64,000 bases of DNA, from positions 52,186 to 116,185 of the IMG/VR virus record IMGVR_UViG_3300009149_000014; one strand, 5' to 3'. A program made the position numbers and the translations under genes. This document shows positions 1-64,000 of this stretch, one piece after another. The notes under the pieces are model-generated. The model was not told the origin of the DNA, ran no database searches, and was given only the letters and a program-made list of their open reading frames with translations. This DNA is from a virus. How positions within the stretch are numbered: position 1 is the stretch's first letter; every line of letters begins with the position of its first letter.

Positions 1-1
1 G

Positions 2-2386
2 AGTAGCACTAATGGTGCTACCGCTGCCACTCTTGGTTTTCTGGGCAATTACACAGGCGATATCGACGATTCATTCACTTTGGTAATTCGAAGTGAGCCA
101 GATCTTTCTTCCGGAGCCGGAATCGGCGGTGCAGAATTTCAAATCATTCGTAATAGCGATGGTGAAGTTCTGGTCGATGATGTGCTCGTTGATCAAAGTG
201 CTAATAACATCAGTGATTGGATTCCAGTACCGGATGCTGGTTTCAGTGTTCGGGTCGAACTGACTTCGGGCGAGCTTGATATCGGTGACACTTTCACTTG
301 GAATGTTGAGCCTGACAACCGATCTTTTGCGATCGCAGTTGAAGGTGATGCGACTCCAAACGTGTATCAAATGCCAACCGCAACTTTCACAAGTGTCAAT
401 GATTTTGTGGTCGCTGCTAATGCTTTGTTGGTTGGTGAAGACTACATTTTCGCCCCTAACATCGTTGATGGTGTTACAATCGCGGAAGTACAATCGATCA
501 CTGAAGGTGACAGAATTCAGTTGATGGCTACCAATGCGTTTGCTCTTGAATTGAATACCCGGCAATATGCTTGGGATATTCCACGAGCTTACTTGCTTGG
601 TCTCGATCCAGGTCCTTACACTTTCAGTTCACAAAACAATCGTGTGATCTTGAACGTGATCGGCGAGAACGACACACAACAAATCTCTGTGTCAGTCGCT
701 ACCGGAACGAATATCACCACTACTTCTATCGTTGGTACAATCGACGGTGCTGGTTCAATCAATGGTGAAAATTTCTACGAAGCGATCGAGTTGACCGTAC
801 CAGGTGGCACGACTCACTTGGCAATCATTACTCATCCAGATCATCAAAACGATACACTTGAATTGTTGGCTAACTTCAGCAATATCAAAGTTCTTCGATT
901 CGCTGACGAAGTGGATATCATCAATCCTTACCGCCGAAGCTACCGAGGTTTCTTCGATAGCCGAACTTCTCTTCCAGAGCCTGGACAAAACGATCCGTCC
1001 GTACCACTTTCTTGTGAAATGAATCCACTCAGTGCTGCATGCATCGCTGATTCGAATTACTTCCAGAATATTGTTGGTTGGTTCGTTGCTCCAAGTGCTG
1101 GAACTTGGGCTGATAACATCACGATTCAACTCTCGCTCTTCACTGAAGGTGTGGGTGATATCGCTGGTCGCTTCAAACTGATCGTCCTTGGTTCACAAGG
1201 TGAAATCCTGGAACGAGTTGAAGACTTTACCTTCGATAGACGAGACACCAACTACATCGCCAATTTGATCAATCCTGGCACAAGTGGTGGCGGTCTTCGT
1301 GGCAATCTTTTCGTCCATTGGGAAGATCGTCCAGGTTTCTTGGGCAATGATCCAAACTTGAGCACCTACGAACTACGTCAACCTTCACAATTTGCTGCTC
1401 GTCAGTACACTGGTGGTGCCAATGGTATCCCAACTGACCCAAGCTTTTCGAACTTGCTTGATGCTGCTGTTATCGGTAGCCCACAGCTTGCGACTGGTTT
1501 GTATGCTTTCGAAAATCCAGAAGGACTTGAAATCGATGTGCTCGCTACTCCTGGTTTCAGCTCTGGAGCTGTTATTGGTACTGCGATTCAGATCGTTTCC
1601 AGCCGTGGTGATGCAGTTTACCTTGTTGATCCTCCGTTCGGTCTCCGACCACAACAAACGGTTGATTGGCACAATGGTATGCTTTTGAGCGATTTGCAAC
1701 AAGCGATCAATACGAGTTATGCCGGTCTTTACACTGGTTGGCTGTTGGTCTTCGATCAGTTCAGTGGTCAGAACGTTTGGATTCCACCATCCGGTCACAT
1801 TTCCGCAGTGTTCAGCCGATCCGCTCGTGATGCTGAACCTTGGTCAGCTCCTGCTGGTTTGCGTCGTGGTCGTTTGTTGAGCCCAATTGCGGTTGAATAC
1901 TCGCCGACTCAAGGTGAACGCGATCTGCTTTACGGTTCTGGCAACAGTGTCAACCCGATCGTGAATTTCACTCAAGAAGGCTTGACAGTTTGGGGTAATC
2001 GCACCCTGCAACGTGGTGAAGCTCCTTTGAGCCGAATGGACGTTCGATTGCTTGTTAACCGAATTCGTCGTGGTCTTGCTCAGTTGCTTCGCAACTTTGT
2101 CTTCGAGCCAAATGATCGGATTTTGTGGTCACAAGTTCGAGCTTCGATCAATCCGTTCTTGGCTGATATTCAGTCACGTCGTGGTTTGGTTGAGTACGTT
2201 CTGATTGTCGATGAGAATAACAACACGGCTGAACGAATCGACCGTGGTGAGCTTTGGGTATCTGTGATCTTGGTTCCGCAACGTGCTGCTGAGATCGTTG
2301 TACTCAACATTGGTGTTACTCGCCAAAGTGTGAGTTTGACTTCGGAAGAGGTCTTGTCAGCTGTTGGCGTTGTGAATGGTGGTTAA
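2..2386 (+). CDS. Tail sheath protein (T4 gp18-like), 5'-truncated by the window
   Basis: The frame is open from base 2. The C-terminus has sheath motifs (PPSGH, PWSAPAGLRRG, VNPIVNF, VWGNRTLQ, RMDVRLL, FVFEPND, VDENNNT). Confidence 0.95.
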   Translation, partial: SSTNGATAATLGFLGNYTGDIDDSFTLVIRSEPDLSSGAGIGGAEFQIIRNSDGEVLVDDVLVDQSANNISDWIPVPDAGFSVRVELTSGELDIGDTFTWNVEPDNRSFAIAVEGDATPNVYQMPTATFTSVNDFVVAANALLVGEDYIFAPNIVDGVTIAEVQSITEGDRIQLMATNAFALELNTRQYAWDIPRAYLLGLDPGPYTFSSQNNRVILNVIGENDTQQISVSVATGTNITTTSIVGTIDGAGSINGENFYEAIELTVPGGTTHLAIITHPDHQNDTLELLANFSNIKVLRFADEVDIINPYRRSYRGFFDSRTSLPEPGQNDPSVPLSCEMNPLSAACIADSNYFQNIVGWFVAPSAGTWADNITIQLSLFTEGVGDIAGRFKLIVLGSQGEILERVEDFTFDRRDTNYIANLINPGTSGGGLRGNLFVHWEDRPGFLGNDPNLSTYELRQPSQFAARQYTGGANGIPTDPSFSNLLDAAVIGSPQLATGLYAFENPEGLEIDVLATPGFSSGAVIGTAIQIVSSRGDAVYLVDPPFGLRPQQTVDWHNGMLLSDLQQAINTSYAGLYTGWLLVFDQFSGQNVWIPPSGHISAVFSRSARDAEPWSAPAGLRRGRLLSPIAVEYSPTQGERDLLYGSGNSVNPIVNFTQEGLTVWGNRTLQRGEAPLSRMDVRLLVNRIRRGLAQLLRNFVFEPNDRILWSQVRASINPFLADIQSRRGLVEYVLIVDENNNTAERIDRGELWVSVILVPQRAAEIVVLNIGVTRQSVSLTSEEVLSAVGVVNGG

Positions 2387-2388
2387 GT

Positions 2389-2421
2389 AATGGGGAGCCC
2401 TTGAACCGGGTTCCCCATTTT
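2389..2421 (+). terminator. Intrinsic terminator after the sheath gene
   Basis: AATGGGGAGCCC / GGGTTCCCCATT stem followed by T residues, immediately after the stop. Confidence 0.7.
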
Positions 2422-2449
2422 CAAACAATCGGGGCAACCCGTTCACATA

Positions 2450-2485
2450 GGGGCGTGATTCTCGGTGGAATCACGCCCCATTTTT
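2450..2485 (+). terminator. Second GC-rich hairpin or terminator
   Basis: Perfect 12-bp stem GGGGCGTGATTC / GAATCACGCCCC, then ATTTTT. Confidence 0.6.
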
Positions 2486-2533
2486 ATAGCCCCGTCCCCA
2501 AAGATACTTTGTCTTATCTCGGGGGATAATACC

Positions 2534-3028
2534 ATGAGTGATCTTTTTATGACTGTGGAGTCTTTGGACTCCAAACATCGGGAAAAGTTCGTTCCGATTC
2601 TTCGATCTTGCATTGATGAGACCAAGGTTGACCTTGAGGAAAGCATTCCTCATTATTTGTATAATCTTGGTCAGAACGCTGGGATAATGGGATTTAACAT
2701 TTACGGCGATCCTATTGCATATGTCTTGTATAATAAGACGCAAAATCATCCTATTCTTTTGATGCATTTTTGGGTTCATCCGAGATACAGACGGCAGAAA
2801 GTGGGGGCAAGAATGCTTGCTCATATTAGTCGTACTGAAAAACCCAGTTTGATTATGACGATTTTGAATGAAACATTGGTGACGGCTCAATTGTTTTTGA
2901 GATCTTTGGGATTCTTTTGCACGCAAATTATACGTAGTAGCGAATTTACTAATGATCAATATCGTTTCGTTGCGAATGTTTACAATCCCATGAACAGATT
3001 AGCGGTTTATAATCCGCAGATGTTCTAA
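2534..3028 (+). CDS. GNAT (RimI-like) acetyltransferase
   Basis: Acetyl-CoA motif A (WVHPRYRRQKVGARML) and motif B (ETLVTAQLFLRSLGF). ATG 2534 is preferred over GTG 2465, which lies inside a hairpin. Confidence 0.8.
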   Translation: MSDLFMTVESLDSKHREKFVPILRSCIDETKVDLEESIPHYLYNLGQNAGIMGFNIYGDPIAYVLYNKTQNHPILLMHFWVHPRYRRQKVGARMLAHISRTEKPSLIMTILNETLVTAQLFLRSLGFFCTQIIRSSEFTNDQYRFVANVYNPMNRLAVYNPQMF

Positions 3029-3072
3029 GAAAAACTAGAATAGTCGGATTCATCGAATTAGAGGACTAACTA

Positions 3073-3669
3073 ATGCCTGGCTTCAATGTTGCACCTTTTG
3101 GTGGTTCACTTCCTGGTGGCCCCTCGAATAATATCGAAACACGTCGCCAAAACCGTTGGGTTTTCGAATCCTTGGGTAGAGGTGCAAGTGCCTGGACTAA
3201 CACTGAGTTGTTGCTCCTCGAATCGGCTTCTCGACCGAAATTCGAGTTCGAAGAAGTCGAGATGCACCACAACCAAGAAACTGCATACTTCGCTGGTAAG
3301 CACAAGTTCCAGCCAGTGAAAATGCGATGGTATGATGCCGAGCAAGATCCTGACATTTCGAAGGGTGTCTACCACTGGATTGAAACCGTGCTAGATATTG
3401 GTGACCAGCTGGTCGCCCACCCACGTTTTTACAAGCGTGAAGCTTCTTTGCGGATGTTGGATGGTACTGGTCAACCAAACGAAGTCTGGTCAATGATGGG
3501 CTGCTGGCCTAAAGATTGTGACTGGGGCGATTTGGATTACACCTCTTCCAAGATCTGTATGATCGAATGCACAATGCGTTATGACCGTGCGGTTCGACAA
3601 TTCTTGGACGGAAGCTGCCCAACTCCAATTGCACCACAACCAATCACGCCAAGCTGCCCAGTCGTTTAA
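3073..3669 (+). CDS. Tail tube protein (T4 gp19-like)
   Basis: SASRPKFEFEE..H..ETAYFAGK, W..MGCWPKDCDWGDLDY and TMRYDRA. GAGGA RBS; follows the sheath gene. Confidence 0.9.
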   Translation: MPGFNVAPFGGSLPGGPSNNIETRRQNRWVFESLGRGASAWTNTELLLLESASRPKFEFEEVEMHHNQETAYFAGKHKFQPVKMRWYDAEQDPDISKGVYHWIETVLDIGDQLVAHPRFYKREASLRMLDGTGQPNEVWSMMGCWPKDCDWGDLDYTSSKICMIECTMRYDRAVRQFLDGSCPTPIAPQPITPSCPVV

Positions 3670-3684
3670 TAACACTGGTGGTTT

Positions 3685-4296
3685 ATGCCTGGATTTAATG
3701 TTGGTCACTTTTTTGGTGAATGCGAAGATGGTGCACCGGGACTTAACGGTGCACCATCAATTGTTCCCAATGTTACTGAAACAGCTCGTAGACATCGTTA
3801 CGAGCTGATTTTAAGCTCATTGCCCGGTAATCGTGCTGCAGATAGTATTTTCTTTCCCCTGATAGTTCCCTTGGCTTGTGAATCTCTCGACAGGCCAACG
3901 ATGCGTATTCAAAAAGAAAGAGTGTGGAATGGAGCAGACTATGCTAACGTTCCACTTCGAGGCGAATACGATCCTATTAATGTGACTCTTTATGAAGTTC
4001 TCCGTGATGATGACAGTGCTCCAATTGCGAATTGGACATTAGAATCAGTTCTTTCATGGTGGACAAACAGCTCATTTAGTGTTATCCATTCCCGCCCTGG
4101 GTTTGCTACTTCTCGTCGAGTTACCGCTACTATCAAAATGTTGAATGGTCTTGGTAATCCGATCTGGGCATATAGATTGCATCGTTGCTGGCCGGAAGTT
4201 ATCAGTCCGGATTCTCTGACATACAAAAATTCAGAAATAGCAACAGTCGCACTCACTTTGAATTTCGACAAAGTGGAAGAAGCAATCGATTTATAG
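3685..4296 (+). CDS. Tail tube-like paralog 2
   Basis: Same fold signature (SLDRPTM, RLHRCWPEVI..DSLTY, LTLNFD) and an MPGFNV start shared with the tube. Confidence 0.75.
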   Translation: MPGFNVGHFFGECEDGAPGLNGAPSIVPNVTETARRHRYELILSSLPGNRAADSIFFPLIVPLACESLDRPTMRIQKERVWNGADYANVPLRGEYDPINVTLYEVLRDDDSAPIANWTLESVLSWWTNSSFSVIHSRPGFATSRRVTATIKMLNGLGNPIWAYRLHRCWPEVISPDSLTYKNSEIATVALTLNFDKVEEAIDL

Positions 4297-4304
4297 GTAA
4301 CATA

Positions 4305-4883
4305 ATGCCCGGATTTATTATTAATCAATTGGGTGGTAACAATGGCGGGTTCTCTCCAGAACAACGTTACTATGCCTCATTTTCATGGGAGATTGTTGAT
4401 ATTAGTAACAAGCTTCCCACTTTTGCTCGATTTCTGAATAATACCCTACTTCTTCGCACTGCTACTCTCCCTCACGTTACCTTTCAAAAAATCGAAACAG
4501 AAGGAGGGACAATTAAATACAAGTTCGCTGGTAAACCCGCTTACGAAGATGTTCGAATTTCATGGTACGACACTGAAAATTTAGCAACCGTCTATAAAGA
4601 ATGGTATAATATCATTTATACCAATGATCTCGGCATTCAAGCTCCAAATGCATATAAAGGTGACGCTGTTCTGCGTAAATACTTATCGGACAGACCTGAT
4701 AGTCAAGCCAGTCCGGTTACAGAACCAGCCTCCCAACCTAGTGGTACAGTAAGATATCAATTGTTTGGGTCGTGGCCTACGTCATTTAAGGAAAGTGAAC
4801 TCACCTACCTTGAAGCGTCCATAAAAAGTGTCGAAGTTACCCTAACATACGATTATTTCGAATCGGAAATAACAGATGCCTAA
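4305..4883 (+). CDS. Tail tube-like paralog 3
   Basis: TATLPHVTF, KYKFAGKPAYEDVRISWYD, LFGSWP..ELTY, VTLTYD. Starts MPGF at ATG 4305. Confidence 0.75.
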   Translation: MPGFIINQLGGNNGGFSPEQRYYASFSWEIVDISNKLPTFARFLNNTLLLRTATLPHVTFQKIETEGGTIKYKFAGKPAYEDVRISWYDTENLATVYKEWYNIIYTNDLGIQAPNAYKGDAVLRKYLSDRPDSQASPVTEPASQPSGTVRYQLFGSWPTSFKESELTYLEASIKSVEVTLTYDYFESEITDA

Positions 4884-5922
4884 CGAAGAACGCGAAATCG
4901 ATTTGGAAGGAAATAACACTCCAGCCAAATCTTCCCCTAACCCAGCCAACGAGAAAACTGTTCACGTTGACGAAAAAGAACAACTGAATCCGCAAATTGC
5001 CGCACTTGGCAAAGACATGACGGACGACGAGTTCTTGTATGCGATTGCCAATGCTCCGGATGAAATGCTCATCCCTTGGGAAGAAGTTCCAATCCCAAGT
5101 GGCGGTCTTTATTACGAAGGTTGGACAAATGGCACAGTTCGCGTTCGTGCTATGACACAAAGTGTCGAAAAAGCCTTTGCCAACCGACGATTAGTCCAAA
5201 GTGGTGGAGCAATCGATAAAATGTTCAACACCTGTGCAGAACTCCCAGGTGCAATGGACCCCCAACAATTGTTGATTGGTGATCGAACATTTTTGTTGTA
5301 CTATATTCGCGGTTTGACCTACGGTAATTTGTACAAGTTCGTTGTGACTTGTCCTCATTGCAAAGCTGAATCAAGCCACGTTTACGACATGAATGAGCTT
5401 TACTCAACTGTCATTCCGGCAAATCAACAGATTGGCAACGAACCGTTCAAAGTCATTTTACCTCATTTGTCAGCCATTAGTGGTCGTGAAATCTGGGTTG
5501 GTGTACGATTCTTACGCCAAGCAGATATCACAAACATCATGGCTTCACGTCGATTCAATAAGCGACTCGAAGGAAATAGTGTTCGAGCCGGTAATGTTCG
5601 AAATCGTGGACGTCGAGGCCAAGCACCTCAATCTGGCGTTGATGAACAGCAATCACAAGCAGACATGCTACTAGACGGTTCGGTCGAAAAGACCATTGTT
5701 TCCGTCAATGGTAATCGCGAACCAGCTTTAATCCAGCAAATCGTTTCACGGCTGCATTCTCGTGATAATGCGGCCATCCGGGACTTCCTGATGGAGAATA
5801 CCCCCGGAATCGATACTACCGTCAATGTAACATGTCCGGAGTGCAGTAATGAGGCAATGATGGAATTGCCCATTACTGACGGGTTTTTTCGTTCGGCTGA
5901 GCGATCAGGAACTAGAAAATAG
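4876..5922 (+). CDS. Tail/baseplate hub assembly chaperone (T4 gp26-like)
   Basis: IPSGGLYY, GDRTFLLYYIR, two CxxC pairs (CPHC, CPEC) and C-terminal LPITDGFF. Confidence 0.75.
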   Translation: MPNEEREIDLEGNNTPAKSSPNPANEKTVHVDEKEQLNPQIAALGKDMTDDEFLYAIANAPDEMLIPWEEVPIPSGGLYYEGWTNGTVRVRAMTQSVEKAFANRRLVQSGGAIDKMFNTCAELPGAMDPQQLLIGDRTFLLYYIRGLTYGNLYKFVVTCPHCKAESSHVYDMNELYSTVIPANQQIGNEPFKVILPHLSAISGREIWVGVRFLRQADITNIMASRRFNKRLEGNSVRAGNVRNRGRRGQAPQSGVDEQQSQADMLLDGSVEKTIVSVNGNREPALIQQIVSRLHSRDNAAIRDFLMENTPGIDTTVNVTCPECSNEAMMELPITDGFFRSAERSGTRK

Positions 5923-6112
5923 ATACGAATCGCTCTTAGAAGAACAGTATCTATTGAAAAAACACGCTAATCTTTCATTGTTCGAACAAGAACAGATCCC
6001 AGCTGAAGATCGCCGATGGTGGCTCGAAAGGATCAAAAAAGACAACGAAGAAGCAGAAAACCAATCTCGACGAGCCCAAGGCCCATCGAGAGCACCCGGT
6101 AGCCGTTCCTAA
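5888..6112 (+). CDS. gp51-like ORF without a start codon, probably reached by a +1 frameshift from the gp26-like gene
   Basis: The +1 frame reads FVRLSDQELENRYESLLEEQYLLKKHANLSLFEQEQIPAEDRRWWLERIKK... There is no in-frame ATG after the upstream TGA. Slippery GGG TTT TTT C at 5881-5890. Not in the ORF track. Confidence 0.65.
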   Translation, partial: FVRLSDQELENRYESLLEEQYLLKKHANLSLFEQEQIPAEDRRWWLERIKKDNEEAENQSRRAQGPSRAPGSRS

Positions 6113-6157
6113 ATGCTAAATTATCAAAACTAATTTAGCAACAAAAGGAACAATCTT

Positions 6158-7072
6158 ATGGCTGCATGTGACTGTCTAATTGAAAACGCCTATCCACGAA
6201 TCAGCGGTCGAACAGGCAATCTGATCGATCTCAACGTGGATTTCTACAACAATGGTAAACTCGATGATCCATTTTGGATTCAAAGAGTCGAGATTTACCG
6301 TTGTTCTGTTTCACCAGCAAATCTCGAAGCAGTTATCTCCTTCGCAGATCCCACAGATCTCATCTACCCTGCACCAGCTTGCCAAGAGACCATCCCAGTA
6401 GATGTGGGCCAATGTGGAACAGCACCCCCTGCTAACCCAACCCCCATCCCAGGCAAATACCACCTACCATTCTTGATTCCATCAGACTTCAAAGCACCTG
6501 ATGTATACATCGACGTTTGGTACTTCTACCCAAAGAACCCATGCCTGGGCGATCAATATCCAGACGTTTGCGACCCATCAGACATCACATCAGGATTCCA
6601 AGTCGATCCTCTATGTGACCCAACCGATCCAATCTTCTACGATCAACTCGTCACCTGCTGCCACCGATTCTGGGTATACCCAGACTCTTGGATGTGTGAC
6701 GATAAACTCCAAACTGTCAATTTCGGTTTCGAACCACTCAACACCAGATTTAACAGCCCAGAAACCAAACCACTCGAAGTGGGCTTGATTCCACTGCCAG
6801 TATACAGCTACAACAAGTCACTCGTCGACTCATTGATCCCATTCATCAAAGGATCAATCACAGTTGGTACTCAATACTGTGACGTTTTGGTTCAAGATGC
6901 TCCAATGGATTTGGGATTCCGTCAAGGAAATTACCGATCCAATCCATGGGTCGTTAAATGGAACCTCGACACCACGACCTTCATCCGAGGATCTTACTGG
7001 TACCAAGTCAAATTGACTCTTCCAGATGGATCGACACGTGTTAGCCAGAAATTCTGGTTCGAGATTCGGTAA
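6158..7072 (+). CDS. Cys/Pro-rich hypothetical protein, probably structural, with an Ig-like C-terminus
   Basis: 304 aa, AAGGA RBS, beta-rich ending (KWNLDTT..GSYWYQVKLTLPDG). Confidence 0.6.
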   Translation: MAACDCLIENAYPRISGRTGNLIDLNVDFYNNGKLDDPFWIQRVEIYRCSVSPANLEAVISFADPTDLIYPAPACQETIPVDVGQCGTAPPANPTPIPGKYHLPFLIPSDFKAPDVYIDVWYFYPKNPCLGDQYPDVCDPSDITSGFQVDPLCDPTDPIFYDQLVTCCHRFWVYPDSWMCDDKLQTVNFGFEPLNTRFNSPETKPLEVGLIPLPVYSYNKSLVDSLIPFIKGSITVGTQYCDVLVQDAPMDLGFRQGNYRSNPWVVKWNLDTTTFIRGSYWYQVKLTLPDGSTRVSQKFWFEIR

Positions 7073-7104
7073 TATCCGAACAGTCGAAATCGTGTTATAC
7101 TTGT

Positions 7105-8232
7105 ATGAAGTATAAAATCCCGCCCGATAAAATTCGCAAATGGATCGAGGCGAACTTTGATTATAAAGTTCGCAAAAGCGGACGTGAATATCTAATTTGC
7201 AATCCCCTGTATGACACTGATAAAAAACGATTCAATATCAACATTGAAACGGGGGGTTGCCACGATTGGAACGGCGACGAATGGGCCGGTGATCCTAATC
7301 CCAAAACCGGCAAACGCCCTTGCCATATTGTTCGTTTTGTTCAACTTTATCGCGGTGTAAGCTTCCGCGATGCTCTCCGTGAACTCATCGGCGACGGAGC
7401 CCTGATACACGCTTATCAGCGTTCAGAGCCCGCCGAAGTCAAAGAAGACACCACGGAGACCATGGCGATTCAGATTCCGAAGGGCTTTAAGCCCCTCGAT
7501 AATCCGGATTCCCTCATGAAACGGCCTCTATGGAATTATCTTCTGTACAGAGGATACACACCAGAAGAAATAATTGAACAAAATATCCACTATCGTGGTT
7601 CTGATATTCTATGGCTTTATACCGAGTTCGGCGAATTGGTTTATATGCAAAGTCGGAACATCTATACCAAAAGGTTCTGGTTCCCTTCGACTGATGTTCT
7701 GGATGATCAAAATGAGAAGATCGGAGAATTAGAAGTCACTCGGGACCACGTGTTGTACGGCTTTGATGAAATCCCCAGAGCCGAATATATTATCCTCACG
7801 GAATCGATTTTCGACAAAAACACTCTCGGTATACACACTCTTGGTACTGGTGGAGTTATTCTGTCTGAAGGACAATTGAAGAGAATTAAGCTTATTGGCC
7901 CCAAACAGGGGATAGTATTAGCTCCCGATAATGACAAACCAGCCATCGAAAGTATTCTTACTAATGCTCCTCGATTGGCAAATATGGGGTATAAAGTCTT
8001 TTTCTCTATTCCTCCTAGTCTTCCCTACACCAACGCTAAAGGTGAAGAGGAATTTACGAAGGATTGGAATGAGATGTTGACGGGATTAAAATTAACGAGA
8101 CCCCAGATCGTTGAAACAATGAATCAGAGATTGGTTCCTTTCAACGAAATAACCAGGCTCCGATTGAGACAATTATTGGTATCGGATAAAAAGGCACTTA
8201 ACAATGGCAAATCAAGATCATTCCTCGCCTAA
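7105..8232 (+). CDS. DNA primase (DnaG/gp61-like)
   Basis: N-terminal zinc-binding-domain-like region (CNPL..CHDW..VSFRDAL) and TOPRIM motifs (LTESIFD, LAPDND, KDWNEML). Confidence 0.8.
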   Translation: MKYKIPPDKIRKWIEANFDYKVRKSGREYLICNPLYDTDKKRFNINIETGGCHDWNGDEWAGDPNPKTGKRPCHIVRFVQLYRGVSFRDALRELIGDGALIHAYQRSEPAEVKEDTTETMAIQIPKGFKPLDNPDSLMKRPLWNYLLYRGYTPEEIIEQNIHYRGSDILWLYTEFGELVYMQSRNIYTKRFWFPSTDVLDDQNEKIGELEVTRDHVLYGFDEIPRAEYIILTESIFDKNTLGIHTLGTGGVILSEGQLKRIKLIGPKQGIVLAPDNDKPAIESILTNAPRLANMGYKVFFSIPPSLPYTNAKGEEEFTKDWNEMLTGLKLTRPQIVETMNQRLVPFNEITRLRLRQLLVSDKKALNNGKSRSFLA

Positions 8233-8791
8233 GCCTCGCGTCTGGACCCGTGATGAAATTTCCGATTGGTTAGAATCACAACCTCCGGAATTTCAGGAAG
8301 TTCTGAAAGGAATGGGCCGTCTGATGTTGAAGTCTCATGCCGTTCGCGATCTTGCTGATGGATATAGTACGGTTCGCCGTTATCTTGAAAATGGATGGGT
8401 TATTCCGAGTGATTTGACAGCTGACACCTCTTTGATTAATCTCGGTATGATTGCACTTAAAAGAATGAGTAACCGTGGTATTCGACCTTTAGTTGCTCAA
8501 CAAGCTCCGGCTATGCAGGTTTCTAGTCCAGGTGGATGGTTTGGAATGTTCAAGGACATGATGTTGGGTGCTCAAGAAGCCAGGATTTATGGAAATCTTG
8601 CTAATTTGGGTAATAATCATCGTGAACAGATGAATTTTAACCATGAGGCTGAACGACGCCGACAAGAAGCTGATTATGCGGCGGACCGATATCGCAATGA
8701 GATGCTTCAAATAGAGCGTAGCCGAGCACAAGCTGAAGAACGCGAACGTCGATGTACTATTGATGGTCAAGGTAATAAATTATATTACTAA
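8204..8791 (+). CDS. Hypothetical protein
   Basis: 195-aa ORF overlapping the primase end, with a charged helical C-terminus. Confidence 0.6.
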   Translation: MANQDHSSPKPRVWTRDEISDWLESQPPEFQEVLKGMGRLMLKSHAVRDLADGYSTVRRYLENGWVIPSDLTADTSLINLGMIALKRMSNRGIRPLVAQQAPAMQVSSPGGWFGMFKDMMLGAQEARIYGNLANLGNNHREQMNFNHEAERRRQEADYAADRYRNEMLQIERSRAQAEERERRCTIDGQGNKLYY

Positions 8792-8820
8792 TCCGACGTT
8801 TGTTTCAGTACCATTATCAG

Positions 8821-8830
8821 TAAATATAGA
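8821..8830 (+). promoter_or_regulatory. Putative late promoter motif TAAATATAGA
   Basis: Same [C/T]AAATATA core as at 34855, 41564, 43725 and 45386, each upstream of a gene start. Confidence 0.45.
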
Positions 8831-8873
8831 TGGAGTCTTTTTCCATTGATTGTTAGCTTACTGGTACTTCTCT

Positions 8874-11800
8874 ATGGCGTTCGATCCGAATCTCTACGCT
8901 ATTCAAATTGCATTGAGCATTGACGCTGGTGAAGCGTTTAAGACTGTCAGTGATTTGGAAGGAAGAGTAAACAGTATCGAGGATGCCTTCTCAAAGGCAA
9001 TGACTCAGACTTTGGGTCATGTGGCTACTGTTACTAGTGAGATTAATTCTCAGCTAGAAGGTATGACCGGACTTGTTACCGATATTAATGCTCAATATGC
9101 TGTTCAATTCGATCAGATAAGTGATACCTTAAATCGCGAATTGGAGCAAGTTAACAATATCGAACGAATCCAAGAAATCGAAGAAGAGCTATATGATCTT
9201 CGTCAAGAAATGTTCGAGAGTCTACAAGAATTCCGACTTATCAATGAACAATTGGTCGTTCTTTTTGAGAATCAACGAGTAACAACAACTGGTCTGAGCG
9301 ATGTTTATGATGAAATGCTTGATCAGTTAGAAGAAATGGGTGTTGATACTGATAACATCCGTAAATCTCTTGCAGGTTCAATTAATCAAGCGAGAGCATT
9401 TCGCACAGAATTCCAAGATATTCTACGAACGATTCAGCAATCCGCCACTGCGATGTATGCGAATGCAACAGCTATGGCTGAGATTACTAAGATGACCGAA
9501 AGATTCGTTACGGCGAATTATCGGGCATATGGCACACAACATCAACTTATGGAAGCTGTGACTGATACAGCTTCTGAATTTGGTGTTTTGCATGACGCAA
9601 CAGCTGAAGCATATGAACAATTAATGGGTATTAGAGTTCCAATCGAATTGTTGGAACAATATGCCGGAATGGTCACTCAAACGTCTCGAATTTCAGGTGC
9701 TGGAACCCGCCAACTAGCAGACTATACTCGGACAATGGCAGGTAGCGGTCTAGAAGCTGGTGATACAGCTTACGTTTTATCCACATTGACGGCGGCTCAA
9801 GAACAATTCGGATTGACCACCGATGAAGTAAACAAGATCCTTGCTGAGAATCTTGAAAAACTGGGTATGATGACTACTATTTATGGTAGTGATATTCCTA
9901 GAGATATGGCAATCGCACAAGCGGCTTTTGCTGGACTTATCAAACAAACTGGAGCAAGTGCACAAGCTGGCAATAAGCTTAACGAAATGTTGTACGCTAC
10001 GGGTCAAGAAGCCATTATTTTAAGGGCCAAACTTGGTGCTGCATTTAATGATGATACTGCCAGTCGATTTGATGTCATCAATGATAAATTTGGCGATATG
10101 GGCAAACAACTTTATGAAGCTCAAGTAAGATCGAAACAAACTGGTGAATCAATCGATGGTCTTGTAATTGCTCTCGGTGCTCAAGCTAAAGCAATGGGTG
10201 GTAGTTATGAAATGGTCGATATGTATGCTAGAGCCATTAGAGATGCTGGTGGTGACTTAAACGCTGCTGTCAAACCATTTGCTGAATATGAACGCCAAAT
10301 TGGTGCAGCTCAAGACCGGCAACGCCAATTCACACAAAGCATTAACACTCTCTATTTCTCTGTTCAAAGTCTAACGGCTTCATTGTTTGCTTTGGTGCAA
10401 CCAGTTATCCAATTTATCGCCAGAGGGATGATTCCTCTGATTCAGATCGCCACATTTGTTGTCGACTCTTTCGTCAGCATCATTGACGTCTTCACAGGAA
10501 CTTGGACAGCCTTAGAAGGTCTCATTCCACCATTGGCTTGGGTCCGCCAAGGTTTAGAAATGTTGGTCGCGGCTGGAATTCTTCTTGGTCCAGTAATCGG
10601 CGGTCTGATCGGATTGTTCTCCGCTGCTGCTGGTATGGTAGGTTTATTCGCTGGATCATTAGCTGCTATTGGCACGATATTTAGCCAATTTACTGGACTA
10701 GTCCAAGCCGGGCTTGCGAATCTTGGGCAATTGTTTATTTCATTTATGACCACCATCGGTACTGGTCTTGCAAGACTTGGTAGTGCAGTTGCTCCAGTAA
10801 TGTTACCATTATTGGCCTTGGGTGGTGCTCTCTTAATGGTCGGTGCTTCGGCTTACTTGTTCGCTCAAGCTACTGTAATGATCGCTCAAGAAGGTTGGGC
10901 GGCTGTTGGTGTGATGTTCGGACTTGTGGCTGCTATCGGTTTATTAGGACTTGCACTAGTTGGCCTCGGTATGCTTGCTCAAGGGCCTGTTGCATTGGGT
11001 TTGCTTGCTGTTGGTGCTGCTTTACTAATGGTTGGTGGTGCGGTCTATTTGGTTGGTGCTGGAATCGGTTTAGCGGCTAACGGTATGGCAGCACTTGTTG
11101 CAGCTGTGCCACCTGATATTGGTGTTCGATTCGTGAGTTTGGCTGCTGGGCTGACCGCTTTGAGTCTAAGTGCTTGGATTATCACTCCCGGATTGCTTGT
11201 ACTTGGTGTTGGGCTAGCTGCCATTGCTATTCCAGCGTATGTGGCTGGAATCGGTTTGACATCATTAGCATCGGCAATGGAATCATTGCAAGATATTACA
11301 TTCCCAGATATTGGTGGGAAAATGCTCCTGTTCGCTCTCGATCTAGCTGCTGGAGCCTTGATCCTTGGTGCAGCTCTTATCCCATTAACTATTGCTGGTG
11401 CTGGGCTTTACATGTTCGCTCAAGGACTTCAAGCTCTACAGGGGTTTGAGGTTCCAGATCTTGGCGGCAAATTGATTATAATGGCTGGGAGCCTCGTTAT
11501 CGGTGCTTATTTATTAGGAGCTGCTATTGCTCCATTAATAATTGCTGGTGCGGGTCTTTGGGCTTTTGCTCAAGGATTGAAACAGATGCAGGGGCTTGAG
11601 GTTCCTGATATTGGTCCTAAATTGATTGTGATGGCTGGAAGCCTTGCTCTTGGTGCTTATCTTCTTGGTGCTGCTGTTTGGCCTTTAATTATCGCTGGTG
11701 CTGGGCTTTACGCTTTTGCTACTGGTTTGCAACAATTGCAGGGGCTTGAGGTTCCAGATCTTGGTGGTAAGTTAATTGTGATGGCCGGGAGCCTTGCTCT

Positions 11801-12866
11801 TGGTGCTTATCTTCTTGGTGCTGCTGTTGCCCCATTGATTTTGGCAGGGGCTGGGCTTTACATGTTCGCTCAGGGGCTCGAAGCTTTGCAGGGGCTTGAG
11901 GTTCCTGATATTGGTCCTAAATTAATTGTGATGGCTGGAAGTCTTTCTAGTGCTGCGGTGATTTTGGGTCCTGCGGTGATTATGTTATCAGCAGCTGGTG
12001 TGGGTCTTTGGGTGTTCGCTCAAGGATTGAAGCAGTTGCAGGGTCTTGAATTGGAGGGCGTTGGGGACGATATTCTTTCTATTGCGATTGGTGTTGGTGC
12101 TGCCGCTTATATTCTTGGTCCTGCTGCTGGTTTGTTGACTGTTGCTAGTGTTGGGTTGGCTGCTGCTGGTGTTGCTTTGGGTGCTGCTGGTATTTCTATT
12201 ACGGTTGGTGCGATTTCTCTTGGGTTTGCCACTAGTTTCTTGAATTCGGCTATTGATAATCTTGATGAGTCAGCTGATGTAATGGAGAGATTTACTTCTG
12301 CAGCTGAACGGTTTAATGCTTTGAGTTTTAGTGCTTTGAGTGGTAGTGTGAGAGATCTGGGTAATGTGGCTAATAATATGGTTCATTACCTGCGTTCATT
12401 AACTTCAGCTGCTGAAGAAATGAACGATACTCAAATTGATGCAAAGGATCTTGCTGCGAGTATTTCTGAGGCCGCTATTTTGTTAGATGTTGCTGCTCAA
12501 TCGTTGGCTAATCCAACTCGAACTTTAACTACTCAAATCAATGGTATTGTCGAACAAGTAGAACGTTTGATCGCGGCTGAAGCTCAGATTCGAGAAATTG
12601 GTGGTGAGATTTCTGATGTTGTTCAACAGCCTCGTGAAGAGGCTCAACAGCCGAATGAAATGAGAGTTGTCGAAAAAGTCACTGAAGCTGTTAATGCTTT
12701 GGTCGAAGTTAAACAAGACAATAGTGAAATGGTTGCTCTGCTTGCTAGATTAGTCGAGTTGATGGAGAAACAAGCTAATAATCAAAATCGAGAAGGTTTC
12801 TTTCAAAATGAAGCTGGTGAGCAACCAAGCGGCAAGAAATTCCATGAAGCTGGAGTCAAAATGTGA
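8874..12866 (+). CDS. Tape measure protein
   Basis: About 1330 aa, Ala/Gly/Leu-rich and helical, with hydrophobic repeats; lies between the tube and baseplate genes. Confidence 0.9.
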   Translation: MAFDPNLYAIQIALSIDAGEAFKTVSDLEGRVNSIEDAFSKAMTQTLGHVATVTSEINSQLEGMTGLVTDINAQYAVQFDQISDTLNRELEQVNNIERIQEIEEELYDLRQEMFESLQEFRLINEQLVVLFENQRVTTTGLSDVYDEMLDQLEEMGVDTDNIRKSLAGSINQARAFRTEFQDILRTIQQSATAMYANATAMAEITKMTERFVTANYRAYGTQHQLMEAVTDTASEFGVLHDATAEAYEQLMGIRVPIELLEQYAGMVTQTSRISGAGTRQLADYTRTMAGSGLEAGDTAYVLSTLTAAQEQFGLTTDEVNKILAENLEKLGMMTTIYGSDIPRDMAIAQAAFAGLIKQTGASAQAGNKLNEMLYATGQEAIILRAKLGAAFNDDTASRFDVINDKFGDMGKQLYEAQVRSKQTGESIDGLVIALGAQAKAMGGSYEMVDMYARAIRDAGGDLNAAVKPFAEYERQIGAAQDRQRQFTQSINTLYFSVQSLTASLFALVQPVIQFIARGMIPLIQIATFVVDSFVSIIDVFTGTWTALEGLIPPLAWVRQGLEMLVAAGILLGPVIGGLIGLFSAAAGMVGLFAGSLAAIGTIFSQFTGLVQAGLANLGQLFISFMTTIGTGLARLGSAVAPVMLPLLALGGALLMVGASAYLFAQATVMIAQEGWAAVGVMFGLVAAIGLLGLALVGLGMLAQGPVALGLLAVGAALLMVGGAVYLVGAGIGLAANGMAALVAAVPPDIGVRFVSLAAGLTALSLSAWIITPGLLVLGVGLAAIAIPAYVAGIGLTSLASAMESLQDITFPDIGGKMLLFALDLAAGALILGAALIPLTIAGAGLYMFAQGLQALQGFEVPDLGGKLIIMAGSLVIGAYLLGAAIAPLIIAGAGLWAFAQGLKQMQGLEVPDIGPKLIVMAGSLALGAYLLGAAVWPLIIAGAGLYAFATGLQQLQGLEVPDLGGKLIVMAGSLALGAYLLGAAVAPLILAGAGLYMFAQGLEALQGLEVPDIGPKLIVMAGSLSSAAVILGPAVIMLSAAGVGLWVFAQGLKQLQGLELEGVGDDILSIAIGVGAAAYILGPAAGLLTVASVGLAAAGVALGAAGISITVGAISLGFATSFLNSAIDNLDESADVMERFTSAAERFNALSFSALSGSVRDLGNVANNMVHYLRSLTSAAEEMNDTQIDAKDLAASISEAAILLDVAAQSLANPTRTLTTQINGIVEQVERLIAAEAQIREIGGEISDVVQQPREEAQQPNEMRVVEKVTEAVNALVEVKQDNSEMVALLARLVELMEKQANNQNREGFFQNEAGEQPSGKKFHEAGVKM
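11290..12050 (+). repeat. 150-nt (50-aa) tandem repeats inside the tape measure gene
   Basis: GAGGTTCC(A/T)GAT recurs at 11448, 11598, 11748 and 11898. Confidence 0.9.
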
Positions 12867-13450
12867 GCAGTCGCTATCTAACAAATAAAGACAGAGGGAT
12901 TGTTGAAGGTGTGCAATTGTTTCTTGCTTATCGCAGTGAGCAAGTAGAATTTCAATTCCCACCTACGATTGAGAATGATTCCCGTCGTGTGAATTGGACT
13001 ACTGAGAATTTGCCCGGTAAGGACCCTTTGGCAATTTATTCTAATAATTCCGCTCGTGAAATGACGTTGAAATTAGAATATATTGTTGAAGACCCATCTT
13101 TGGAAATTCTCGGGAACATTTGGACAATTGGTCGTATAAAGAGACAAATTAACCTGTTGAAAGGTTATTTTTCTGGTCTTCAGGCTGATGCTGCTGGTTT
13201 CGTGGCCGCTGGAACTATGACGGCTTATTTTATTCATACTTATATTACTGGTACATCGGCATGGAGTGTTCGAATTGGCAATGTCAATGTGACATATGAT
13301 GGGCCGCAAATTGGCCCTGGTCCATTGTCATATCCGCTGAAAACAATTGTCAATGTTGATATTGCTACTGTTAGTTCCGGATCTGGTACTGAGGAAGTGT
13401 ACTGGGACGGATTGAAACAGTTCCCTGAATTTGACGACTTGTGGTATTAA
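12863..13450 (+). CDS. Baseplate/tube-initiator-like protein
   Basis: FQFPPTI..RRVNW..GKDPLAIYSNNSAREMTLKLEY; directly after the tape measure. Confidence 0.55.
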   Translation: MSSRYLTNKDRGIVEGVQLFLAYRSEQVEFQFPPTIENDSRRVNWTTENLPGKDPLAIYSNNSAREMTLKLEYIVEDPSLEILGNIWTIGRIKRQINLLKGYFSGLQADAAGFVAAGTMTAYFIHTYITGTSAWSVRIGNVNVTYDGPQIGPGPLSYPLKTIVNVDIATVSSGSGTEEVYWDGLKQFPEFDDLWY

Positions 13451-13451
13451 A

Positions 13452-13769
13452 ATGACTCGATATGATAATGCTCAAAGCGTCTTATACAAGAATTTCGAGA
13501 CAAAGGCTCGATTGCGGGAATATTCGTGGTTGGTTACTAAACCGATCGACACTGATATTTCGTCTTTTAAAGTGAACACTCAGACTGCTGGTGCTCCACG
13601 TCGAATCGCTCAACAAGTGTATGGTGATCATAACTTGTATTGGGTATTAGTGATGTTTAATAACAAATGGTTTGCTGATCCGGGGGCACTGCAGGTCTTG
13701 AATTGGCCTGTGGCGGGGCAAGTGCTGTTCTATCCGAATCGCTATGTAATTATACCAACGTTGTCTTAG
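13452..13769 (+). CDS. Baseplate wedge LysM/gp53-like protein
   Basis: IAQQVYGDHNLYWVLVMFN motif. Confidence 0.75.
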   Translation: MTRYDNAQSVLYKNFETKARLREYSWLVTKPIDTDISSFKVNTQTAGAPRRIAQQVYGDHNLYWVLVMFNNKWFADPGALQVLNWPVAGQVLFYPNRYVIIPTLS

Positions 13770-15091
13770 AGACCAACTGGTACCGCATTTGCGTTTAAAT
13801 CGAGTTTGCTCAATTTCAGAACAGTCGTCCAATTGTTTTCATACCAAGTGTGTTCGAAACCGTAAACCAGCCAATTACCAGACATAAAATAATTCTTTAC
13901 GCCGTCTTTGAAATTGTTGTGCCAATCGACGTAAACATTAACAGCTCCTAAACCAATCGTGCTGTCCCATACGCCGTGTCCTTTGACTTTCAAATCAATA
14001 GTGAACATTTTATAAGCGTGTCGCACATATTCTGTTCGAGCATAAGCATCAAAAAAGTCAATGTATGGGACTTCGATCTCGCCAGCACTAAAGTATTCTG
14101 GTGGACTCTCCACGAATGACCGTCCAAAACGACCTTTTGCATAAGTTGCGTTTTCCGGACGGATCGTGCTACGAAGCACACCAGTCATTGGTTGTTTTGG
14201 TTTCCATTTATTTTCGGTATTGTTTTCACTTACGATTGCTTTATTGGGTCGATTCGTTTGGTCATAAACTTGCCCAAGCGTAGCTGTTACGCCTGCTGTA
14301 ACTAGCCCCATTTCATGATGGCCGAGGCTTGGATTTAGCACAGCTTCCCAATCAATTATATCGCCATAACCGTTCTCATCCATTTTCCGATAATAACCAA
14401 GGGATGATGGCGTGAAAGTCGATATTGGACCAATTTTTACTTCATCATTGAACATTCCAACGGCCCATGGTGTCCCTGACTCGTCCAAAGATGAAGCAAT
14501 ATGTAACCAATGTGATAGCACGTCTCGTGGAGCACGCCTCATCATCCACCATACATTGGCTTTTGAATCTCTTGTTTCAGGCACAGTTAAATTGTATCCT
14601 GATGGAATATACCGTCTCAATAATTGTCTAATTACTTCACTGATGTTTCCTTCGAATCCTCCACCAAATGCGTCCCCAATTCTAAAGAAGAAATTGAGGG
14701 GATCAATAGCCAAGATTTCAACGTAATCAATTTCTCCAGAACCATGTGGATAGATCATGACGATGTACGCTTTGATCGTCCTAGTCTCTTCTCTTGGATA
14801 TCCACGACCACTTCCAGGTTCATACTTAATTTTCAAAGTCAAAGCGATTGGATTGTCACGGATTCTTTCTAACAATCTGTAAGACCCCGTGTTGTCCCCT
14901 TCGAACATCCCGTCTAAAATCGCAAAGTTCGGATTTTTAATCTGAATTCTTATGGCATAACCATTATTAATGAAACCTTTGAAAATGACCTTTTTAATAT
15001 AAGGCCCTAGATCCCCGGCATTCAAATCGGGGATAAAGACTTCCACAGAAGCTCTTTGGCCTGCTATCGGTTTCAAATCAATGTTGGACAT
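13766..15091 (-). CDS. Baseplate hub protein (gp27/GpD-like), on the opposite strand
   Basis: GNISEVIRQLL and C-terminal MSGNWLVYGFEHTW..WTTVLKLSK, typical of hub proteins; next to the spike gene. Confidence 0.7.
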   Translation of the reverse strand: MSNIDLKPIAGQRASVEVFIPDLNAGDLGPYIKKVIFKGFINNGYAIRIQIKNPNFAILDGMFEGDNTGSYRLLERIRDNPIALTLKIKYEPGSGRGYPREETRTIKAYIVMIYPHGSGEIDYVEILAIDPLNFFFRIGDAFGGGFEGNISEVIRQLLRRYIPSGYNLTVPETRDSKANVWWMMRRAPRDVLSHWLHIASSLDESGTPWAVGMFNDEVKIGPISTFTPSSLGYYRKMDENGYGDIIDWEAVLNPSLGHHEMGLVTAGVTATLGQVYDQTNRPNKAIVSENNTENKWKPKQPMTGVLRSTIRPENATYAKGRFGRSFVESPPEYFSAGEIEVPYIDFFDAYARTEYVRHAYKMFTIDLKVKGHGVWDSTIGLGAVNVYVDWHNNFKDGVKNYFMSGNWLVYGFEHTWYENNWTTVLKLSKLDLNANAVPVGL

Positions 15092-15370
15092 ATGGTCGCC
15101 ATTATCAAATACAAGAACAAGCTAAGAGTCGTATTTATCTTAGGTCGAGATAAGGGTAAATTGTACGTTCTTTCGAGCGAACAAATACCAGAACCTCTAG
15201 CCGCCCCATTATCTAAAATTCTTTATGGAATCGAAAGTTTAGGTAAGAGGATCGAGGTTTTGAAAGATGAATTCACCCCGATATATAAATCAGCGTTACG
15301 GATATTGGATGCTGACAAAACAGTAGTAGTAGAATCTTATGACAAACCAAAATTCTCTGGTAGACCATGA
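15092..15370 (+). CDS. Hypothetical protein
   Basis: 92-aa ORF from ATG 15092, overlapping the spike gene start. Confidence 0.55.
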   Translation: MVAIIKYKNKLRVVFILGRDKGKLYVLSSEQIPEPLAAPLSKILYGIESLGKRIEVLKDEFTPIYKSALRILDADKTVVVESYDKPKFSGRP

Positions 15371-17564
15371 TTGGGACAATGTTCTTAATCGACCCCCTCT
15401 ACTACATCTCAAAAAATCTGGAGTCTATCGTTCAAAAGTCATCGAAACCAATGACCCATTGAACATGAACCGTCTCCGCGTCATGGTTCCAGAACTCCAT
15501 GACGATGATATGCCCCGCGAATACGCACCATGGGCATGCCCAGCTCCAAGCATAGGAGGACGAGGAGCTTTTGCCTTTGTCGCTGCTACCATAGGCGACT
15601 GGGTTTGGGTTATGTTCGAAAAAGAAGATCCGCATGTTCCAGTTTATATTGGCTTTGCCAATCCAACTAGGCGTGGTGCTTACTCGATCCAACAAATCCA
15701 CATCGAAACACTCCCTGTCTTAAACGCAAATGGTAAACCAAATCGATCTCGTCAAAACGATTATGACGCTCGATATTTACCAAAAGACGGACGTCCCATG
15801 AAAACGGGCTACGTGGACACTTACGGTAATACCGACATGTCCAGTGCCGTAGGCTATTTCCCAATCGAGCACCAAGCTCCACCAGCTCCAGCTGATCTTG
15901 GAACCAGAGCTGGTACTAGTATCACACGACGTCGCCAGCCTCCACAAGTCAATGATCCAGACTTGAAATACATGCTGCGAATGACCAAATATGGTCATAT
16001 TCAATTAATGAGCGATCAAGGGTACTATTGGTACAAAGATCCGAACGATCCCAATTCAGAAATGGGCGAATTTTCAGGAGATCGTGATAGAGATTATGCG
16101 TATGAAGCCAAAAGATGGTTAAATGTTCAGCGGCTCATCTCCGAAGATGACCCATCGAGCCAAGATCGCCGTCGCCAATTAATGATTACTCGATATGGAC
16201 ATCTTTTTGATATGCGAGATGTCGGATGGGGACAACTCGGACCTATCGCCTCCAAATCCAGAGCCGGTGAATATGGGCCTCGTCGTCATGTGAGCAGTGA
16301 AGAGACTCGTGATCAACGTTTCATGCGAATGCGGACGAAAGGTGGAATGTACTTTATTATGGGTGATAGAGGATTTCACCCTGAAGAGGATAAATTCGTC
16401 AAACGCCGATTGTTTGATGATTTGCGGCTCCAAGATCAAGAGTTAGAACGTTATTGGGGTGGTGATAAAGATGCCCGGTTTATGGGCTGGATCACTCGAT
16501 ACGGATGGAAGATGATACTCGACGATCGCGGAAGTGACGCTCGTCGAGCTGATAAACGAGACCGGCCCCGAGGTCAAGGTATCCTACTCAAGGGCCGGAG
16601 AAGGCCAGGGACGGGCACGGAAGATAGCACTAGTGCTTTAGGCAAGCCTCGTGGTTTCTTTTTTCAAATGGTGGAACGTGACGCATTAAATCACATGATG
16701 ATGGGAAGCCCTATGGGGCATTCTATCGAAATGAGTGATAAGTACCAATATACTATGATCGCTACGACCATGGGTCGAAAATGGTCGAGACAATGGGAAG
16801 GATTTAGAGAACACGAATATAATTCACGACCGATGATGGAGCGAAATCCTGAACAGAAATCTCATCATCTCAAATTGGATCATGCTAATGAATATATTAG
16901 ACTCAAGACTCGTGGTGGTCGTGGCAGCAATCCAATCGGGAATGTGGTCGAAAAGGGCGTTAGTAAAAGAGAATTGCAACAAGGATTTGAAGCCCGAGAC
17001 GGAGCAAATGGCGATGGTCCTTGGGTAGAGGTTGTTGATGCTCAAAGTCGCGGTATGTGGATGAGCAAGAATCAACAGTTGCTCATCATTCGTGGTAAAA
17101 AGAGAAAGAAACTATATCTCTGGATAAATGATACTACTCGCGATTTGGTGATTTTCAACGGTGAACGTAGTGGTACTGTGAAGATCTATTGTCGTGGTAG
17201 TATCGAACTTAAAGCTGAAAGAGATATTACTCTCGACGCCGGACGGTTGTTGAATCTTCGCGGTAATAGGATTCAATTTCAGGCTGATGCTGGTGCTAAA
17301 ATGACTATGGCACGCAATTTCTTTTTGAATGCCAAAGTTAATGCTGAACAATTTAGGGGATTTTTCCCTGGAGTTATGCCTGGTCCGGGAGCTGGTTTCC
17401 CAGTTACGGACGGGGCTCAAGATGTCGAAGCTTTAGAAGCTCCCGAGTTGCCGGGAAAAATCGAACCTAGCGACCGTGGTAAAACGTATAATGGGCCTTT
17501 CACGGGAATTGATCCTGCTGAATTTAATCCCAAAATTGATAGTAGCAGCGAATCCAACCAATGA
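15339..17564 (+). CDS. Baseplate central spike (gp5/VgrG-like)
   Basis: OB-fold motif GVYRSKVIETNDPLNMNRLRVMVP..IGDWVWVMFEKEDPHVPVYIG and C-terminal beta-strand repeats. Confidence 0.85.
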   Translation: MTNQNSLVDHDWDNVLNRPPLLHLKKSGVYRSKVIETNDPLNMNRLRVMVPELHDDDMPREYAPWACPAPSIGGRGAFAFVAATIGDWVWVMFEKEDPHVPVYIGFANPTRRGAYSIQQIHIETLPVLNANGKPNRSRQNDYDARYLPKDGRPMKTGYVDTYGNTDMSSAVGYFPIEHQAPPAPADLGTRAGTSITRRRQPPQVNDPDLKYMLRMTKYGHIQLMSDQGYYWYKDPNDPNSEMGEFSGDRDRDYAYEAKRWLNVQRLISEDDPSSQDRRRQLMITRYGHLFDMRDVGWGQLGPIASKSRAGEYGPRRHVSSEETRDQRFMRMRTKGGMYFIMGDRGFHPEEDKFVKRRLFDDLRLQDQELERYWGGDKDARFMGWITRYGWKMILDDRGSDARRADKRDRPRGQGILLKGRRRPGTGTEDSTSALGKPRGFFFQMVERDALNHMMMGSPMGHSIEMSDKYQYTMIATTMGRKWSRQWEGFREHEYNSRPMMERNPEQKSHHLKLDHANEYIRLKTRGGRGSNPIGNVVEKGVSKRELQQGFEARDGANGDGPWVEVVDAQSRGMWMSKNQQLLIIRGKKRKKLYLWINDTTRDLVIFNGERSGTVKIYCRGSIELKAERDITLDAGRLLNLRGNRIQFQADAGAKMTMARNFFLNAKVNAEQFRGFFPGVMPGPGAGFPVTDGAQDVEALEAPELPGKIEPSDRGKTYNGPFTGIDPAEFNPKIDSSSESNQ

Positions 17565-18244
17565 TACTTAGCTTTCCAAGTGGATTTTATCGGACAGTAT
17601 TACCACCGGCTCCCGAGAGTCGTGGTAATATTACTTATACTATCAGTAATGAATCTCCACCTCGTGGTGCTTTGTTCTTCTTGAAGATTAATAATGCCCT
17701 GGCTGTTAATTCTCCGCCTTTGGTTGCGACTATTCCGCAGGGCACTCTTAATAGTGGGACTTTACGAGCGTTTCGTAGTAATGGTACAATCGATATTGAG
17801 CCTCGTCCCATTGGATCAATATTGGAGTTCACTGACCAATATCGTACTCTTGATGTACAGCAAGATTCGCTTGATGAGACTGTTAATTTTCCACGTTTCA
17901 ACAATGTTTCGACTGATCCGGTTAACACCAAGTTGCTTGATGCGTATACTCAATTTCAACGTCAATTGTTGACAGCTTCTCAACAGTCTGCTTCGAAACA
18001 GATCGAAATTGAGAATATTGAAAGATTGACTAATGCAGCAGTTGCTAGTCTTCAAGCTACTCAGGAAGCTTTGAAAATCTTGATTGGTGATGTGGATTTA
18101 TTGGCTGCTGAGGCTGATTTGTTGCAGAAAATCGATGCCAATACTCAACAAATAGCTGTTTTGAGACAAGAAATTGTGTCTTTGGATGCTGAACGATCTA
18201 AAGCTGCTGACTCTGTGAGAAGATTGTCGAAGGTAATTTCATGA
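17561..18244 (+). CDS. Hypothetical baseplate-region coiled-coil protein
   Basis: 227 aa, ATGA-coupled on both sides, heptad-rich C-half. Confidence 0.6.
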   Translation: MILSFPSGFYRTVLPPAPESRGNITYTISNESPPRGALFFLKINNALAVNSPPLVATIPQGTLNSGTLRAFRSNGTIDIEPRPIGSILEFTDQYRTLDVQQDSLDETVNFPRFNNVSTDPVNTKLLDAYTQFQRQLLTASQQSASKQIEIENIERLTNAAVASLQATQEALKILIGDVDLLAAEADLLQKIDANTQQIAVLRQEIVSLDAERSKAADSVRRLSKVIS

Positions 18245-18630
18245 CAGCACGCTACGTAGGTTATAATCCTCCTTTTGTTGGTGGTCCTCAAAAGATCATG
18301 AGTCAACAAAAGGATGACCGACTGATTGCTAATGATGTGTTGCAGAATCTTTTGATTTTGCCCGGAGAATTACCATTTAGGCCGAATTTCGGTGTCAATT
18401 TGCGTAACTTCACATTCGAGAAGATGGCCTTACGCGATCTTGGTAGACTTGAACAAGAAATTCGAAATCAACTCATTCAAAATGATCCACGTCTCATTAT
18501 CAAAAAACTCGATTTGATTCCAGATTCTGATAAGGCGACTTTAAGTATAAATCTTATTGTCAGCCTCAAAGAAGATCCTGATCGTAATATCGAGATTAAA
18601 AGACTAATTCAAATTCTGACGAGAAACTAA
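18241..18630 (+). CDS. Baseplate wedge protein gp25-like
   Basis: NLLILPGELPFRPNFG..F.FE..DPRL signature. Confidence 0.9.
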   Translation: MTARYVGYNPPFVGGPQKIMSQQKDDRLIANDVLQNLLILPGELPFRPNFGVNLRNFTFEKMALRDLGRLEQEIRNQLIQNDPRLIIKKLDLIPDSDKATLSINLIVSLKEDPDRNIEIKRLIQILTRN

Positions 18631-18631
18631 A

Positions 18632-20233
18632 ATGACAACAGAAATCAAGTTGCCAACTGAGCCTAGAAGTTTTGCGATCGATCTTCCACCAGCTAATCTT
18701 CGGGCTCTCGATTTCTCAGCTCTTGATTATAACAATGCTCGCCAATCGATCATTGAATATCTTCGCACTTATTATCCACAAGATTTCAACGATTTTGTGG
18801 CTAGTAATGGTCTTATTATTTTGATCGATATTATTTCTGCAATGACTGATAAGTTATCGTTACGAAATGATCTTTTGGCTAATGAAGCTTTTCTTTCGAC
18901 TGCTGTTACTGAAGAGGCGGTTGAGAATCACTTACAATTGATTGGAGAACGAATCCGCCGTCAAACAGCATCAACTGTTGAAGTCGAAGTCACTGTTGAT
19001 CAGCCAGCCTTTACAGATGTCCGAATTCCATCAGGGGCTCAAGTTTCAACTATTGGCCCTGATGGAAATGAAGTCTATTATGAAATTTACAAAGGTCCTG
19101 GTGACTGGACTAATGAAATTATCATTCCGGCTGGTAAACGTGGTGTAGTAGCGTGGGGTATTCAGGGTCGATTTGCTGCTGCTTATACTGATATTGCTCT
19201 TGGCGGGCCGAATCAATCGTATGATCTTCCTGATGATGATATTTTGCCTGATCCAATATTTGTTGATATTACTTATGGTGGTGTGGTTCGTCGATGGAAG
19301 ACTGTGCTTGAACCGATTCAGAAATTTGGTGCTCAAGATGAGGTAGTGGAAGTTCAGTTTTTTACTACTATTGAGGGTCAACCTATAGCTCGGTTCATTT
19401 TTGGTGATGATTTGAACGGTAAAGCTCCGATTGCTGGCTCTCAAATTTCGATTTTATATCGAACTGGTGGTGGTACAGCTGGACGAATTGCAGCTGGTGC
19501 TATTGATCAATCACGTTCTGTACGTTTTGATAATCGTTCTGTTACAGTCAATTATCGTAACATCGCCCCTAGTGTAGGTGGTGCTAATCATGAATCAATT
19601 GCAGAAGCCAAACGCCGGGCTCCAAAGATTTATTCTTTGCACACTGTCGTTGTGACAGCTAATGATTATGTCACGTTTGCTAATAATTTCCAACATCCTT
19701 ACTATGGCACAATTGGTAAATCAGCTGTCATTTTGGAGACTTCTCCTAATCAAAATATTGTCGATCTATACGTTTTGGCTGTTGGTAATGATGGGTTGCC
19801 AGTTGCTGCCTCGGTTCAATTGAAAGAAGCTTTACAAAGTGCTCTTTCGTCGGTTAATGTTGTGACAGATGAAGTTCGAATAAAGGATGGATTGATTAAG
19901 GCGATCGATCTTAATGCCATTATTGTTTTGGATCGAAACTCTGATGCTCGGGTGGTGCGGAACAAGGTCAATCAAGCGTTCACCGAATTCTTTAGTTTAG
20001 AGAATTTCGACCTTGGTGAACCATTGTATATTTCGAATTTGATTGAGGTAATTGAAAGTATTGATGGCGTGCGGTACATAGATTTACAGTCTCCGAATAA
20101 GAATATTTTGGCTTCGAGTCAGCTGGCGACTGGTGATCCGAATTACGTTGGCGTGAATGAAATCATCACTTTGGGTAGTAGTAAGATAGACTTCTACTAC
20201 GACAACATCGCACCTGGCAATGCCACATTATGA
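18632..20233 (+). CDS. Baseplate wedge protein gp6/baseplate J-like
   Basis: DFSALDY, FIFGDDLNGKAP, GGANHESIAEAKRRAP, VVTANDY, IDGVRYI. Confidence 0.9.
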   Translation: MTTEIKLPTEPRSFAIDLPPANLRALDFSALDYNNARQSIIEYLRTYYPQDFNDFVASNGLIILIDIISAMTDKLSLRNDLLANEAFLSTAVTEEAVENHLQLIGERIRRQTASTVEVEVTVDQPAFTDVRIPSGAQVSTIGPDGNEVYYEIYKGPGDWTNEIIIPAGKRGVVAWGIQGRFAAAYTDIALGGPNQSYDLPDDDILPDPIFVDITYGGVVRRWKTVLEPIQKFGAQDEVVEVQFFTTIEGQPIARFIFGDDLNGKAPIAGSQISILYRTGGGTAGRIAAGAIDQSRSVRFDNRSVTVNYRNIAPSVGGANHESIAEAKRRAPKIYSLHTVVVTANDYVTFANNFQHPYYGTIGKSAVILETSPNQNIVDLYVLAVGNDGLPVAASVQLKEALQSALSSVNVVTDEVRIKDGLIKAIDLNAIIVLDRNSDARVVRNKVNQAFTEFFSLENFDLGEPLYISNLIEVIESIDGVRYIDLQSPNKNILASSQLATGDPNYVGVNEIITLGSSKIDFYYDNIAPGNATL

Positions 20234-20580
20234 TCAATTCATTAGAATACCAAACTAAAAATTGGGGTAAAACTGCTTGTCTGGGTGTCTACAATGATGT
20301 TATGGTCTGGCAAGCATTTGTCGAGAAAGGGCACAAGTGCAGTGTCCATCATCACGAGCAAGATTACAATGAAATTATCGTAGTGAATGGTATGCTTCGA
20401 ATTCACTTTTATGAGAATCCACCGAAAACTGAAGCTGAGTCTTTTATCGATTTGACCCCTGGAAGCCGTGTTACTATTCCACCGATGAAGGTTCATCAAT
20501 TTGAAGTTTTAGAAGATGGCGTGATAATGGAGCTTTACTGGCGTGACCACAACTTCGACATCGTGCGGCATAATGATTGA
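20230..20580 (+). CDS. Cupin-domain protein
   Basis: CSVHHH....E and LTPG..TIPPMKVHQF..E cupin motifs. Confidence 0.8.
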   Translation: MINSLEYQTKNWGKTACLGVYNDVMVWQAFVEKGHKCSVHHHEQDYNEIIVVNGMLRIHFYENPPKTEAESFIDLTPGSRVTIPPMKVHQFEVLEDGVIMELYWRDHNFDIVRHND

Positions 20581-20947
20581 TAATGACACGAATATTGAAT
20601 TATGGAATGTTCATTTCGACAATGATCAATTCAGTTATACATATATCAGTCAAGACAAAGCGATTCAATCGATTCAGACTTTTGCTGATTTGCAAATAAA
20701 TGATCAAATCGGCAATAAAAATGATATAATCGCTAAGATAGTTCAGAGCGTGAAGGATCAGCTCACTCGCAATTCTAGTGATGCTGTTCTTATGATTATG
20801 ATTGGGGATGCCAGAGTTTATATTAAAAGAATTACTCTGGATAGCCAAAACCCCGTGATTAAGGCATTGGTTTCTGTGTTTCCTCAAGTTAATGCTGAAA
20901 CACAGAAATTAATCAATGGATTATTCACTTCTCCATTATGTCTCTAA
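20573..20947 (+). CDS. Hypothetical protein
   Basis: ORF coupled to the cupin stop. Confidence 0.55.
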   Translation: MIDNDTNIELWNVHFDNDQFSYTYISQDKAIQSIQTFADLQINDQIGNKNDIIAKIVQSVKDQLTRNSSDAVLMIMIGDARVYIKRITLDSQNPVIKALVSVFPQVNAETQKLINGLFTSPLCL

Positions 20948-21226
20948 ATTCGGCAATAATTGATTCTTCATTTGCCGAGTAAACTGAGCCCCTAGTGCGG
21001 TAGTATCGTAAGGATGCCCCTGTGTGAACACAATTGGGGCATCCGAGTCGTGGGGTTTGAGTATGATAACAGCATCACATTCAGCTGGGACTTTCTCTTT
21101 GATGAGCTTCATTAGTTCCATCGTTGCTTCATCAAAGGTGTTTTCTGGTTGATTTTCTGCGTGTTGTTGAATAGCGGATTCAAGACTGCCATCTGCTAAC
21201 CCATCGATCGGATTTCTATCAGACAT
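20936..21226 (-). CDS. Hypothetical protein
   Basis: 96-aa ORF with protein-like composition filling the gap. Confidence 0.55.
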   Translation of the reverse strand: MSDRNPIDGLADGSLESAIQQHAENQPENTFDEATMELMKLIKEKVPAECDAVIILKPHDSDAPIVFTQGHPYDTTALGAQFTRQMKNQLLPNLET

Positions 21227-21860
21227 GATTGATACTCTCTCTGTGACTTGTGAAGACGTTTACAAAATCTGCCAAAATCATTTTGCAATAGCTGGTATAC
21301 CGTTAAAACTGGCCAAGGGAACACCCCTAGAACTTAGTTACATCTGGAAACACATTCAAAGGCTTACCAACAAGTTCGTCGAATGGAACTTCACGATTGA
21401 TGAAATCGACGCTTATATAAAAATCGTCGCCCATAAACTAAGCATGATGCCACCTAAGCAACGCAGCATCCAAAATGCCATCAAAAACGATATGCTCGAA
21501 TACTGTTATTCTGAGCTGAAACGACAAAAGGATGATATTGGTAATTTGGTCGAGCAAATCGAACGCACACATAATTGGCTCATTTCAATCGCTGGAGCCG
21601 ATACACATTTGCAAGTATCGCATTTGACTAAGAGACATAAGCCAGGTTCATTGCCCAATATCGTCTTGTATTTTCAACAAGGGCGATTGAGCAAACAGTA
21701 CATTGCGTTCTCAGGACCATGCCGCGAAGCTCTTAATGTCATTGGTCGTCAAAACACCGTTGAAAGAAATTTCTGCCCAACTGACACCGCGTTGCATTTC
21801 ATTACGCAATACAAATTCAAAAACCTCACCCCTGCTATTAGAAAAGTTATTGGAGATTAA
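21225..21860 (+). CDS. Hypothetical protein
   Basis: 211-aa ORF directly upstream of nrdJ. Confidence 0.6.
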   Translation: MIDTLSVTCEDVYKICQNHFAIAGIPLKLAKGTPLELSYIWKHIQRLTNKFVEWNFTIDEIDAYIKIVAHKLSMMPPKQRSIQNAIKNDMLEYCYSELKRQKDDIGNLVEQIERTHNWLISIAGADTHLQVSHLTKRHKPGSLPNIVLYFQQGRLSKQYIAFSGPCREALNVIGRQNTVERNFCPTDTALHFITQYKFKNLTPAIRKVIGD

Positions 21861-21863
21861 TTA

Positions 21864-24800
21864 ATGTCCGTTCTTGCCTGTGATGTTACTGCTGACACGA
21901 TACACAACTCGACGCGAATCATTCGAAATGTTCTAGCAAATTACGAATTCGACGGGGGAACGGCACAGCAATTCGAATTAAGCAACGAATTCACCCAAGA
22001 TTACGCTAATCGAGATCCTGATTTTGGATACAACGGTTTAGGTGCAGTCACTTATTATCGGACTTACTCGCGAATCAAAGAAAACGGTAAGAAAGAACGC
22101 TTCTGGGAGATGGCCAAACGAGTCGTCAACGGAACATTCGAAATCCAACGCCGTCATTGCCACAGATTCCATTTGCCATGGGATCGGATGCGAGCCCAAG
22201 ACAGTGCCCAAGAAATGTTCGAACGCATGTGGGCCTTCAAATTTCTTCCGCCCGGACGTGGATTATGGGTCATGGGCACCCCATTCATGTGGCGAGCCGG
22301 TGGTGCTGGTCTGAACAATTGTTTCGCACACGAGACGGAATTTATCACCAGGGAAGGCATCAAAAGACTTGGTGATTGTGTTAACACAACCCAGAAGATT
22401 CTGACTTCTGGTGGTAAATGGGTTGACGCTAAGATTAAAAGTTTTGGCGAACAACCTCTCACTAAAGTGGTTTTGCGTCGTGGTCGTTGGCGTAAGACCA
22501 TTTATGCTACTCCAGATCACCGTTGGTTCGTGCATTCAAAATCTCGAAAATTTGCAACAGTCGGTGCTGCAGACGATTCAAAAAATGCTTGCACTCGTGA
22601 ATGTACCACAGATGAGCTAAAAGACGGGCTTCGTTTATCGATGAATTTTGGGCAAGGAATTAATAATACCAATCTTCGCCCTAGTGCTTTTGGTGTTGCT
22701 CACGGCATTTGTTTTGGAGACGGCACTACTGGATCTGATAATGAAAGCCATGGAACTTACCTGTACCTGTGTAAGCCAAAAGATGAGCAACTAGAACGCT
22801 TTTTCTTGGCTTCTCATCGCACCGAGGCTCCCGAGAGGGGCGAACATGGTGCGATACGTGTCGCTGATCTTCCAAGGGCTTTCCGGAGGTCTCCAGACTT
22901 AAATGAGTCTATGACTTATTTGTATGGATTTTTGTGTGGTTACTTTGCTGCTGACGGAGACGTCACAGATAAAGGAACCGTGAGAATCTCGTCTTCCGAA
23001 CGTGAGAACTTGGAACTTGTGCGATCGATTTGTGCTATCCTTGGGATTGGTGTATTTGAAATCTCGCAAGGTCTTCAAACCATCAAAAAAGATGGTCAAG
23101 TCAAGAAATTCGTTGGATATCGATTGACTTTAATGGCCGAGCATCTTAATTCGGAATTCTTTTTAATCGATGAACATCGTGTGAGATTCGAAAATCGGAT
23201 TCAGTCTAGCCGCAAGAAAGTTCCAACCCATCAATCATGGTATGTCGACTCCGTTGAATCGACCTGTCGGACAGAAGAAGTCTTTTGTCCACAAGTGCCA
23301 GAAACTTACTGTTTCACACTTGCTGGGAACATTCTCACTGGTAATTGCGGATTTGTCTCCACTAATGACAACTTCCATGAAGACCCCGCTCAACCATTTG
23401 CTTTTGCTATGGACATGCTCATGCTCGGTGTTGGTATTGGCTTCGATACCAAAGGAGCGGATTACGTGATGATTCGCAAGCCAGTGAATCGCACCACTCG
23501 TTACATTGTCGATGATAGCCGTGAAGGCTGGGTTTTGGCTCTTACTGATTTGATTCACTCTTATACTATCAATCCAGAACTCGGTAGATTCGAATTCGAT
23601 TTCAGTGAGATCCGACCAGCTGGAACTCCAATCAAGGGATTCGGTGGTGAAGCATCTGGACCGGCTGAACTTGAAAAACTGTTAAATCGAGCCTCAGATT
23701 TCTTTGGCAATCTTGTCGGTCGACGCATGAACAGTGTCGATATTACTGACATGATGAATATGGTCGGTAAATGTGTTGTGGCTGGAAATGTTCGTCGAAG
23801 TGCAGAAATTGCGTTTGGCTTCCCAGACGATATTGAATATCGCTCGATGAAGAATCCAACTCGTGATCTTACACCAGAAGAAATCGGCCAATTTTACGAA
23901 GTCACCGGCAAACTGTATGCTGAAAATCGTTACGTTGCCACTTTCGACGACTTCGCTAATACCACCATCGCACTCGAAAAACGTCAACGGTGTATCGACG
24001 TCTGGAACGCCTGTAATGATCGACGTTGGGCTTCTAACAATTCAGTCTTTGCTGATGTTGGCATGGATTACACCGATGTTGGTCAGCAGACTGCTGCCAA
24101 TGGTGAACCCGGTTATATCTGGTTGAACAACATGCGAGATTATGGTCGTATGATTGATGGTCGTCAACCGGGGATTGATGGTCGTGTGATGGGTGCCAAT
24201 CCTTGCGTTGAGCAAAATCTCGAATCATATGAGTTATGCTGCTTAGCTGAATCTTTCCCGTCGAAGCATGATGATGAAGACGACTACATGCGTACTATCA
24301 AATACGCCTACATGTACGCTAAGACTGTGACACTACTCCCAACTCACAACGATCGTACTAATCGTGTAATGTTGCGAAATCGTCGAATTGGCTTGAGCCA
24401 AAGCGGTATTGTTCAAGGCTTCGAAAAATTCGGACGTCGCAGATACTTGCAGAATTTCTGTGATGCGGCGTACAGTGAGATCCGACGTTGGGATAACATC
24501 TACAGCGAGTGGCTTGCTTGTCGAGAAAGTATAAAGGTGACGAGTGTCAAACCGAGCGGCACAGTTAGTTTATTGGCTGGCGTGGCTCCTGGTATTCACT
24601 TTCCAGAGGCACGATCCTATTGGCGTCGAATGCGGCTTAATAAGAGCCATTCGTTGGTGCGAATCCTTGCCGAGGCAGGTTATCATATTGAGCCTTCTTT
24701 TACTGATCCAGACAATACAGTTGTCGTCAAATTCGGCGTCGAAGACGAAGGGGTACGTCCTGTAGAAGATGTGTCCGTCTGGGAACAAATGGACAATGTT

Positions 24801-25091
24801 GTTGCTCTACAACACTACTGGGCCGATAATGCGGTGAGCGTTACTATCAAGTTCGCTCCTCATGAAGCCAAAGACATTCCAAAGATTCTTGAACATTATG
24901 AAGATCGAATTAAAGCAGTGAGTTTCCTTCCAAAGACCAATCATGGTTACGTGCAGGCTCCTTATGAGGCTGCAGATCGCCAAGAGGTCCGTGATTACAA
25001 CGCTGGTTTGCGACCAATCGACATGTCTCAATTGCTTGAAGAAGGGGTCGGTGAGAAGTATTGTGATTCTGATAAGTGCGTTCTGAATTAA
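21864..25091 (+). CDS. nrdJ: Class II (adenosylcobalamin-dependent) ribonucleotide reductase with an intein
   Basis: YYRTYSR, FKFLPPGRGLW, LNNC, VVAGNVRRSA, GANPCVEQ, TSVKPSGTVSLLAG and C-terminal KYCDSDKC. Confidence 0.95.
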   Translation: MSVLACDVTADTIHNSTRIIRNVLANYEFDGGTAQQFELSNEFTQDYANRDPDFGYNGLGAVTYYRTYSRIKENGKKERFWEMAKRVVNGTFEIQRRHCHRFHLPWDRMRAQDSAQEMFERMWAFKFLPPGRGLWVMGTPFMWRAGGAGLNNCFAHETEFITREGIKRLGDCVNTTQKILTSGGKWVDAKIKSFGEQPLTKVVLRRGRWRKTIYATPDHRWFVHSKSRKFATVGAADDSKNACTRECTTDELKDGLRLSMNFGQGINNTNLRPSAFGVAHGICFGDGTTGSDNESHGTYLYLCKPKDEQLERFFLASHRTEAPERGEHGAIRVADLPRAFRRSPDLNESMTYLYGFLCGYFAADGDVTDKGTVRISSSERENLELVRSICAILGIGVFEISQGLQTIKKDGQVKKFVGYRLTLMAEHLNSEFFLIDEHRVRFENRIQSSRKKVPTHQSWYVDSVESTCRTEEVFCPQVPETYCFTLAGNILTGNCGFVSTNDNFHEDPAQPFAFAMDMLMLGVGIGFDTKGADYVMIRKPVNRTTRYIVDDSREGWVLALTDLIHSYTINPELGRFEFDFSEIRPAGTPIKGFGGEASGPAELEKLLNRASDFFGNLVGRRMNSVDITDMMNMVGKCVVAGNVRRSAEIAFGFPDDIEYRSMKNPTRDLTPEEIGQFYEVTGKLYAENRYVATFDDFANTTIALEKRQRCIDVWNACNDRRWASNNSVFADVGMDYTDVGQQTAANGEPGYIWLNNMRDYGRMIDGRQPGIDGRVMGANPCVEQNLESYELCCLAESFPSKHDDEDDYMRTIKYAYMYAKTVTLLPTHNDRTNRVMLRNRRIGLSQSGIVQGFEKFGRRRYLQNFCDAAYSEIRRWDNIYSEWLACRESIKVTSVKPSGTVSLLAGVAPGIHFPEARSYWRRMRLNKSHSLVRILAEAGYHIEPSFTDPDNTVVVKFGVEDEGVRPVEDVSVWEQMDNVVALQHYWADNAVSVTIKFAPHEAKDIPKILEHYEDRIKAVSFLPKTNHGYVQAPYEAADRQEVRDYNAGLRPIDMSQLLEEGVGEKYCDSDKCVLN
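22320..23345 (+). mobile_element. Intein (342 aa) with LAGLIDADG homing endonuclease, in NrdJ
   Basis: Starts CFAHETEF, block B TPDHRW, endonuclease motifs HGICFGDG and CGYFAADG, ends ILTGN followed by Cys. Confidence 0.9.
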
Positions 25092-25109
25092 CTTGAATTG
25101 ATTAGCTTG

Positions 25110-25118
25110 TGATATAAT
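25110..25118 (+). promoter_or_regulatory. Extended -10 promoter element (TGnTATAAT)
   Basis: TGATATAAT in the nrdJ-helicase intergenic region. Confidence 0.5.
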
Positions 25119-25165
25119 AGACCCTAGGTAATTTCCTCCAAAATTATCTAGGGTCTTTCTGTTTT
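25119..25165 (+). terminator. Intrinsic terminator after nrdJ
   Basis: AGACCCTAGGTAATTT / AAATTATCTAGGGTCT stem, then TTCTGTTTT. Confidence 0.7.
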
Positions 25166-25215
25166 AGAATTACCAGACGTGTTATTACCTCAGTGATTAA
25201 CCTTGAGGACTGAGT

Positions 25216-27906
25216 ATGAGAGCTGTATTGGCCGATAATCGGCATATTACGATTGATAGTATTTCGGATTACGAAATGAACATCCTGTGGGATGAATTCA
25301 CTTTTGAAGATCCGAACGTGTATGCTTCGAACAGTGCTGCTCGAAGTTGGCAGGGCAAGTATCGCAAATTCGATAGAATTAATCGAAGAGTGATGCGAAC
25401 ATTTCTAGGTCGTCTTGCCTACGTCGCCCGGAAAAACGAACTTCCATTTGAAGTCGTGGATCTTCGTCCAAAATGGAAATATACTTACATCGACGAAAAA
25501 CTCGTCGACAAAGATTTTCTGCCTGGGATTACCTTAGAAGATTATCAAATCGATGGTATCAAAAAAGGTATCAAATGTGAATGTGGCATCTTTAAACTGA
25601 CCACAGGAGCCGGTAAATGCCTTGGTAAAGACACTCCGGTCATGATGTTCGACGGATCTATCAAAAAGGTCCAAGACATTAGGGCCGGAGAATTACTAAT
25701 GGGTGATGATTCTACTCCACGTCGAGTGCTTAGCACTTGTAGTGGCCGAGAGAATCTTTATCAAGTTGATCAGATCTATGGTGATTCATATGTTGTGAAT
25801 GAATCGCACATTCTTTCTCTGATGAAATCGCCCGCTAGAAAAGGTCAAGTGTCTGAGAAAATTGATATCGGAGTTGCTGATTATCTTAATTCTACCAACT
25901 ATGATAAGCATCGATTGAAAGGATATAAAGCTCCGGTGGAATATCCCATCAGAGATGTTCAATTAGATCCTTATTTCTTGGGATTGTGGCTTGGAGATGG
26001 TATTTCGGCTGACGCATCCTTTTGTTTGCACGAAGAAGATTCGAAAGAAGCTATCAATGCTTTGTATGAATACGCCACTTCGCTCGGTTGTGTGATTCAC
26101 ACTTACGACGAACCATCAAAAGCGAACAATTATGCTATTCGTTTATACGAAGGTATTCATGCCCCTGAAGATTATGTTGCTCATACTCCTAATCCATTTC
26201 GACAAGCGTTAAAATCGTACTGCCTTATTAAGAATAAGCACGTTCCGGATGATTATGTTTATAATTCCAGAGAAATTCGTCTTCAGCTGCTTGCTGGTTT
26301 AATCGATGCTGATGGTGAATTAAACAATAATGGATATACAATCAATTTAAAGAATCGTTTGATCGTTGATTCTTGTTGTGTGATCGCTCGGTCTTTAGGA
26401 TTTCGAGCCAATGTGGTACCAAATAAAAAGAAATCACAAACAGGTTATGAAGGACAATATTGGAAATTATCTATTTGGGGTCACACTGACCAAATTCCAG
26501 TGAAAATCGATTATAAAAAGGCAGCTCCAAGGAAGATTAAAAAAGATCCTCTTGTGTATGGTATAGAATTAACTGAATTGGGTGAAGGTGATTATTACGG
26601 TTTTGAGATTGATGGTAATAAGAGATTCTTACTCGGCGATTTTACCGTTACACATAACACCGAGATAATTGCTGGTCTTTGTAAAGCGATTAATTGTCCT
26701 ACTCTCATTCTTGCAGATATGACCGTGGTGGTTGCTCAACTGCGAGATCGCTTAAAACTTCGGGAAGTAGCCTCAGAAATAGGTATGTTTTTCGCTGGCG
26801 AAAAGCCTAATGGAGAACAGATCGTCATTGGATCTATTCAGAGTCTCAATACACCCAAACCACCCAAGGACGAGCCTCAGGAACATCAATATAAGAATGA
26901 AAAGACATTCAAGCAGGCTCATAAGAGCTGGCAGTCGTCTCTTTTGGCTTATGAGACTCGTAAACGCAATTATAAAATGTTGATGGAGTATGTTAAGAAT
27001 GCTGAAATGCTTATCGTGGATGAATGTGATCGGAGTAATTCTACCACATACAAGCAAGTAATTCGCAAGTTATTCAAGGGCCGTCGTCGTTACGGATTCA
27101 GTGCTACTCCTTTTGATGATGCGAAACCGATTGCTAATCTCAACGTGGAAGAGAATTTTGGATATATCATTTACGAAATGAATCGTAAGGATGTTGAGGC
27201 TAGAGGTCGGATCATTCCTCTTAAGTATCGTATGTTGGTTTATGAAGACCCAACATATGAACTTCACAATAAGATTGCTCTTGATGAGGCGACCAATATG
27301 TTTTTGGTCGACAATGAGCGGTTGCATGATATGGTGTTTGGGATTGTTAAACACCATGCTGGCGAGAAAAATATGATTCTTGTTGACAGAATTCCGCTTG
27401 GTGAGAATTTGCTTGCTCGTGCCCAATCTATTGGTCTCAAAGCAGCCTTTATTTACGGTAAGACTGCCAAGCAAGAAAGAAACGATATTATTGACTCTTT
27501 TGCTGCTGGTGAATTAGATGTTCTAATTGGAGGGAAAATAGTTAATAGAGGGCTTGACGTCAAAGGTGGGGTTGATAATCTCATCATGGCGGCTGGCGGT
27601 AAGCTACGTTCGGACTTCTTGCAGAAGATTGGACGTGCTTTAAGGGTAAATAATAGAGGTTACAGTTACGTCTATGATGTGCTGTTCCGTTGCAATCATT
27701 ACCTTTATGAACACGCCAAGGCTCGTCTGCAGACAATTGTTGATGCAGAATACGATTCAGCAGTGAATTTTGGATATACAACAATAGATGGCCCGTCACT
27801 CATTTCCCGAAACTTCCGTCCTCCGGCCAGACCTAAGACCGGACGCGGAGGAACTCAAAAAGAAACACTATTTCATCAACGAGATAGTGGAATGGAAGCT
27901 GACTAG
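25216..27906 (+). CDS. Superfamily 2 helicase (UvsW-like) with an intein
   Basis: LEDYQ Q-motif, TGAGK|T Walker A, IVDECD, GFSATP, RGLDV, QKIGRALR. Confidence 0.9.
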   Translation: MRAVLADNRHITIDSISDYEMNILWDEFTFEDPNVYASNSAARSWQGKYRKFDRINRRVMRTFLGRLAYVARKNELPFEVVDLRPKWKYTYIDEKLVDKDFLPGITLEDYQIDGIKKGIKCECGIFKLTTGAGKCLGKDTPVMMFDGSIKKVQDIRAGELLMGDDSTPRRVLSTCSGRENLYQVDQIYGDSYVVNESHILSLMKSPARKGQVSEKIDIGVADYLNSTNYDKHRLKGYKAPVEYPIRDVQLDPYFLGLWLGDGISADASFCLHEEDSKEAINALYEYATSLGCVIHTYDEPSKANNYAIRLYEGIHAPEDYVAHTPNPFRQALKSYCLIKNKHVPDDYVYNSREIRLQLLAGLIDADGELNNNGYTINLKNRLIVDSCCVIARSLGFRANVVPNKKKSQTGYEGQYWKLSIWGHTDQIPVKIDYKKAAPRKIKKDPLVYGIELTELGEGDYYGFEIDGNKRFLLGDFTVTHNTEIIAGLCKAINCPTLILADMTVVVAQLRDRLKLREVASEIGMFFAGEKPNGEQIVIGSIQSLNTPKPPKDEPQEHQYKNEKTFKQAHKSWQSSLLAYETRKRNYKMLMEYVKNAEMLIVDECDRSNSTTYKQVIRKLFKGRRRYGFSATPFDDAKPIANLNVEENFGYIIYEMNRKDVEARGRIIPLKYRMLVYEDPTYELHNKIALDEATNMFLVDNERLHDMVFGIVKHHAGEKNMILVDRIPLGENLLARAQSIGLKAAFIYGKTAKQERNDIIDSFAAGELDVLIGGKIVNRGLDVKGGVDNLIMAAGGKLRSDFLQKIGRALRVNNRGYSYVYDVLFRCNHYLYEHAKARLQTIVDAEYDSAVNFGYTTIDGPSLISRNFRPPARPKTGRGGTQKETLFHQRDSGMEAD
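25618..26658 (+). mobile_element. Intein (347 aa) with LAGLIDADG homing endonuclease, in the helicase
   Basis: Starts CLGKDTPV, has NESHIL, LGLWLGDG and a literal LAGLIDADG, ends VTHN followed by Thr. Confidence 0.95.
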
Positions 27907-28696
27907 ATACATCTGGACTGGTACCACCAGTGTGGAATATCGAAATTCTATCATGGAACATGCGAATGAATTGATCATTCAACTTATTCGCAAGCAAGGA
28001 TTGTACAACATCTATAGGGGCCATGACCCCAGTGCGTTGAACGAATTAGTGCATGTTGCTTACATGCAAATCGAACGCACCCTCTACAAGTATCGAGCCC
28101 GACCTCATTGTCGAAGTTGTTTCTCTTGGGATCGACCGAATGCTAGTATTCTGTATGAGCCTGCTCAATTTGAATTTGGGATCACGCCCCCTGAACGTTT
28201 AGTGAAAATGCATCCAAAGTGCCCACATTGTGGGGCGGTGCTTAAAGCTGACGCTTACATTGAGCCTTCTCAAGGATTGTATGGTGGGACTTATGACATT
28301 CTATATCGTGGAATGTCTAAAGTCTTTAACATGTGGTCGCAGGTTGCTCGTACTGTCATTTTGGCTTATGTCAAGAAAGACACTCGTGATGTGCGTAATG
28401 GCGATAATTATACTGAGTTTATTAATCGCAAGCATTCTAGCGGCAATAATGAACAATATGTCAGTGCTTTGATGCAGGCTAAAGCCGAAATGTGGTTTAA
28501 TCCTGAGTATTGTGCTGTGGTAGATGCTTTGGTTGAACTTTCAAGTGAGTCTGATCCGGATAAGAATTTCAAGAAGAAACTGTGTACCATCTCTGGAGTC
28601 GAACGTAAAACTGTGGATCATGCTTTGATCGTACTGCAAGTGATGTTAGAATTACATGCAGAGAATTTCAATGCAAAAGAATTACGATGCAGTTAA
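27788..28696 (+). CDS. Putative late sigma factor (T4 gp55-like) with a zinc-ribbon insertion
   Basis: KHYFINE, LNELVHVAY...LYKY and SKVFNMWSQVARTVILAYVKKD resemble gp55 region 2; CRSC/CPHC lie between them. Confidence 0.55.
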   Translation: MARHSFPETSVLRPDLRPDAEELKKKHYFINEIVEWKLTRYIWTGTTSVEYRNSIMEHANELIIQLIRKQGLYNIYRGHDPSALNELVHVAYMQIERTLYKYRARPHCRSCFSWDRPNASILYEPAQFEFGITPPERLVKMHPKCPHCGAVLKADAYIEPSQGLYGGTYDILYRGMSKVFNMWSQVARTVILAYVKKDTRDVRNGDNYTEFINRKHSSGNNEQYVSALMQAKAEMWFNPEYCAVVDALVELSSESDPDKNFKKKLCTISGVERKTVDHALIVLQVMLELHAENFNAKELRCS

Positions 28697-28778
28697 AATA
28701 TGTTAGTGATGGTGCGTTCTTTCCTTATGCGTGGGGAGATCGTGTCAGTTCATTTGTTGACCCCAAGGAACGAGATAG

Positions 28779-29228
28779 ATGGCTGAAACGAACAAGTTCG
28801 AATGGGTCCTCAGCGTCTGCACCAAGCAAGCCCCGTCGTTCGAAAAAGTCCAAGAAATCCTCGAAGAAAAAGGCGTAAAAATTACGCCTCGGGATTATAT
28901 TATTGCCTGTAAAGAGAATAATCTCACTCCAGACATTGATCCCGTTTTCGTCAAAATCGCTGAATCTACCGCTACTCTTGAAGATGTCAACATGCTTCTA
29001 GAAGATGTCGGTGACGCTGTGCGAGAACGAATACTCCGTCGAGTCCGGAAAAGTGCCACCAAAGGCCATATAACTCACGGGGGCCGTCAGAAGCTGGGTG
29101 GTGAACGAATGTCAGGACGAGTCACTCCAAAACGCAAGAGAAGCGGCCACACTCAAGATCACGGTAGAGGTGAACACGGACATGACAAATCAACCGAACA
29201 ACAACAAAGAGATGCAAAATCCTCTTGA
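28779..29228 (+). CDS. Hypothetical protein
   Basis: 149-aa ORF with a basic C-terminal tail. Confidence 0.6.
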   Translation: MAETNKFEWVLSVCTKQAPSFEKVQEILEEKGVKITPRDYIIACKENNLTPDIDPVFVKIAESTATLEDVNMLLEDVGDAVRERILRRVRKSATKGHITHGGRQKLGGERMSGRVTPKRKRSGHTQDHGRGEHGHDKSTEQQQRDAKSS

Positions 29229-29733
29229 AGAAATGGAGGCTATGCTCTCTGAGTTAGATTCTACACTTGAATCACCTCAGGTGAACGGTGAATTGGTGAT
29301 TGAACCAGAACGGAATCCTGGTCCACAAGTCATAAGCCAAAGCATCCTCAAAAACGATCAACCAGAGGATGAAGAAATTACAGACGAATTCGAAGAATTC
29401 GTCATCGAAAAGGCCCGTACCCTCACTGAACTCGTTCTATCCAACTGTGAGGAAGATCGTAATGAGGCCACGGCTGCCATCCAATTAATCAAAGACTTGA
29501 TCACAAGCCAGGATAGAGTAGTTCATGGCGGCACGATATCGAGATTAATTCAAGCTATTGATACCAGATCTAGTATCAACATGACCATCGTGAAAGCCCT
29601 TGAATCACAAGCTAAAATCTTGTCAGCTCGAAAGGGACCCACAAAACAAATAACCAATAATAACAATACTGCGGTCGGTAGTTCATCACTGATCAGCATC
29701 CTAGAAGCTGGCATGAAAGCCAAGACAAATTAG
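29182..29733 (+). CDS. Hypothetical protein, candidate small terminase subunit
   Basis: Immediately upstream of TerL; helical, ending in ITNNNNTAVGSSSLISIL as seen in T4-like TerS tails. The start is uncertain. Confidence 0.5.
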   Translation: MTNQPNNNKEMQNPLEEMEAMLSELDSTLESPQVNGELVIEPERNPGPQVISQSILKNDQPEDEEITDEFEEFVIEKARTLTELVLSNCEEDRNEATAAIQLIKDLITSQDRVVHGGTISRLIQAIDTRSSINMTIVKALESQAKILSARKGPTKQITNNNNTAVGSSSLISILEAGMKAKTN

Positions 29734-29743
29734 GAATACTCGC

Positions 29744-32700
29744 ATGGGCGAACTCGAAAAAGAAATATTAAAATGCCAGAAATCTATAGCTTATTTCTTA
29801 TCTGAACATTGCAGTATCCAACACCCATCTGCTGGTATCGTTCCATTTGTTCCATTTAAATATCAGCTCAAAGCCCTAGATTCATTCGACTCGCACCGTT
29901 TTAATATCGTCCGAAAATGCCGACAGTGTGGAATTTCCCAAATCTCAGGTGCTTATGCTTTGCACCAAGGAATGTTCTTCCCTTATCAAACCATTCTAAT
30001 TATCTCTAAGAAAGAAGACGACGCTAAAAATTTCTTGCGACGTAACATCACTTTCTTGTTTGATAACCTCCCAGAATGGATGCAGAAACTCTGGGAACCG
30101 ACCAAACGCAATGAGCACGAAATTGTATTCCCCAACGGATCAAGCATCAAATCATTGACCAGTAGTCCAGAAGTGCTCCGATCTCACTCTGCCTCACTAA
30201 ATATTATTGACGAAGCCGCTTTTATACCGAGTATGGACCGTATGTGGGCATCAGGATATTCTTGTGTTGTAGCCGAAACACTGTTGACAACCAGCAGTGG
30301 TTTAATCCGTATGGGTTCATTGCCAAAAGGTAAAGAACGTTGGCAAGATATTAATATCGATATCCAAACAGACGAAGGTATTTTCTCAGCCGATAAAGTC
30401 TATCTATCCGGCGTAGCACCCGTACGCAAGATCACGACAGAACTAGGCTTAGAAATAACAGCTACTCCAAACCATCGAATCAGAGTAATAAGCCCGAACG
30501 GCGACTACGTTTGGCAATATGTCAACAATGTCACCCCTGGTGAATACATCGTTACCAGGCTTGGTGATCTACCGACAAAACAAAAGATCAATCACGAATT
30601 ATACATGGCTGGTATCTTATACCCAAGAGCTACCAAAGTCGGTAAAGACGTGCACACCAAATTCAACAGCCAATTGCAAACTAAAGAATTCGCAGAGGCT
30701 TGTGAAGCTGTCTTCGGACCCAATGGCTATGTTATCAACAAAAGACAACTGAAAATCACTTCACCTAAAGTTTTCGAACTTGCCGAGAAGTATGGTTTTC
30801 AATTGACTACTCCATTAGATGAACGTTCAATTAGTGATGAAATTTTCGCCCTTGGCCGTGATCAATATTATCACGTCTTGTGTGGAATAATCGACGCTCA
30901 AAGTGCGAGCGGCAAAAGGATTGGTGCTATCTTCGATAGCAAACAATTGGTTAATGATATTCAAAATCTGATGTTCGATTTTGGATTTCCAATTTCTGTT
31001 ACAACCACTTCGACAGAACAACATCGATTAATTGTAGTCGATTCCGATTTGGGCAATGTCTTTTTAGATCATTTTTATTCTACCAGACATGATCTTCGTC
31101 TTTGTGCTGAATCTGGACAATCATACAACACAGATCATCCAGTGCTAGTTCATTTATTTGAACAAGAATGTAATACTTTAATTAGGGAGAATCCAACCGA
31201 TGAAACGATTAGTCGATGTGGTTCTTACGGTCGCATTCGATATAATGATATTCGTGGTCTGCTGCGTTTCAATGTGGGCGATATTAACAGCTGGCTAGTC
31301 AAAAACAAGCTTTTCGTCGATCGAATTGTCAAAGTAGAAGAGGACATTCGAGAAACATTCGATATCCAAGTCCCCGAGAAACATTGTTACATTTCCAACA
31401 GCCTTGTAAGTCACAACACGCTTCAGCACGGTGGACGTGTCATCGTGGTGAGCACATTAAACGGTATGGGTGACTGGTACTACAAAATGCTCAAAGGAGC
31501 TGAGCAAGGCACTAATGGTTTCAATCTGATTGAGATCAACTGGTACGACATGGATTGGGAAATTGAATACAAAGACAAGGGTACTAATGAGCAGGTTCGA
31601 ATCGCTCCATGTGATGGAATTCGTGAGTGCCAAACTGCTGATGAACGAGAAAAGTATGGTCCATATTGGTCTCCTTGGTTAGAACAGCAATACAATGCTC
31701 TGGCTGAAGAAGGAGAAACTTGGAAATTCGATCAGGAAATCTTGGCTCGGGTTGTTAGTTCTGGTAAGACAGTTCTCCCACCTGTGAACCTCGATACTAT
31801 TGATGGAATGATCCGTAAACCCATTAAAATCGCCAAGGGTATTCATCAATATATGCATCCTATCAAGCGAGAACCAATTGTTCTCGACTTCGATTTTGAG
31901 GGTAACCAAGGGCTCTGGTTTTGGGAAATGCCGGTTCGCCAACATCCTGATGCTCCCCAAGGTTACACTTATACTTTGGGTGTTGATACGATGACTGGTC
32001 GTGGCAATGACTTTCATGGTTTGGAAGTTTTTTGTCTTGAGACGGGTGAACAAGTCGCAGAAATGATGATGCGATGTATCCCTAAGATGCTTTGTCCTTA
32101 TATTGACATGTTAGGTCGATTCTACAATAATGCAATGGTTAATGTGGAACGCAATAACGGTGGTGATGGAGTTATCGATGAACTTCGTCTTGAGTATGGT
32201 TATCCCAATCTCTGGCGAAGAATTCGGATTCCTGATAAAGCTGGTATGAAACCAAAGCTTGACCCTTATGGACACTTCACAACTGACATTACTAAAATCG
32301 GGCTTAATAAGTTGATGGTTGACTTGTTGGGATCTCCAGGTTGTGTGAAGGTTTATAGTTCACGATTGCATGATCAATTATGCACATATATTAATCATCG
32401 TGATCGTGGTGGTCGGCCAACCGGGAAAACCGGAGCTGAAGTCGGTTGTCACGACGACCTTTGTTTAGGTGCTGGTCTTGGATTAGTGGCATTGGTAAGT
32501 AATCCTGATCCAGATAAAAGTAAAGTATTGCCGTTCAAGAGAGATTTGGATATTAGTTTCATGGGTGAATCACCCGATGCTACTATCATGGCACATGATC
32601 CGAGTTTAGTCGGCCCAGTTTCGGTCGACCATCCCGATACTGGCGAAGAATCTACCTCTTATGAAGACCAAGTAGCTGGCTTTGCTAGAGACTTGTGGTT

Positions 32701-32758
32701 AGGCGATAGGAAAACAATCGATCAAGCTGTTGTAAAGAGAAAATCATATTATGCCTAG
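29744..32758 (+). CDS. terL: Terminase large subunit (gp17-like) with an intein
   Basis: PFKYQ, KCRQCGIS, IIDEAAFI, VVSTLNG, LGVD..GRGND, VERNN, HDDL. Confidence 0.95.
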   Translation: MGELEKEILKCQKSIAYFLSEHCSIQHPSAGIVPFVPFKYQLKALDSFDSHRFNIVRKCRQCGISQISGAYALHQGMFFPYQTILIISKKEDDAKNFLRRNITFLFDNLPEWMQKLWEPTKRNEHEIVFPNGSSIKSLTSSPEVLRSHSASLNIIDEAAFIPSMDRMWASGYSCVVAETLLTTSSGLIRMGSLPKGKERWQDINIDIQTDEGIFSADKVYLSGVAPVRKITTELGLEITATPNHRIRVISPNGDYVWQYVNNVTPGEYIVTRLGDLPTKQKINHELYMAGILYPRATKVGKDVHTKFNSQLQTKEFAEACEAVFGPNGYVINKRQLKITSPKVFELAEKYGFQLTTPLDERSISDEIFALGRDQYYHVLCGIIDAQSASGKRIGAIFDSKQLVNDIQNLMFDFGFPISVTTTSTEQHRLIVVDSDLGNVFLDHFYSTRHDLRLCAESGQSYNTDHPVLVHLFEQECNTLIRENPTDETISRCGSYGRIRYNDIRGLLRFNVGDINSWLVKNKLFVDRIVKVEEDIRETFDIQVPEKHCYISNSLVSHNTLQHGGRVIVVSTLNGMGDWYYKMLKGAEQGTNGFNLIEINWYDMDWEIEYKDKGTNEQVRIAPCDGIRECQTADEREKYGPYWSPWLEQQYNALAEEGETWKFDQEILARVVSSGKTVLPPVNLDTIDGMIRKPIKIAKGIHQYMHPIKREPIVLDFDFEGNQGLWFWEMPVRQHPDAPQGYTYTLGVDTMTGRGNDFHGLEVFCLETGEQVAEMMMRCIPKMLCPYIDMLGRFYNNAMVNVERNNGGDGVIDELRLEYGYPNLWRRIRIPDKAGMKPKLDPYGHFTTDITKIGLNKLMVDLLGSPGCVKVYSSRLHDQLCTYINHRDRGGRPTGKTGAEVGCHDDLCLGAGLGLVALVSNPDPDKSKVLPFKRDLDISFMGESPDATIMAHDPSLVGPVSVDHPDTGEESTSYEDQVAGFARDLWLGDRKTIDQAVVKRKSYYA
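30263..31417 (+). mobile_element. Intein (385 aa) in TerL with a degenerate endonuclease domain
   Basis: Starts CVVAETLL, has ATPNHRI, ends TFDIQVP..LVSHN followed by Thr. LAGLIDADG-like blocks are eroded (MAGILYPRA, LCGIIDAQS). Confidence 0.9.
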
Positions 32759-34841
32759 TAATTGGCTGGCGTTCGATAGATTACGAGCCTATATTAGTGG
32801 CTCTGGTCTATATCGCCATGAAAACATTCTCCAAGACCAGCCCTCACTGGATACTCTCACTAGTGCCGGTCCCGAGCGAAACGGGCTACAATCGGCAATT
32901 ATCCAAAGTATTCAAGTCAACTATTTCCGACGTGAGAGATACAAAGACTACGACAAGATGGATGAAATGGGTGAGATCTCTCTCGCCCTAGACATGTACG
33001 CTGACGAATCATGTGTAGTCAATCCAGAAACCGGCCACATCGTCCAAGTTTACGGCGAAAGTACCAGAGTCAAAAAAGAAGTCCAAGATCTCTTCAACAA
33101 GACTTTGATGATCGATCACCAATGTCGATCAATGGTCCGCTATCTCTGCAAGTACGGCGATTGTGCATTTCGAATCATCCTCGACAAGACCAGAACCGGC
33201 GTTATCGGTATTAAAAGGCTCGATGTCTACAACTTTACCAGAGTCGAAACGTCAACTGGTGATCTTGTTGCATTCCATTATGCCGACCCTGAACTCAATC
33301 AATCATACTTCTTACACCCGTGGGAAGTCGTCCACTTCCGCTTGACGAATTTTGAAGCCAAATACCACCCTTATGGTAAGTCAGTTATCGAAGGTGGGCG
33401 GAAAGCTTTCAAACAACTGATTCTGATGGAAAGTGCGGCTGTCATCTATCGATTGACTCGTGCCCCCCAAAAGAGGAAATTCACCATTCCAGTTGGTAAT
33501 ATTCCCAGCACTCAGGTTCCTGAATACTTGCGTAAAATCGCAGCTGGATTTAAGAACAAAAGATTCTATAACCCATCTAATGGTCAATTCGATGAACGAT
33601 ATGCACCATTGACCCAAGAAGACGATTTCTTTCTACCAAAACGCCCAGATGGTTCAGGGCCTGATATTGAGACTCTCCAAGGTGCTGACAATCTCGGACA
33701 AATTGAGGATATTGAATACTTCCTCAAGAAAATGATAGCTCCCACCAAAATCCCCCCATCCAGACTTGGTATTGGTGACAAGACCGGTGGTGAAGATGGG
33801 AAACCATTAAGTCAGACTAGTAGTGATTTCGCCAAGAATGTTGGTTGGATTCAACAAGTCATGGCTGTTGGTCTGACTAAAATTGCTCTTGTGCATTTGG
33901 CATTAAAGGGTTACTCTCGTGATGAGATGAATTCTTTCTGGACCACTATGATGGTCAATTCGGCAATGGAAGAATTGTATCGAATTGAGACATGGCAAAC
34001 TCGTGTCAATATTATGGCCGACCTTCGCGAATTGGGATGGTTCCCTAAAGAATGGATTCTATCACACTTCACCGATTTGAGCCCAGACGAAATTGAACAA
34101 ATGATGCTCAAGGGCAACACAGACATGGGTGATGAGGCTGCTCCAGAACTTGGCGGCGGCGGTCTTGGTGGCGGCGGCGGTCTTGGTGGCGGCGGTGCTG
34201 ATATGTTTGGTGGTGAAGATGCAGCTGATGATTTGGGCGGCGATGATCTGGGCGGCGATGATTTAGGCGGCGATGATCTAGGTGGCGATGATCTAGGTGG
34301 CGGTGGAGATCTGGGCGGTGGTGCATTGTTAGACGCCGTTGGCGGAGGCGAAGACGACGAAGAATCAATGTTTGGTGAATCCCTTGATTATAGGCTCCAA
34401 AAATTAGAGCAACAAAACGCTATTCTAGAAAAACAAGCTGTTGTAAGAGGTAAAATATCCCAGCTTCAATCTCTCATTCTTTTGGGTAAGAATAAACGCG
34501 ACAATTCAATTTGTTCTGCGATTATTGAATCTAATGAATTACTTGGGGTTCCGGTCGGAACACAAAATAGTAATAAGAAAAGTGATGAATTGGTTTTAGA
34601 AGGTATCGACGAGATTCGAGAGAAGTATACGTTGGAATATTATGATCCAGATGAAGCTTCTCAAAAAATATTCGGTGAAGTACCTGATCAAAAAATTATT
34701 CAAGAAGCTGCTGAACACACGATCAAACGTGAGCAGTTACTTCTTGATATTGATCGCGAAAATGCCATCGTGGCACTTGAACATCACGAAGCGACTGGTA
34801 AAATTACTCAAGATGACGTGAATGCCGCTGTGTATGGTTAA
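32751..34841 (+). CDS. Portal protein (gp20-like)
   Basis: EISLALDMYADE, WEVVHFRL, YRLTRAPQKR, EDDFFLP, DIETLQG, IEDIEYF; long acidic Gly-rich tail. Confidence 0.95.
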   Translation: MPSNWLAFDRLRAYISGSGLYRHENILQDQPSLDTLTSAGPERNGLQSAIIQSIQVNYFRRERYKDYDKMDEMGEISLALDMYADESCVVNPETGHIVQVYGESTRVKKEVQDLFNKTLMIDHQCRSMVRYLCKYGDCAFRIILDKTRTGVIGIKRLDVYNFTRVETSTGDLVAFHYADPELNQSYFLHPWEVVHFRLTNFEAKYHPYGKSVIEGGRKAFKQLILMESAAVIYRLTRAPQKRKFTIPVGNIPSTQVPEYLRKIAAGFKNKRFYNPSNGQFDERYAPLTQEDDFFLPKRPDGSGPDIETLQGADNLGQIEDIEYFLKKMIAPTKIPPSRLGIGDKTGGEDGKPLSQTSSDFAKNVGWIQQVMAVGLTKIALVHLALKGYSRDEMNSFWTTMMVNSAMEELYRIETWQTRVNIMADLRELGWFPKEWILSHFTDLSPDEIEQMMLKGNTDMGDEAAPELGGGGLGGGGGLGGGGADMFGGEDAADDLGGDDLGGDDLGGDDLGGDDLGGGGDLGGGALLDAVGGGEDDEESMFGESLDYRLQKLEQQNAILEKQAVVRGKISQLQSLILLGKNKRDNSICSAIIESNELLGVPVGTQNSNKKSDELVLEGIDEIREKYTLEYYDPDEASQKIFGEVPDQKIIQEAAEHTIKREQLLLDIDRENAIVALEHHEATGKITQDDVNAAVYG
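34228..34320 (+). repeat. 15-nt tandem repeat encoding (DDLGG)n in the portal tail
   Basis: About 5-6 copies of GATGAT(T/C)T(G/A)GG(C/T)GGC. Confidence 0.85.
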
Positions 34842-34854
34842 TACGTCTTCTCGA

Positions 34855-34864
34855 CAAATATAAT
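34855..34864 (+). promoter_or_regulatory. Putative late promoter CAAATATAAT
   Basis: Short intergenic region before the head core operon; identical 10-mer at 45386. Confidence 0.5.
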
Positions 34865-34913
34865 CCAGCATTTAACATCTGTCTAACGTTTGTTTTATAG
34901 GATACTTACGCCA

Positions 34914-37900
34914 ATGTCGGCCTACACAAAGCCTCAACAACTCGATGTGCGAAAGTTTATCCGTCTTATCAACAGTGGATTCAATACTCAGCTTAACGAA
35001 GCTGCTGGTTGTGTCCGCAAAGCTGGTAAGAAGGTAAACCGCGATTGGAAGTTGGTGGCTTTAAATGGTACAGAGTTACTATTTGAAGACGCTACATCTG
35101 ACCAGTACATTCTCGCCAAGTACACTTCTAAACCAACGCCAAAACTGAGCAACATTACCCCGATCGAGATTGTCGACGAAGGTAAGCAAGACGAATTCGC
35201 AGACGCATGTAAATTACTCGTCGAAGCCGTCGAATCAGAAGACAAAAAGGCCGTAAATTCAGCCTTTAATCGGATGAGTTTGCATCGATTCTCAAGCCGA
35301 ATCATCCCAGAAAGCAAAAGAGTCCGTTGCAAAGACGGCAGTATCTATGAACTGCCAGTCAATGAAAACGCCACTTTCAACGCTGTAGAAATCGGCCAAA
35401 TCCTCAAAGAAGCCAAGACCCACTACTCAAGTGGTGTAGTCATCCAAGAAGGCAAAATCGTTGCCTACAACGGTTCGGGTAATAAACTCCGGATTGACCC
35501 ATTATTGCCATACGCTGTACGGGCACGTAGCCTGCGACAAGTAGCAATCGATGGCCACGCCAATCAACAATTCCGTCGTGCAGTGCTCGAATCCGCAAGC
35601 CTTTTGGCTGAAGGTAAAAACGAGGAATCCGCAAAGACCATCGGTCGAGCCTTGCAAAAAGACGAAGAATTCACTCTTTTGAGTGAAGGCCAAATGATTG
35701 GTGTTGTCGCTAATTGTCTAGCCACAGAAGCAATTTTCAATGATAAACTGGCTAGCGATCTTGGTGTCATGGCCCATCAACTTAACCTCAAGTTGAATCG
35801 TGGAACGATCGTTAGAGAATGGCGTAAAACAGCTAAGAAAGCTGGATCAACTGTTCTGCTTGAAAATGTCCATCGTCTTGAAAATGCCTCGAATTTTGAT
35901 TCAGCATTATCCAAATTCCTCTACATCTTGTTCGAGGATTCTGGCGGTCGCGATACCAAAATCTTGATGCTTCGCACTACTCTTGAGAAGATGTCCAATG
36001 ACATCCCAGGAATCGCCAAAGATCCCAACCTCAATGAGAAAATGCAATCATTGATTGGTCGCCTTAAGAATGACCAAGTTGATGAAGCGACTCTATTCGA
36101 AGCTGAAGACGTGGTAGCAGCTGTTGGAGATGAACTCCAAGACACTGAAACACTCGATGACTTCGATGCAATCGGTGGCGGTGGTGACGAAGAATTCGAT
36201 CTATCCAATATGGATGACGAAGCTGCTGATGCTACTGGCGACAGCATGGTCCAAGATGATGGCAAGGGTGGAACTACAATTACCATCAATAGTCCACTTA
36301 TCCAAATCGGTGGCGATAGCGGAACACCAGACGATGGTGCCGAAGCAGACCTCGATGGAGCAATGGGCAATGACCTCGACGTCGACCCAGACGCTCTTGA
36401 TGTCGATTTAGCAGACACTGACGAAGCTGATGGAATGGGCGATCTTGGCGGCGAAGAAGGACAACAAACTGATCCTTTGGCAGTTGGCGGAGTCGACGAC
36501 GAAGACACCTTCGATTTCGACCTTGATGGCACCGACGAAGAAGACGAGGACGAAAACGCTCAACCAAGCCCTTTCGGTGAAAGTGTCCAAAGCCCCGTTC
36601 ATTATGAGATGAAATCGGGTTCTGAGGACGATATGCCTCCGACATCTTTCCCAAAACGCGGTTTCAAAATCAGCGAATCGGTCAACACTTACGGCCAAAA
36701 ACTCCTACAGCAAGGCGGCTTGATTGATGACGTTTTGTCCACAATGCACTCTTTAGTGTTAGCTGGCCAAGACAATATTCAAGAAGCGGCTGGTTCAGCA
36801 CTGAAGGTCCTGAAGATTTCTTATCCGAAAGCTTCACAATGGCAAGTAGTGCAAGAAGCTGTTGCTGCCTATGAATCAGCTGATATGGAAGCCGTTGCAG
36901 AAGACGCAGACGATCCAAATTATCAACTGCAATCTGGTCGCAATCCCGTCCACGCCCGTATCGTCAATCTTGGCGAAGAGGCCGATGAAGAATCAGATGA
37001 CGAAGAAAAAGTCGAAGAAGAACAACTTCGCGGCCCAAACACAAACCCATTAGGCATCAACAACAGTGATAATAAAGATCCTGTTGTTGAATGGTCGAAT
37101 GTTGGAAATGGTGTAAGCCATGGTATTTGCGAAAACACCAAGTTTATTCTGGGTCATTCAGCACTAGATAAGATGGAATTACGTTCCATTGATGGCTCTG
37201 TGACTGTCCCAGTTCCCACTCCACTTTGTGAGAGTGCACTGGGTAGTTTGAACCTTGCCGATACTAGTGCTAAACCATTTCATAAGTGGGTTGGTCAAAT
37301 CGTCGAATCAATTCAACCTCTAACCGAGCTTGAAGATGATGATTTGGATGATGCTATTGATCAAACCGATGACGATGATGACATGCTTTCCGTTTATTCA
37401 GCCCCTGGGGATGAAGATGATTACGGAATGGATGACATGTACGAATTGAAAATGGTCCACACTGAAACTGGCGAAGAAGTCAACGTTGCAGCTCGACCTG
37501 ATGGAACACTTGTACCAACTGGTGAAGAAACTTCAGGAGATGATGAAGATGCAGACGACAACTTCGAAGGATCAGATGATGATAGATCAGATGATGATGG
37601 AGACGACGAAGGCTCCGAGGACGATGAAGACTCAGACGGTGGCGATGACGGAAGCGGCTCTGATTCGGGGTCTCCTGTCCCACCGCAATTCAAAAAAGAC
37701 TCCGATGACTCCGACGACGGAGACGACGATTCAGAAGATGGAGACGATGACGACTCCGATGACGAAGAAGAATCGGGAGAAGATGAGGAAGATGATGCTG
37801 GAGAAGAAGAAGATTCCGAAGAATCGGACGATTCCGACGACAAACCAGCCTTCCTAAAAGAATCAAAGGATAAAGACGGAAACGGACGCCCGGACTTCAT

Positions 37901-38393
37901 CGACAAGAAAATCGCCGATAAAAAAGGCAAAAAAGACGAACCAATCGAAGAAGGCCCATACGATTACACACAAGAATCTTATGACGCCGAACTCGGACTT
38001 TATTGGTATCAAAATGCATGGTATGTAGGAGATGGTCCAGTTCAATCAATGGTCGATCAACCAGCTCCTGCTGTTATCCAACAACTCGCAGCTAAATTGG
38101 GTATAACCAACCAAGTCGCCAAAGGCCAAATCGACCCTGATCAATTGATATTCGCAATCGGACTCGACATCGACTACGAAGGCGAATCTTTCCGTGGTGA
38201 CATGAGCGGACCAATCGATCAAGCCGAAGCACCATTCGATGATCGATCTGCCCGAATTACTGGTGCCAAAGTTAAATTGGATTTACCAGACGGAACCAAA
38301 AAAGAAATCCCACTAGGTCAAGATGTTGTCCGAGCACTAGCTGCTGAAATGGACGACGATCTTGGCTCCTGGGCTGCGGAGAGACAATACTAA
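34914..38393 (+). CDS. Large acidic prohead core/internal protein
   Basis: About 1160 aa between the portal and protease genes, with long Asp/Glu tracts and many xxE|S/G/A motifs. Confidence 0.65.
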   Translation: MSAYTKPQQLDVRKFIRLINSGFNTQLNEAAGCVRKAGKKVNRDWKLVALNGTELLFEDATSDQYILAKYTSKPTPKLSNITPIEIVDEGKQDEFADACKLLVEAVESEDKKAVNSAFNRMSLHRFSSRIIPESKRVRCKDGSIYELPVNENATFNAVEIGQILKEAKTHYSSGVVIQEGKIVAYNGSGNKLRIDPLLPYAVRARSLRQVAIDGHANQQFRRAVLESASLLAEGKNEESAKTIGRALQKDEEFTLLSEGQMIGVVANCLATEAIFNDKLASDLGVMAHQLNLKLNRGTIVREWRKTAKKAGSTVLLENVHRLENASNFDSALSKFLYILFEDSGGRDTKILMLRTTLEKMSNDIPGIAKDPNLNEKMQSLIGRLKNDQVDEATLFEAEDVVAAVGDELQDTETLDDFDAIGGGGDEEFDLSNMDDEAADATGDSMVQDDGKGGTTITINSPLIQIGGDSGTPDDGAEADLDGAMGNDLDVDPDALDVDLADTDEADGMGDLGGEEGQQTDPLAVGGVDDEDTFDFDLDGTDEEDEDENAQPSPFGESVQSPVHYEMKSGSEDDMPPTSFPKRGFKISESVNTYGQKLLQQGGLIDDVLSTMHSLVLAGQDNIQEAAGSALKVLKISYPKASQWQVVQEAVAAYESADMEAVAEDADDPNYQLQSGRNPVHARIVNLGEEADEESDDEEKVEEEQLRGPNTNPLGINNSDNKDPVVEWSNVGNGVSHGICENTKFILGHSALDKMELRSIDGSVTVPVPTPLCESALGSLNLADTSAKPFHKWVGQIVESIQPLTELEDDDLDDAIDQTDDDDDMLSVYSAPGDEDDYGMDDMYELKMVHTETGEEVNVAARPDGTLVPTGEETSGDDEDADDNFEGSDDDRSDDDGDDEGSEDDEDSDGGDDGSGSDSGSPVPPQFKKDSDDSDDGDDDSEDGDDDDSDDEEESGEDEEDDAGEEEDSEESDDSDDKPAFLKESKDKDGNGRPDFIDKKIADKKGKKDEPIEEGPYDYTQESYDAELGLYWYQNAWYVGDGPVQSMVDQPAPAVIQQLAAKLGITNQVAKGQIDPDQLIFAIGLDIDYEGESFRGDMSGPIDQAEAPFDDRSARITGAKVKLDLPDGTKKEIPLGQDVVRALAAEMDDDLGSWAAERQY

Positions 38394-39103
38394 TGGTCGC
38401 GTTCAATCGTAACACAATCGCCCAGACCGGAAAAATCCCGTCTGGGTGTACCATTATCCGCGATACCACATCAATGCGGGTAATCAAAAAAGAAAACGTA
38501 ATCGTCGAAGGAATCGATGGTAGAGAAGAAAAAGCTCTACGTATCGAATCCCTACTGCAACGTGGCAACGCAGTAAACGAAAACACCCGCTACTACGACA
38601 TGGACACCATCCTCACTCCAGCCGTAGAACAAATCAAAGAAGACATCTTCAGCCGAACCGTAATGGGCGAATTCGATCACCCAGACTCCCTAAAAGTCAA
38701 CCTTGATCGCGTCAGCCACCTAATGACCAACATCTGGGTAGACGGCAAAGAAGTCTACGGCACCGCCGAAATCCTACACCGTACTCCACACGGAGCCGCA
38801 CTACGCGGCCTACTTGAGCACGATGTAAAAGTCGGAATCAGCTCACGTGGAGCAGGACAACTCTCCGAAACCACAGTTGAAGGCACTCCCATCATCCTAG
38901 TGAACGAAGGATTCCGCTTCATCACCTGGGACGTGGTAGCAAAACCAAGTGTATCAGACGCAATTCTACAAATTGCAGAAAGCTTGGAATACAAATTGAA
39001 ACCAATCACACGGCAATCGCCCAAATTGGTCAAACAAATTGGACGTCAAGCATACGAACGAATCCTCGTCAAAGAAATCAATCGATTCTTCGACCTTGAT
39101 TGA
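38393..39103 (+). CDS. Prohead protease (T4 gp21-like)
   Basis: NENTRYY, MGEFDHP, RVSHL, GISSRGAG, TWDVVAKPS. Confidence 0.95.
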   Translation: MVAFNRNTIAQTGKIPSGCTIIRDTTSMRVIKKENVIVEGIDGREEKALRIESLLQRGNAVNENTRYYDMDTILTPAVEQIKEDIFSRTVMGEFDHPDSLKVNLDRVSHLMTNIWVDGKEVYGTAEILHRTPHGAALRGLLEHDVKVGISSRGAGQLSETTVEGTPIILVNEGFRFITWDVVAKPSVSDAILQIAESLEYKLKPITRQSPKLVKQIGRQAYERILVKEINRFFDLD

Positions 39104-39164
39104 AAATTACATAAGTAATCTTAAGCAAACACTATTATCAGAAGACAATCCGGGAGTTATCCAG

Positions 39165-39848
39165 ATGGCCCTTGACAAAATCAAATCCTTGCTCGCCAAA
39201 TCAGGCGTTTCGAAAGAACTCGCCACCCAAATCGTTGAGTCGATGGAAGAGTATAAAGCTACCGTGGTAGCCGAATCTCAGCAAGAGCTGGCCGCGAAAG
39301 TCAAGGCAGCTAAAACCGTAGTTCTCGAAGAAGTCGAATCGTACAAGACAGACTTGGCACGCCGAGTCCAATTGTTCTGCGAAAGCAAGAGTCAGACGAT
39401 TGAACAGCAATTGATGCGAAAATCCGCTGCAGGTGAAACTGAGGCAAAAGCCAAACTAACCAAAGTCTACGCCCTCCTAGAGGGAATCAACTTGAACGGC
39501 AAGCCAAACAGCCAACTCACAGCACAGCTCGCAGATGCTAAAAATCAACTAGGTCGTCTGGGCAAACAGCTACAAGCCACCAAAGCCCAAGCTGAGCGTT
39601 CAGCACGCATCGCAGAGAGCGTCATGGAGAAGAATCAAAAACTCATCAAGGAGAACAAAAATCTCCAAGGTGGAAAACTGATTCAAGAAGGAAAGGACAC
39701 CAAGGCAACCGCGACCGAACCAGGAATCGTAGTACCTGCCCGCAAACGAGCAGTTACAGAACAAGTCGTTACCGAAAGTGCACTAGCACCCAAAACTAAC
39801 AACACAACAACGAACCCAATCGACGCAATTGCCGCTCGAATGAGATAA
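39165..39848 (+). CDS. Prohead scaffolding protein (gp22-like)
   Basis: Coiled-coil protein between the protease and MCP; GGGAG RBS before ATG 39165. Confidence 0.8.
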   Translation: MALDKIKSLLAKSGVSKELATQIVESMEEYKATVVAESQQELAAKVKAAKTVVLEEVESYKTDLARRVQLFCESKSQTIEQQLMRKSAAGETEAKAKLTKVYALLEGINLNGKPNSQLTAQLADAKNQLGRLGKQLQATKAQAERSARIAESVMEKNQKLIKENKNLQGGKLIQEGKDTKATATEPGIVVPARKRAVTEQVVTESALAPKTNNTTTNPIDAIAARMR

Positions 39849-39909
39849 TCCAGTTATCTCAACACACGAAACCAAAACCTAAACAAACTGACTCTTAGAG
39901 GTAACAATA

Positions 39910-41460
39910 ATGTTAGCCACACCAAACCCAGCAGAACACAAAGACTACCGCGTCATCACCGAAGGAAGCCACAGCCTCGTTAAAAAGTGGGCTTCGGTCA
40001 TCAAAAAGTGCCCCGAGATTCCAAAGCACCGCCTCCCAACCTTCGCTCGCGTACTGGACAACCAGTACAAGATCATGGAAGGCCGAGGCAACGGCAACGG
40101 TTTCGGACTCATCACTGAAGATGTAACCACAACCAACAACCTGGCCGATTTCACCCGCTTCGCCCTCCCAATGATCCGCAAGAGCTACGCCAAGCTCATC
40201 AGCGACAACTTGGTCGGCGTACAGCCAATGAGCCAACCAGCCTCGTTGATCTTCTACATCCGATACCGCTACGCACTGACCAAGGGCCAAACACAAGCTG
40301 GCACCCAAATCATGCGTCAGAACACATCACAATCCTTCAGCCGCTACAACGGCTGGGCGATCGACCCATACTACTCCAGCCAGGAAGTTCGAGGTGAAGA
40401 CCTCACCATCGGCGGTGGCAGCACAGTAGTAAGCGGAACCCTGGCACACCGTCCAGTTCTCGCAGGCTCAGTAATGGTCGAAGTCTTCAGCAACGCTGCA
40501 GACGCCAACCCACAATGCGACGACGCCGTACCATGCTTGCGAATCACCTTCGACAGCAACGGCGACCCAGACGGTGTTGCAATCGGTGACTGCACCGACT
40601 TCACCACCGCAATCGCAGTCGACCTCATCACTCCAAACGCAACCGTCTTCGACCACACCAGTGGCCAAGTCACCGTTACTCTATCCTCTGGATCATTTCC
40701 AGTCGACGCAGTAGCCCGCGTTAACTACGAGTACGACCTCGAAGCCAACCCACTTCAGCCAGAAGTAACCTTGAGCATCGACAGCGACTCAGTTGCTGCC
40801 ACAACTCGCCGATTGAAGACCAGCTGGTCCCTTGAAGCAGCTCAAGACATGAAGGCAGTCTACGACATGGACGCCGAAGACACCCTCCTCAACCTCATGG
40901 CTGACGAAGTAGTTGCCGAAGTCGACCGCGAAATCCTCAACGACCTCCTGGTCGCTGCAGCAATCCGATCGACCCACAACTTCGCAACCGCAGCCGGTGC
41001 CTCCGTCAACTTCAGCGACCGAAACTTGGCCCTCATGTACAAGGTTCTTGAGATGAGTAACATCATCCACCGAACCACACTACGTGGACCAGCCAACTGG
41101 ATGGTCACCTCAGCTGACTTGAGCAGCAAGTTCGAGCAACTGAACGACTTCCGAGCATCCGACGCATTCGCCACCGAAGGCGTAAACCTCGGAATCCTCA
41201 ACGTCGGACAACTCCAAAGCCGCATGAAGCTGTACAAAGACCCATTGTTCCCCAACTGTAAAATCCTCATGGGATTCAAGGGACCAACGGCTCTCGACAC
41301 GGGGTACATCTACGCACCATATGTACCACTTCTCTCCACTCCGACCGTCATGAATCCAGATTCCTTCGTCCCATCGAAGGGAGTGATGACTAGGTATGGC
41401 AAGAAGCTTTTGGAAGATGGTGGTCTCTTCTATGCTACCCTTAACGTGACAAATCTCTAA
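39910..41460 (+). CDS. Major capsid protein (T4 gp23-like)
   Basis: LVGVQPMSQP, RRLKTSWSLEAAQD, EVDREIL, GYIYAPYVPL, KGVMTRYG; GAGGT RBS. Confidence 0.97.
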   Translation: MLATPNPAEHKDYRVITEGSHSLVKKWASVIKKCPEIPKHRLPTFARVLDNQYKIMEGRGNGNGFGLITEDVTTTNNLADFTRFALPMIRKSYAKLISDNLVGVQPMSQPASLIFYIRYRYALTKGQTQAGTQIMRQNTSQSFSRYNGWAIDPYYSSQEVRGEDLTIGGGSTVVSGTLAHRPVLAGSVMVEVFSNAADANPQCDDAVPCLRITFDSNGDPDGVAIGDCTDFTTAIAVDLITPNATVFDHTSGQVTVTLSSGSFPVDAVARVNYEYDLEANPLQPEVTLSIDSDSVAATTRRLKTSWSLEAAQDMKAVYDMDAEDTLLNLMADEVVAEVDREILNDLLVAAAIRSTHNFATAAGASVNFSDRNLALMYKVLEMSNIIHRTTLRGPANWMVTSADLSSKFEQLNDFRASDAFATEGVNLGILNVGQLQSRMKLYKDPLFPNCKILMGFKGPTALDTGYIYAPYVPLLSTPTVMNPDSFVPSKGVMTRYGKKLLEDGGLFYATLNVTNL

Positions 41461-41493
41461 ACGAGATTAACCCGTTAAAACGAAAACGATACG

Positions 41494-41525
41494 AGAAAGC
41501 CCGGTTAACGCCGGGCTTTCTTTTT
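41494..41525 (+). terminator. Intrinsic terminator after the MCP gene
   Basis: AGAAAGCCCGG / CCGGGCTTTCT stem, then a T run. Confidence 0.85.
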
Positions 41526-41560
41526 ATATATGCCATATTCATCTAATGTTATGTTTCTTG

Positions 41561-41620
41561 TTCTAAATATAACACATATCAAATCGCTCAAACATAATTT
41601 GATATGTGTTATATTTAGAA
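41561..41620. repeat. Perfect 24-bp inverted repeat with a 12-nt spacer
   Basis: TTCTAAATATAACACATATCAAAT ... ATTTGATATGTGTTATATTTAGAA. Confidence 0.95.
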
Positions 41621-41644
41621 ACAATAATCGCATGATGGAAAAAC

Positions 41645-43480
41645 ATGGCAAAATTCAATTTAACAATAGATCAATTAATATTAGAACTTGTATCAAAAAC
41701 ATCTGGCCAAATAGGTCGTGAATATGGTGTTAGTACAACAACCGTCACCAACAGAATCAAAAAGCTTGGCCTTGGTCATTTGATCACTAAGCAGAAAAAA
41801 GAGCTTGATGAAACGGCGGTGGTCGAAAGATATAAAAACGGCGAGTCGGCTCGTTCAATATCGATTGAATTGAAAGTTGACTATCGTACCATCAGAAGAA
41901 TTCTTAAGAGCCACGAAGTCACTATTATTCATCCAGGTATACGTACCTATGTTCTTAATGAAAATGTGTTTGAGTGTATCGACACTCCAGAAAAAGCTTA
42001 TTGGGTTGGGTTCTTATTAGCTGATGGACATTTATCGTCAAAGTCTGGGATACAAATATCATTAGCAAAGTATGATGATATTTTACTCAAACGATTTGCA
42101 TCATTTGTAGGATGTGATGATCCTAACTTGTGGTCAAGTCCACGACGTCACCCCAAAGCAATGTTTAATTTTCAATCAAAAAAGATGGGAAAGGATCTTA
42201 GAGATAAAGGATTTGACGATTGGAAAGATGGAACAAGTCAAGTAATACTTGACAGTATCCCGGATTACTTATTCCATCATTTCGTTCGTGGATATTTTGA
42301 CGGTGATGGTAGTATATCTTATCAACGTATTAGATTAAAGAGTGGTCTTAAAGGCCATAAAATGCATTGGACGGCATCGATTGTTTGTAAATTCGAAAAC
42401 CACCTGCGAGCAATTGGGTCTAGACTTCCAATTGCTACATGGAAAGTTAAAGAACGAACTACTATTTTTACATTGTTGTTCAGCAATAAGTCCAATGTCA
42501 GATCTTTAGGAGAGTATATCTATCAAGATGTTGAAGAATTGTTCCTTGATAGGAAAAAGGTCCGATTTGACATTTTGAATGATATGTATCCATTTTTTAT
42601 GAAAACGATTCATGATTTTTATATCCCTCGTGGTGTCGATCGTCTTTCTATAGTTGATCAATTTACAGAATGTCTCTTGAGAACTGGGTGGAAGACTAAG
42701 AGAGATTCGTTCACACCATTGTTAGAAAAGACAATTGATTCTCTAGATGCTATTATAGATGACGAGTTGAAAATCGCTTCTAACAATCCTGATAATGCAT
42801 TGTTTGAACATTGCCAACCTTGGATCAATTGGATTAAACTTGGGAATTCGACGCCAATAGCGGATTTTAGAACCAAACCGGGCAGGGTTAGAAGAGGCGT
42901 GCAGGCTTTCTTAGAAAGAGGATCTTTGAATCCTGAACGTCTTGTTAGAGAGATGAAATTTGTTGGTTTTTGTAGGGCGAGCTTGTTGAGTGCTGGTACC
43001 ATTATCAGAGCAGTTAGACACTTTAAATTGTCAGGTTCATGGTTTGACCCATGTGCAGGGTGGGGGAATAGATTGTTAGCTGCTTATTATTTGAATATTC
43101 CATATTCAGCCTGTGATCCAGGTATTTCTTTTTCTGGCCTTGAATATTTAAATGACAAATTAGACAATTTTGCCGATCTACAAAAATTGCCATGGCAAGA
43201 AGCAGCTTGGCAAAAGAGTGATTTTGTTTTGACTAGTCCGCCGTTTTATAATAAGGAAGACTATTTAGACGGCACTGAATATGGAAAGTTCGATGATTGG
43301 TGTGATGGTTTTTTGAAACCATTGACAGAGAAATCATTGAATCAATCTGAGAAAGTGTTGTTTCACACGGATGAACGGATGGCCGAATATCTAATGAAAT
43401 TAGGCGGAGTACCGCACCAATTGATTATTCCGAGCCGTTCTAAAAGTTCTAAAGAATTTTTTGTTTTGTTTGAAAGGTAA
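41645..43480 (+). CDS. HTH plus double-motif LAGLIDADG homing endonuclease fused to an amino-DNA methyltransferase
   Basis: N-terminal HTH repeats; YWVGFLLADG and FVRGYFDGDG; C-terminal motif I (FDPCAGWGNRL) and motif IV (TSPPFY). Confidence 0.8.
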   Translation: MAKFNLTIDQLILELVSKTSGQIGREYGVSTTTVTNRIKKLGLGHLITKQKKELDETAVVERYKNGESARSISIELKVDYRTIRRILKSHEVTIIHPGIRTYVLNENVFECIDTPEKAYWVGFLLADGHLSSKSGIQISLAKYDDILLKRFASFVGCDDPNLWSSPRRHPKAMFNFQSKKMGKDLRDKGFDDWKDGTSQVILDSIPDYLFHHFVRGYFDGDGSISYQRIRLKSGLKGHKMHWTASIVCKFENHLRAIGSRLPIATWKVKERTTIFTLLFSNKSNVRSLGEYIYQDVEELFLDRKKVRFDILNDMYPFFMKTIHDFYIPRGVDRLSIVDQFTECLLRTGWKTKRDSFTPLLEKTIDSLDAIIDDELKIASNNPDNALFEHCQPWINWIKLGNSTPIADFRTKPGRVRRGVQAFLERGSLNPERLVREMKFVGFCRASLLSAGTIIRAVRHFKLSGSWFDPCAGWGNRLLAAYYLNIPYSACDPGISFSGLEYLNDKLDNFADLQKLPWQEAAWQKSDFVLTSPPFYNKEDYLDGTEYGKFDDWCDGFLKPLTEKSLNQSEKVLFHTDERMAEYLMKLGGVPHQLIIPSRSKSSKEFFVLFER

Positions 43481-43674
43481 ATCTTGCGAAGCGGCATCAT
43501 TCGAATGAGTCGATCCTTGGTTTCTTTGAATCTTTTGCTCGGGAGCGTTGTAAGAGAGTTGTAAATTCTTTGCCTTCTGGTGAGGGTGTGAGTAATAAGG
43601 CTTTTGGTCAAGTGATCGTTGATAAATTGTGCGATGAGGTAGGAACTTAGCTGATTTTCTTTCATTGAATAACG

Positions 43675-43710
43675 AAGAGCCCGGTGAAGAGATTCGTCGG
43701 GCTCTTTTTG
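43675..43710 (+). terminator. Intrinsic terminator
   Basis: AAGAGCCCG / CGGGCTCTT stem with a T tail. Confidence 0.75.
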
Positions 43711-43724
43711 TGGGTGTGGAGAGA

Positions 43725-43734
43725 CAAATATAGT
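43725..43734 (+). promoter_or_regulatory. Putative late promoter CAAATATAGT
   Basis: Directly after a terminator and before the GGAG RBS and ATG 43764. Confidence 0.5.
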
Positions 43735-43763
43735 GGGTTTGGTCAATTTGTGTGGAGTTTATT

Positions 43764-45329
43764 ATGAAACTTTCTTTTATCAGTGAGTCGGATCATGGTC
43801 CAGCTTATCATAATGTTGATTCTGTTCATGATTTGTTGGGTAAGTCTCCTGCTAGATTGTTTGATTTGATTGATAAGATTACTTTGCCTCGTGATCCTAG
43901 TCGTATGGAGCGTAATCGTGGGGTTTATAGGGATGGTGTGGAGATTGATAATGATTTTTTGAGCCCTAGTGAGGCTAAGGCTTTGAAGTTGTTTTTGGGT
44001 GGGCCGACGAGGAATCAGGCTTATAGGAGTAATCCTTATAACAATGATGATGTTGGGGAGCTGTCTGGTAGCAATTTATCTGAGATTAGTCGTGCTTTGG
44101 GTGTCAATGATCCTATGGTTAGGACGTTGCTTGCTTCTGCGAAACGCAAGCTTGAGATTAATTTGCAGTCGGGCAGCAGCTTTGATGATGTTATTGGTGA
44201 GTCGGGTGAATCAGATGACACTGAGTCGGTTATTAAGGCTGCTAAGATGGTGGTTCAGATATGGAATGATTATACCAAGTTGAATAATTATGCTGAGCCT
44301 GTTGAAGATATTGATGATTATCTTGCGGATGTTGAGGATGGTGAGCCTTTGATGATACCTTTTATAGATGCTGGTTCTAAGTGGGAGGGGCTTAGTAAAC
44401 GGGGTGTAAAAGTTGGTGGTGATTTGGCTAGTGTTGTTGGTGATATTGTTGATTTTGTTAATGAATATTTCGATCTGGAGGAGTATCTTTATTATGGTTG
44501 GGAGCTTGATAGGGGTCGTGCGACGTTTAAGGTTGGTATGAATGTTGAAACTGGTGATCTAGAGGATGCTTATGATAGTGGTGTTGATTCTAGGTGGGAT
44601 CAGGAAGCAGACTCATCAGAAAAGGATTTCATGAGTGGGAGTATCACCGAAAGTGTTGAATCTCTTGATTATCGTACTTTGATTAATCAATTGGTTAATG
44701 CTGATAAAGAAACAATTCAAAAGGTTGCTGCTTCTTCTGATAGACCATTTGTACAAGCTGTTGTAGATGCTTTGTTGCCCAAATTCGATGAGGTGTCTGG
44801 GCGTTACGGTGTTAAATATTCTGATGATTTTGCTCCTTGGTATAGTGATGCGAAACATGGGCTTCACTTGGAGGCTCAGAAGTACGACGGTGAGCCTTTT
44901 ATGATTGAGTTGCATGATGCTGATGATGAGTTTGGTCGTGATGTTTATGATAAGTTGATTAAGCCGGAGCATAAGCTTGGTTCTAAGGCGATTGGTTGGG
45001 CGGCTGGTTTCGAATTTGAAGGTTATGAGACTTTGGTTGTTATTGAGATTCAGTCTGATCTTATTCGTGGTGCGTTGGCCGAACAATCTGATATTAACAG
45101 GAGGATTCTTTCTTCTTTTAGCAATTGGCAAGATGAGTTGATCCAAATGATCAGAAGGTATGCCGATCAGAAAGGGTTGGGGGTTATTAGATTTCCGACT
45201 GCTAGGAAATTAGGTCGATTTTGGCGAAGTGTCGGAGAGAAGCCTAACATGAAGTATCTTAAAGCTTTGTATGATAAGAAGTTTCGTGATGTTGCGGTTA
45301 AAAAGAATGATTGGTGGGTTTTAAAATAA
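43764..45329 (+). CDS. Multidomain probable head-internal protein: sigma region 4-like HTH, acidic domain, and EIQSD domain
   Basis: MKLSFISE|S start; LSPSEAKALKLFLG..LSEISRALGV..VRTLLASAKRKL; C-terminal LVVIEIQSD..WQDELIQMIRRYADQKG. Confidence 0.6.
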   Translation: MKLSFISESDHGPAYHNVDSVHDLLGKSPARLFDLIDKITLPRDPSRMERNRGVYRDGVEIDNDFLSPSEAKALKLFLGGPTRNQAYRSNPYNNDDVGELSGSNLSEISRALGVNDPMVRTLLASAKRKLEINLQSGSSFDDVIGESGESDDTESVIKAAKMVVQIWNDYTKLNNYAEPVEDIDDYLADVEDGEPLMIPFIDAGSKWEGLSKRGVKVGGDLASVVGDIVDFVNEYFDLEEYLYYGWELDRGRATFKVGMNVETGDLEDAYDSGVDSRWDQEADSSEKDFMSGSITESVESLDYRTLINQLVNADKETIQKVAASSDRPFVQAVVDALLPKFDEVSGRYGVKYSDDFAPWYSDAKHGLHLEAQKYDGEPFMIELHDADDEFGRDVYDKLIKPEHKLGSKAIGWAAGFEFEGYETLVVIEIQSDLIRGALAEQSDINRRILSSFSNWQDELIQMIRRYADQKGLGVIRFPTARKLGRFWRSVGEKPNMKYLKALYDKKFRDVAVKKNDWWVLK

Positions 45330-45385
45330 AGTCGTTGGGTATCCTCGGTCAGAAATGGTCAGGCTTTTTTGTAGGTGTTGAGAGC

Positions 45386-45395
45386 CAAATATAAT
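45386..45395 (+). promoter_or_regulatory. Putative late promoter CAAATATAAT
   Basis: Identical to 34855; upstream of the GAGG RBS and ATG 45423. Confidence 0.5.
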
Positions 45396-45422
45396 TGGAA
45401 CATTTTTCTATTGAGGCTCGTC

Positions 45423-46256
45423 ATGAAATTGTCGTCGATTCACTCTTCTTTTGTGGCACTCCGTATCAAATTGTTGACTGAGGGGCTTATTCTAGAAGCG
45501 GTGAGCAGTAATGATGCAAATGAGGCATATAACAAGTTCTTGAAATCTGGGGATATGAATGATTTTGGGGTATTTTATACTTATTTCATTGATCGTAAGG
45601 ATATGATCGAGAGAAGGATGAAGTTGGCTTATGGTGATTATGCTATTGAGTCGGTCGATTTGGAATCTGCGATTCAGGATACTGCTGAGTATTTCTTAAG
45701 GGCGAAAAAAGATTTTGGGCATAATGTTGCTTATTTTTGGAGACTTATTCGACTTCGTATAGTTCGTTTGATGGATAAGCACAATAAGTCTGTTAAAGGT
45801 CATGGTGATACGACTAGAGGTGACTTTCCAGGGGCTCAATTTGAGCCTGGTTCTAATGAGGATTTTCTTAATCAGTCTCCTGCTAGATTGTTTGATATTA
45901 TTGATCAGTTTATTATGGATCGTCAACCTCAGTCTCTTGAAGTTAGACGTGGTTTTTACATTCGTAATGGGCAGAAGATTAAGATTGATAATTCTTTGTT
46001 GACTCCTCGTGAGGCTAAGGCTTTGAAGTTGTCGTTGGGTGGTGTTGGTAATAATCCCAAGTATCGATCTACTCCTTATACTGGTCCGAAAGCTGATGGT
46101 GGTGTGATATCTGGTATGGCTTTTAAACAGATTGGACAGGAGCTTGGGGGTGTGTCTGGTGTGGCTGTGAAGAATATAATTGATAAGGCTAAAGAAAAAT
46201 TGGCACAACATCTTCATTCGACGGATATTAGCCAAGTCGGTGTTGCCGATTATTGA
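45423..46256 (+). CDS. Sigma70/ECF-like factor with an N-terminal propeptide
   Basis: Region 2-like (DLESAIQDTAEYFL..AYFWRLIRLRIVRLMDK) and region 4 HTH (LTPREAKALKL..GMAFKQIGQELGGVSGVAVKNIIDKAKEKL). Confidence 0.65.
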   Translation: MKLSSIHSSFVALRIKLLTEGLILEAVSSNDANEAYNKFLKSGDMNDFGVFYTYFIDRKDMIERRMKLAYGDYAIESVDLESAIQDTAEYFLRAKKDFGHNVAYFWRLIRLRIVRLMDKHNKSVKGHGDTTRGDFPGAQFEPGSNEDFLNQSPARLFDIIDQFIMDRQPQSLEVRRGFYIRNGQKIKIDNSLLTPREAKALKLSLGGVGNNPKYRSTPYTGPKADGGVISGMAFKQIGQELGGVSGVAVKNIIDKAKEKLAQHLHSTDISQVGVADY

Positions 46257-46307
46257 AACAAAAATATTCTTATAGACCAAGTGTCACGTTTTTGAAATAG
46301 GTTCTTG

Positions 46308-47045
46308 ATGTATACTATTCTTGAATATCGCATCGATTGTGCTCTTGGTTTAATATCCGAGGCCGATCGCCGTAGTTTTTTGAAAAAGATGGGTCAAATT
46401 GGTGGATCGATTGCTACTGGTGGTGGTCCTGTGGGGGTTATTGCTAAGATGGCTATGGGTGAGGTTGGTGGGTCTGATCCTTTAGCTCATATTTCTGATG
46501 ATGAAATAATCGACATGCCTGAGAAAGATTGGATCAATTTGATTCCTTCTACACGTTTATTGAAAATCCTGGCTCGTAATGATTATGATGTCGACGGAGA
46601 ATTGACAAATAAGCTTATGAAGGTCGTGATCTATGGCGTTCAGTATATGGCAAAAGATACTTCGTTGGAAATGATGAAGAAGTATCTTGAGAAGGTTGGG
46701 TATGATACGAAGCGTGGATTATTTGATGCTTTGACCAATAGCGATATTTACCATGGTGCTTATGCGGAGGCTGAAGGTAAAATGGCTGCTAATGGCATCC
46801 AAGCTTTAGAAAAAATTGGTATTAGTGTGCCCTCTAGTATTAAGAGGAAGGCTTTTGAGATAAATTCGGAGATGCGTCAAATGGAAATACAAGCTGATCA
46901 GGAGGCGATGGAAAGGGATCAGAAGAGGAAGGAGGATCTGAAGAGGAGAAAGGATCGAGACAATGATGCTAAATATAATAATGCTAAGATGCATCAGCCT
47001 TTTGAATCTAAACTTGAAAAAGCCTTATCAGCAATATTCGGATGA
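46308..47045 (+). CDS. Hypothetical probable head-internal protein with a twin-arginine-like motif
   Basis: LISE|ADRRSFLKKMG followed by a Gly-rich, weakly hydrophobic segment. Confidence 0.55.
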   Translation: MYTILEYRIDCALGLISEADRRSFLKKMGQIGGSIATGGGPVGVIAKMAMGEVGGSDPLAHISDDEIIDMPEKDWINLIPSTRLLKILARNDYDVDGELTNKLMKVVIYGVQYMAKDTSLEMMKKYLEKVGYDTKRGLFDALTNSDIYHGAYAEAEGKMAANGIQALEKIGISVPSSIKRKAFEINSEMRQMEIQADQEAMERDQKRKEDLKRRKDRDNDAKYNNAKMHQPFESKLEKALSAIFG

Positions 47046-47920
47046 TCTCTAACATTTTGTGCCAAACAGTCGATTTATCATTATACGATTTCGATTATCT
47101 TCTTTGTGCTAATATTGCTACAACTTTCGACAAGATCGATTTTGGCGTAGCTAATCCCGAGCCAATTCTAGCACTAAACCACAACACACGTAATCTACAA
47201 ACTCCAGAACTTCTGGAAAGATTAGAGTCAGCTTTGGTTCCATGTCGTCATGGTAAGTGGTTAGAGGCTCGTGGTTGTCCTGTTGATGATTTTTGCGGGA
47301 TTGATTTTGATTTGTTGTCTGAGCAGGATCTTTTTGACTTGTTTTTGTATCCTGGGGACCATATTTTGGACCGTTATGGCTACAGAGTTATCGATGGTCC
47401 AGCGTTTTGTGACTATCGTGATGGTCGTTTGGTTGGGATTGGTGTTAGAAACGTTTCGACTGATCTTGAATGGGTAGCAGTCGCTAAATTCACTTTTTCG
47501 AATTATGGGTTGTTTCTTTTTGGTTTTGATGATTATCTTGCTACTGATGAGATCTATGTGGTAGAAGGTGTTTTTGATGCTGTGGCGTTACGTTCTGCGG
47601 GGTTTAATGCTGTGGCTATTGGTAGTGCTTTACCTTCTCCTTTTCAGTTAGCTTGTCTTGCTCGTAAATTCTCTAATATTAAGTTATGTCTTGATAATGA
47701 TTTTCATGGTTGGTGTGGTGCGATGACGGCCCATTTACTCATGGGTTGGCCTATTTTTTCAATTGTTAATAAAGATGCTGGGTGTGGGGCTGTCGAATTG
47801 TTCGAGTTTGATATGGATGATTTAGCAGGCAAGATTAAGAACGGCGTAAAAGCGTATAATCAAGCTGTTGCGAGCAATTCTTTGTCCAGAAAACTACCGT
47901 ATAATTCTATCAGTGTTTAA
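47042..47920 (+). CDS. Second TOPRIM (primase-like) protein
   Basis: LFGFD, IYVVEGVFDAVAL..GFNAVAIG, LCLDNDFHG, KD. Confidence 0.8.
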   Translation: MISNILCQTVDLSLYDFDYLLCANIATTFDKIDFGVANPEPILALNHNTRNLQTPELLERLESALVPCRHGKWLEARGCPVDDFCGIDFDLLSEQDLFDLFLYPGDHILDRYGYRVIDGPAFCDYRDGRLVGIGVRNVSTDLEWVAVAKFTFSNYGLFLFGFDDYLATDEIYVVEGVFDAVALRSAGFNAVAIGSALPSPFQLACLARKFSNIKLCLDNDFHGWCGAMTAHLLMGWPIFSIVNKDAGCGAVELFEFDMDDLAGKIKNGVKAYNQAVASNSLSRKLPYNSISV

Positions 47921-47951
47921 AAGATCGACACTTACGCATTAATGTGAAGCT

Positions 47952-48278
47952 ATGAAACATAAAGACTCGACTGAGGAGAGTTCTCCCTTTATAAGTGAGA
48001 ATGAGGTTCGCGGCACTCGGGTTAGAGTCTGGCCAGTGGTTGATGAAACTGCTCATAATCCTCCGGGTGTTTACGAGGCTCTTAATGAGGAGCTTGGTGG
48101 TTTTGTGGGTCTTCGGGCTGCGGTTGTTTCTGTTCTTGGTGGGGTGGGTGCTTTGTCGCCTGAATTGTATGAGGGGGCTTTGTGTCGGATTGGGGAGTTG
48201 ACTGGGCGTGTTGTGGATAGTGAGTTTCGGACTGAGGTTCGGGATGTTCTTTGTAGTTTGCCTTGTCCTTTGGATTGA
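47952..48278 (+). CDS. Hypothetical protein
   Basis: ORF in a tightly packed run, with the local T/G-ending codon bias. Confidence 0.55.
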   Translation: MKHKDSTEESSPFISENEVRGTRVRVWPVVDETAHNPPGVYEALNEELGGFVGLRAAVVSVLGGVGALSPELYEGALCRIGELTGRVVDSEFRTEVRDVLCSLPCPLD

Positions 48279-48284
48279 TGTAAA

Positions 48285-49043
48285 ATGATTAAAGATGGCC
48301 GATCTTACTTAGTGTTGTGTTCTTGGAAGTCTGATGCTTTACCTAATTGGGAGATTGTTAAGTGGGGGGCTCCCATTGGCTTATCTGATCCATCTGGTCG
48401 TGAGGGTTGGGTTACTCAGAATGGTTTTGCTCTAAGGATGGACAATTGCACTTTTGAAGAGTCTTATGAGCTTGATGTTGTTGTCGATTTGTTGCGGGGT
48501 GTCCGTAGTGAGAAGCCCAAATTGGGTGAGAGTCGTATTTTGTCTGTTCCGAAGACTCTTCTTGCACTTGATATGATACGGAATTCAGTGCCTGTTACGC
48601 TTAAGGTGGTGAAACCGGTGATTCAGGAGCCTCGTGTTCTTGGTGAAGTGTCTGATGGTATTCATCCGGTGCGTACGAGTGAGTATGTTCGGAGGGTTCC
48701 TGTTAGGTTGACTGGGATGCAGCCTGCTGAGTTGTCGGTTGATGTTGGTGCCAAGTTTAAGATTGTCAACATGCTTGATGTTGATCGGGTGATTTTCTGT
48801 GTGCCGGATGATGGTGGTGCAATTGAGTTGGTCGATGAAGATCATATTGTGATGGATGGGGTGAGACGGCGGTTTTCTCGTTTGGCGTATAATTCATCTC
48901 GACAGTATGTTTTTAGTCTTGATCCTTTGGTTGTGGTTCCGGATGGTTCGGATCTTCAGCCGATTCAGCCGGATGATGATTTTTGTACGTATTGTGGTAA
49001 TTTCGAGGGTCCTGGTGGTTGTGACGGTGATTGTGAAAGTTGA
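48285..49043 (+). CDS. Hypothetical protein
   Basis: 252 aa with a C-terminal Cys cluster. Confidence 0.6.
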   Translation: MIKDGRSYLVLCSWKSDALPNWEIVKWGAPIGLSDPSGREGWVTQNGFALRMDNCTFEESYELDVVVDLLRGVRSEKPKLGESRILSVPKTLLALDMIRNSVPVTLKVVKPVIQEPRVLGEVSDGIHPVRTSEYVRRVPVRLTGMQPAELSVDVGAKFKIVNMLDVDRVIFCVPDDGGAIELVDEDHIVMDGVRRRFSRLAYNSSRQYVFSLDPLVVVPDGSDLQPIQPDDDFCTYCGNFEGPGGCDGDCES

Positions 49044-49045
49044 TT

Positions 49046-49513
49046 ATGCGTAAGGTGAAGCCGATTAAGCCTGGTGAGGTTGGGAAGATTGCTGGGGAGT
49101 CGATTCCTGATGAGGTGCTTGCGTCTTTCAATGAATTAATTGTTAAACATTGGAGTCCTAGTAGCAAGGCATCACATTTTGAGCAGGATGCTGTGGTTGA
49201 ATTGATTCAGAGTAAATTGAAGTGTGAGAGGAAAGAGATTTTCGATCGTTCTTGGCTTGATGTTGAGAAGATTTATCGTGCTGAAGGGTGGGGTGTTAAG
49301 TATGAGTCTGCCACCTATGAATCAGGTCCTCTTTATCCGGCGTCTTATACTTTTTATAAGTCTGTGAAGGCTTTGATAACTCGTCGTGCGGTTGCTGAAC
49401 CGATTAGTGGTCTTCATTGCTGTTGTGAGTGTGGTGAGGAGATGACAGACGAGGATGAGGTTGAGTTGTATTGTAATGCTTGTGTGGATTTGGAAGAGGC
49501 TGAGGACGATTGA
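49046..49513 (+). CDS. Hypothetical phage protein
   Basis: IPDEVLASFNELI..WLDVEKIYR..GW.V.Y pattern and a C-terminal CxxC pair. Confidence 0.6.
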   Translation: MRKVKPIKPGEVGKIAGESIPDEVLASFNELIVKHWSPSSKASHFEQDAVVELIQSKLKCERKEIFDRSWLDVEKIYRAEGWGVKYESATYESGPLYPASYTFYKSVKALITRRAVAEPISGLHCCCECGEEMTDEDEVELYCNACVDLEEAEDD

Positions 49514-49887
49514 TGAATACGCGACCAACTGTTTACGGGCAATGTCAAGATCTTGGTAGTATTTATACTAGACGTGATGATCGTCTTAAGCTTGGCTCTT
49601 GCAATTTCTGTAATAATCGTGAGACCGAGAAGGTGACAGAGATCACTGGCGGAGGTTTAGCTTTCCGTGCTTGTGATGATTGTCTTATTAAAATTGCTGA
49701 ATCCGCTGATGGTCTACAAAAGGCTCGGACTCGGGCTGCGAATAAGGTTAAGGCTCGGGCTGCGATGGTTGAGTATTTGAAGGATGGTGCATTATACAGT
49801 GCTGATCCTGATTGTGAACATGAGATGGATATGCAGAATTTTAGTGGTGTTAAGTGTTCTAAGTGTGGTGGTTGGTTTTGTTATTGA
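49513..49887 (+). CDS. Hypothetical Zn-finger-like protein
   Basis: CNFC, CDDC, CEH and CSKC motifs. Confidence 0.6.
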   Translation: MNTRPTVYGQCQDLGSIYTRRDDRLKLGSCNFCNNRETEKVTEITGGGLAFRACDDCLIKIAESADGLQKARTRAANKVKARAAMVEYLKDGALYSADPDCEHEMDMQNFSGVKCSKCGGWFCY

Positions 49888-49898
49888 GGGATTGATAA

Positions 49899-50174
49899 AT
49901 GAGTAATTGTATTAAGATTGTTGATCAGACCGGGGCTTCTGTTTGTTCTATGTCTGATGCTTGGGCTCGGAATGCTGATGCTGTCAAGTATGACGGTAAG
50001 TATTATCGAACTGTGAAAAAGTTCGAGTCGGAGTATACGAACGGTGGGTATAATTCTGGGTATTTCCCAGTGATCAATTTGAATTCTGGTACTATTCGTG
50101 GTATCAAGGGTGATCAACTTGTCGAAGTTGTGAAATTGGAAATTCTTGTAAAGAAATCGCATGAACAATCTTGA
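49899..50174 (+). CDS. Hypothetical protein
   Basis: GAGGG RBS, 91 aa. Confidence 0.6.
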   Translation: MSNCIKIVDQTGASVCSMSDAWARNADAVKYDGKYYRTVKKFESEYTNGGYNSGYFPVINLNSGTIRGIKGDQLVEVVKLEILVKKSHEQS

Positions 50175-50589
50175 AATTATTATTAACGGTGTAAAGTTGT
50201 CGCAAGCTGAATTGACGACTTTGCATGTGGCTTTGAATTCTTTTGCTATTGAGCTTAAGTCTGAGGGCTTGGGCGATGATGACAATGGGAGGTCTATTAC
50301 TGCTGGTTATCTTGGTTGTGTTTCTAGTATCTCACAGAAGATGCTTGCGGCTCCTGGGACTCAAGAATGTCAGGGTCTTGATCAACAACATCAGGATCTT
50401 AGTCGAAAGGATAAGGCTAAGAAAGCTGGTATTACTATAGGTGAATTTTCGGCTTTGGAGAGTCTTGAACGAGATGTGATGTATCTCGTTGATCCAATGT
50501 CGACGGTTGTTGAGGATTTAGAAGAGTACGAGAAGAAGCTTGGTGTTTGGAATCCTGGGATTCGTCGTCCTCGTTGGTTTAAGCTTTAG
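50161..50589 (+). CDS. Hypothetical protein
   Basis: 142 aa, coupled to the previous ORF. Confidence 0.6.
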   Translation: MNNLEIIINGVKLSQAELTTLHVALNSFAIELKSEGLGDDDNGRSITAGYLGCVSSISQKMLAAPGTQECQGLDQQHQDLSRKDKAKKAGITIGEFSALESLERDVMYLVDPMSTVVEDLEEYEKKLGVWNPGIRRPRWFKL

Positions 50590-50622
50590 GTAAAAGATAA
50601 AATCAAGTTGGGGGACTTGATT

Positions 50623-50904
50623 ATGAGGCTTAAAAAGAAATTCGGTAGTTTGGTCGCTGCCTTTATTCTTATGACCGCTGGATCTATTGTTCTAATAGAT
50701 CTTTATCTGTATATCGCACTTGATGAGGCTACTATCAGCGATATACTGAGTTCTTATTCTGTGTTCAGAGCCCATCCATTGCTTATTTCATTCTTTGGGA
50801 TGATTGTTGGTGGTTTGATGGTCCATTTCCTTGGGTTTGTCCCCAAGGGTAATTGGATTAAGGGGCATCATTTGTGTGAGAATTGTCGGAGAGAATTGGA
50901 TTAG
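50623..50904 (+). CDS. Small two-TM membrane protein (holin candidate)
   Basis: Basic N-terminus, two hydrophobic segments, charged C-terminus. Confidence 0.5.
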   Translation: MRLKKKFGSLVAAFILMTAGSIVLIDLYLYIALDEATISDILSSYSVFRAHPLLISFFGMIVGGLMVHFLGFVPKGNWIKGHHLCENCRRELD

Positions 50905-51560
50905 ACTTCTGATTGGTCCGTGTATCGGTCTTCGCCCACTTCTTCTTGGAAGATTTCGTTCATGATCTGTCGCACTATCTCTGCCTGCTTTTCTCTGTCT
51001 TCCCTGGTGTCGAACGGGTAGTAGGCATTCTGAGGCTCTTCGATTTCTGGAATGCGAGAACAACGTTCTCGGAGCCCTTGGTACATGGTCCAGAAGTGGT
51101 GTTTGACTTTTCGTTCGGATGTGTGGTTGTAGATGTAGGTTGGTTCGACTTGTCCGTCCATTCCGTGGCGGTGGAAGTAGAAGTGGTATCGGCTGGCTTT
51201 GAAGATGTAGTTGAAGACGAATAGGACTAGTTCGAGCCATTCGTCGGTGACGTTCTCGGGGGTGTGGTAGAGACCGCACCATTCTCCTGGCAAGTGGTCA
51301 GCTGAAATTTGAGGGCAGCGATCATTGGTTTCGCGGATTAAGATTTCAGTGATCTCATCTAATCGATCTTTGGCGATATCGGGCGGAGAATGTTCTGGTT
51401 CGCCTGGGAATCTATTGACGAATTCCCCATTTCGCCATTCGAACCCATTGCCATTGGTGAGCATTGTACAGATTGCTGCTCTGATCCAGGCTCGGTGGTC
51501 GTTGCCGTATAGGGTTGGGAATCGGTCGGCTTGTTCTTGGAAATAGGATCGTAGTTGCAT
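50901..51560 (-). CDS. Hypothetical protein
   Basis: AGGAG RBS ahead of the MQLRSYF start on the minus strand. Confidence 0.65.
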   Translation of the reverse strand: MQLRSYFQEQADRFPTLYGNDHRAWIRAAICTMLTNGNGFEWRNGEFVNRFPGEPEHSPPDIAKDRLDEITEILIRETNDRCPQISADHLPGEWCGLYHTPENVTDEWLELVLFVFNYIFKASRYHFYFHRHGMDGQVEPTYIYNHTSERKVKHHFWTMYQGLRERCSRIPEIEEPQNAYYPFDTREDREKQAEIVRQIMNEIFQEEVGEDRYTDQSEV

Positions 51561-51672
51561 GGTTGTCTCCTGATGTGGATTGTGATATTTCTGTGTTGCA
51601 AGGGAGAAATCAAAATTAAATCGCACTGGTTATAATAACAACGTGATTCCCAAAGCTTGGATAGATTAAAAG

Positions 51673-51960
51673 ATGTTGAAGGTTGCGTATCTTAAAGAAT
51701 ATCTAATAAACACTAATGGTATGATTTTAGATAAGAATGGTCCAAATACACCTTTACATTCTTTGTTGACCGGGAATTATGAATTGAGAGTTATTCCTGA
51801 TCGATCTAATATAAATTCTCTTGGTTTTCCGACTATCGATGAGTATTTGAACAGAGAATCCGATTCTGGCAATCGCCTTTTACAGATAGGAGTCAATTCT
51901 ATTACCACAAAATTGGTAGAAAATCAAGGCTTTGATTATGAGTTAAATTTTACTCTTTAA
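51673..51960 (+). CDS. Hypothetical protein
   Basis: 95-aa AT-rich ORF. Confidence 0.45.
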   Translation: MLKVAYLKEYLINTNGMILDKNGPNTPLHSLLTGNYELRVIPDRSNINSLGFPTIDEYLNRESDSGNRLLQIGVNSITTKLVENQGFDYELNFTL

Positions 51961-52000
51961 AATTATTTTCTATGTTTAGTGGTCGGATTATAAACGAATT

Positions 52001-52252
52001 TTAACACAGAGTAAAATTAAGTATGCAATTAAATTTGCTGCATGGTTGATTGGGTGAAATAACCAATGATTTAGGTCCTACGATCTTTATGCCAACTAAA
52101 TTATGGATTAATCGGATTTTCTTTTGTTGAATCAATTCTTTGATTTCTGTTAATGAAAACCCTTGTAGAATTGGTTGACCAACATTCCTAGACAATGTTG
52201 TCCCAGATATTGTCACTTCTTCGTCTACTATTTTTATTAAATATGGCATCAT
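52001..52252 (-). CDS. Hypothetical protein
   Basis: 83 aa, GGAG RBS on the minus strand. Confidence 0.5.
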   Translation of the reverse strand: MMPYLIKIVDEEVTISGTTLSRNVGQPILQGFSLTEIKELIQQKKIRLIHNLVGIKIVGPKSLVISPNQPCSKFNCILNFTLC

Positions 52253-52264
52253 TTTTCTCCAAAA

Positions 52265-52670
52265 TTTAATTTTTATTCATCTCAAAGTTAAGTAAAATAC
52301 TCACATTTTGAGATCTTTAGAATGCCAAAAATTACTTATCCAAACAAGTCAGTCGGCGATAAATTCACAGCCGACGAAGCCACAGAAATTAAAACTTCTG
52401 TTAACGCTTTGTATGATGAAGTAGAAGGCACTCTCCAAGGTCCTCAGGGAGATCCTGGCCCTGCTGGCCCCCAAGGAGACCCAGGTTCTTCTAGATTTGA
52501 AGTTATCACAGATGCTACTGTGTCTAGAACTCTTATTTTAACGGATTATCAGAAGTATATTAGGTTCACTAATGATTCTCCGGTGACTGTTACTATTCCG
52601 TTACAGTCTGCTGTTGCTTGGGAAGATGATACTGAGATTATACTTGAACAAGCTGGTGATGGTGTTGTTA
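52265..52670 (+). repeat. About 400-bp near-identical duplication (copy 1; copy 2 at 60945-61360)
   Basis: The upstream region and the MPKITYPNKSVGD... 5' coding sequence are shared at the DNA level. Confidence 0.9.
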
Positions 52671-53437
52671 CTGTAGTTGGAACTGGTGGTATTGATCTTT
52701 TTTCGACTTATGCAACTTCTTCTTTAAAGAAATACGCAACTATTACTTTAAAGAGGATTGCGGAAGATCAATGGGTTTTGTCTGGTCAAACTCTGATTGA
52801 AGGTTTAGTTGATAATATTTGGCAGGTCGTTCCAGATAGTGATTATACGGCCACGCCTGCTAGTGCTTCTAGAATAACGATGAGTAACACGGATGGATTA
52901 AGGGTTGGTTTGCCTATTCGTTACGTTTATGATGGTGTGACTCATTGGGCTGTGATTGAGGATATTTCGACTGATGCTTATATTGATATAGCTGGTTCCG
53001 CTTTGAGTGTTGCGGATGATATCACACAATTGGCTGTGGGACCTGCTTCTAATGTTGTTCACATGGGCGTTTTTGTGGGGGGTGAATATGGTGATGGTAC
53101 AGGTGATTTGCTGTTAGCAGATATGAACACTTATCTGCGATGGAAATTGGGCCGAGCGTATCTTGTACAGTTTGAATTCACGCATGCTACAGCTGATACT
53201 ACCGGTAATCCGAAGGTGAATGTTCGGGTTGGTGGCGATCTTGTGGGCACCGATGATTCTAATAATGGTGTTGAGCTTGGTGTGGCTGGGACTTGGGTCA
53301 GTAGTGGTTTGATAGCTATTAATCAGACAAATTATTTAATTAATCGTAACGAGGCTATTGAAGTTGCTTGTACTGTTGCTGGTACGGCAGGTGATGCGGC
53401 GGATCTTTCTGGTAATCTCGTGTTTGTGTTGGAGTAA
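52322..53437 (+). CDS. Tail fibre/adaptor protein with a short collagen-like segment (copy 1)
   Basis: (GPQ/GDP)n followed by a VTVTIP..EQAGDGVVTV..W.LSG fibre domain. Confidence 0.7.
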   Translation: MPKITYPNKSVGDKFTADEATEIKTSVNALYDEVEGTLQGPQGDPGPAGPQGDPGSSRFEVITDATVSRTLILTDYQKYIRFTNDSPVTVTIPLQSAVAWEDDTEIILEQAGDGVVTVVGTGGIDLFSTYATSSLKKYATITLKRIAEDQWVLSGQTLIEGLVDNIWQVVPDSDYTATPASASRITMSNTDGLRVGLPIRYVYDGVTHWAVIEDISTDAYIDIAGSALSVADDITQLAVGPASNVVHMGVFVGGEYGDGTGDLLLADMNTYLRWKLGRAYLVQFEFTHATADTTGNPKVNVRVGGDLVGTDDSNNGVELGVAGTWVSSGLIAINQTNYLINRNEAIEVACTVAGTAGDAADLSGNLVFVLE

Positions 53438-53440
53438 TTG

Positions 53441-56239
53441 ATGTTTATTTTTCAACCTCCAATGTATGCGTGGTCTACCGTTGTCGGTGGTGGTGGAGAT
53501 CCAGTAGGAATCGGCAGAGGACTGTTTGCTGGTGGTTACACGGGTTCTAGCACTCGACAGAACGTTATCGATTACATAACTATCGCATCAACAGGAAATG
53601 CCATAGATTTTGGTGACTTAACGCAAATCGCTGCTTTTTGTGGCGGACTTGCTAGTTCTACTAGAGGTTTGCGTGGTGGTGGAGTTAATAACAATGCCGG
53701 TACTAATGTCAATATCATCGATTACGTTACGATTGCTTCGGTAGGAAACGCAGTGGATTTTGGTGATTTGAACGGAGTCGCTAGAACTTATGCAGGCGGA
53801 TGCAGTAACGAGACAAGAGGTCTGTGGGCGGGCATGTATACAACAACTCACCTAAACCGAATTGATTACGTTACTATCGCATCGACTGGAAATGCTCTTG
53901 ATTTTGGAGATTTAACGCAAGCAAGGTTTGCAGCAGGGGCATGTAGTAGTTCAACGAGGGCATTGTGGTCCGGGGGTAATAATGGGAGCCGCGTAAATAC
54001 CATCGATTATGTGACGATTGCCTCAGCAGGAAACGCGATAGATTTTGGGGACTTAACAGGGGCAGCGTCAGATCAGTCAGGCACAAGCAGCTCTGTTCGT
54101 GGTGTCTTTGCTGGTGGGAGACATAGCAGTGGAGCAGTATTGAATATGATCAACTATGTGACGATTGCCTCAGCAGGAAACGCCACAGACTTTGGGGATT
54201 TAACACTGGCGAGGATGGGTATTGCTGCTTGCGGGAGCAATACGAGAGGGGTGTTTATGGGTGGTGGAACAACAGCCAGTTCTCCATCAAATGTCATCGA
54301 CTACATCACGATTGCCTCGTCAGGAAACGCGATCGATTTCGGTGATCTAACACTTGCGAGACAGTTTGCGGCAGGTTGTTCCGACGTACACGGTGGACTT
54401 CAGACAGAAGGTTCAGGGGGAGATCCAGTAGGAATCGGCAGAGGGCTGTTTGCTGGTGGATTTAATGGATCATCTAATTTTAACATCATTGAATATGTGA
54501 GCATTGATGCAACCGGGAATGCTGTTGATTTTGGTGACATGACGTCTGCACGTAGGCAGCCAGCCGCATTTGCGAGCGATACACGCGCTTGTATTTCTGG
54601 CGGTAGCACAGGTGCAGACTCTAACGTCATTGAATATGTGACAGTTTCTAATGCAGGTAACGCCACTGACTTCGGAGACCTTACGGTCGCGAGAGAAGGC
54701 GTAGCAGGATACTCCAATGCCACACGCGGAATCACGACAGGTGGACGTACACCGTATTCTAATGTGATTGATTATGTGACCATCGCTTCGGCAGGTAATG
54801 CGACGGACTTTGGCGACTTGACTGTAGCGAGAGCCTGGAAAGCCACTGCTGCAAGTCCTACGAGAGGGCTTGTAGGAGGAGGTCGAACCGATTCGGCACT
54901 GAACGTTATTGACTATACGACTATCGCTAGTGCAGGAAATGCGGTTGATTTTGGTGATATGATCGGCAATCGCGGCGAAAATACCGGCTGCTCCAGCAGT
55001 ACACGAGCATTGTTTTGGTGTAGAAGTTCAGCATTAAGTGCTGGCAGCAGGACAAATGAAATTAGTTATGTAACAATTGCTTCGACCGGAAATGCAATTG
55101 ACTTCGGAGACGCGACTGTTGATACAAGGTATCCAGGCGCTATGTCTAGCGAGACTAGGGGCGTTAAATCTGGTGGTCAAACTGGCAGCGGGACAGCAGG
55201 TCATCAGAATGTAATCGAGTATGTTACTATCGCCAGCACTGGAAACGGGACCGACTTCGGTGATCTAGTTGTTGCCCGCAGTCAAATCCACGGTTGTTCC
55301 GACGTACACGGTGGACTTCAGACAGAAGGTTCAGGGGGAGATCCAGCAGGAATCGGCAGAGGACTGTTTGCTGGTGGTAGTTCGGATTCCAACGTCATTG
55401 ATTACGTCTCTATTGATACGATTGGTAATGCGACTGACTTTGGCGACCTGACGGTGGGGCGACGTGATATTGCTGCATTGTCGTCTACAACGAGAGCCGT
55501 CTTTGCGGCTGGTCGAACTTCAACATCGACCTTTAGGAACGAACTAGATTACGTCACAGTTGCATCAGCCGGTAATGCCACCGATTTTGGCGACTTGATT
55601 ACAGGGTTACGCGGTCGTGCTGGTTGTGGCGATGCAATCAGGGGTCTGATATGCGGTGGTGGTATTTCTGCAGATGCATCCAATGAGATTGATTACATCA
55701 CTATTGCGTCAGTAGGTAACGCGACGGACTTTGGCAATTTGACTTTCGCAAGGGGGTGGATTTCTGCTGCATCATCACCAACGAGGGGTGTCATGTCTGG
55801 TGGTGCATCCGCTATGAATATCAACACGTCACAAGTCAACACGACTGATTACGCAACAATCGCGTCAGCGGGTAACGCAACAGACTTTGGTGACTTGACA
55901 GTCGCGAGATACACCAATGCGAGTTGCTCCAGCGACACTCGATGTCTAATCGGCGGAGGTATTGCGTCTTCCACTATTCAAAACGTCATTGATTACTTCA
56001 CGATTGCGTCCACTGGAAATTCAACAAACTTTGGCGATTTAACTGTAGGTAGGTCAAGTATTGCAGCAGCGTCAAGTAACACGCGAGGTCTGTTTGGTGG
56101 AGGTTCAGTGGGCTCAGGCTCCAATATCATTGACTACGTCACGATCGCATCGGTTGGTAACGCCACGGACTTCGGAGATTTGACAGTTGCAAGATTTGGC
56201 CTAGCAGGTTGTTCCGACGTACACGGTGGACTTCAGTAA
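53441..56239 (+). CDS. Triple six-bladed Kelch-like beta-propeller virion/adhesin protein
   Basis: 18 GNxx(D/N)FG(D/N) repeats in three groups of six, each group ending CSDVHGGLQ. Confidence 0.75.
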   Translation: MFIFQPPMYAWSTVVGGGGDPVGIGRGLFAGGYTGSSTRQNVIDYITIASTGNAIDFGDLTQIAAFCGGLASSTRGLRGGGVNNNAGTNVNIIDYVTIASVGNAVDFGDLNGVARTYAGGCSNETRGLWAGMYTTTHLNRIDYVTIASTGNALDFGDLTQARFAAGACSSSTRALWSGGNNGSRVNTIDYVTIASAGNAIDFGDLTGAASDQSGTSSSVRGVFAGGRHSSGAVLNMINYVTIASAGNATDFGDLTLARMGIAACGSNTRGVFMGGGTTASSPSNVIDYITIASSGNAIDFGDLTLARQFAAGCSDVHGGLQTEGSGGDPVGIGRGLFAGGFNGSSNFNIIEYVSIDATGNAVDFGDMTSARRQPAAFASDTRACISGGSTGADSNVIEYVTVSNAGNATDFGDLTVAREGVAGYSNATRGITTGGRTPYSNVIDYVTIASAGNATDFGDLTVARAWKATAASPTRGLVGGGRTDSALNVIDYTTIASAGNAVDFGDMIGNRGENTGCSSSTRALFWCRSSALSAGSRTNEISYVTIASTGNAIDFGDATVDTRYPGAMSSETRGVKSGGQTGSGTAGHQNVIEYVTIASTGNGTDFGDLVVARSQIHGCSDVHGGLQTEGSGGDPAGIGRGLFAGGSSDSNVIDYVSIDTIGNATDFGDLTVGRRDIAALSSTTRAVFAAGRTSTSTFRNELDYVTVASAGNATDFGDLITGLRGRAGCGDAIRGLICGGGISADASNEIDYITIASVGNATDFGNLTFARGWISAASSPTRGVMSGGASAMNINTSQVNTTDYATIASAGNATDFGDLTVARYTNASCSSDTRCLIGGGIASSTIQNVIDYFTIASTGNSTNFGDLTVGRSSIAAASSNTRGLFGGGSVGSGSNIIDYVTIASVGNATDFGDLTVARFGLAGCSDVHGGLQ

Positions 56240-56265
56240 CTTAACTTCCACAACAATAGAGAAAA

Positions 56266-57114
56266 ATGGAAGAACCAAACACACAGCTCGCTCCGCTCGA
56301 ACAACTTGGATTATCCGTTGTCGAGCAGTACAAACCTATGCTTTCGGTCATTGACGAAAACCGATTATCGGTCTCGAAAGCCCTGAAGCAGCATGGCAAG
56401 AGCCACACACAGTTCCAGTACACGATGCTGGACAATGCTGGTCCGATCGCTGGACCTACCAAGCTCCGCAACATGCGGCAGATTCTCGCTGTCATCGACC
56501 AGACGGAGTCTGCGCTGAATGAGGCTTGGTTCCGGCGACGAAAGAAGCAGGTTGAAGCATTGCAACTGCGGAAACGTGCTGAAACCGCTGAAGATGATCT
56601 CGAAAGGGAGATGCTTGAAATCGAAGCGGAGGAAATCGAACAAGGATTCCTCAGCTCGGAAAAGAGCATTGGTGGCGCAATCAGAAAGCTTGCCGCTTAC
56701 TACGAACAGTACCGGGAGTTGGAAGCCCAACTCAAGGAAGAACTCGGCAAGGAGGAAATCACTGAAGCTGATTTCGAGGCCGATGAAGAGCGTTTTCACA
56801 TCATGAAAGCGTTCGAGCAAGCGATGATCGCTGGTAGAGCAAATGGTCGCATTGACCACGGCAACATGATTTACCTGCATGACATTGGTGTTAGCGGTGT
56901 TCATGCTCAACAGGACATCATGTCTCATTTGGCTAGAACCCTCGACTATGCGAGGTCTCATCCGGAGAATCCTGTTGAGTGCCACAAGATGGATTGTGAG
57001 TTCCTGGATGCTGTGGCTAAAAAATATAGTGGCAGTGCTACAGCTTACGCCAAGCGTAAGGGTCTCAGATCGATCACTCAGTCGGTGGCGTTGTTGCGAG
57101 ACAAACCTGAATAA
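56266..57114 (+). CDS. Hypothetical helical protein (possible chaperone of the propeller protein)
   Basis: 282 aa, coiled-coil, GC-richer than its neighbours. Confidence 0.65.
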   Translation: MEEPNTQLAPLEQLGLSVVEQYKPMLSVIDENRLSVSKALKQHGKSHTQFQYTMLDNAGPIAGPTKLRNMRQILAVIDQTESALNEAWFRRRKKQVEALQLRKRAETAEDDLEREMLEIEAEEIEQGFLSSEKSIGGAIRKLAAYYEQYRELEAQLKEELGKEEITEADFEADEERFHIMKAFEQAMIAGRANGRIDHGNMIYLHDIGVSGVHAQQDIMSHLARTLDYARSHPENPVECHKMDCEFLDAVAKKYSGSATAYAKRKGLRSITQSVALLRDKPE

Positions 57115-57125
57115 GAGTTTTAGTA

Positions 57126-57389
57126 ATGCCGTTTCCGTTCACTAATACTAAAGCTGGTAAACCAAAAGCTTTACCTCCAATTTTATTGGACGGTGATGCT
57201 CAGGTTAATCAGATTGGGGTCCAGGTCGTCGGGGATGACGGTTTAGATTACACCCCTAGAGCCCAGGTTAATCAAATTGGGGTCCAGGTCGTCGGAGATG
57301 ACGGTTTAGATTACACCCCTAGAGCCCAGGTTAATCAGATTGGGGTCCAGGTCGTCGGAGATGACGACTCTTTCACACCATTACCGTAG
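57126..57389 (+). CDS. Small repeat protein (AQVNQIGVQVVGDD x3)
   Basis: ORF built on a 63-nt tandem repeat. Confidence 0.55.
   Translation: MPFPFTNTKAGKPKALPPILLDGDAQVNQIGVQVVGDDGLDYTPRAQVNQIGVQVVGDDGLDYTPRAQVNQIGVQVVGDDDSFTPLP
57198..57366 (+). repeat. 63-nt tandem repeat, about 2.7 copies
   Basis: CAGGTTAATC recurs at 57201, 57264 and 57327. Confidence 0.95.
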
Positions 57390-57399
57390 CGAGATTGAA

Positions 57400-58489
57400 A
57401 TGGCATTATTACTAATCGAAGGTTTCGAAAGATTCTCTGGATCTATTAATGTGGCGGAAGGTATTTCGTTTAATGATACAATAGTCTATTCAGCATCTAA
57501 TTCAGGAAGATTACTTTTTCAAACAACTACTGGAAGATTGGGTCATGGGACTGCTGTGAGACCTAATAGAATAGCTACGAATTCTGGGTCTCAAAACACC
57601 TACATAACATTTTTAAAATGGAGAAACAATGCTAATGTGACATTTGTGAACAATACGACATATACAGTCGGATTCGCTCTAAATGTAAATAATAATTCAT
57701 CAAATTCCGATATAGCTGCGGGGGTTCACTTTAATGTTGGCCCATTGGATATTAGAAGGCAACCAGTATCGTCCACAGAATATCAAATTAGAATAAATGG
57801 AGTAAATTATGGGCCAATTTTAACACAGCATTTGGTATTACATAGAAATCCAATGGGTGCAGTCCACAAGTGGAAGTTTGGTTATTCGCATAAATGGTGT
57901 AGAGGTAGTAACCACCAGTAGCTTAAATCTTTCTGCTAGTCCAACATTGTTGCGATTCGGTGGTTCAGGAGACAATAATGGAGGTGTTTGGTACACTCTA
58001 GATGATATCTACCTTCTGGATAATACTGGAACTGTTAATAATGATTTTCTTGGTCCTCAGATGATCGAGTACGTCGTTCCATCTGGTCCAGGTTCTCTCA
58101 CTGAGTGGAACCCTACGGCGGGAGCAAATTGGGAAAACGTGGACGAGACCACGGTTTTGGATAGTAACCTTGTTTCGAGTGATGCTGTTGGGGCCGAAGA
58201 TTTTTATGCGATGGCTCTTAATCATCTTGCTTCGACAACTATTAACGGTGTGTCTGTAAATATGGTGGCAAGTTCAACAGCACCCTTGGTTGGTATTACA
58301 CCAAAGTTGAAGCTCAACGCCGACGTAATAGACGGAGCCACTATCCAGCGGCAAGACGTGTCCAATCGTGGTAGTAATCAAATTCTCGTGTCTGATTCAG
58401 CTCCAGACGGATCTGGTTGGACGCCCACTAAATTTAATGCTACGGAAATTGGTTTTCGAGTTGCGAATTTGCCTACTGTAGGGCCTTGA
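57400..58489 (+). pseudogene. Lectin/laminin-G-like tail protein split by a frameshift near 57822-57832
   Basis: MALLLIEGFE...YGPILT continues in the +1 frame as SIWYYIEIQW..GSLVIRING..LDDIYLLD..NNDFLG. Confidence 0.7.
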
Positions 58490-58516
58490 GTTAATATTAA
58501 ATTTTGAGATCATGTC

Positions 58517-58708
58517 ATGAAGCAGTATTATAATGATCGTCTTTTAAGTTTTCAAAAAGTTAGATTAGCTGTGTTTTTATCAGTTATTTGTGGTTTTTTT
58601 GTTGGAAGTATTTTGTTGGGAAGTTTTATTGGTTTAATGATATTATTGTTTGATTTTATCTTTTTGAGGAAGATAAATTCGAATAGTGGTCGTTGCCGTA
58701 TAGGGTAG
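58517..58708 (+). CDS. Small membrane protein
   Basis: 63 aa with a long hydrophobic stretch. Confidence 0.4.
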   Translation: MKQYYNDRLLSFQKVRLAVFLSVICGFFVGSILLGSFIGLMILLFDFIFLRKINSNSGRCRIG

Positions 58709-58726
58709 GGAATAGGTCGGCTTGTT

Positions 58727-59083
58727 ATGTTCAATTACTTGATAAACGTCCGCAGAAGGAAACAATCAACCAAAACTTATTGTTTTGGCTTGTTTTTATC
58801 TGATCTATCAGGCCAAAATATACCATGTTCTCCAAGGCGATCGGATACCATATCACTTGATCATTTTGCTGAAACTACAGTAACCAAACAATTAGCGAAA
58901 TCACTACCTGGTGAATGGTTACCAGAACCGATCACCCCTGTTTTAAGTCCTGGTCTCTACCTTGGTTTTGCCGAAATTACGGCAACCCAGCAATTAGCGA
59001 AATCACTACCTGGTGAATGGTTACCAGAACCGATCACCCCTGTTTTAAGTCCTGGTCTACATTTAGGTCTTGAGGAGTTATGA
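58727..59083 (+). CDS. Small protein with a 34-aa tandem duplication
   Basis: QLAKSLPGEWLPEPITPVLSPGL occurs twice. Confidence 0.45.
   Translation: MFNYLINVRRRKQSTKTYCFGLFLSDLSGQNIPCSPRRSDTISLDHFAETTVTKQLAKSLPGEWLPEPITPVLSPGLYLGFAEITATQQLAKSLPGEWLPEPITPVLSPGLHLGLEEL
58865..59068 (+). repeat. 102-nt tandem duplication
   Basis: The two copies start at 58865 and 58967 and have an identical core. Confidence 0.9.
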
Positions 59084-60708
59084 TGTCTGACATTTTTTTT
59101 GATTTTTCCGCCGCTAACAACGGCACCGGAACAGTACCGACTCAAGCAGCAAGCCCAGGTGGCGTTGGTGCGTTCAATACTGTTGCCGGTAGAACACCAT
59201 TATCAGGTGATACTTGGTGGATAAGACGAACCAGCTCTTCCGACATATTAGCTGCCAATATTACAGTTAATGTTGTCGATTTTTCTATAGTTGGATGGCC
59301 TGTAGTAGAAGATAATATGTATATCGATAGGCCGACATCGGGAGTTATAGCTGGCTGGGATGACGACGTGGAAGAGTATGCTGTATTTAATGCTGGAACT
59401 AATAGATCGTTAGTAGTTGATGAAAATTGCGTGCGCGGAAACTTGTTCTCTGGTATTTATCTATTGGGTACTGGATCATCTGGTGTTGTAAGATTAAACA
59501 TGGATGATAAGTCGCGCCATGTAGTGGTAGAGAGATGTAGATTTGAAAATCCCTTAAGAAACGGCAATGCTCCTGTAGCCTTAATCGATGGGGACAATCA
59601 CTATATTTCAAAACTCGATCTACGAGGTTCTGCTCTTACGACTAGCACGGTATATACCGTACGCTGGAATGCGAGCAATTGTATTTGTAGCGATTTAAAT
59701 CTGGTTTTTGGTAGAATTGATTATACAAACGATGGGTTTGGGTTATTAATATCTGGTGCCTATAATATATTTAATAGAATCGACATAACACTAGAAAATT
59801 CTTCATTGGCTGGTGATTTAATATCAATAAGTAGCGGTGCTGCTAATACTAAAATACTTAATTGTATGGTGACTAATACAAGTGGAGATACGAACGCTGG
59901 TATAATAGTCTTGTCCTCAGACAGCTCTGAAATAGAACTGGACTTTAACAATCAGGGACCTCAATCTATTAACGTTCCTAGTTCGTTTAAAAGCGGTATA
60001 ATTAAAATTAGCAACGCTTCTTTTAATAGTTCTTTTTTATTGAGTGGTACTGATAATTATGTAGAATTAGACAATGTGGTGATACCAGCAGGTTTAACCA
60101 GCGTTACTAATGGCAATTTAATAGTCGCTAAAGATCTTTTATGCGATGCTTCTTATACATCTCATATTGCCAATCATAATTCTATTTTGTATTCAATGAA
60201 TCACGGCCAAGTTGCCGGTCTGTGGCGCAGTGAATCAGCTTTTGGATACTTGCAAAGCTCTAATGTTGTTCGCACTGGTGGAGGTTCTTTTTCCTTATAC
60301 GGGGAAAGAACAAATCTCAGTGCTGTTGGCAACGCATTTTATAATTTTCCTTACATAGGAGATTCAAGAGCAGAAGCGATATTGTTGTCTTTAACCACAG
60401 GTGCGAGAACTGTGACTGTGTTCGGTGCTCATAAATTGTTTTCTTCGCCTTTAAAGAACACCAATTTGTGGTTGGAGCTAGAGTACAAGGACGGTGATGG
60501 TAATCCTCGGATAATCACATCATTGAAGCAATCGGTGTTAACCACCGATAATAGTGTCTGGGTTAATGATTCAGGTTTAACGTTGTTCAAGATGGAACTT
60601 GGTTTTACCCTACCATCAAATCAAGTTTGCCCATTGAGAATAAGAGGCAATTTGCCACCAGAGTCCGGTGCTTATTTCTATTTGGATGTAACACCGGTAA
60701 TTGTTTAA
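59083..60708 (+). CDS. Beta-helix-like tail-associated protein (paralog 1)
   Basis: FFDFSAANNGTG..QAASPGGVGAFNT N-terminus, Asn/Ser/Ile-rich core; GAGGAG RBS. Confidence 0.7.
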   Translation: MSDIFFDFSAANNGTGTVPTQAASPGGVGAFNTVAGRTPLSGDTWWIRRTSSSDILAANITVNVVDFSIVGWPVVEDNMYIDRPTSGVIAGWDDDVEEYAVFNAGTNRSLVVDENCVRGNLFSGIYLLGTGSSGVVRLNMDDKSRHVVVERCRFENPLRNGNAPVALIDGDNHYISKLDLRGSALTTSTVYTVRWNASNCICSDLNLVFGRIDYTNDGFGLLISGAYNIFNRIDITLENSSLAGDLISISSGAANTKILNCMVTNTSGDTNAGIIVLSSDSSEIELDFNNQGPQSINVPSSFKSGIIKISNASFNSSFLLSGTDNYVELDNVVIPAGLTSVTNGNLIVAKDLLCDASYTSHIANHNSILYSMNHGQVAGLWRSESAFGYLQSSNVVRTGGGSFSLYGERTNLSAVGNAFYNFPYIGDSRAEAILLSLTTGARTVTVFGAHKLFSSPLKNTNLWLELEYKDGDGNPRIITSLKQSVLTTDNSVWVNDSGLTLFKMELGFTLPSNQVCPLRIRGNLPPESGAYFYLDVTPVIV

Positions 60709-60944
60709 TGAGTCGCTTGACTTAATCACAATCAACTAAACCATGCGTTGTAAAATGGAACTAATCATTTCTATAAGCATTTTAGCCTTAGCGTGGTTTA
60801 CACTTTACTGTGTGATCATATGGTGGTACAACTATTAGTTGTGGGTTTCGAATAATCGCGACAAATCAGTTTTCGATTACGAATTGAATCGATCAACACT
60901 GTTCGACAATTTTGTCTAAAAGATTATTACTTCTACATCTGATG

Positions 60945-61360
60945 TTTAATTTTTATTCATCTCAAAGTTAAACAGAATATTCACATTTTGAGATCTTTAG
61001 AATGCCAAAAATTACTTATCCAAACAAGTCAGTCGGCGATCAATTCACAGCCGACGAAGCCACAGAAATTAAAACTTCTGTTAACGCTTTGTACGATCAA
61101 GTAGAAGGCACTCTCCAAGGCCCTCAAGGAGATCCAGGCCCTCAAGGAGATCCTGGTCCACAAGGAGATCCAGGTTCTTCTAGATTTGAAGTTATAATTG
61201 ATACTACTGTCTCTAGGACTCTTATTTTAACGGATTCTCAGAAGTATATTAGGTTCACTAATCATTCTCCGGTGACTGTTACTATTCCGTTGCAGTCTGC
61301 TGTTGCTTGGGAAGATTTTGAAGAGATAGCTATTGAGCAGGCTGGTGATGGTGTTGTTAC
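60945..61360 (+). repeat. Duplication copy 2 of 52265-52670
   Basis: Near-identical DNA, with one extra collagen triplet unit. Confidence 0.9.
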
Positions 61361-62246
61361 AGTTGAGGGTGATGCTGGTGTTGCGGTTAATTCGAGTGGT
61401 GATCCGATTACTACTGGCCAATATTCTTTTCTTACCATCAAAAGAGTTGCTGAAAATCAGTGGGTAGTGTCTGGGGCTGGCGAAGGAGCATCTGGTTTAT
61501 CTGATTTATCTGATGTCGATTCTTCAGTAGCCACACCTAATAATGGTGATATCTTAGTTTATAGGTCTGCTGATTCTAAATGGGTTCTAGAAGCCAAACC
61601 AGTTGGTGGTGTAAGTTCCGGTTCCTGGAGAGTTGTTTCTAGTAGTAATTATACAGCTGTGCCGTTAACTACTTCTAGAATTGCTATGAGTGACACTGAT
61701 GGTTTTAAGATGGGTCTCCCTGTTAAATACTCATACGATGGTTCCTCTTATTATGGTGTGATTACAGCTGTTTCCACCGATGCCTATGTAGATATAGCTG
61801 GTGCACCACTTAATGTTTTAATACCTATAACAGAATTGGCGCTGGGTCCATCATACAGTGTTGTTCAAGTCGTACTAGTGGTAGATGGAAATTATGCTGA
61901 TGACGTTTCTGATCTGTTGTTACTTGATATGAATACTTACTTTCGCTGGCAAGCCGCTAGTGCAGCTTTGGTTCAGTTTCAATTTGTTCATAATGTTGAA
62001 GATAGTGGCAGTCAGCCTTTGGTTAATATCAAAATCAATGATAATTTCGTTGGGACAGACAATTCGAACAATGGAGTCCAATTGGGGTCGGCGGGAACAT
62101 GGGTTTCAACTACTCCCGTTGGAATAAACCCAGCATATTACATTGCAAATAAAGATGATGATCTTGAGATCGCATGTACCGTTGTTGGGGGTGCCTTAAA
62201 TGCAGCCAACTTAACTGGTAATTTGGTGTTCGTAAAATTTGATTGA
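61002..62246 (+). CDS. Tail fibre/adaptor protein (copy 2)
   Basis: Paralog of 52322-53437 with an added LSDLSDV..NGDILVY..KWV knob insert. Confidence 0.7.
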   Translation: MPKITYPNKSVGDQFTADEATEIKTSVNALYDQVEGTLQGPQGDPGPQGDPGPQGDPGSSRFEVIIDTTVSRTLILTDSQKYIRFTNHSPVTVTIPLQSAVAWEDFEEIAIEQAGDGVVTVEGDAGVAVNSSGDPITTGQYSFLTIKRVAENQWVVSGAGEGASGLSDLSDVDSSVATPNNGDILVYRSADSKWVLEAKPVGGVSSGSWRVVSSSNYTAVPLTTSRIAMSDTDGFKMGLPVKYSYDGSSYYGVITAVSTDAYVDIAGAPLNVLIPITELALGPSYSVVQVVLVVDGNYADDVSDLLLLDMNTYFRWQAASAALVQFQFVHNVEDSGSQPLVNIKINDNFVGTDNSNNGVQLGSAGTWVSTTPVGINPAYYIANKDDDLEIACTVVGGALNAANLTGNLVFVKFD

Positions 62247-62272
62247 TTTAGTTTTCATATTGGATATTATAC

Positions 62273-63889
62273 ATGGCTACCTATTTTGTTGATTTGTCTG
62301 CTGTCAATAATGGCGATGGTTCTACCCCAGGTCAAGCAGCGACTCCTGGTGGTGTTGGGGCTTTTAATACTTTAGTGGGTCTGATTTACGGTGCTGGGGA
62401 TCAATTTTGGTTGAGACGTGTTGTTGCTAGTAGCCCTTTTGGTAGTGATATCACTATTGCTAATACCGATGTTATTTTAATTGGTTGGCCTGTTTCTGGT
62501 GATGATTATTATAACACTCGACCAGCGAGTGGTATTTCAGAAGGTTGGGATTCCGATGTCTCTATGTATGCGACGTTTGAATTCACTGGTTCGAACATCG
62601 AATTCAATGTTTCGGGGGCACGGTGCGAGTTTTATAGGTTGAATGGTATGTCTGCGAACGGCGATTCTCTGTCCGTTACCGGCCCCGATTTTACTATGAA
62701 ACATTGTGTGTGGAGCGTTGATACAGTGACGAATAGCTGGCCTTTTGTCATGACCACTACAGCGGTTCGAATGTTATTAGAACATTGTGTTTTCAACATC
62801 GAAAGTTTCACGGGATCTTCTCCATTTTTTGCTGCAGGTCAAGATTTTAGAGTTTTTAGATATATTGAAGTCAATATTGTTGATCTAAATCACAGCAGCA
62901 TTTTAGTTAGATGGGGTATCAATAATGTTTTCGACAATGTAATCTTTAATGTTACTAACTTGTCTGGGTCTGTTGCTCCTGTTTTTATGTCAGACACATC
63001 TGAAACTAATTTAACCGTTTTAGGTATGCATTTTAATGTCACGAATGATTTGACAGCATCTGATAATTCGTCCGCAAATCGATTTGGGGACAATACTATT
63101 GCCCATGATGTTAGAATAGACGCCTGTAGCGGACTTTGGGTATCAACAAATAGCAGGATATATGTGGCTGCTTTTAGTAGGAAGACAAGCAAGAACCAGC
63201 TCTTTTCTGCGGGAGCAGGCTCAGAATTTTATGTAAATAATCTAATTGGTCTTCCGGGCGATAACCAGCTTATTGATTTATCTAGCAGTTCCACCGCAAT
63301 TCTTCGGAATTTTCAACCAGGTCCGGCTTCAAATCCTGTTGATGTTCTTAATAAATCCAGTGTTTTCAGTCTGGATCACAACAATATTAAAGGTGCTTGG
63401 AAGAAATATGTGCCAAATGGAACCGCCGAAACTTCGACAGTATTTAGAGTCGATGGTTCTACTTACAGTGTTTTGCTGGAACCCATTTCGAACGTTCCAC
63501 ACAATTTTATACATGGAATGCTTGGATTCTCGCAACCGTTTGAGGATTCGTTGTTTTTGTCGGTTACACCCGGTCTCGCTACAATCACACTTTATGGAGC
63601 ATATCAAGGATATATAAACGGTTTAACAAACCAAGATATTTGGATGGAATTAGAATATCTCAATGCTTTGAACAATGTTGTTTTGTCTTCCACTAGAGAT
63701 CTTGGCAATTCAAAGACTATGGTATCTAGTGATGTGTCTGTTTGGAGTGGAGAAACCGGGTTAACCCCATTTAAACTTGAAATTACTATTGATTTCTCGT
63801 CTAATCAAATTGTTCCGGTTAGACTATTCGGGTTGACTTTTGAATCATTTTCATATGTGTACTTTGACCCAAAACCGGTTGTTTCATAG
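62273..63889 (+). CDS. Beta-helix-like tail-associated protein (paralog 2)
   Basis: N- and C-terminal domains align with 59083-60708; the centre is divergent. Confidence 0.7.
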   Translation: MATYFVDLSAVNNGDGSTPGQAATPGGVGAFNTLVGLIYGAGDQFWLRRVVASSPFGSDITIANTDVILIGWPVSGDDYYNTRPASGISEGWDSDVSMYATFEFTGSNIEFNVSGARCEFYRLNGMSANGDSLSVTGPDFTMKHCVWSVDTVTNSWPFVMTTTAVRMLLEHCVFNIESFTGSSPFFAAGQDFRVFRYIEVNIVDLNHSSILVRWGINNVFDNVIFNVTNLSGSVAPVFMSDTSETNLTVLGMHFNVTNDLTASDNSSANRFGDNTIAHDVRIDACSGLWVSTNSRIYVAAFSRKTSKNQLFSAGAGSEFYVNNLIGLPGDNQLIDLSSSSTAILRNFQPGPASNPVDVLNKSSVFSLDHNNIKGAWKKYVPNGTAETSTVFRVDGSTYSVLLEPISNVPHNFIHGMLGFSQPFEDSLFLSVTPGLATITLYGAYQGYINGLTNQDIWMELEYLNALNNVVLSSTRDLGNSKTMVSSDVSVWSGETGLTPFKLEITIDFSSNQIVPVRLFGLTFESFSYVYFDPKPVVS

Positions 63890-63897
63890 GTTAAATT

Positions 63898-64000
63898 ATG
63901 GCCACTTATTTTGTTGATTTTTCTGCTGCTAATAATGGCGATGGCTCTTCTCATGTTCAAGCTCCCACACCTGGTGGTGTGGGAGCTTTCAATTCTTTAG
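63898..64000 (+). CDS. Beta-helix-like protein paralog 3 (partial)
   Basis: MATYFVDFSAANNGDGSSHVQAPTPGGVGAFNSL runs off the end of the window. Confidence 0.75.
   Translation, partial: MATYFVDFSAANNGDGSSHVQAPTPGGVGAFNSL

What the first reader, a model, noticed from the sequence alone, without database searches (positions are those of the whole stretch)
41645..43480. Free-standing LAGLIDADG homing endonuclease fused to a DNA methyltransferase
One continuous 611-aa ORF holds HTH repeats, two intact LAGLIDADG motifs, and a C-terminal amino-MTase with motif I (DPCAGWG) before motif IV (SPPF). It is bounded by terminators and compositionally distinct from both flanks. Inference: a selfish cut-and-protect unit in which methylation confers self-immunity, or a homing element spreading an anti-restriction MTase as cargo.
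Basis: partly seen in the sequence, partly recalled or inferred. Interest (0 to 1): 0.7.

Follow-up and report, generated by a model that had tools for sequence, protein, structure and literature searches.

The report
Mobile homing nuclease fused to methyltransferase
Right after the capsid gene of a large uncultured phage sits a mobile selfish gene whose single protein joins a rare-cutting LAGLIDADG DNA nuclease to a DNA-type methyltransferase. It is one of several cutter-plus-DNA-modifier fusions that replace each other at this spot, which suggests a one-protein "cut the rival, mark yourself" design.

Summary
Window 41645-43480 (+) is one 611-aa ORF holding two HTH units, a two-motif LAGLIDADG nuclease, a helical linker and a class I amino-methyltransferase (DPCAGWG, then TSPPF). 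The fusion is not an assembly artefact: 36 fused homologs at 28-66% identity keep both LAGLIDADG aspartates and the MTase motifs. AlphaFold models are confident. Their best matches are I-AniI/I-OnuI-type homing endonucleases and (D/N/S)PP(Y/F) amino-MTases.

Wherever flanks are held, the gene lies directly after the gp23-type capsid gene. That slot is hypervariable. Among 67 related loci it holds LAGLIDADG+MTase (9), other nuclease/HTH+MTase (20), nuclease-like+Mom (6), LAGLIDADG+Mom (2), MTase alone (2) or unrelated genes (28).

Two phages whose capsid proteins are 83% identical share a 98% identical fusion. The last ~155 nt of gp23, differing only at synonymous sites, travel with the cassette. 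This is a homing-type co-conversion signature.

DNA methylation and self-protection are inferred, not shown.

Precedent: actinophage methylases with an in-frame LAGLIDADG domain (PMC9957025). This scan has already reported the same family in at least seven other genomes. Verdict: a real, mobile new variant of a known kind.

The parts
39910..41460 (+). gp23-type major capsid protein gene. It is the conserved left flank of the cassette. In relatives its last ~155 nt co-segregate with the cassette.
   Evidence: Pfam Gp23 5e-73 and PHROG 138. Co-conversion was seen in L005/L130 against L124/L131.
41493..41522 (+). Intrinsic terminator of the capsid gene (13-bp stem plus T-run). Homology with the closest relative L081 ends just after it, at about 41539.
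41531..41650 (+). Leader hairpin. It has a perfect 24-nt-arm palindrome (41561-41584 / 41597-41620), and its extended base pairs with the AUG at 41645. This is an inferred translational or transcriptional control element of the cassette.
   Evidence: for the inverted repeat. for the fold (dG -42.5 kcal/mol, z -7.6). Comparable hairpins lie directly before the start codon in L001, L002, L005 and L086.
41645..43480 (+). The 611-aa fusion ORF: HTH-HTH, LAGLIDADG nuclease, helical linker, amino-MTase.
   Evidence: The full-length AF2 model has pLDDT 89.8 and pTM 0.78.
41666..41911 (+). Two helix-turn-helix units (res 8-40 and 56-89). The first is specific to the window's subfamily (P0004-P0006).
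41963..42544 (+). Monomeric double-motif LAGLIDADG nuclease core (res 107-300). The catalytic aspartates D127 and D221 are invariant in 36/36 aligned sequences.
   Evidence: Foldseek top hits are I-AniI, I-OnuI, I-SmaMI and I-LtrI.
42575..42934 (+). Helical subdomain (res 311-430) that travels with the MTase core in stand-alone relatives. It is a candidate target-recognition or linker domain.
   Evidence: AF2 model. Stand-alone relatives P0041 and the L156 ORF cover it.
42935..43477 (+). Class I Rossmann amino-MTase core (res 431-611): motif I 43040-43072, motif II acidic residue 43109-43123, motif IV TSPPF 43232-43246.
   Evidence: invariant motifs; pLDDT 94.3; Trm11 Z 15.4, METTL16, METTL5, PrmC; viral 'N4-cytosine DNA MTase family' clusters.
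43674..43712 (+). Downstream intrinsic terminator (15-bp stem, 4-nt loop, TTTTT). It closes the transcription unit ~195 nt after the stop codon.

Best explanation
This is a free-standing homing-endonuclease cassette lodged directly 3' of the major capsid gene of an uncultured large gp23-type phage.

Its single protein has three working parts. Two HTH units plus the LAGLIDADG saddle target DNA. A two-aspartate LAGLIDADG active site cuts DNA. A C-terminal methyltransferase unit, of a kind that also exists as a stand-alone protein, most likely methylates an exocyclic amino group in DNA. The invariant TSPPF motif favours N4-cytosine, with N6-adenine as the alternative.

Inferred mechanism: in a mixed infection the nuclease cuts a cassette-less relative in or next to the 3' end of its capsid gene. 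Recombinational repair from the cassette-bearing genome then copies in the cassette together with ~150 nt of gp23. The methyltransferase is the 'modify' half of a cutter-plus-modifier design. It marks the carrier's own DNA, so that the element, and possibly the whole phage, is spared from cleavage.

Shown here: the fusion is real and old. Both catalytic motif sets are conserved. The position is fixed. The slot turns over. At least one recent transfer carried a co-converted gp23 tract.

Inferred only: nuclease activity and its target, a DNA substrate for the MTase, and protection by methylation.
For: (1) Real, conserved fusion. 36 fused homologs of 560-630 aa at 28-66% identity have invariant D127, D219/D221, WxDPCAGWGxR, D491-P492, TSPPF and H574/D576.

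(2) Folds. The full-length model (pLDDT 89.8, pTM 0.78) best matches the monomeric LAGLIDADG enzymes I-AniI, I-OnuI, I-SmaMI and I-LtrI. The C-domain model (pLDDT 94.3) matches amino-MTases of the (D/N/S)PP(Y/F) group, with Z up to 15.4.

(3) Position. In all ten distinct contigs with flanks, the window included, the fusion lies directly after gp23: the window, L001, L002, L152 (sequence-identical to L002, from another metagenome), L003, L004, L005, L086, L130 and L161.

(4) Mobility.
- The 9 LAGLIDADG+MTase rows need 8 changes on the capsid tree.
- L005 and L130 have 83% identical capsid proteins but a 98% identical fusion.
- Each has a near-identical backbone partner without the fusion (L124, L131). 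The partners carry a different 1.3-kb segment in its place.
- The last ~155 nt of gp23 follow the cassette, not the backbone. The ~20 differences there are all synonymous.
- The window's closest relative L081 (93% capsid identity) loses homology right after the capsid terminator. At that slot it carries a different HTH+MTase gene that is only 30% identical over the MTase core.

(5) Cutter-plus-modifier logic. The same slot holds LAGLIDADG+Mom (L116 and L172, Mom 1e-24), TnsA-like nuclease+MTase (L087, L107, P0058) and nuclease-like+Mom (L088, L096, L122, L118, L129). Mom is a DNA base-modifying enzyme family by established knowledge.

(6) DNA-type MTase. Distant ~320-aa relatives pass Pfam's N6_N4_Mtase threshold at motif IV. 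The protein-atlas neighbours are viral clusters named N4-cytosine DNA MTase family. Twort-like Staphylococcus phage relatives are annotated as DNA methyltransferase.

(7) The N-domain's relatives are intron-encoded and free-standing phage LAGLIDADG endonucleases. No intron was detected here.
Against: - No biochemical or methylome data exist for any member.
- The nearest solved structures of the MTase domain are RNA or protein amino-MTases (Trm11, Trm14/TrmN, RsmC, METTL5/16, PrmC). They are not DNA MTases.
- The domain itself is far below Pfam's N6_N4_Mtase cut-off (13.3 bits against 26.7).
- In the resolved allele pair, HE+ and HE- genomes differ at synonymous sites in the gp23 3' end. That is the classical methylation-independent way for a free-standing homing endonuclease to spare its own genome. 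L126 carries the HE+-type gp23 tract without the fusion.
- An MTase-only form occurs at the slot (L156). So do Mom-type fusions that lack the MTase, so the MTase is not obligatory for a nuclease at this site.
- For the window's own copy, the evidence of mobility is only slot replacement relative to L081. No empty-site allele or near-identical copy was found.
Confidence: 0.6

Rival explanations
1. Cargo model. The nuclease part is an ordinary homing endonuclease that gives mobility. The MTase (or Mom, in sister fusions) is a beneficial anti-host-restriction module fused to it. Selection on the phage then keeps the selfish gene alive. Methylation has nothing to do with the nuclease's own target.
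For: Orphan phage MTases and Mom are classical anti-restriction functions (established knowledge, discussed in PMC9957025). The MTase unit also exists alone, at the same slot in L156 and as P0041/P0042 elsewhere. Synonymous target-region polymorphism could already explain self-immunity. Mom-type modification is broad, not confined to one long site.
Against: Cargo genes are normally separate ORFs. Here the modifier is in-frame with a nuclease in at least four independent nuclease x modifier combinations. That points to a functional link, not mere linkage. The pTM of 0.78 for the whole chain suggests a defined inter-domain arrangement.
Confidence: 0.25
2. Phage-encoded single-chain restriction-modification enzyme (Type IIG/IIC-like). 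The nuclease attacks unmodified host or rival-phage DNA at many sites while the phage's own DNA is methylated. This would be exclusion, not homing.
For: Nuclease and MTase sit in one polypeptide, as in MmeI, TstI and LlaGI (PMC2731913, PMC4027205, PMC2790903). A XamI-type restriction endonuclease occupies the same slot in L083. PD-(D/E)XK-like versions exist.
Against: LAGLIDADG enzymes recognise long, rare sites and have not been described in R-M systems (PMC9957025 discussion; no mention in the Type II review PMC4081073). The co-conversion tract at gp23 indicates site-specific homing. No TRD of the Type IIG kind was recognised.
Confidence: 0.07
3. Domesticated targeting module. The LAGLIDADG and HTH part no longer cuts. 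It only delivers the MTase to one locus, or acts as a regulator on the palindrome upstream of its own gene.
For: LAGLIDADG scaffolds have been recruited as non-cutting DNA or RNA binders, such as WhiA and maturases (established knowledge; bI3 maturase is among the fold hits). Long perfect palindromes precede the gene in five loci. An earlier scan note reports one relative with a dead nuclease site (e1-5778295, not checked here).
Against: Both catalytic aspartates are invariant in 36/36 sequences across 28-66% identity. The patchy distribution and a recent transfer with co-conversion fit an active nuclease.
Confidence: 0.04
4. The C-terminal domain is an RNA (tRNA/rRNA m2G or m6A) or protein methyltransferase that happens to be fused to a homing endonuclease.
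For: The best structural matches are Trm11, Trm14/TrmN, RsmC, METTL5, METTL16 and PrmC. A GIY-YIG nuclease fused to a COG4123 N-MTase is a known precedent whose substrate is unclear (PMC1564403).
Against: Sequence relatives reach DNA methylase models only. The domain is interchangeable at this slot with Mom, a DNA modifier, and always comes with DNA-binding HTH and nuclease modules. The PDB holds few DNA MTases with this motif order, so the fold ranking is biased.
Confidence: 0.04

Closest known systems
Free-standing homing endonucleases of T4-like phages (Seg and Mob proteins; 'intronless homing', reviewed in PMC2988022), and the tendency of such genes to sit next to capsid and other essential genes (PMC10448857)
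   Same: It is an own ORF in an intergenic slot beside an essential conserved gene. It combines DNA-binding modules with a nuclease. Its distribution among relatives is patchy. The adjacent gene's end is co-converted. A strong hairpin lies before the start codon.
   Different: The nuclease is LAGLIDADG, not GIY-YIG or HNH. A complete methyltransferase (or Mom, in sister genes) is fused in frame. The host phages are an uncultured clade whose capsid protein is at most 38% identical to any phage in the 'phages' collection.
Actinophage (cluster F, e.g. Taj_79) DNA methylases carrying an in-frame, non-intein LAGLIDADG endonuclease domain (Gosselin et al. 2023, PMC9957025)
   Same: A LAGLIDADG domain and a phage DNA methylase are in one polypeptide. 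The authors raise the same two readings, a selfish element or a one-peptide R-M enzyme.
   Different: The methylase family is different: tblastn of the C-domain finds no actinophage. There the endonuclease is inserted within the methylase, and no strong evidence of transfer was found. Here it is N-terminal with HTH units, is fixed at the capsid-gene slot, shows a recent transfer with co-conversion, and belongs to a nuclease x modifier combinatorial set.
Monomeric double-motif LAGLIDADG homing endonucleases (I-AniI, I-OnuI, I-SmaMI, I-LtrI), and phage intron-encoded relatives of PHROG 4645 (Staphylococcus Twort-like phages, Bacillus phage 0305phi8-36)
   Same: Two LAGLIDADG helices, each with a catalytic acidic residue, and a duplicated alpha-beta-beta-alpha-beta-beta-alpha fold.
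   Different: Those enzymes are intron- or intein-encoded or stand alone at about 250-300 aa. None carries a methyltransferase domain.
Single-chain restriction-modification enzymes (Type IIG/IIC MmeI, Type IIB TstI/BcgI, Type ISP LlaGI)
   Same: Cleavage and methylation functions are in one protein.
   Different: Those use PD-(D/E)XK or Mrr nucleases, gamma-class N6-adenine MTases with a defined TRD, and short sites. They are cellular defence genes, not mobile phage cassettes.
Stand-alone viral amino-MTases of the same family (about 270-340 aa; annotated 'DNA methyltransferase' in Staphylococcus phages Alsa_1-4; atlas clusters named N4-cytosine DNA MTase family)
   Same: Helical subdomain plus Rossmann core, with motif I before motif IV (S/T-S-P-P-F/Y).
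   Different: They have no nuclease or HTH part. In Twort-like phages the gene lies in the replication module, not by the capsid gene. None is experimentally characterised, as far as I could find.

Membership tests
LAGLIDADG homing endonucleases (monomeric, double-motif) | Two LAGLIDADG helices, each ending in a catalytic Asp/Glu | tested here: met
   AYWVGFLLADG (D127) and VRGYFDGDG (D221) are invariant in 36/36 aligned homologs.
LAGLIDADG homing endonucleases (monomeric, double-motif) | Family profile match above the curated threshold | tested here: met
   Pfam LAGLIDADG_3 scores 26.6 bits against a cut-off of 22.5. PHROG 4645 endonuclease gives 1.8e-45.
LAGLIDADG homing endonucleases (monomeric, double-motif) | Duplicated alpha-beta-beta-alpha-beta-beta-alpha fold forming a DNA saddle | tested here: met
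   AF2 secondary structure for res 115-292. Foldseek top 50 are I-AniI, I-OnuI, I-SmaMI, I-LtrI and the like, at probability 1.00.
LAGLIDADG homing endonucleases (monomeric, double-motif) | Site-specific double-strand cleavage of a long target | not testable with these tools
   Needs a cleavage assay.
Free-standing homing endonuclease genes (intronless homing) | Not inside an intron or intein; own expression unit between conserved genes | tested here: met
   No Rfam intron in 39000-47000. No Hint/intein family hit. The nuclease part has no N-extein. A terminator lies before and after the unit.
Free-standing homing endonuclease genes (intronless homing) | Presence/absence polymorphism among close relatives, with co-conversion of flanking markers | tested here: met
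   Met in relatives: L005/L130 against L124/L131 (without). The fusion is 98% identical across capsid proteins that are 83% identical, and a ~155-nt gp23 tract follows the cassette. For the window itself only slot replacement against L081 is seen.
DNA amino-methyltransferases (N6-adenine / N4-cytosine; Pfam N6_N4_Mtase PF01555) | SAM-binding motif I and catalytic motif IV (S/D/N)PP(Y/F) | tested here: met
   WFDPCAGWGNR and TSPPF are invariant in the family.
DNA amino-methyltransferases (N6-adenine / N4-cytosine; Pfam N6_N4_Mtase PF01555) | Class I Rossmann MTase fold | tested here: met
   Model pLDDT 94.3. VIA-align gives Z 15.4 (Trm11, 172 residues aligned, rmsd 3.2) and many others above 12. 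Foldseek finds METTL16, Trm11, METTL5 and HemK.
DNA amino-methyltransferases (N6-adenine / N4-cytosine; Pfam N6_N4_Mtase PF01555) | Profile match above Pfam's gathering score | tested here: not met
   13.3 bits against 26.7, at motif IV only. No NCBIfam hit. Only more distant ~320-aa relatives pass, and only over motif IV. It therefore works like an amino-MTase but is not a member of PF01555 as modelled. PF01555 also has motif IV before motif I; here the order is I then IV.
DNA amino-methyltransferases (N6-adenine / N4-cytosine; Pfam N6_N4_Mtase PF01555) | DNA (not RNA or protein) as methyl acceptor | not testable with these tools
   Context favours DNA: HTH plus nuclease partners, interchange with Mom, and names of relatives. 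The fold neighbours are RNA MTases.
Single-chain R-M enzymes (Type IIG/IIC/IIB) | PD-(D/E)XK-type nuclease plus gamma-class N6A MTase plus a TRD that sets a short site | tested here: not met
   The nuclease is LAGLIDADG. No TRD or Eco57I/N6_Mtase family hit was found for this protein.
Inteins with LAGLIDADG domains | Hint splicing blocks flanking the endonuclease inside a host protein | tested here: not met
   No intein/Hint family in the Pfam scan at E<=1. The endonuclease part is N-terminal, preceded only by HTH units.

The most novel reading that the evidence does not exclude
The gp23-downstream slot of this uncultured phage clade hosts a new class of one-protein 'homing restriction-modification' elements. 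Interchangeable nucleases (LAGLIDADG or PD-(D/E)XK-like) are fused to interchangeable DNA modifiers (amino-MTase or Mom). The modifier marks the carrier's copy of the nuclease's target, so the element can attack a sequence that the capsid gene cannot mutate away from. This would be the first use of a LAGLIDADG nuclease in a modification-controlled cutting system.
Probability: 0.3. Interest if true: 0.85.

Novelty: new variant of a known kind. Interest (0 to 1): 0.68.

Why it matters
Homing endonucleases normally spare their own genome because their insertion or nearby polymorphisms destroy the target. Restriction enzymes spare it by methylation. A conserved, mobile family that welds a homing nuclease to a DNA modifier would bridge these two strategies, and it recurs with two nuclease folds and two modifier folds at a single hotspot. 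It would give a testable case for how R-M-like logic can arise from selfish homing genes, or the reverse.

There are practical points too. LAGLIDADG enzymes are genome-engineering scaffolds, so a natural version coupled to a site-directed methyltransferase is of interest. The MTase family itself is widespread in viruses (611 hits at E<=0.001 among 1.8 billion cluster representatives) and is almost invisible to Pfam.

The scan has now met this family in several genomes.

Tried and rejected
- Assembly chimera: rejected, given 36 independent fused homologs and identical composition of the two halves (GC 36.3% and 37.7%).
- Intron- or intein-encoded: rejected.
- Close DNA relatives: megablast against phages found nothing. 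A close-relative scan of JGI metagenome contigs also found nothing. Only L161 added a clear capsid-adjacent fusion.
- Further copies in the same 116-kb record: none.
- Sequence or profile search of PDB chains for the MTase part: nothing significant. The best hit was a DNA N4-cytosine MTase at E 0.79.
- PADLOC: only an HTH-level hit for this protein.
- Clade-wide nucleotide signature in the gp23 3' end shared by all fusion carriers: none seen by eye. The window versus L081 shows no special drop in identity at the 3' end.
- Co-conversion among other fusion-bearing pairs: only L005/L130 shows it.
- No complex-prediction job was sent. The protein has both LAGLIDADG motifs in one chain, and no binding claim is made.
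Full report
**1. What is in the sequence**

Window 41645-43480 (+) is a single 611-aa ORF with an ATG start and no internal stop. It has five parts.
- Two helix-turn-helix units, residues 8-40 and 56-89. Support: Pfam HTH_23 4.7e-5, NCBIfam Cbp1-type tandem HTH 5e-8, and helices in the AlphaFold model.
- A LAGLIDADG nuclease core, about res 107-300, with motif 1 AYWVGFLLADG (res 118-128) and motif 2 VRGYFDGDG (res 214-222). Pfam LAGLIDADG_3 scores 26.6 bits against a cut-off of 22.5. PHROG 4645 'endonuclease' gives 1.8e-45 over res 18-309.
- A helical subdomain, res 311-430.
- A Rossmann methyltransferase core, res 431-611. Motif I WFDPCAGWGNR (466-476) precedes motif IV TSPPF (530-534).

The upstream neighbours are a prohead protease (38393-39103) and a gp23-type major capsid protein (39910-41460; Pfam Gp23 5e-73).

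A strong terminator follows the capsid gene (41493-41522). A second terminator-like hairpin with a T-run lies at 43674-43712, ~195 nt past the stop codon (dG -26.5 kcal/mol, z -4.5).

The ORF has GC 37.0% (GC3 30.6%). The capsid gene has 54.4%, the 116-kb record 43.1%, and the next two ORFs 40-41%. The ORF's two halves have the same composition, 36.3% and 37.7%.

Two details need softening: the downstream terminator is not adjacent to the ORF, and the compositional contrast with the right flank is small.

**2. The fusion is real and old**

I searched 5.8 billion proteins with the C-terminal 301 residues. This returned 37 proteins of 561-629 aa with the same architecture, at E-values of 1e-132 to 4e-34, from JGI, ENA, NCBI and Logan assemblies.

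In an alignment of 36 of them (28-66% identical to the window's protein) the following are invariant:
- the LAGLIDADG residues A118, Y119, W120, G122, A126, D127 and R215, G216, D219, G220, D221, G222;
- the MTase residues W466, D468, P469, C470, A471, G472, W473, G474, R476, P492, T530, S531, P533, F534, K537, E538, Y540, H574 and D576.

This is not an assembly error, and neither domain is dead across homologs.

**3. Folds**

The C-terminal 301 residues fold with pLDDT 94.3 and pTM 0.90.
- Foldseek against the PDB puts METTL16, Trm11, METTL5, HemK/PrmC and RlmL at the top.
- The Foldseek-independent VIA-align search gives Trm11 (Z 15.4, 172 residues, rmsd 3.2), Trm14/TrmN (Z 15.2), RsmC, METTL5 and PrmC.

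These are all class I amino-group methyltransferases with a (D/N)PP(Y/F) motif. The best matches act on RNA or protein, so the fold does not settle the substrate.

The full-length model has pLDDT 89.8 and pTM 0.78. Its best PDB matches are the monomeric LAGLIDADG homing endonucleases I-AniI, I-OnuI, I-SmaMI, I-LtrI and relatives.

**4. What the MTase domain is related to**

An exhaustive phmmer search of 1.84 billion cluster representatives gave 611 hits. They fall into three groups.
- The fused family.
- Stand-alone proteins of 227-355 aa (P0041, P0042, P0050, P0053).
- Other fusions of 600-730 aa in which the same domain follows HTH units plus a TnsA-like endonuclease (P0058), or a GmrSD_N domain (P0082).

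The window's own domain misses Pfam's N6_N4_Mtase threshold (13.3 bits against 26.7) and has no NCBIfam hit. More distant ~320-aa relatives pass the Pfam threshold, but only across the motif IV region.

Protein-language-model neighbours are viral clusters of 270-305 aa. Some are auto-named 'cytosine-N4-specific DNA methyltransferase family' (score 0.98).

In cultured phages the only relatives are ~328-aa proteins of Twort-like Staphylococcus and Mammaliicoccus phages. These are annotated 'DNA methyltransferase' or hypothetical and lie in the replication module.

By established motif rules, S-P-P-(Y/F) is typical of N4-cytosine MTases. I take that as a lean, not a result.

**5. Genomic setting and the phage**

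The window belongs to a 116,185-bp IMG/VR record that CheckV rates about 32% complete. Its capsid protein is at most 38% identical to any phage in the 'phages' collection. The best hit is a 595-kb uncultured 'huge phage'.

IMG/VR holds many relatives at 64-93% capsid identity on contigs of up to 408 kb. So this is an uncultured clade of large gp23-type phages.

The fusion lies immediately downstream of the capsid gene in every contig where flanks are held: the window, L001, L002 and its sequence-identical twin L152 (a different metagenome), L003, L004, L005, L086, L130 and L161. The record holds only one copy. No intron model matches the region.

**6. The slot is a hotspot for cutter-plus-modifier fusions**

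I classified the first gene after gp23 in 67 capsid-related loci with enough flank.

| Occupant | Loci |
|---|---|
| LAGLIDADG+MTase | 9 |
| Other N-terminal part+MTase | 20 |
| Other N-terminal part+Mom | 6 |
| LAGLIDADG+Mom | 2 |
| MTase alone | 2 |
| Unrelated genes | 28 |

The unrelated genes include a XamI-type restriction endonuclease in L083 and a Stealth-family protein in L085.

Pfam assignments behind the classes:
- TnsA-like endonuclease N-domain in L087 and L107 (9.5e-5 and 8.7e-6).
- Mom family at 1e-17 to 1e-24 in L088, L096, L122, L118, L129, L116 and L172. Weak REase_MTES_1575, RE_endonuc or 'HEase' matches lie in the middle of the non-LAGLIDADG ones.
- LAGLIDADG_3 together with Mom in L116 and L172.

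So two nuclease types and two DNA-modifier types occur in all four combinations, each behind HTH units, at one genomic position. Mom is a DNA base-modifying enzyme family. Its interchange with the MTase is my main indirect argument that the MTase also works on DNA and that nuclease and modifier are functionally coupled.

**7. Evidence of mobility**

On a capsid-protein tree of 82 rows, the 9 LAGLIDADG+MTase rows (8 distinct capsid sequences) need 8 changes. Every independent occurrence stands alone. All six states together need 22 changes, against 33.3 +/- 1.8 for shuffled labels.

The window's nearest relative L081 has 93% capsid protein identity and ~80-90% nucleotide identity along gp23. 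It loses all similarity just after the capsid terminator, at about window 41539. It carries there a 632-aa HTH+MTase gene whose MTase core is only 30% identical to the window's.

The clearest case is in relatives.
- L005 and L130 have capsid proteins 83% identical but fusion proteins 98% identical.
- Each has a backbone partner without the fusion. L124 is 95.6% identical to L005 over 6.5 kb up to the gp23 stop. L131 is 97.5% identical to L130.
- In the partners, L005's segment 6763-8716 is replaced by an unrelated 1.3-kb segment with 230-aa and 187-aa ORFs. Homology resumes ~25 nt after the fusion's stop codon.
- Along gp23, each carrier matches its own backbone partner at 97-100% until ~155 nt before the stop. 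From there the two carriers match each other (97-98%) and the two non-carriers match each other (97-100%). Carrier against non-carrier drops to 82-92%.
- The ~20 differences in that tract are all synonymous. The last 60 residues are identical in all four.

This is the pattern expected when a cassette spreads by double-strand-break repair with co-conversion of the adjacent gene end. It places the exchange point, and plausibly the cleavage site, in or next to the last ~150 nt of gp23.

It also shows that carriers and non-carriers differ in sequence there. That could by itself give immunity without methylation. One non-carrier (L126) has the carrier-type tract. Other fusion-bearing pairs show no such recent exchange.

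**8. A conserved leader hairpin**

Between the capsid terminator and the start codon lies a perfect palindrome with 24-nt arms (41561-41584 / 41597-41620). As RNA, 41525-41665 folds at -42.5 kcal/mol (z -7.6), and the base of the stem pairs with the AUG.

Unrelated but equally strong hairpins end 1-15 nt before the start codon in L001, L005 and L086, and span the annotated start in L002 (dG -23 to -38 kcal/mol).

T4 homing-endonuclease genes are known to be held silent by such hairpins until late transcription (established knowledge; review PMC2988022). I take this as a likely expression brake. Another first-stage note read the palindrome as a possible origin or operator (e1-6037917). Its recurrence at the 5' edge of the cassette in other phages fits a cassette-borne element better.

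**9. Mechanism and rivals**

Most likely (0.6): a mobile free-standing LAGLIDADG homing cassette whose fused MTase is the 'modify' half of a cutter-plus-modifier design.

Main rival (0.25): the MTase is anti-restriction cargo with no link to the nuclease's target. The synonymous polymorphism and the stand-alone MTase forms speak for this. The four independent in-frame nuclease x modifier combinations speak against it.

Less likely rivals:
- A many-site single-chain R-M or exclusion enzyme (0.07).
- A non-cutting targeting or regulatory module (0.04).
- An RNA or protein MTase (0.04).

None can be settled without a methylome and a cleavage assay.

**10. What is known, and novelty**

Type II restriction enzymes are described as PD-(D/E)XK, HNH or GIY-YIG for the most part. 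The 2014 review never mentions LAGLIDADG (PMC4081073).

Gosselin et al. 2023 (PMC9957025) found nine cluster F actinophage methylases (e.g. Taj_79) with an in-frame, non-intein LAGLIDADG domain. They discussed the same two readings. [quoted passage not shown] That is a true precedent for the pairing, in an unrelated methylase family (one search finds no actinophage hit).

GIY-YIG nuclease + N-MTase fusions in Lactobacillales were noted in 2006 (PMC1564403). Barth et al. 2023 showed that homing endonuclease genes cluster by capsid and other essential genes (PMC10448857).

My full-text searches found no paper on this family, or on nuclease+Mom fusions.

Within this scan the same family has already been reported from at least seven other genomes, with the same general reading. 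So this window is a further member, not a first sighting. I class it as a new variant of a known kind.

**11. Limits**

All functional statements about cleavage, methylation and protection are inferences from sequence, predicted structure and comparative context.

Noticed in passing
window 43752-45329 and 45375-46256: The two ORFs after the cassette (525 aa and 293 aa) share a 123-residue module that is 46% identical (E 3e-25). It sits at the N-terminus of the first and the C-terminus of the second, with a weak sigma-70 region 4-like HTH. Neither ORF has a Pfam, PHROG or PADLOC family. They may be further modular DNA-binding genes of the same variable region.
   Followed up: partly
L083:6592-7371; L085:7248-8213: In related phages the same post-capsid slot holds a XamI-type restriction endonuclease (Pfam RE_XamI 1.6e-28) or a Stealth CR2 protein (4e-32). 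The slot therefore collects DNA-attack and modification genes in general.
   Followed up: no
L116:6684-8114; L172:3794-5233: These are HTH + LAGLIDADG + Mom-family fusions (Mom 1e-24) directly after gp23. My full-text searches on related terms turned up no paper describing this pairing.
   Followed up: partly
L001:8715-10925; L161:5844-7685: Some phages carry two modifier fusions in tandem after gp23: a LAGLIDADG+MTase gene followed at once by a second HTH+unknown+MTase gene of 614-737 aa.
   Followed up: no
L004:5311-6805: The capsid gene of this 170-kb contig is split into two overlapping ORFs (303 and 207 aa) just upstream of its fusion gene. This is either a frameshift or an assembly error, and it was not resolved.
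   Followed up: no
window 39910-41460 vs flanks: The capsid gene has GC 54% (GC3 65%) in a 43% GC genome. GC skew is strongly negative upstream of about 41.4 kb and strongly positive downstream. The switch coincides with the left edge of the cassette.
   Followed up: no
L126 (gp23 3' end): This is a non-carrier allele with the carrier-type synonymous variant of the last ~155 nt of gp23. It may be a recombinant, or a 'resistant empty site'.
   Followed up: partly
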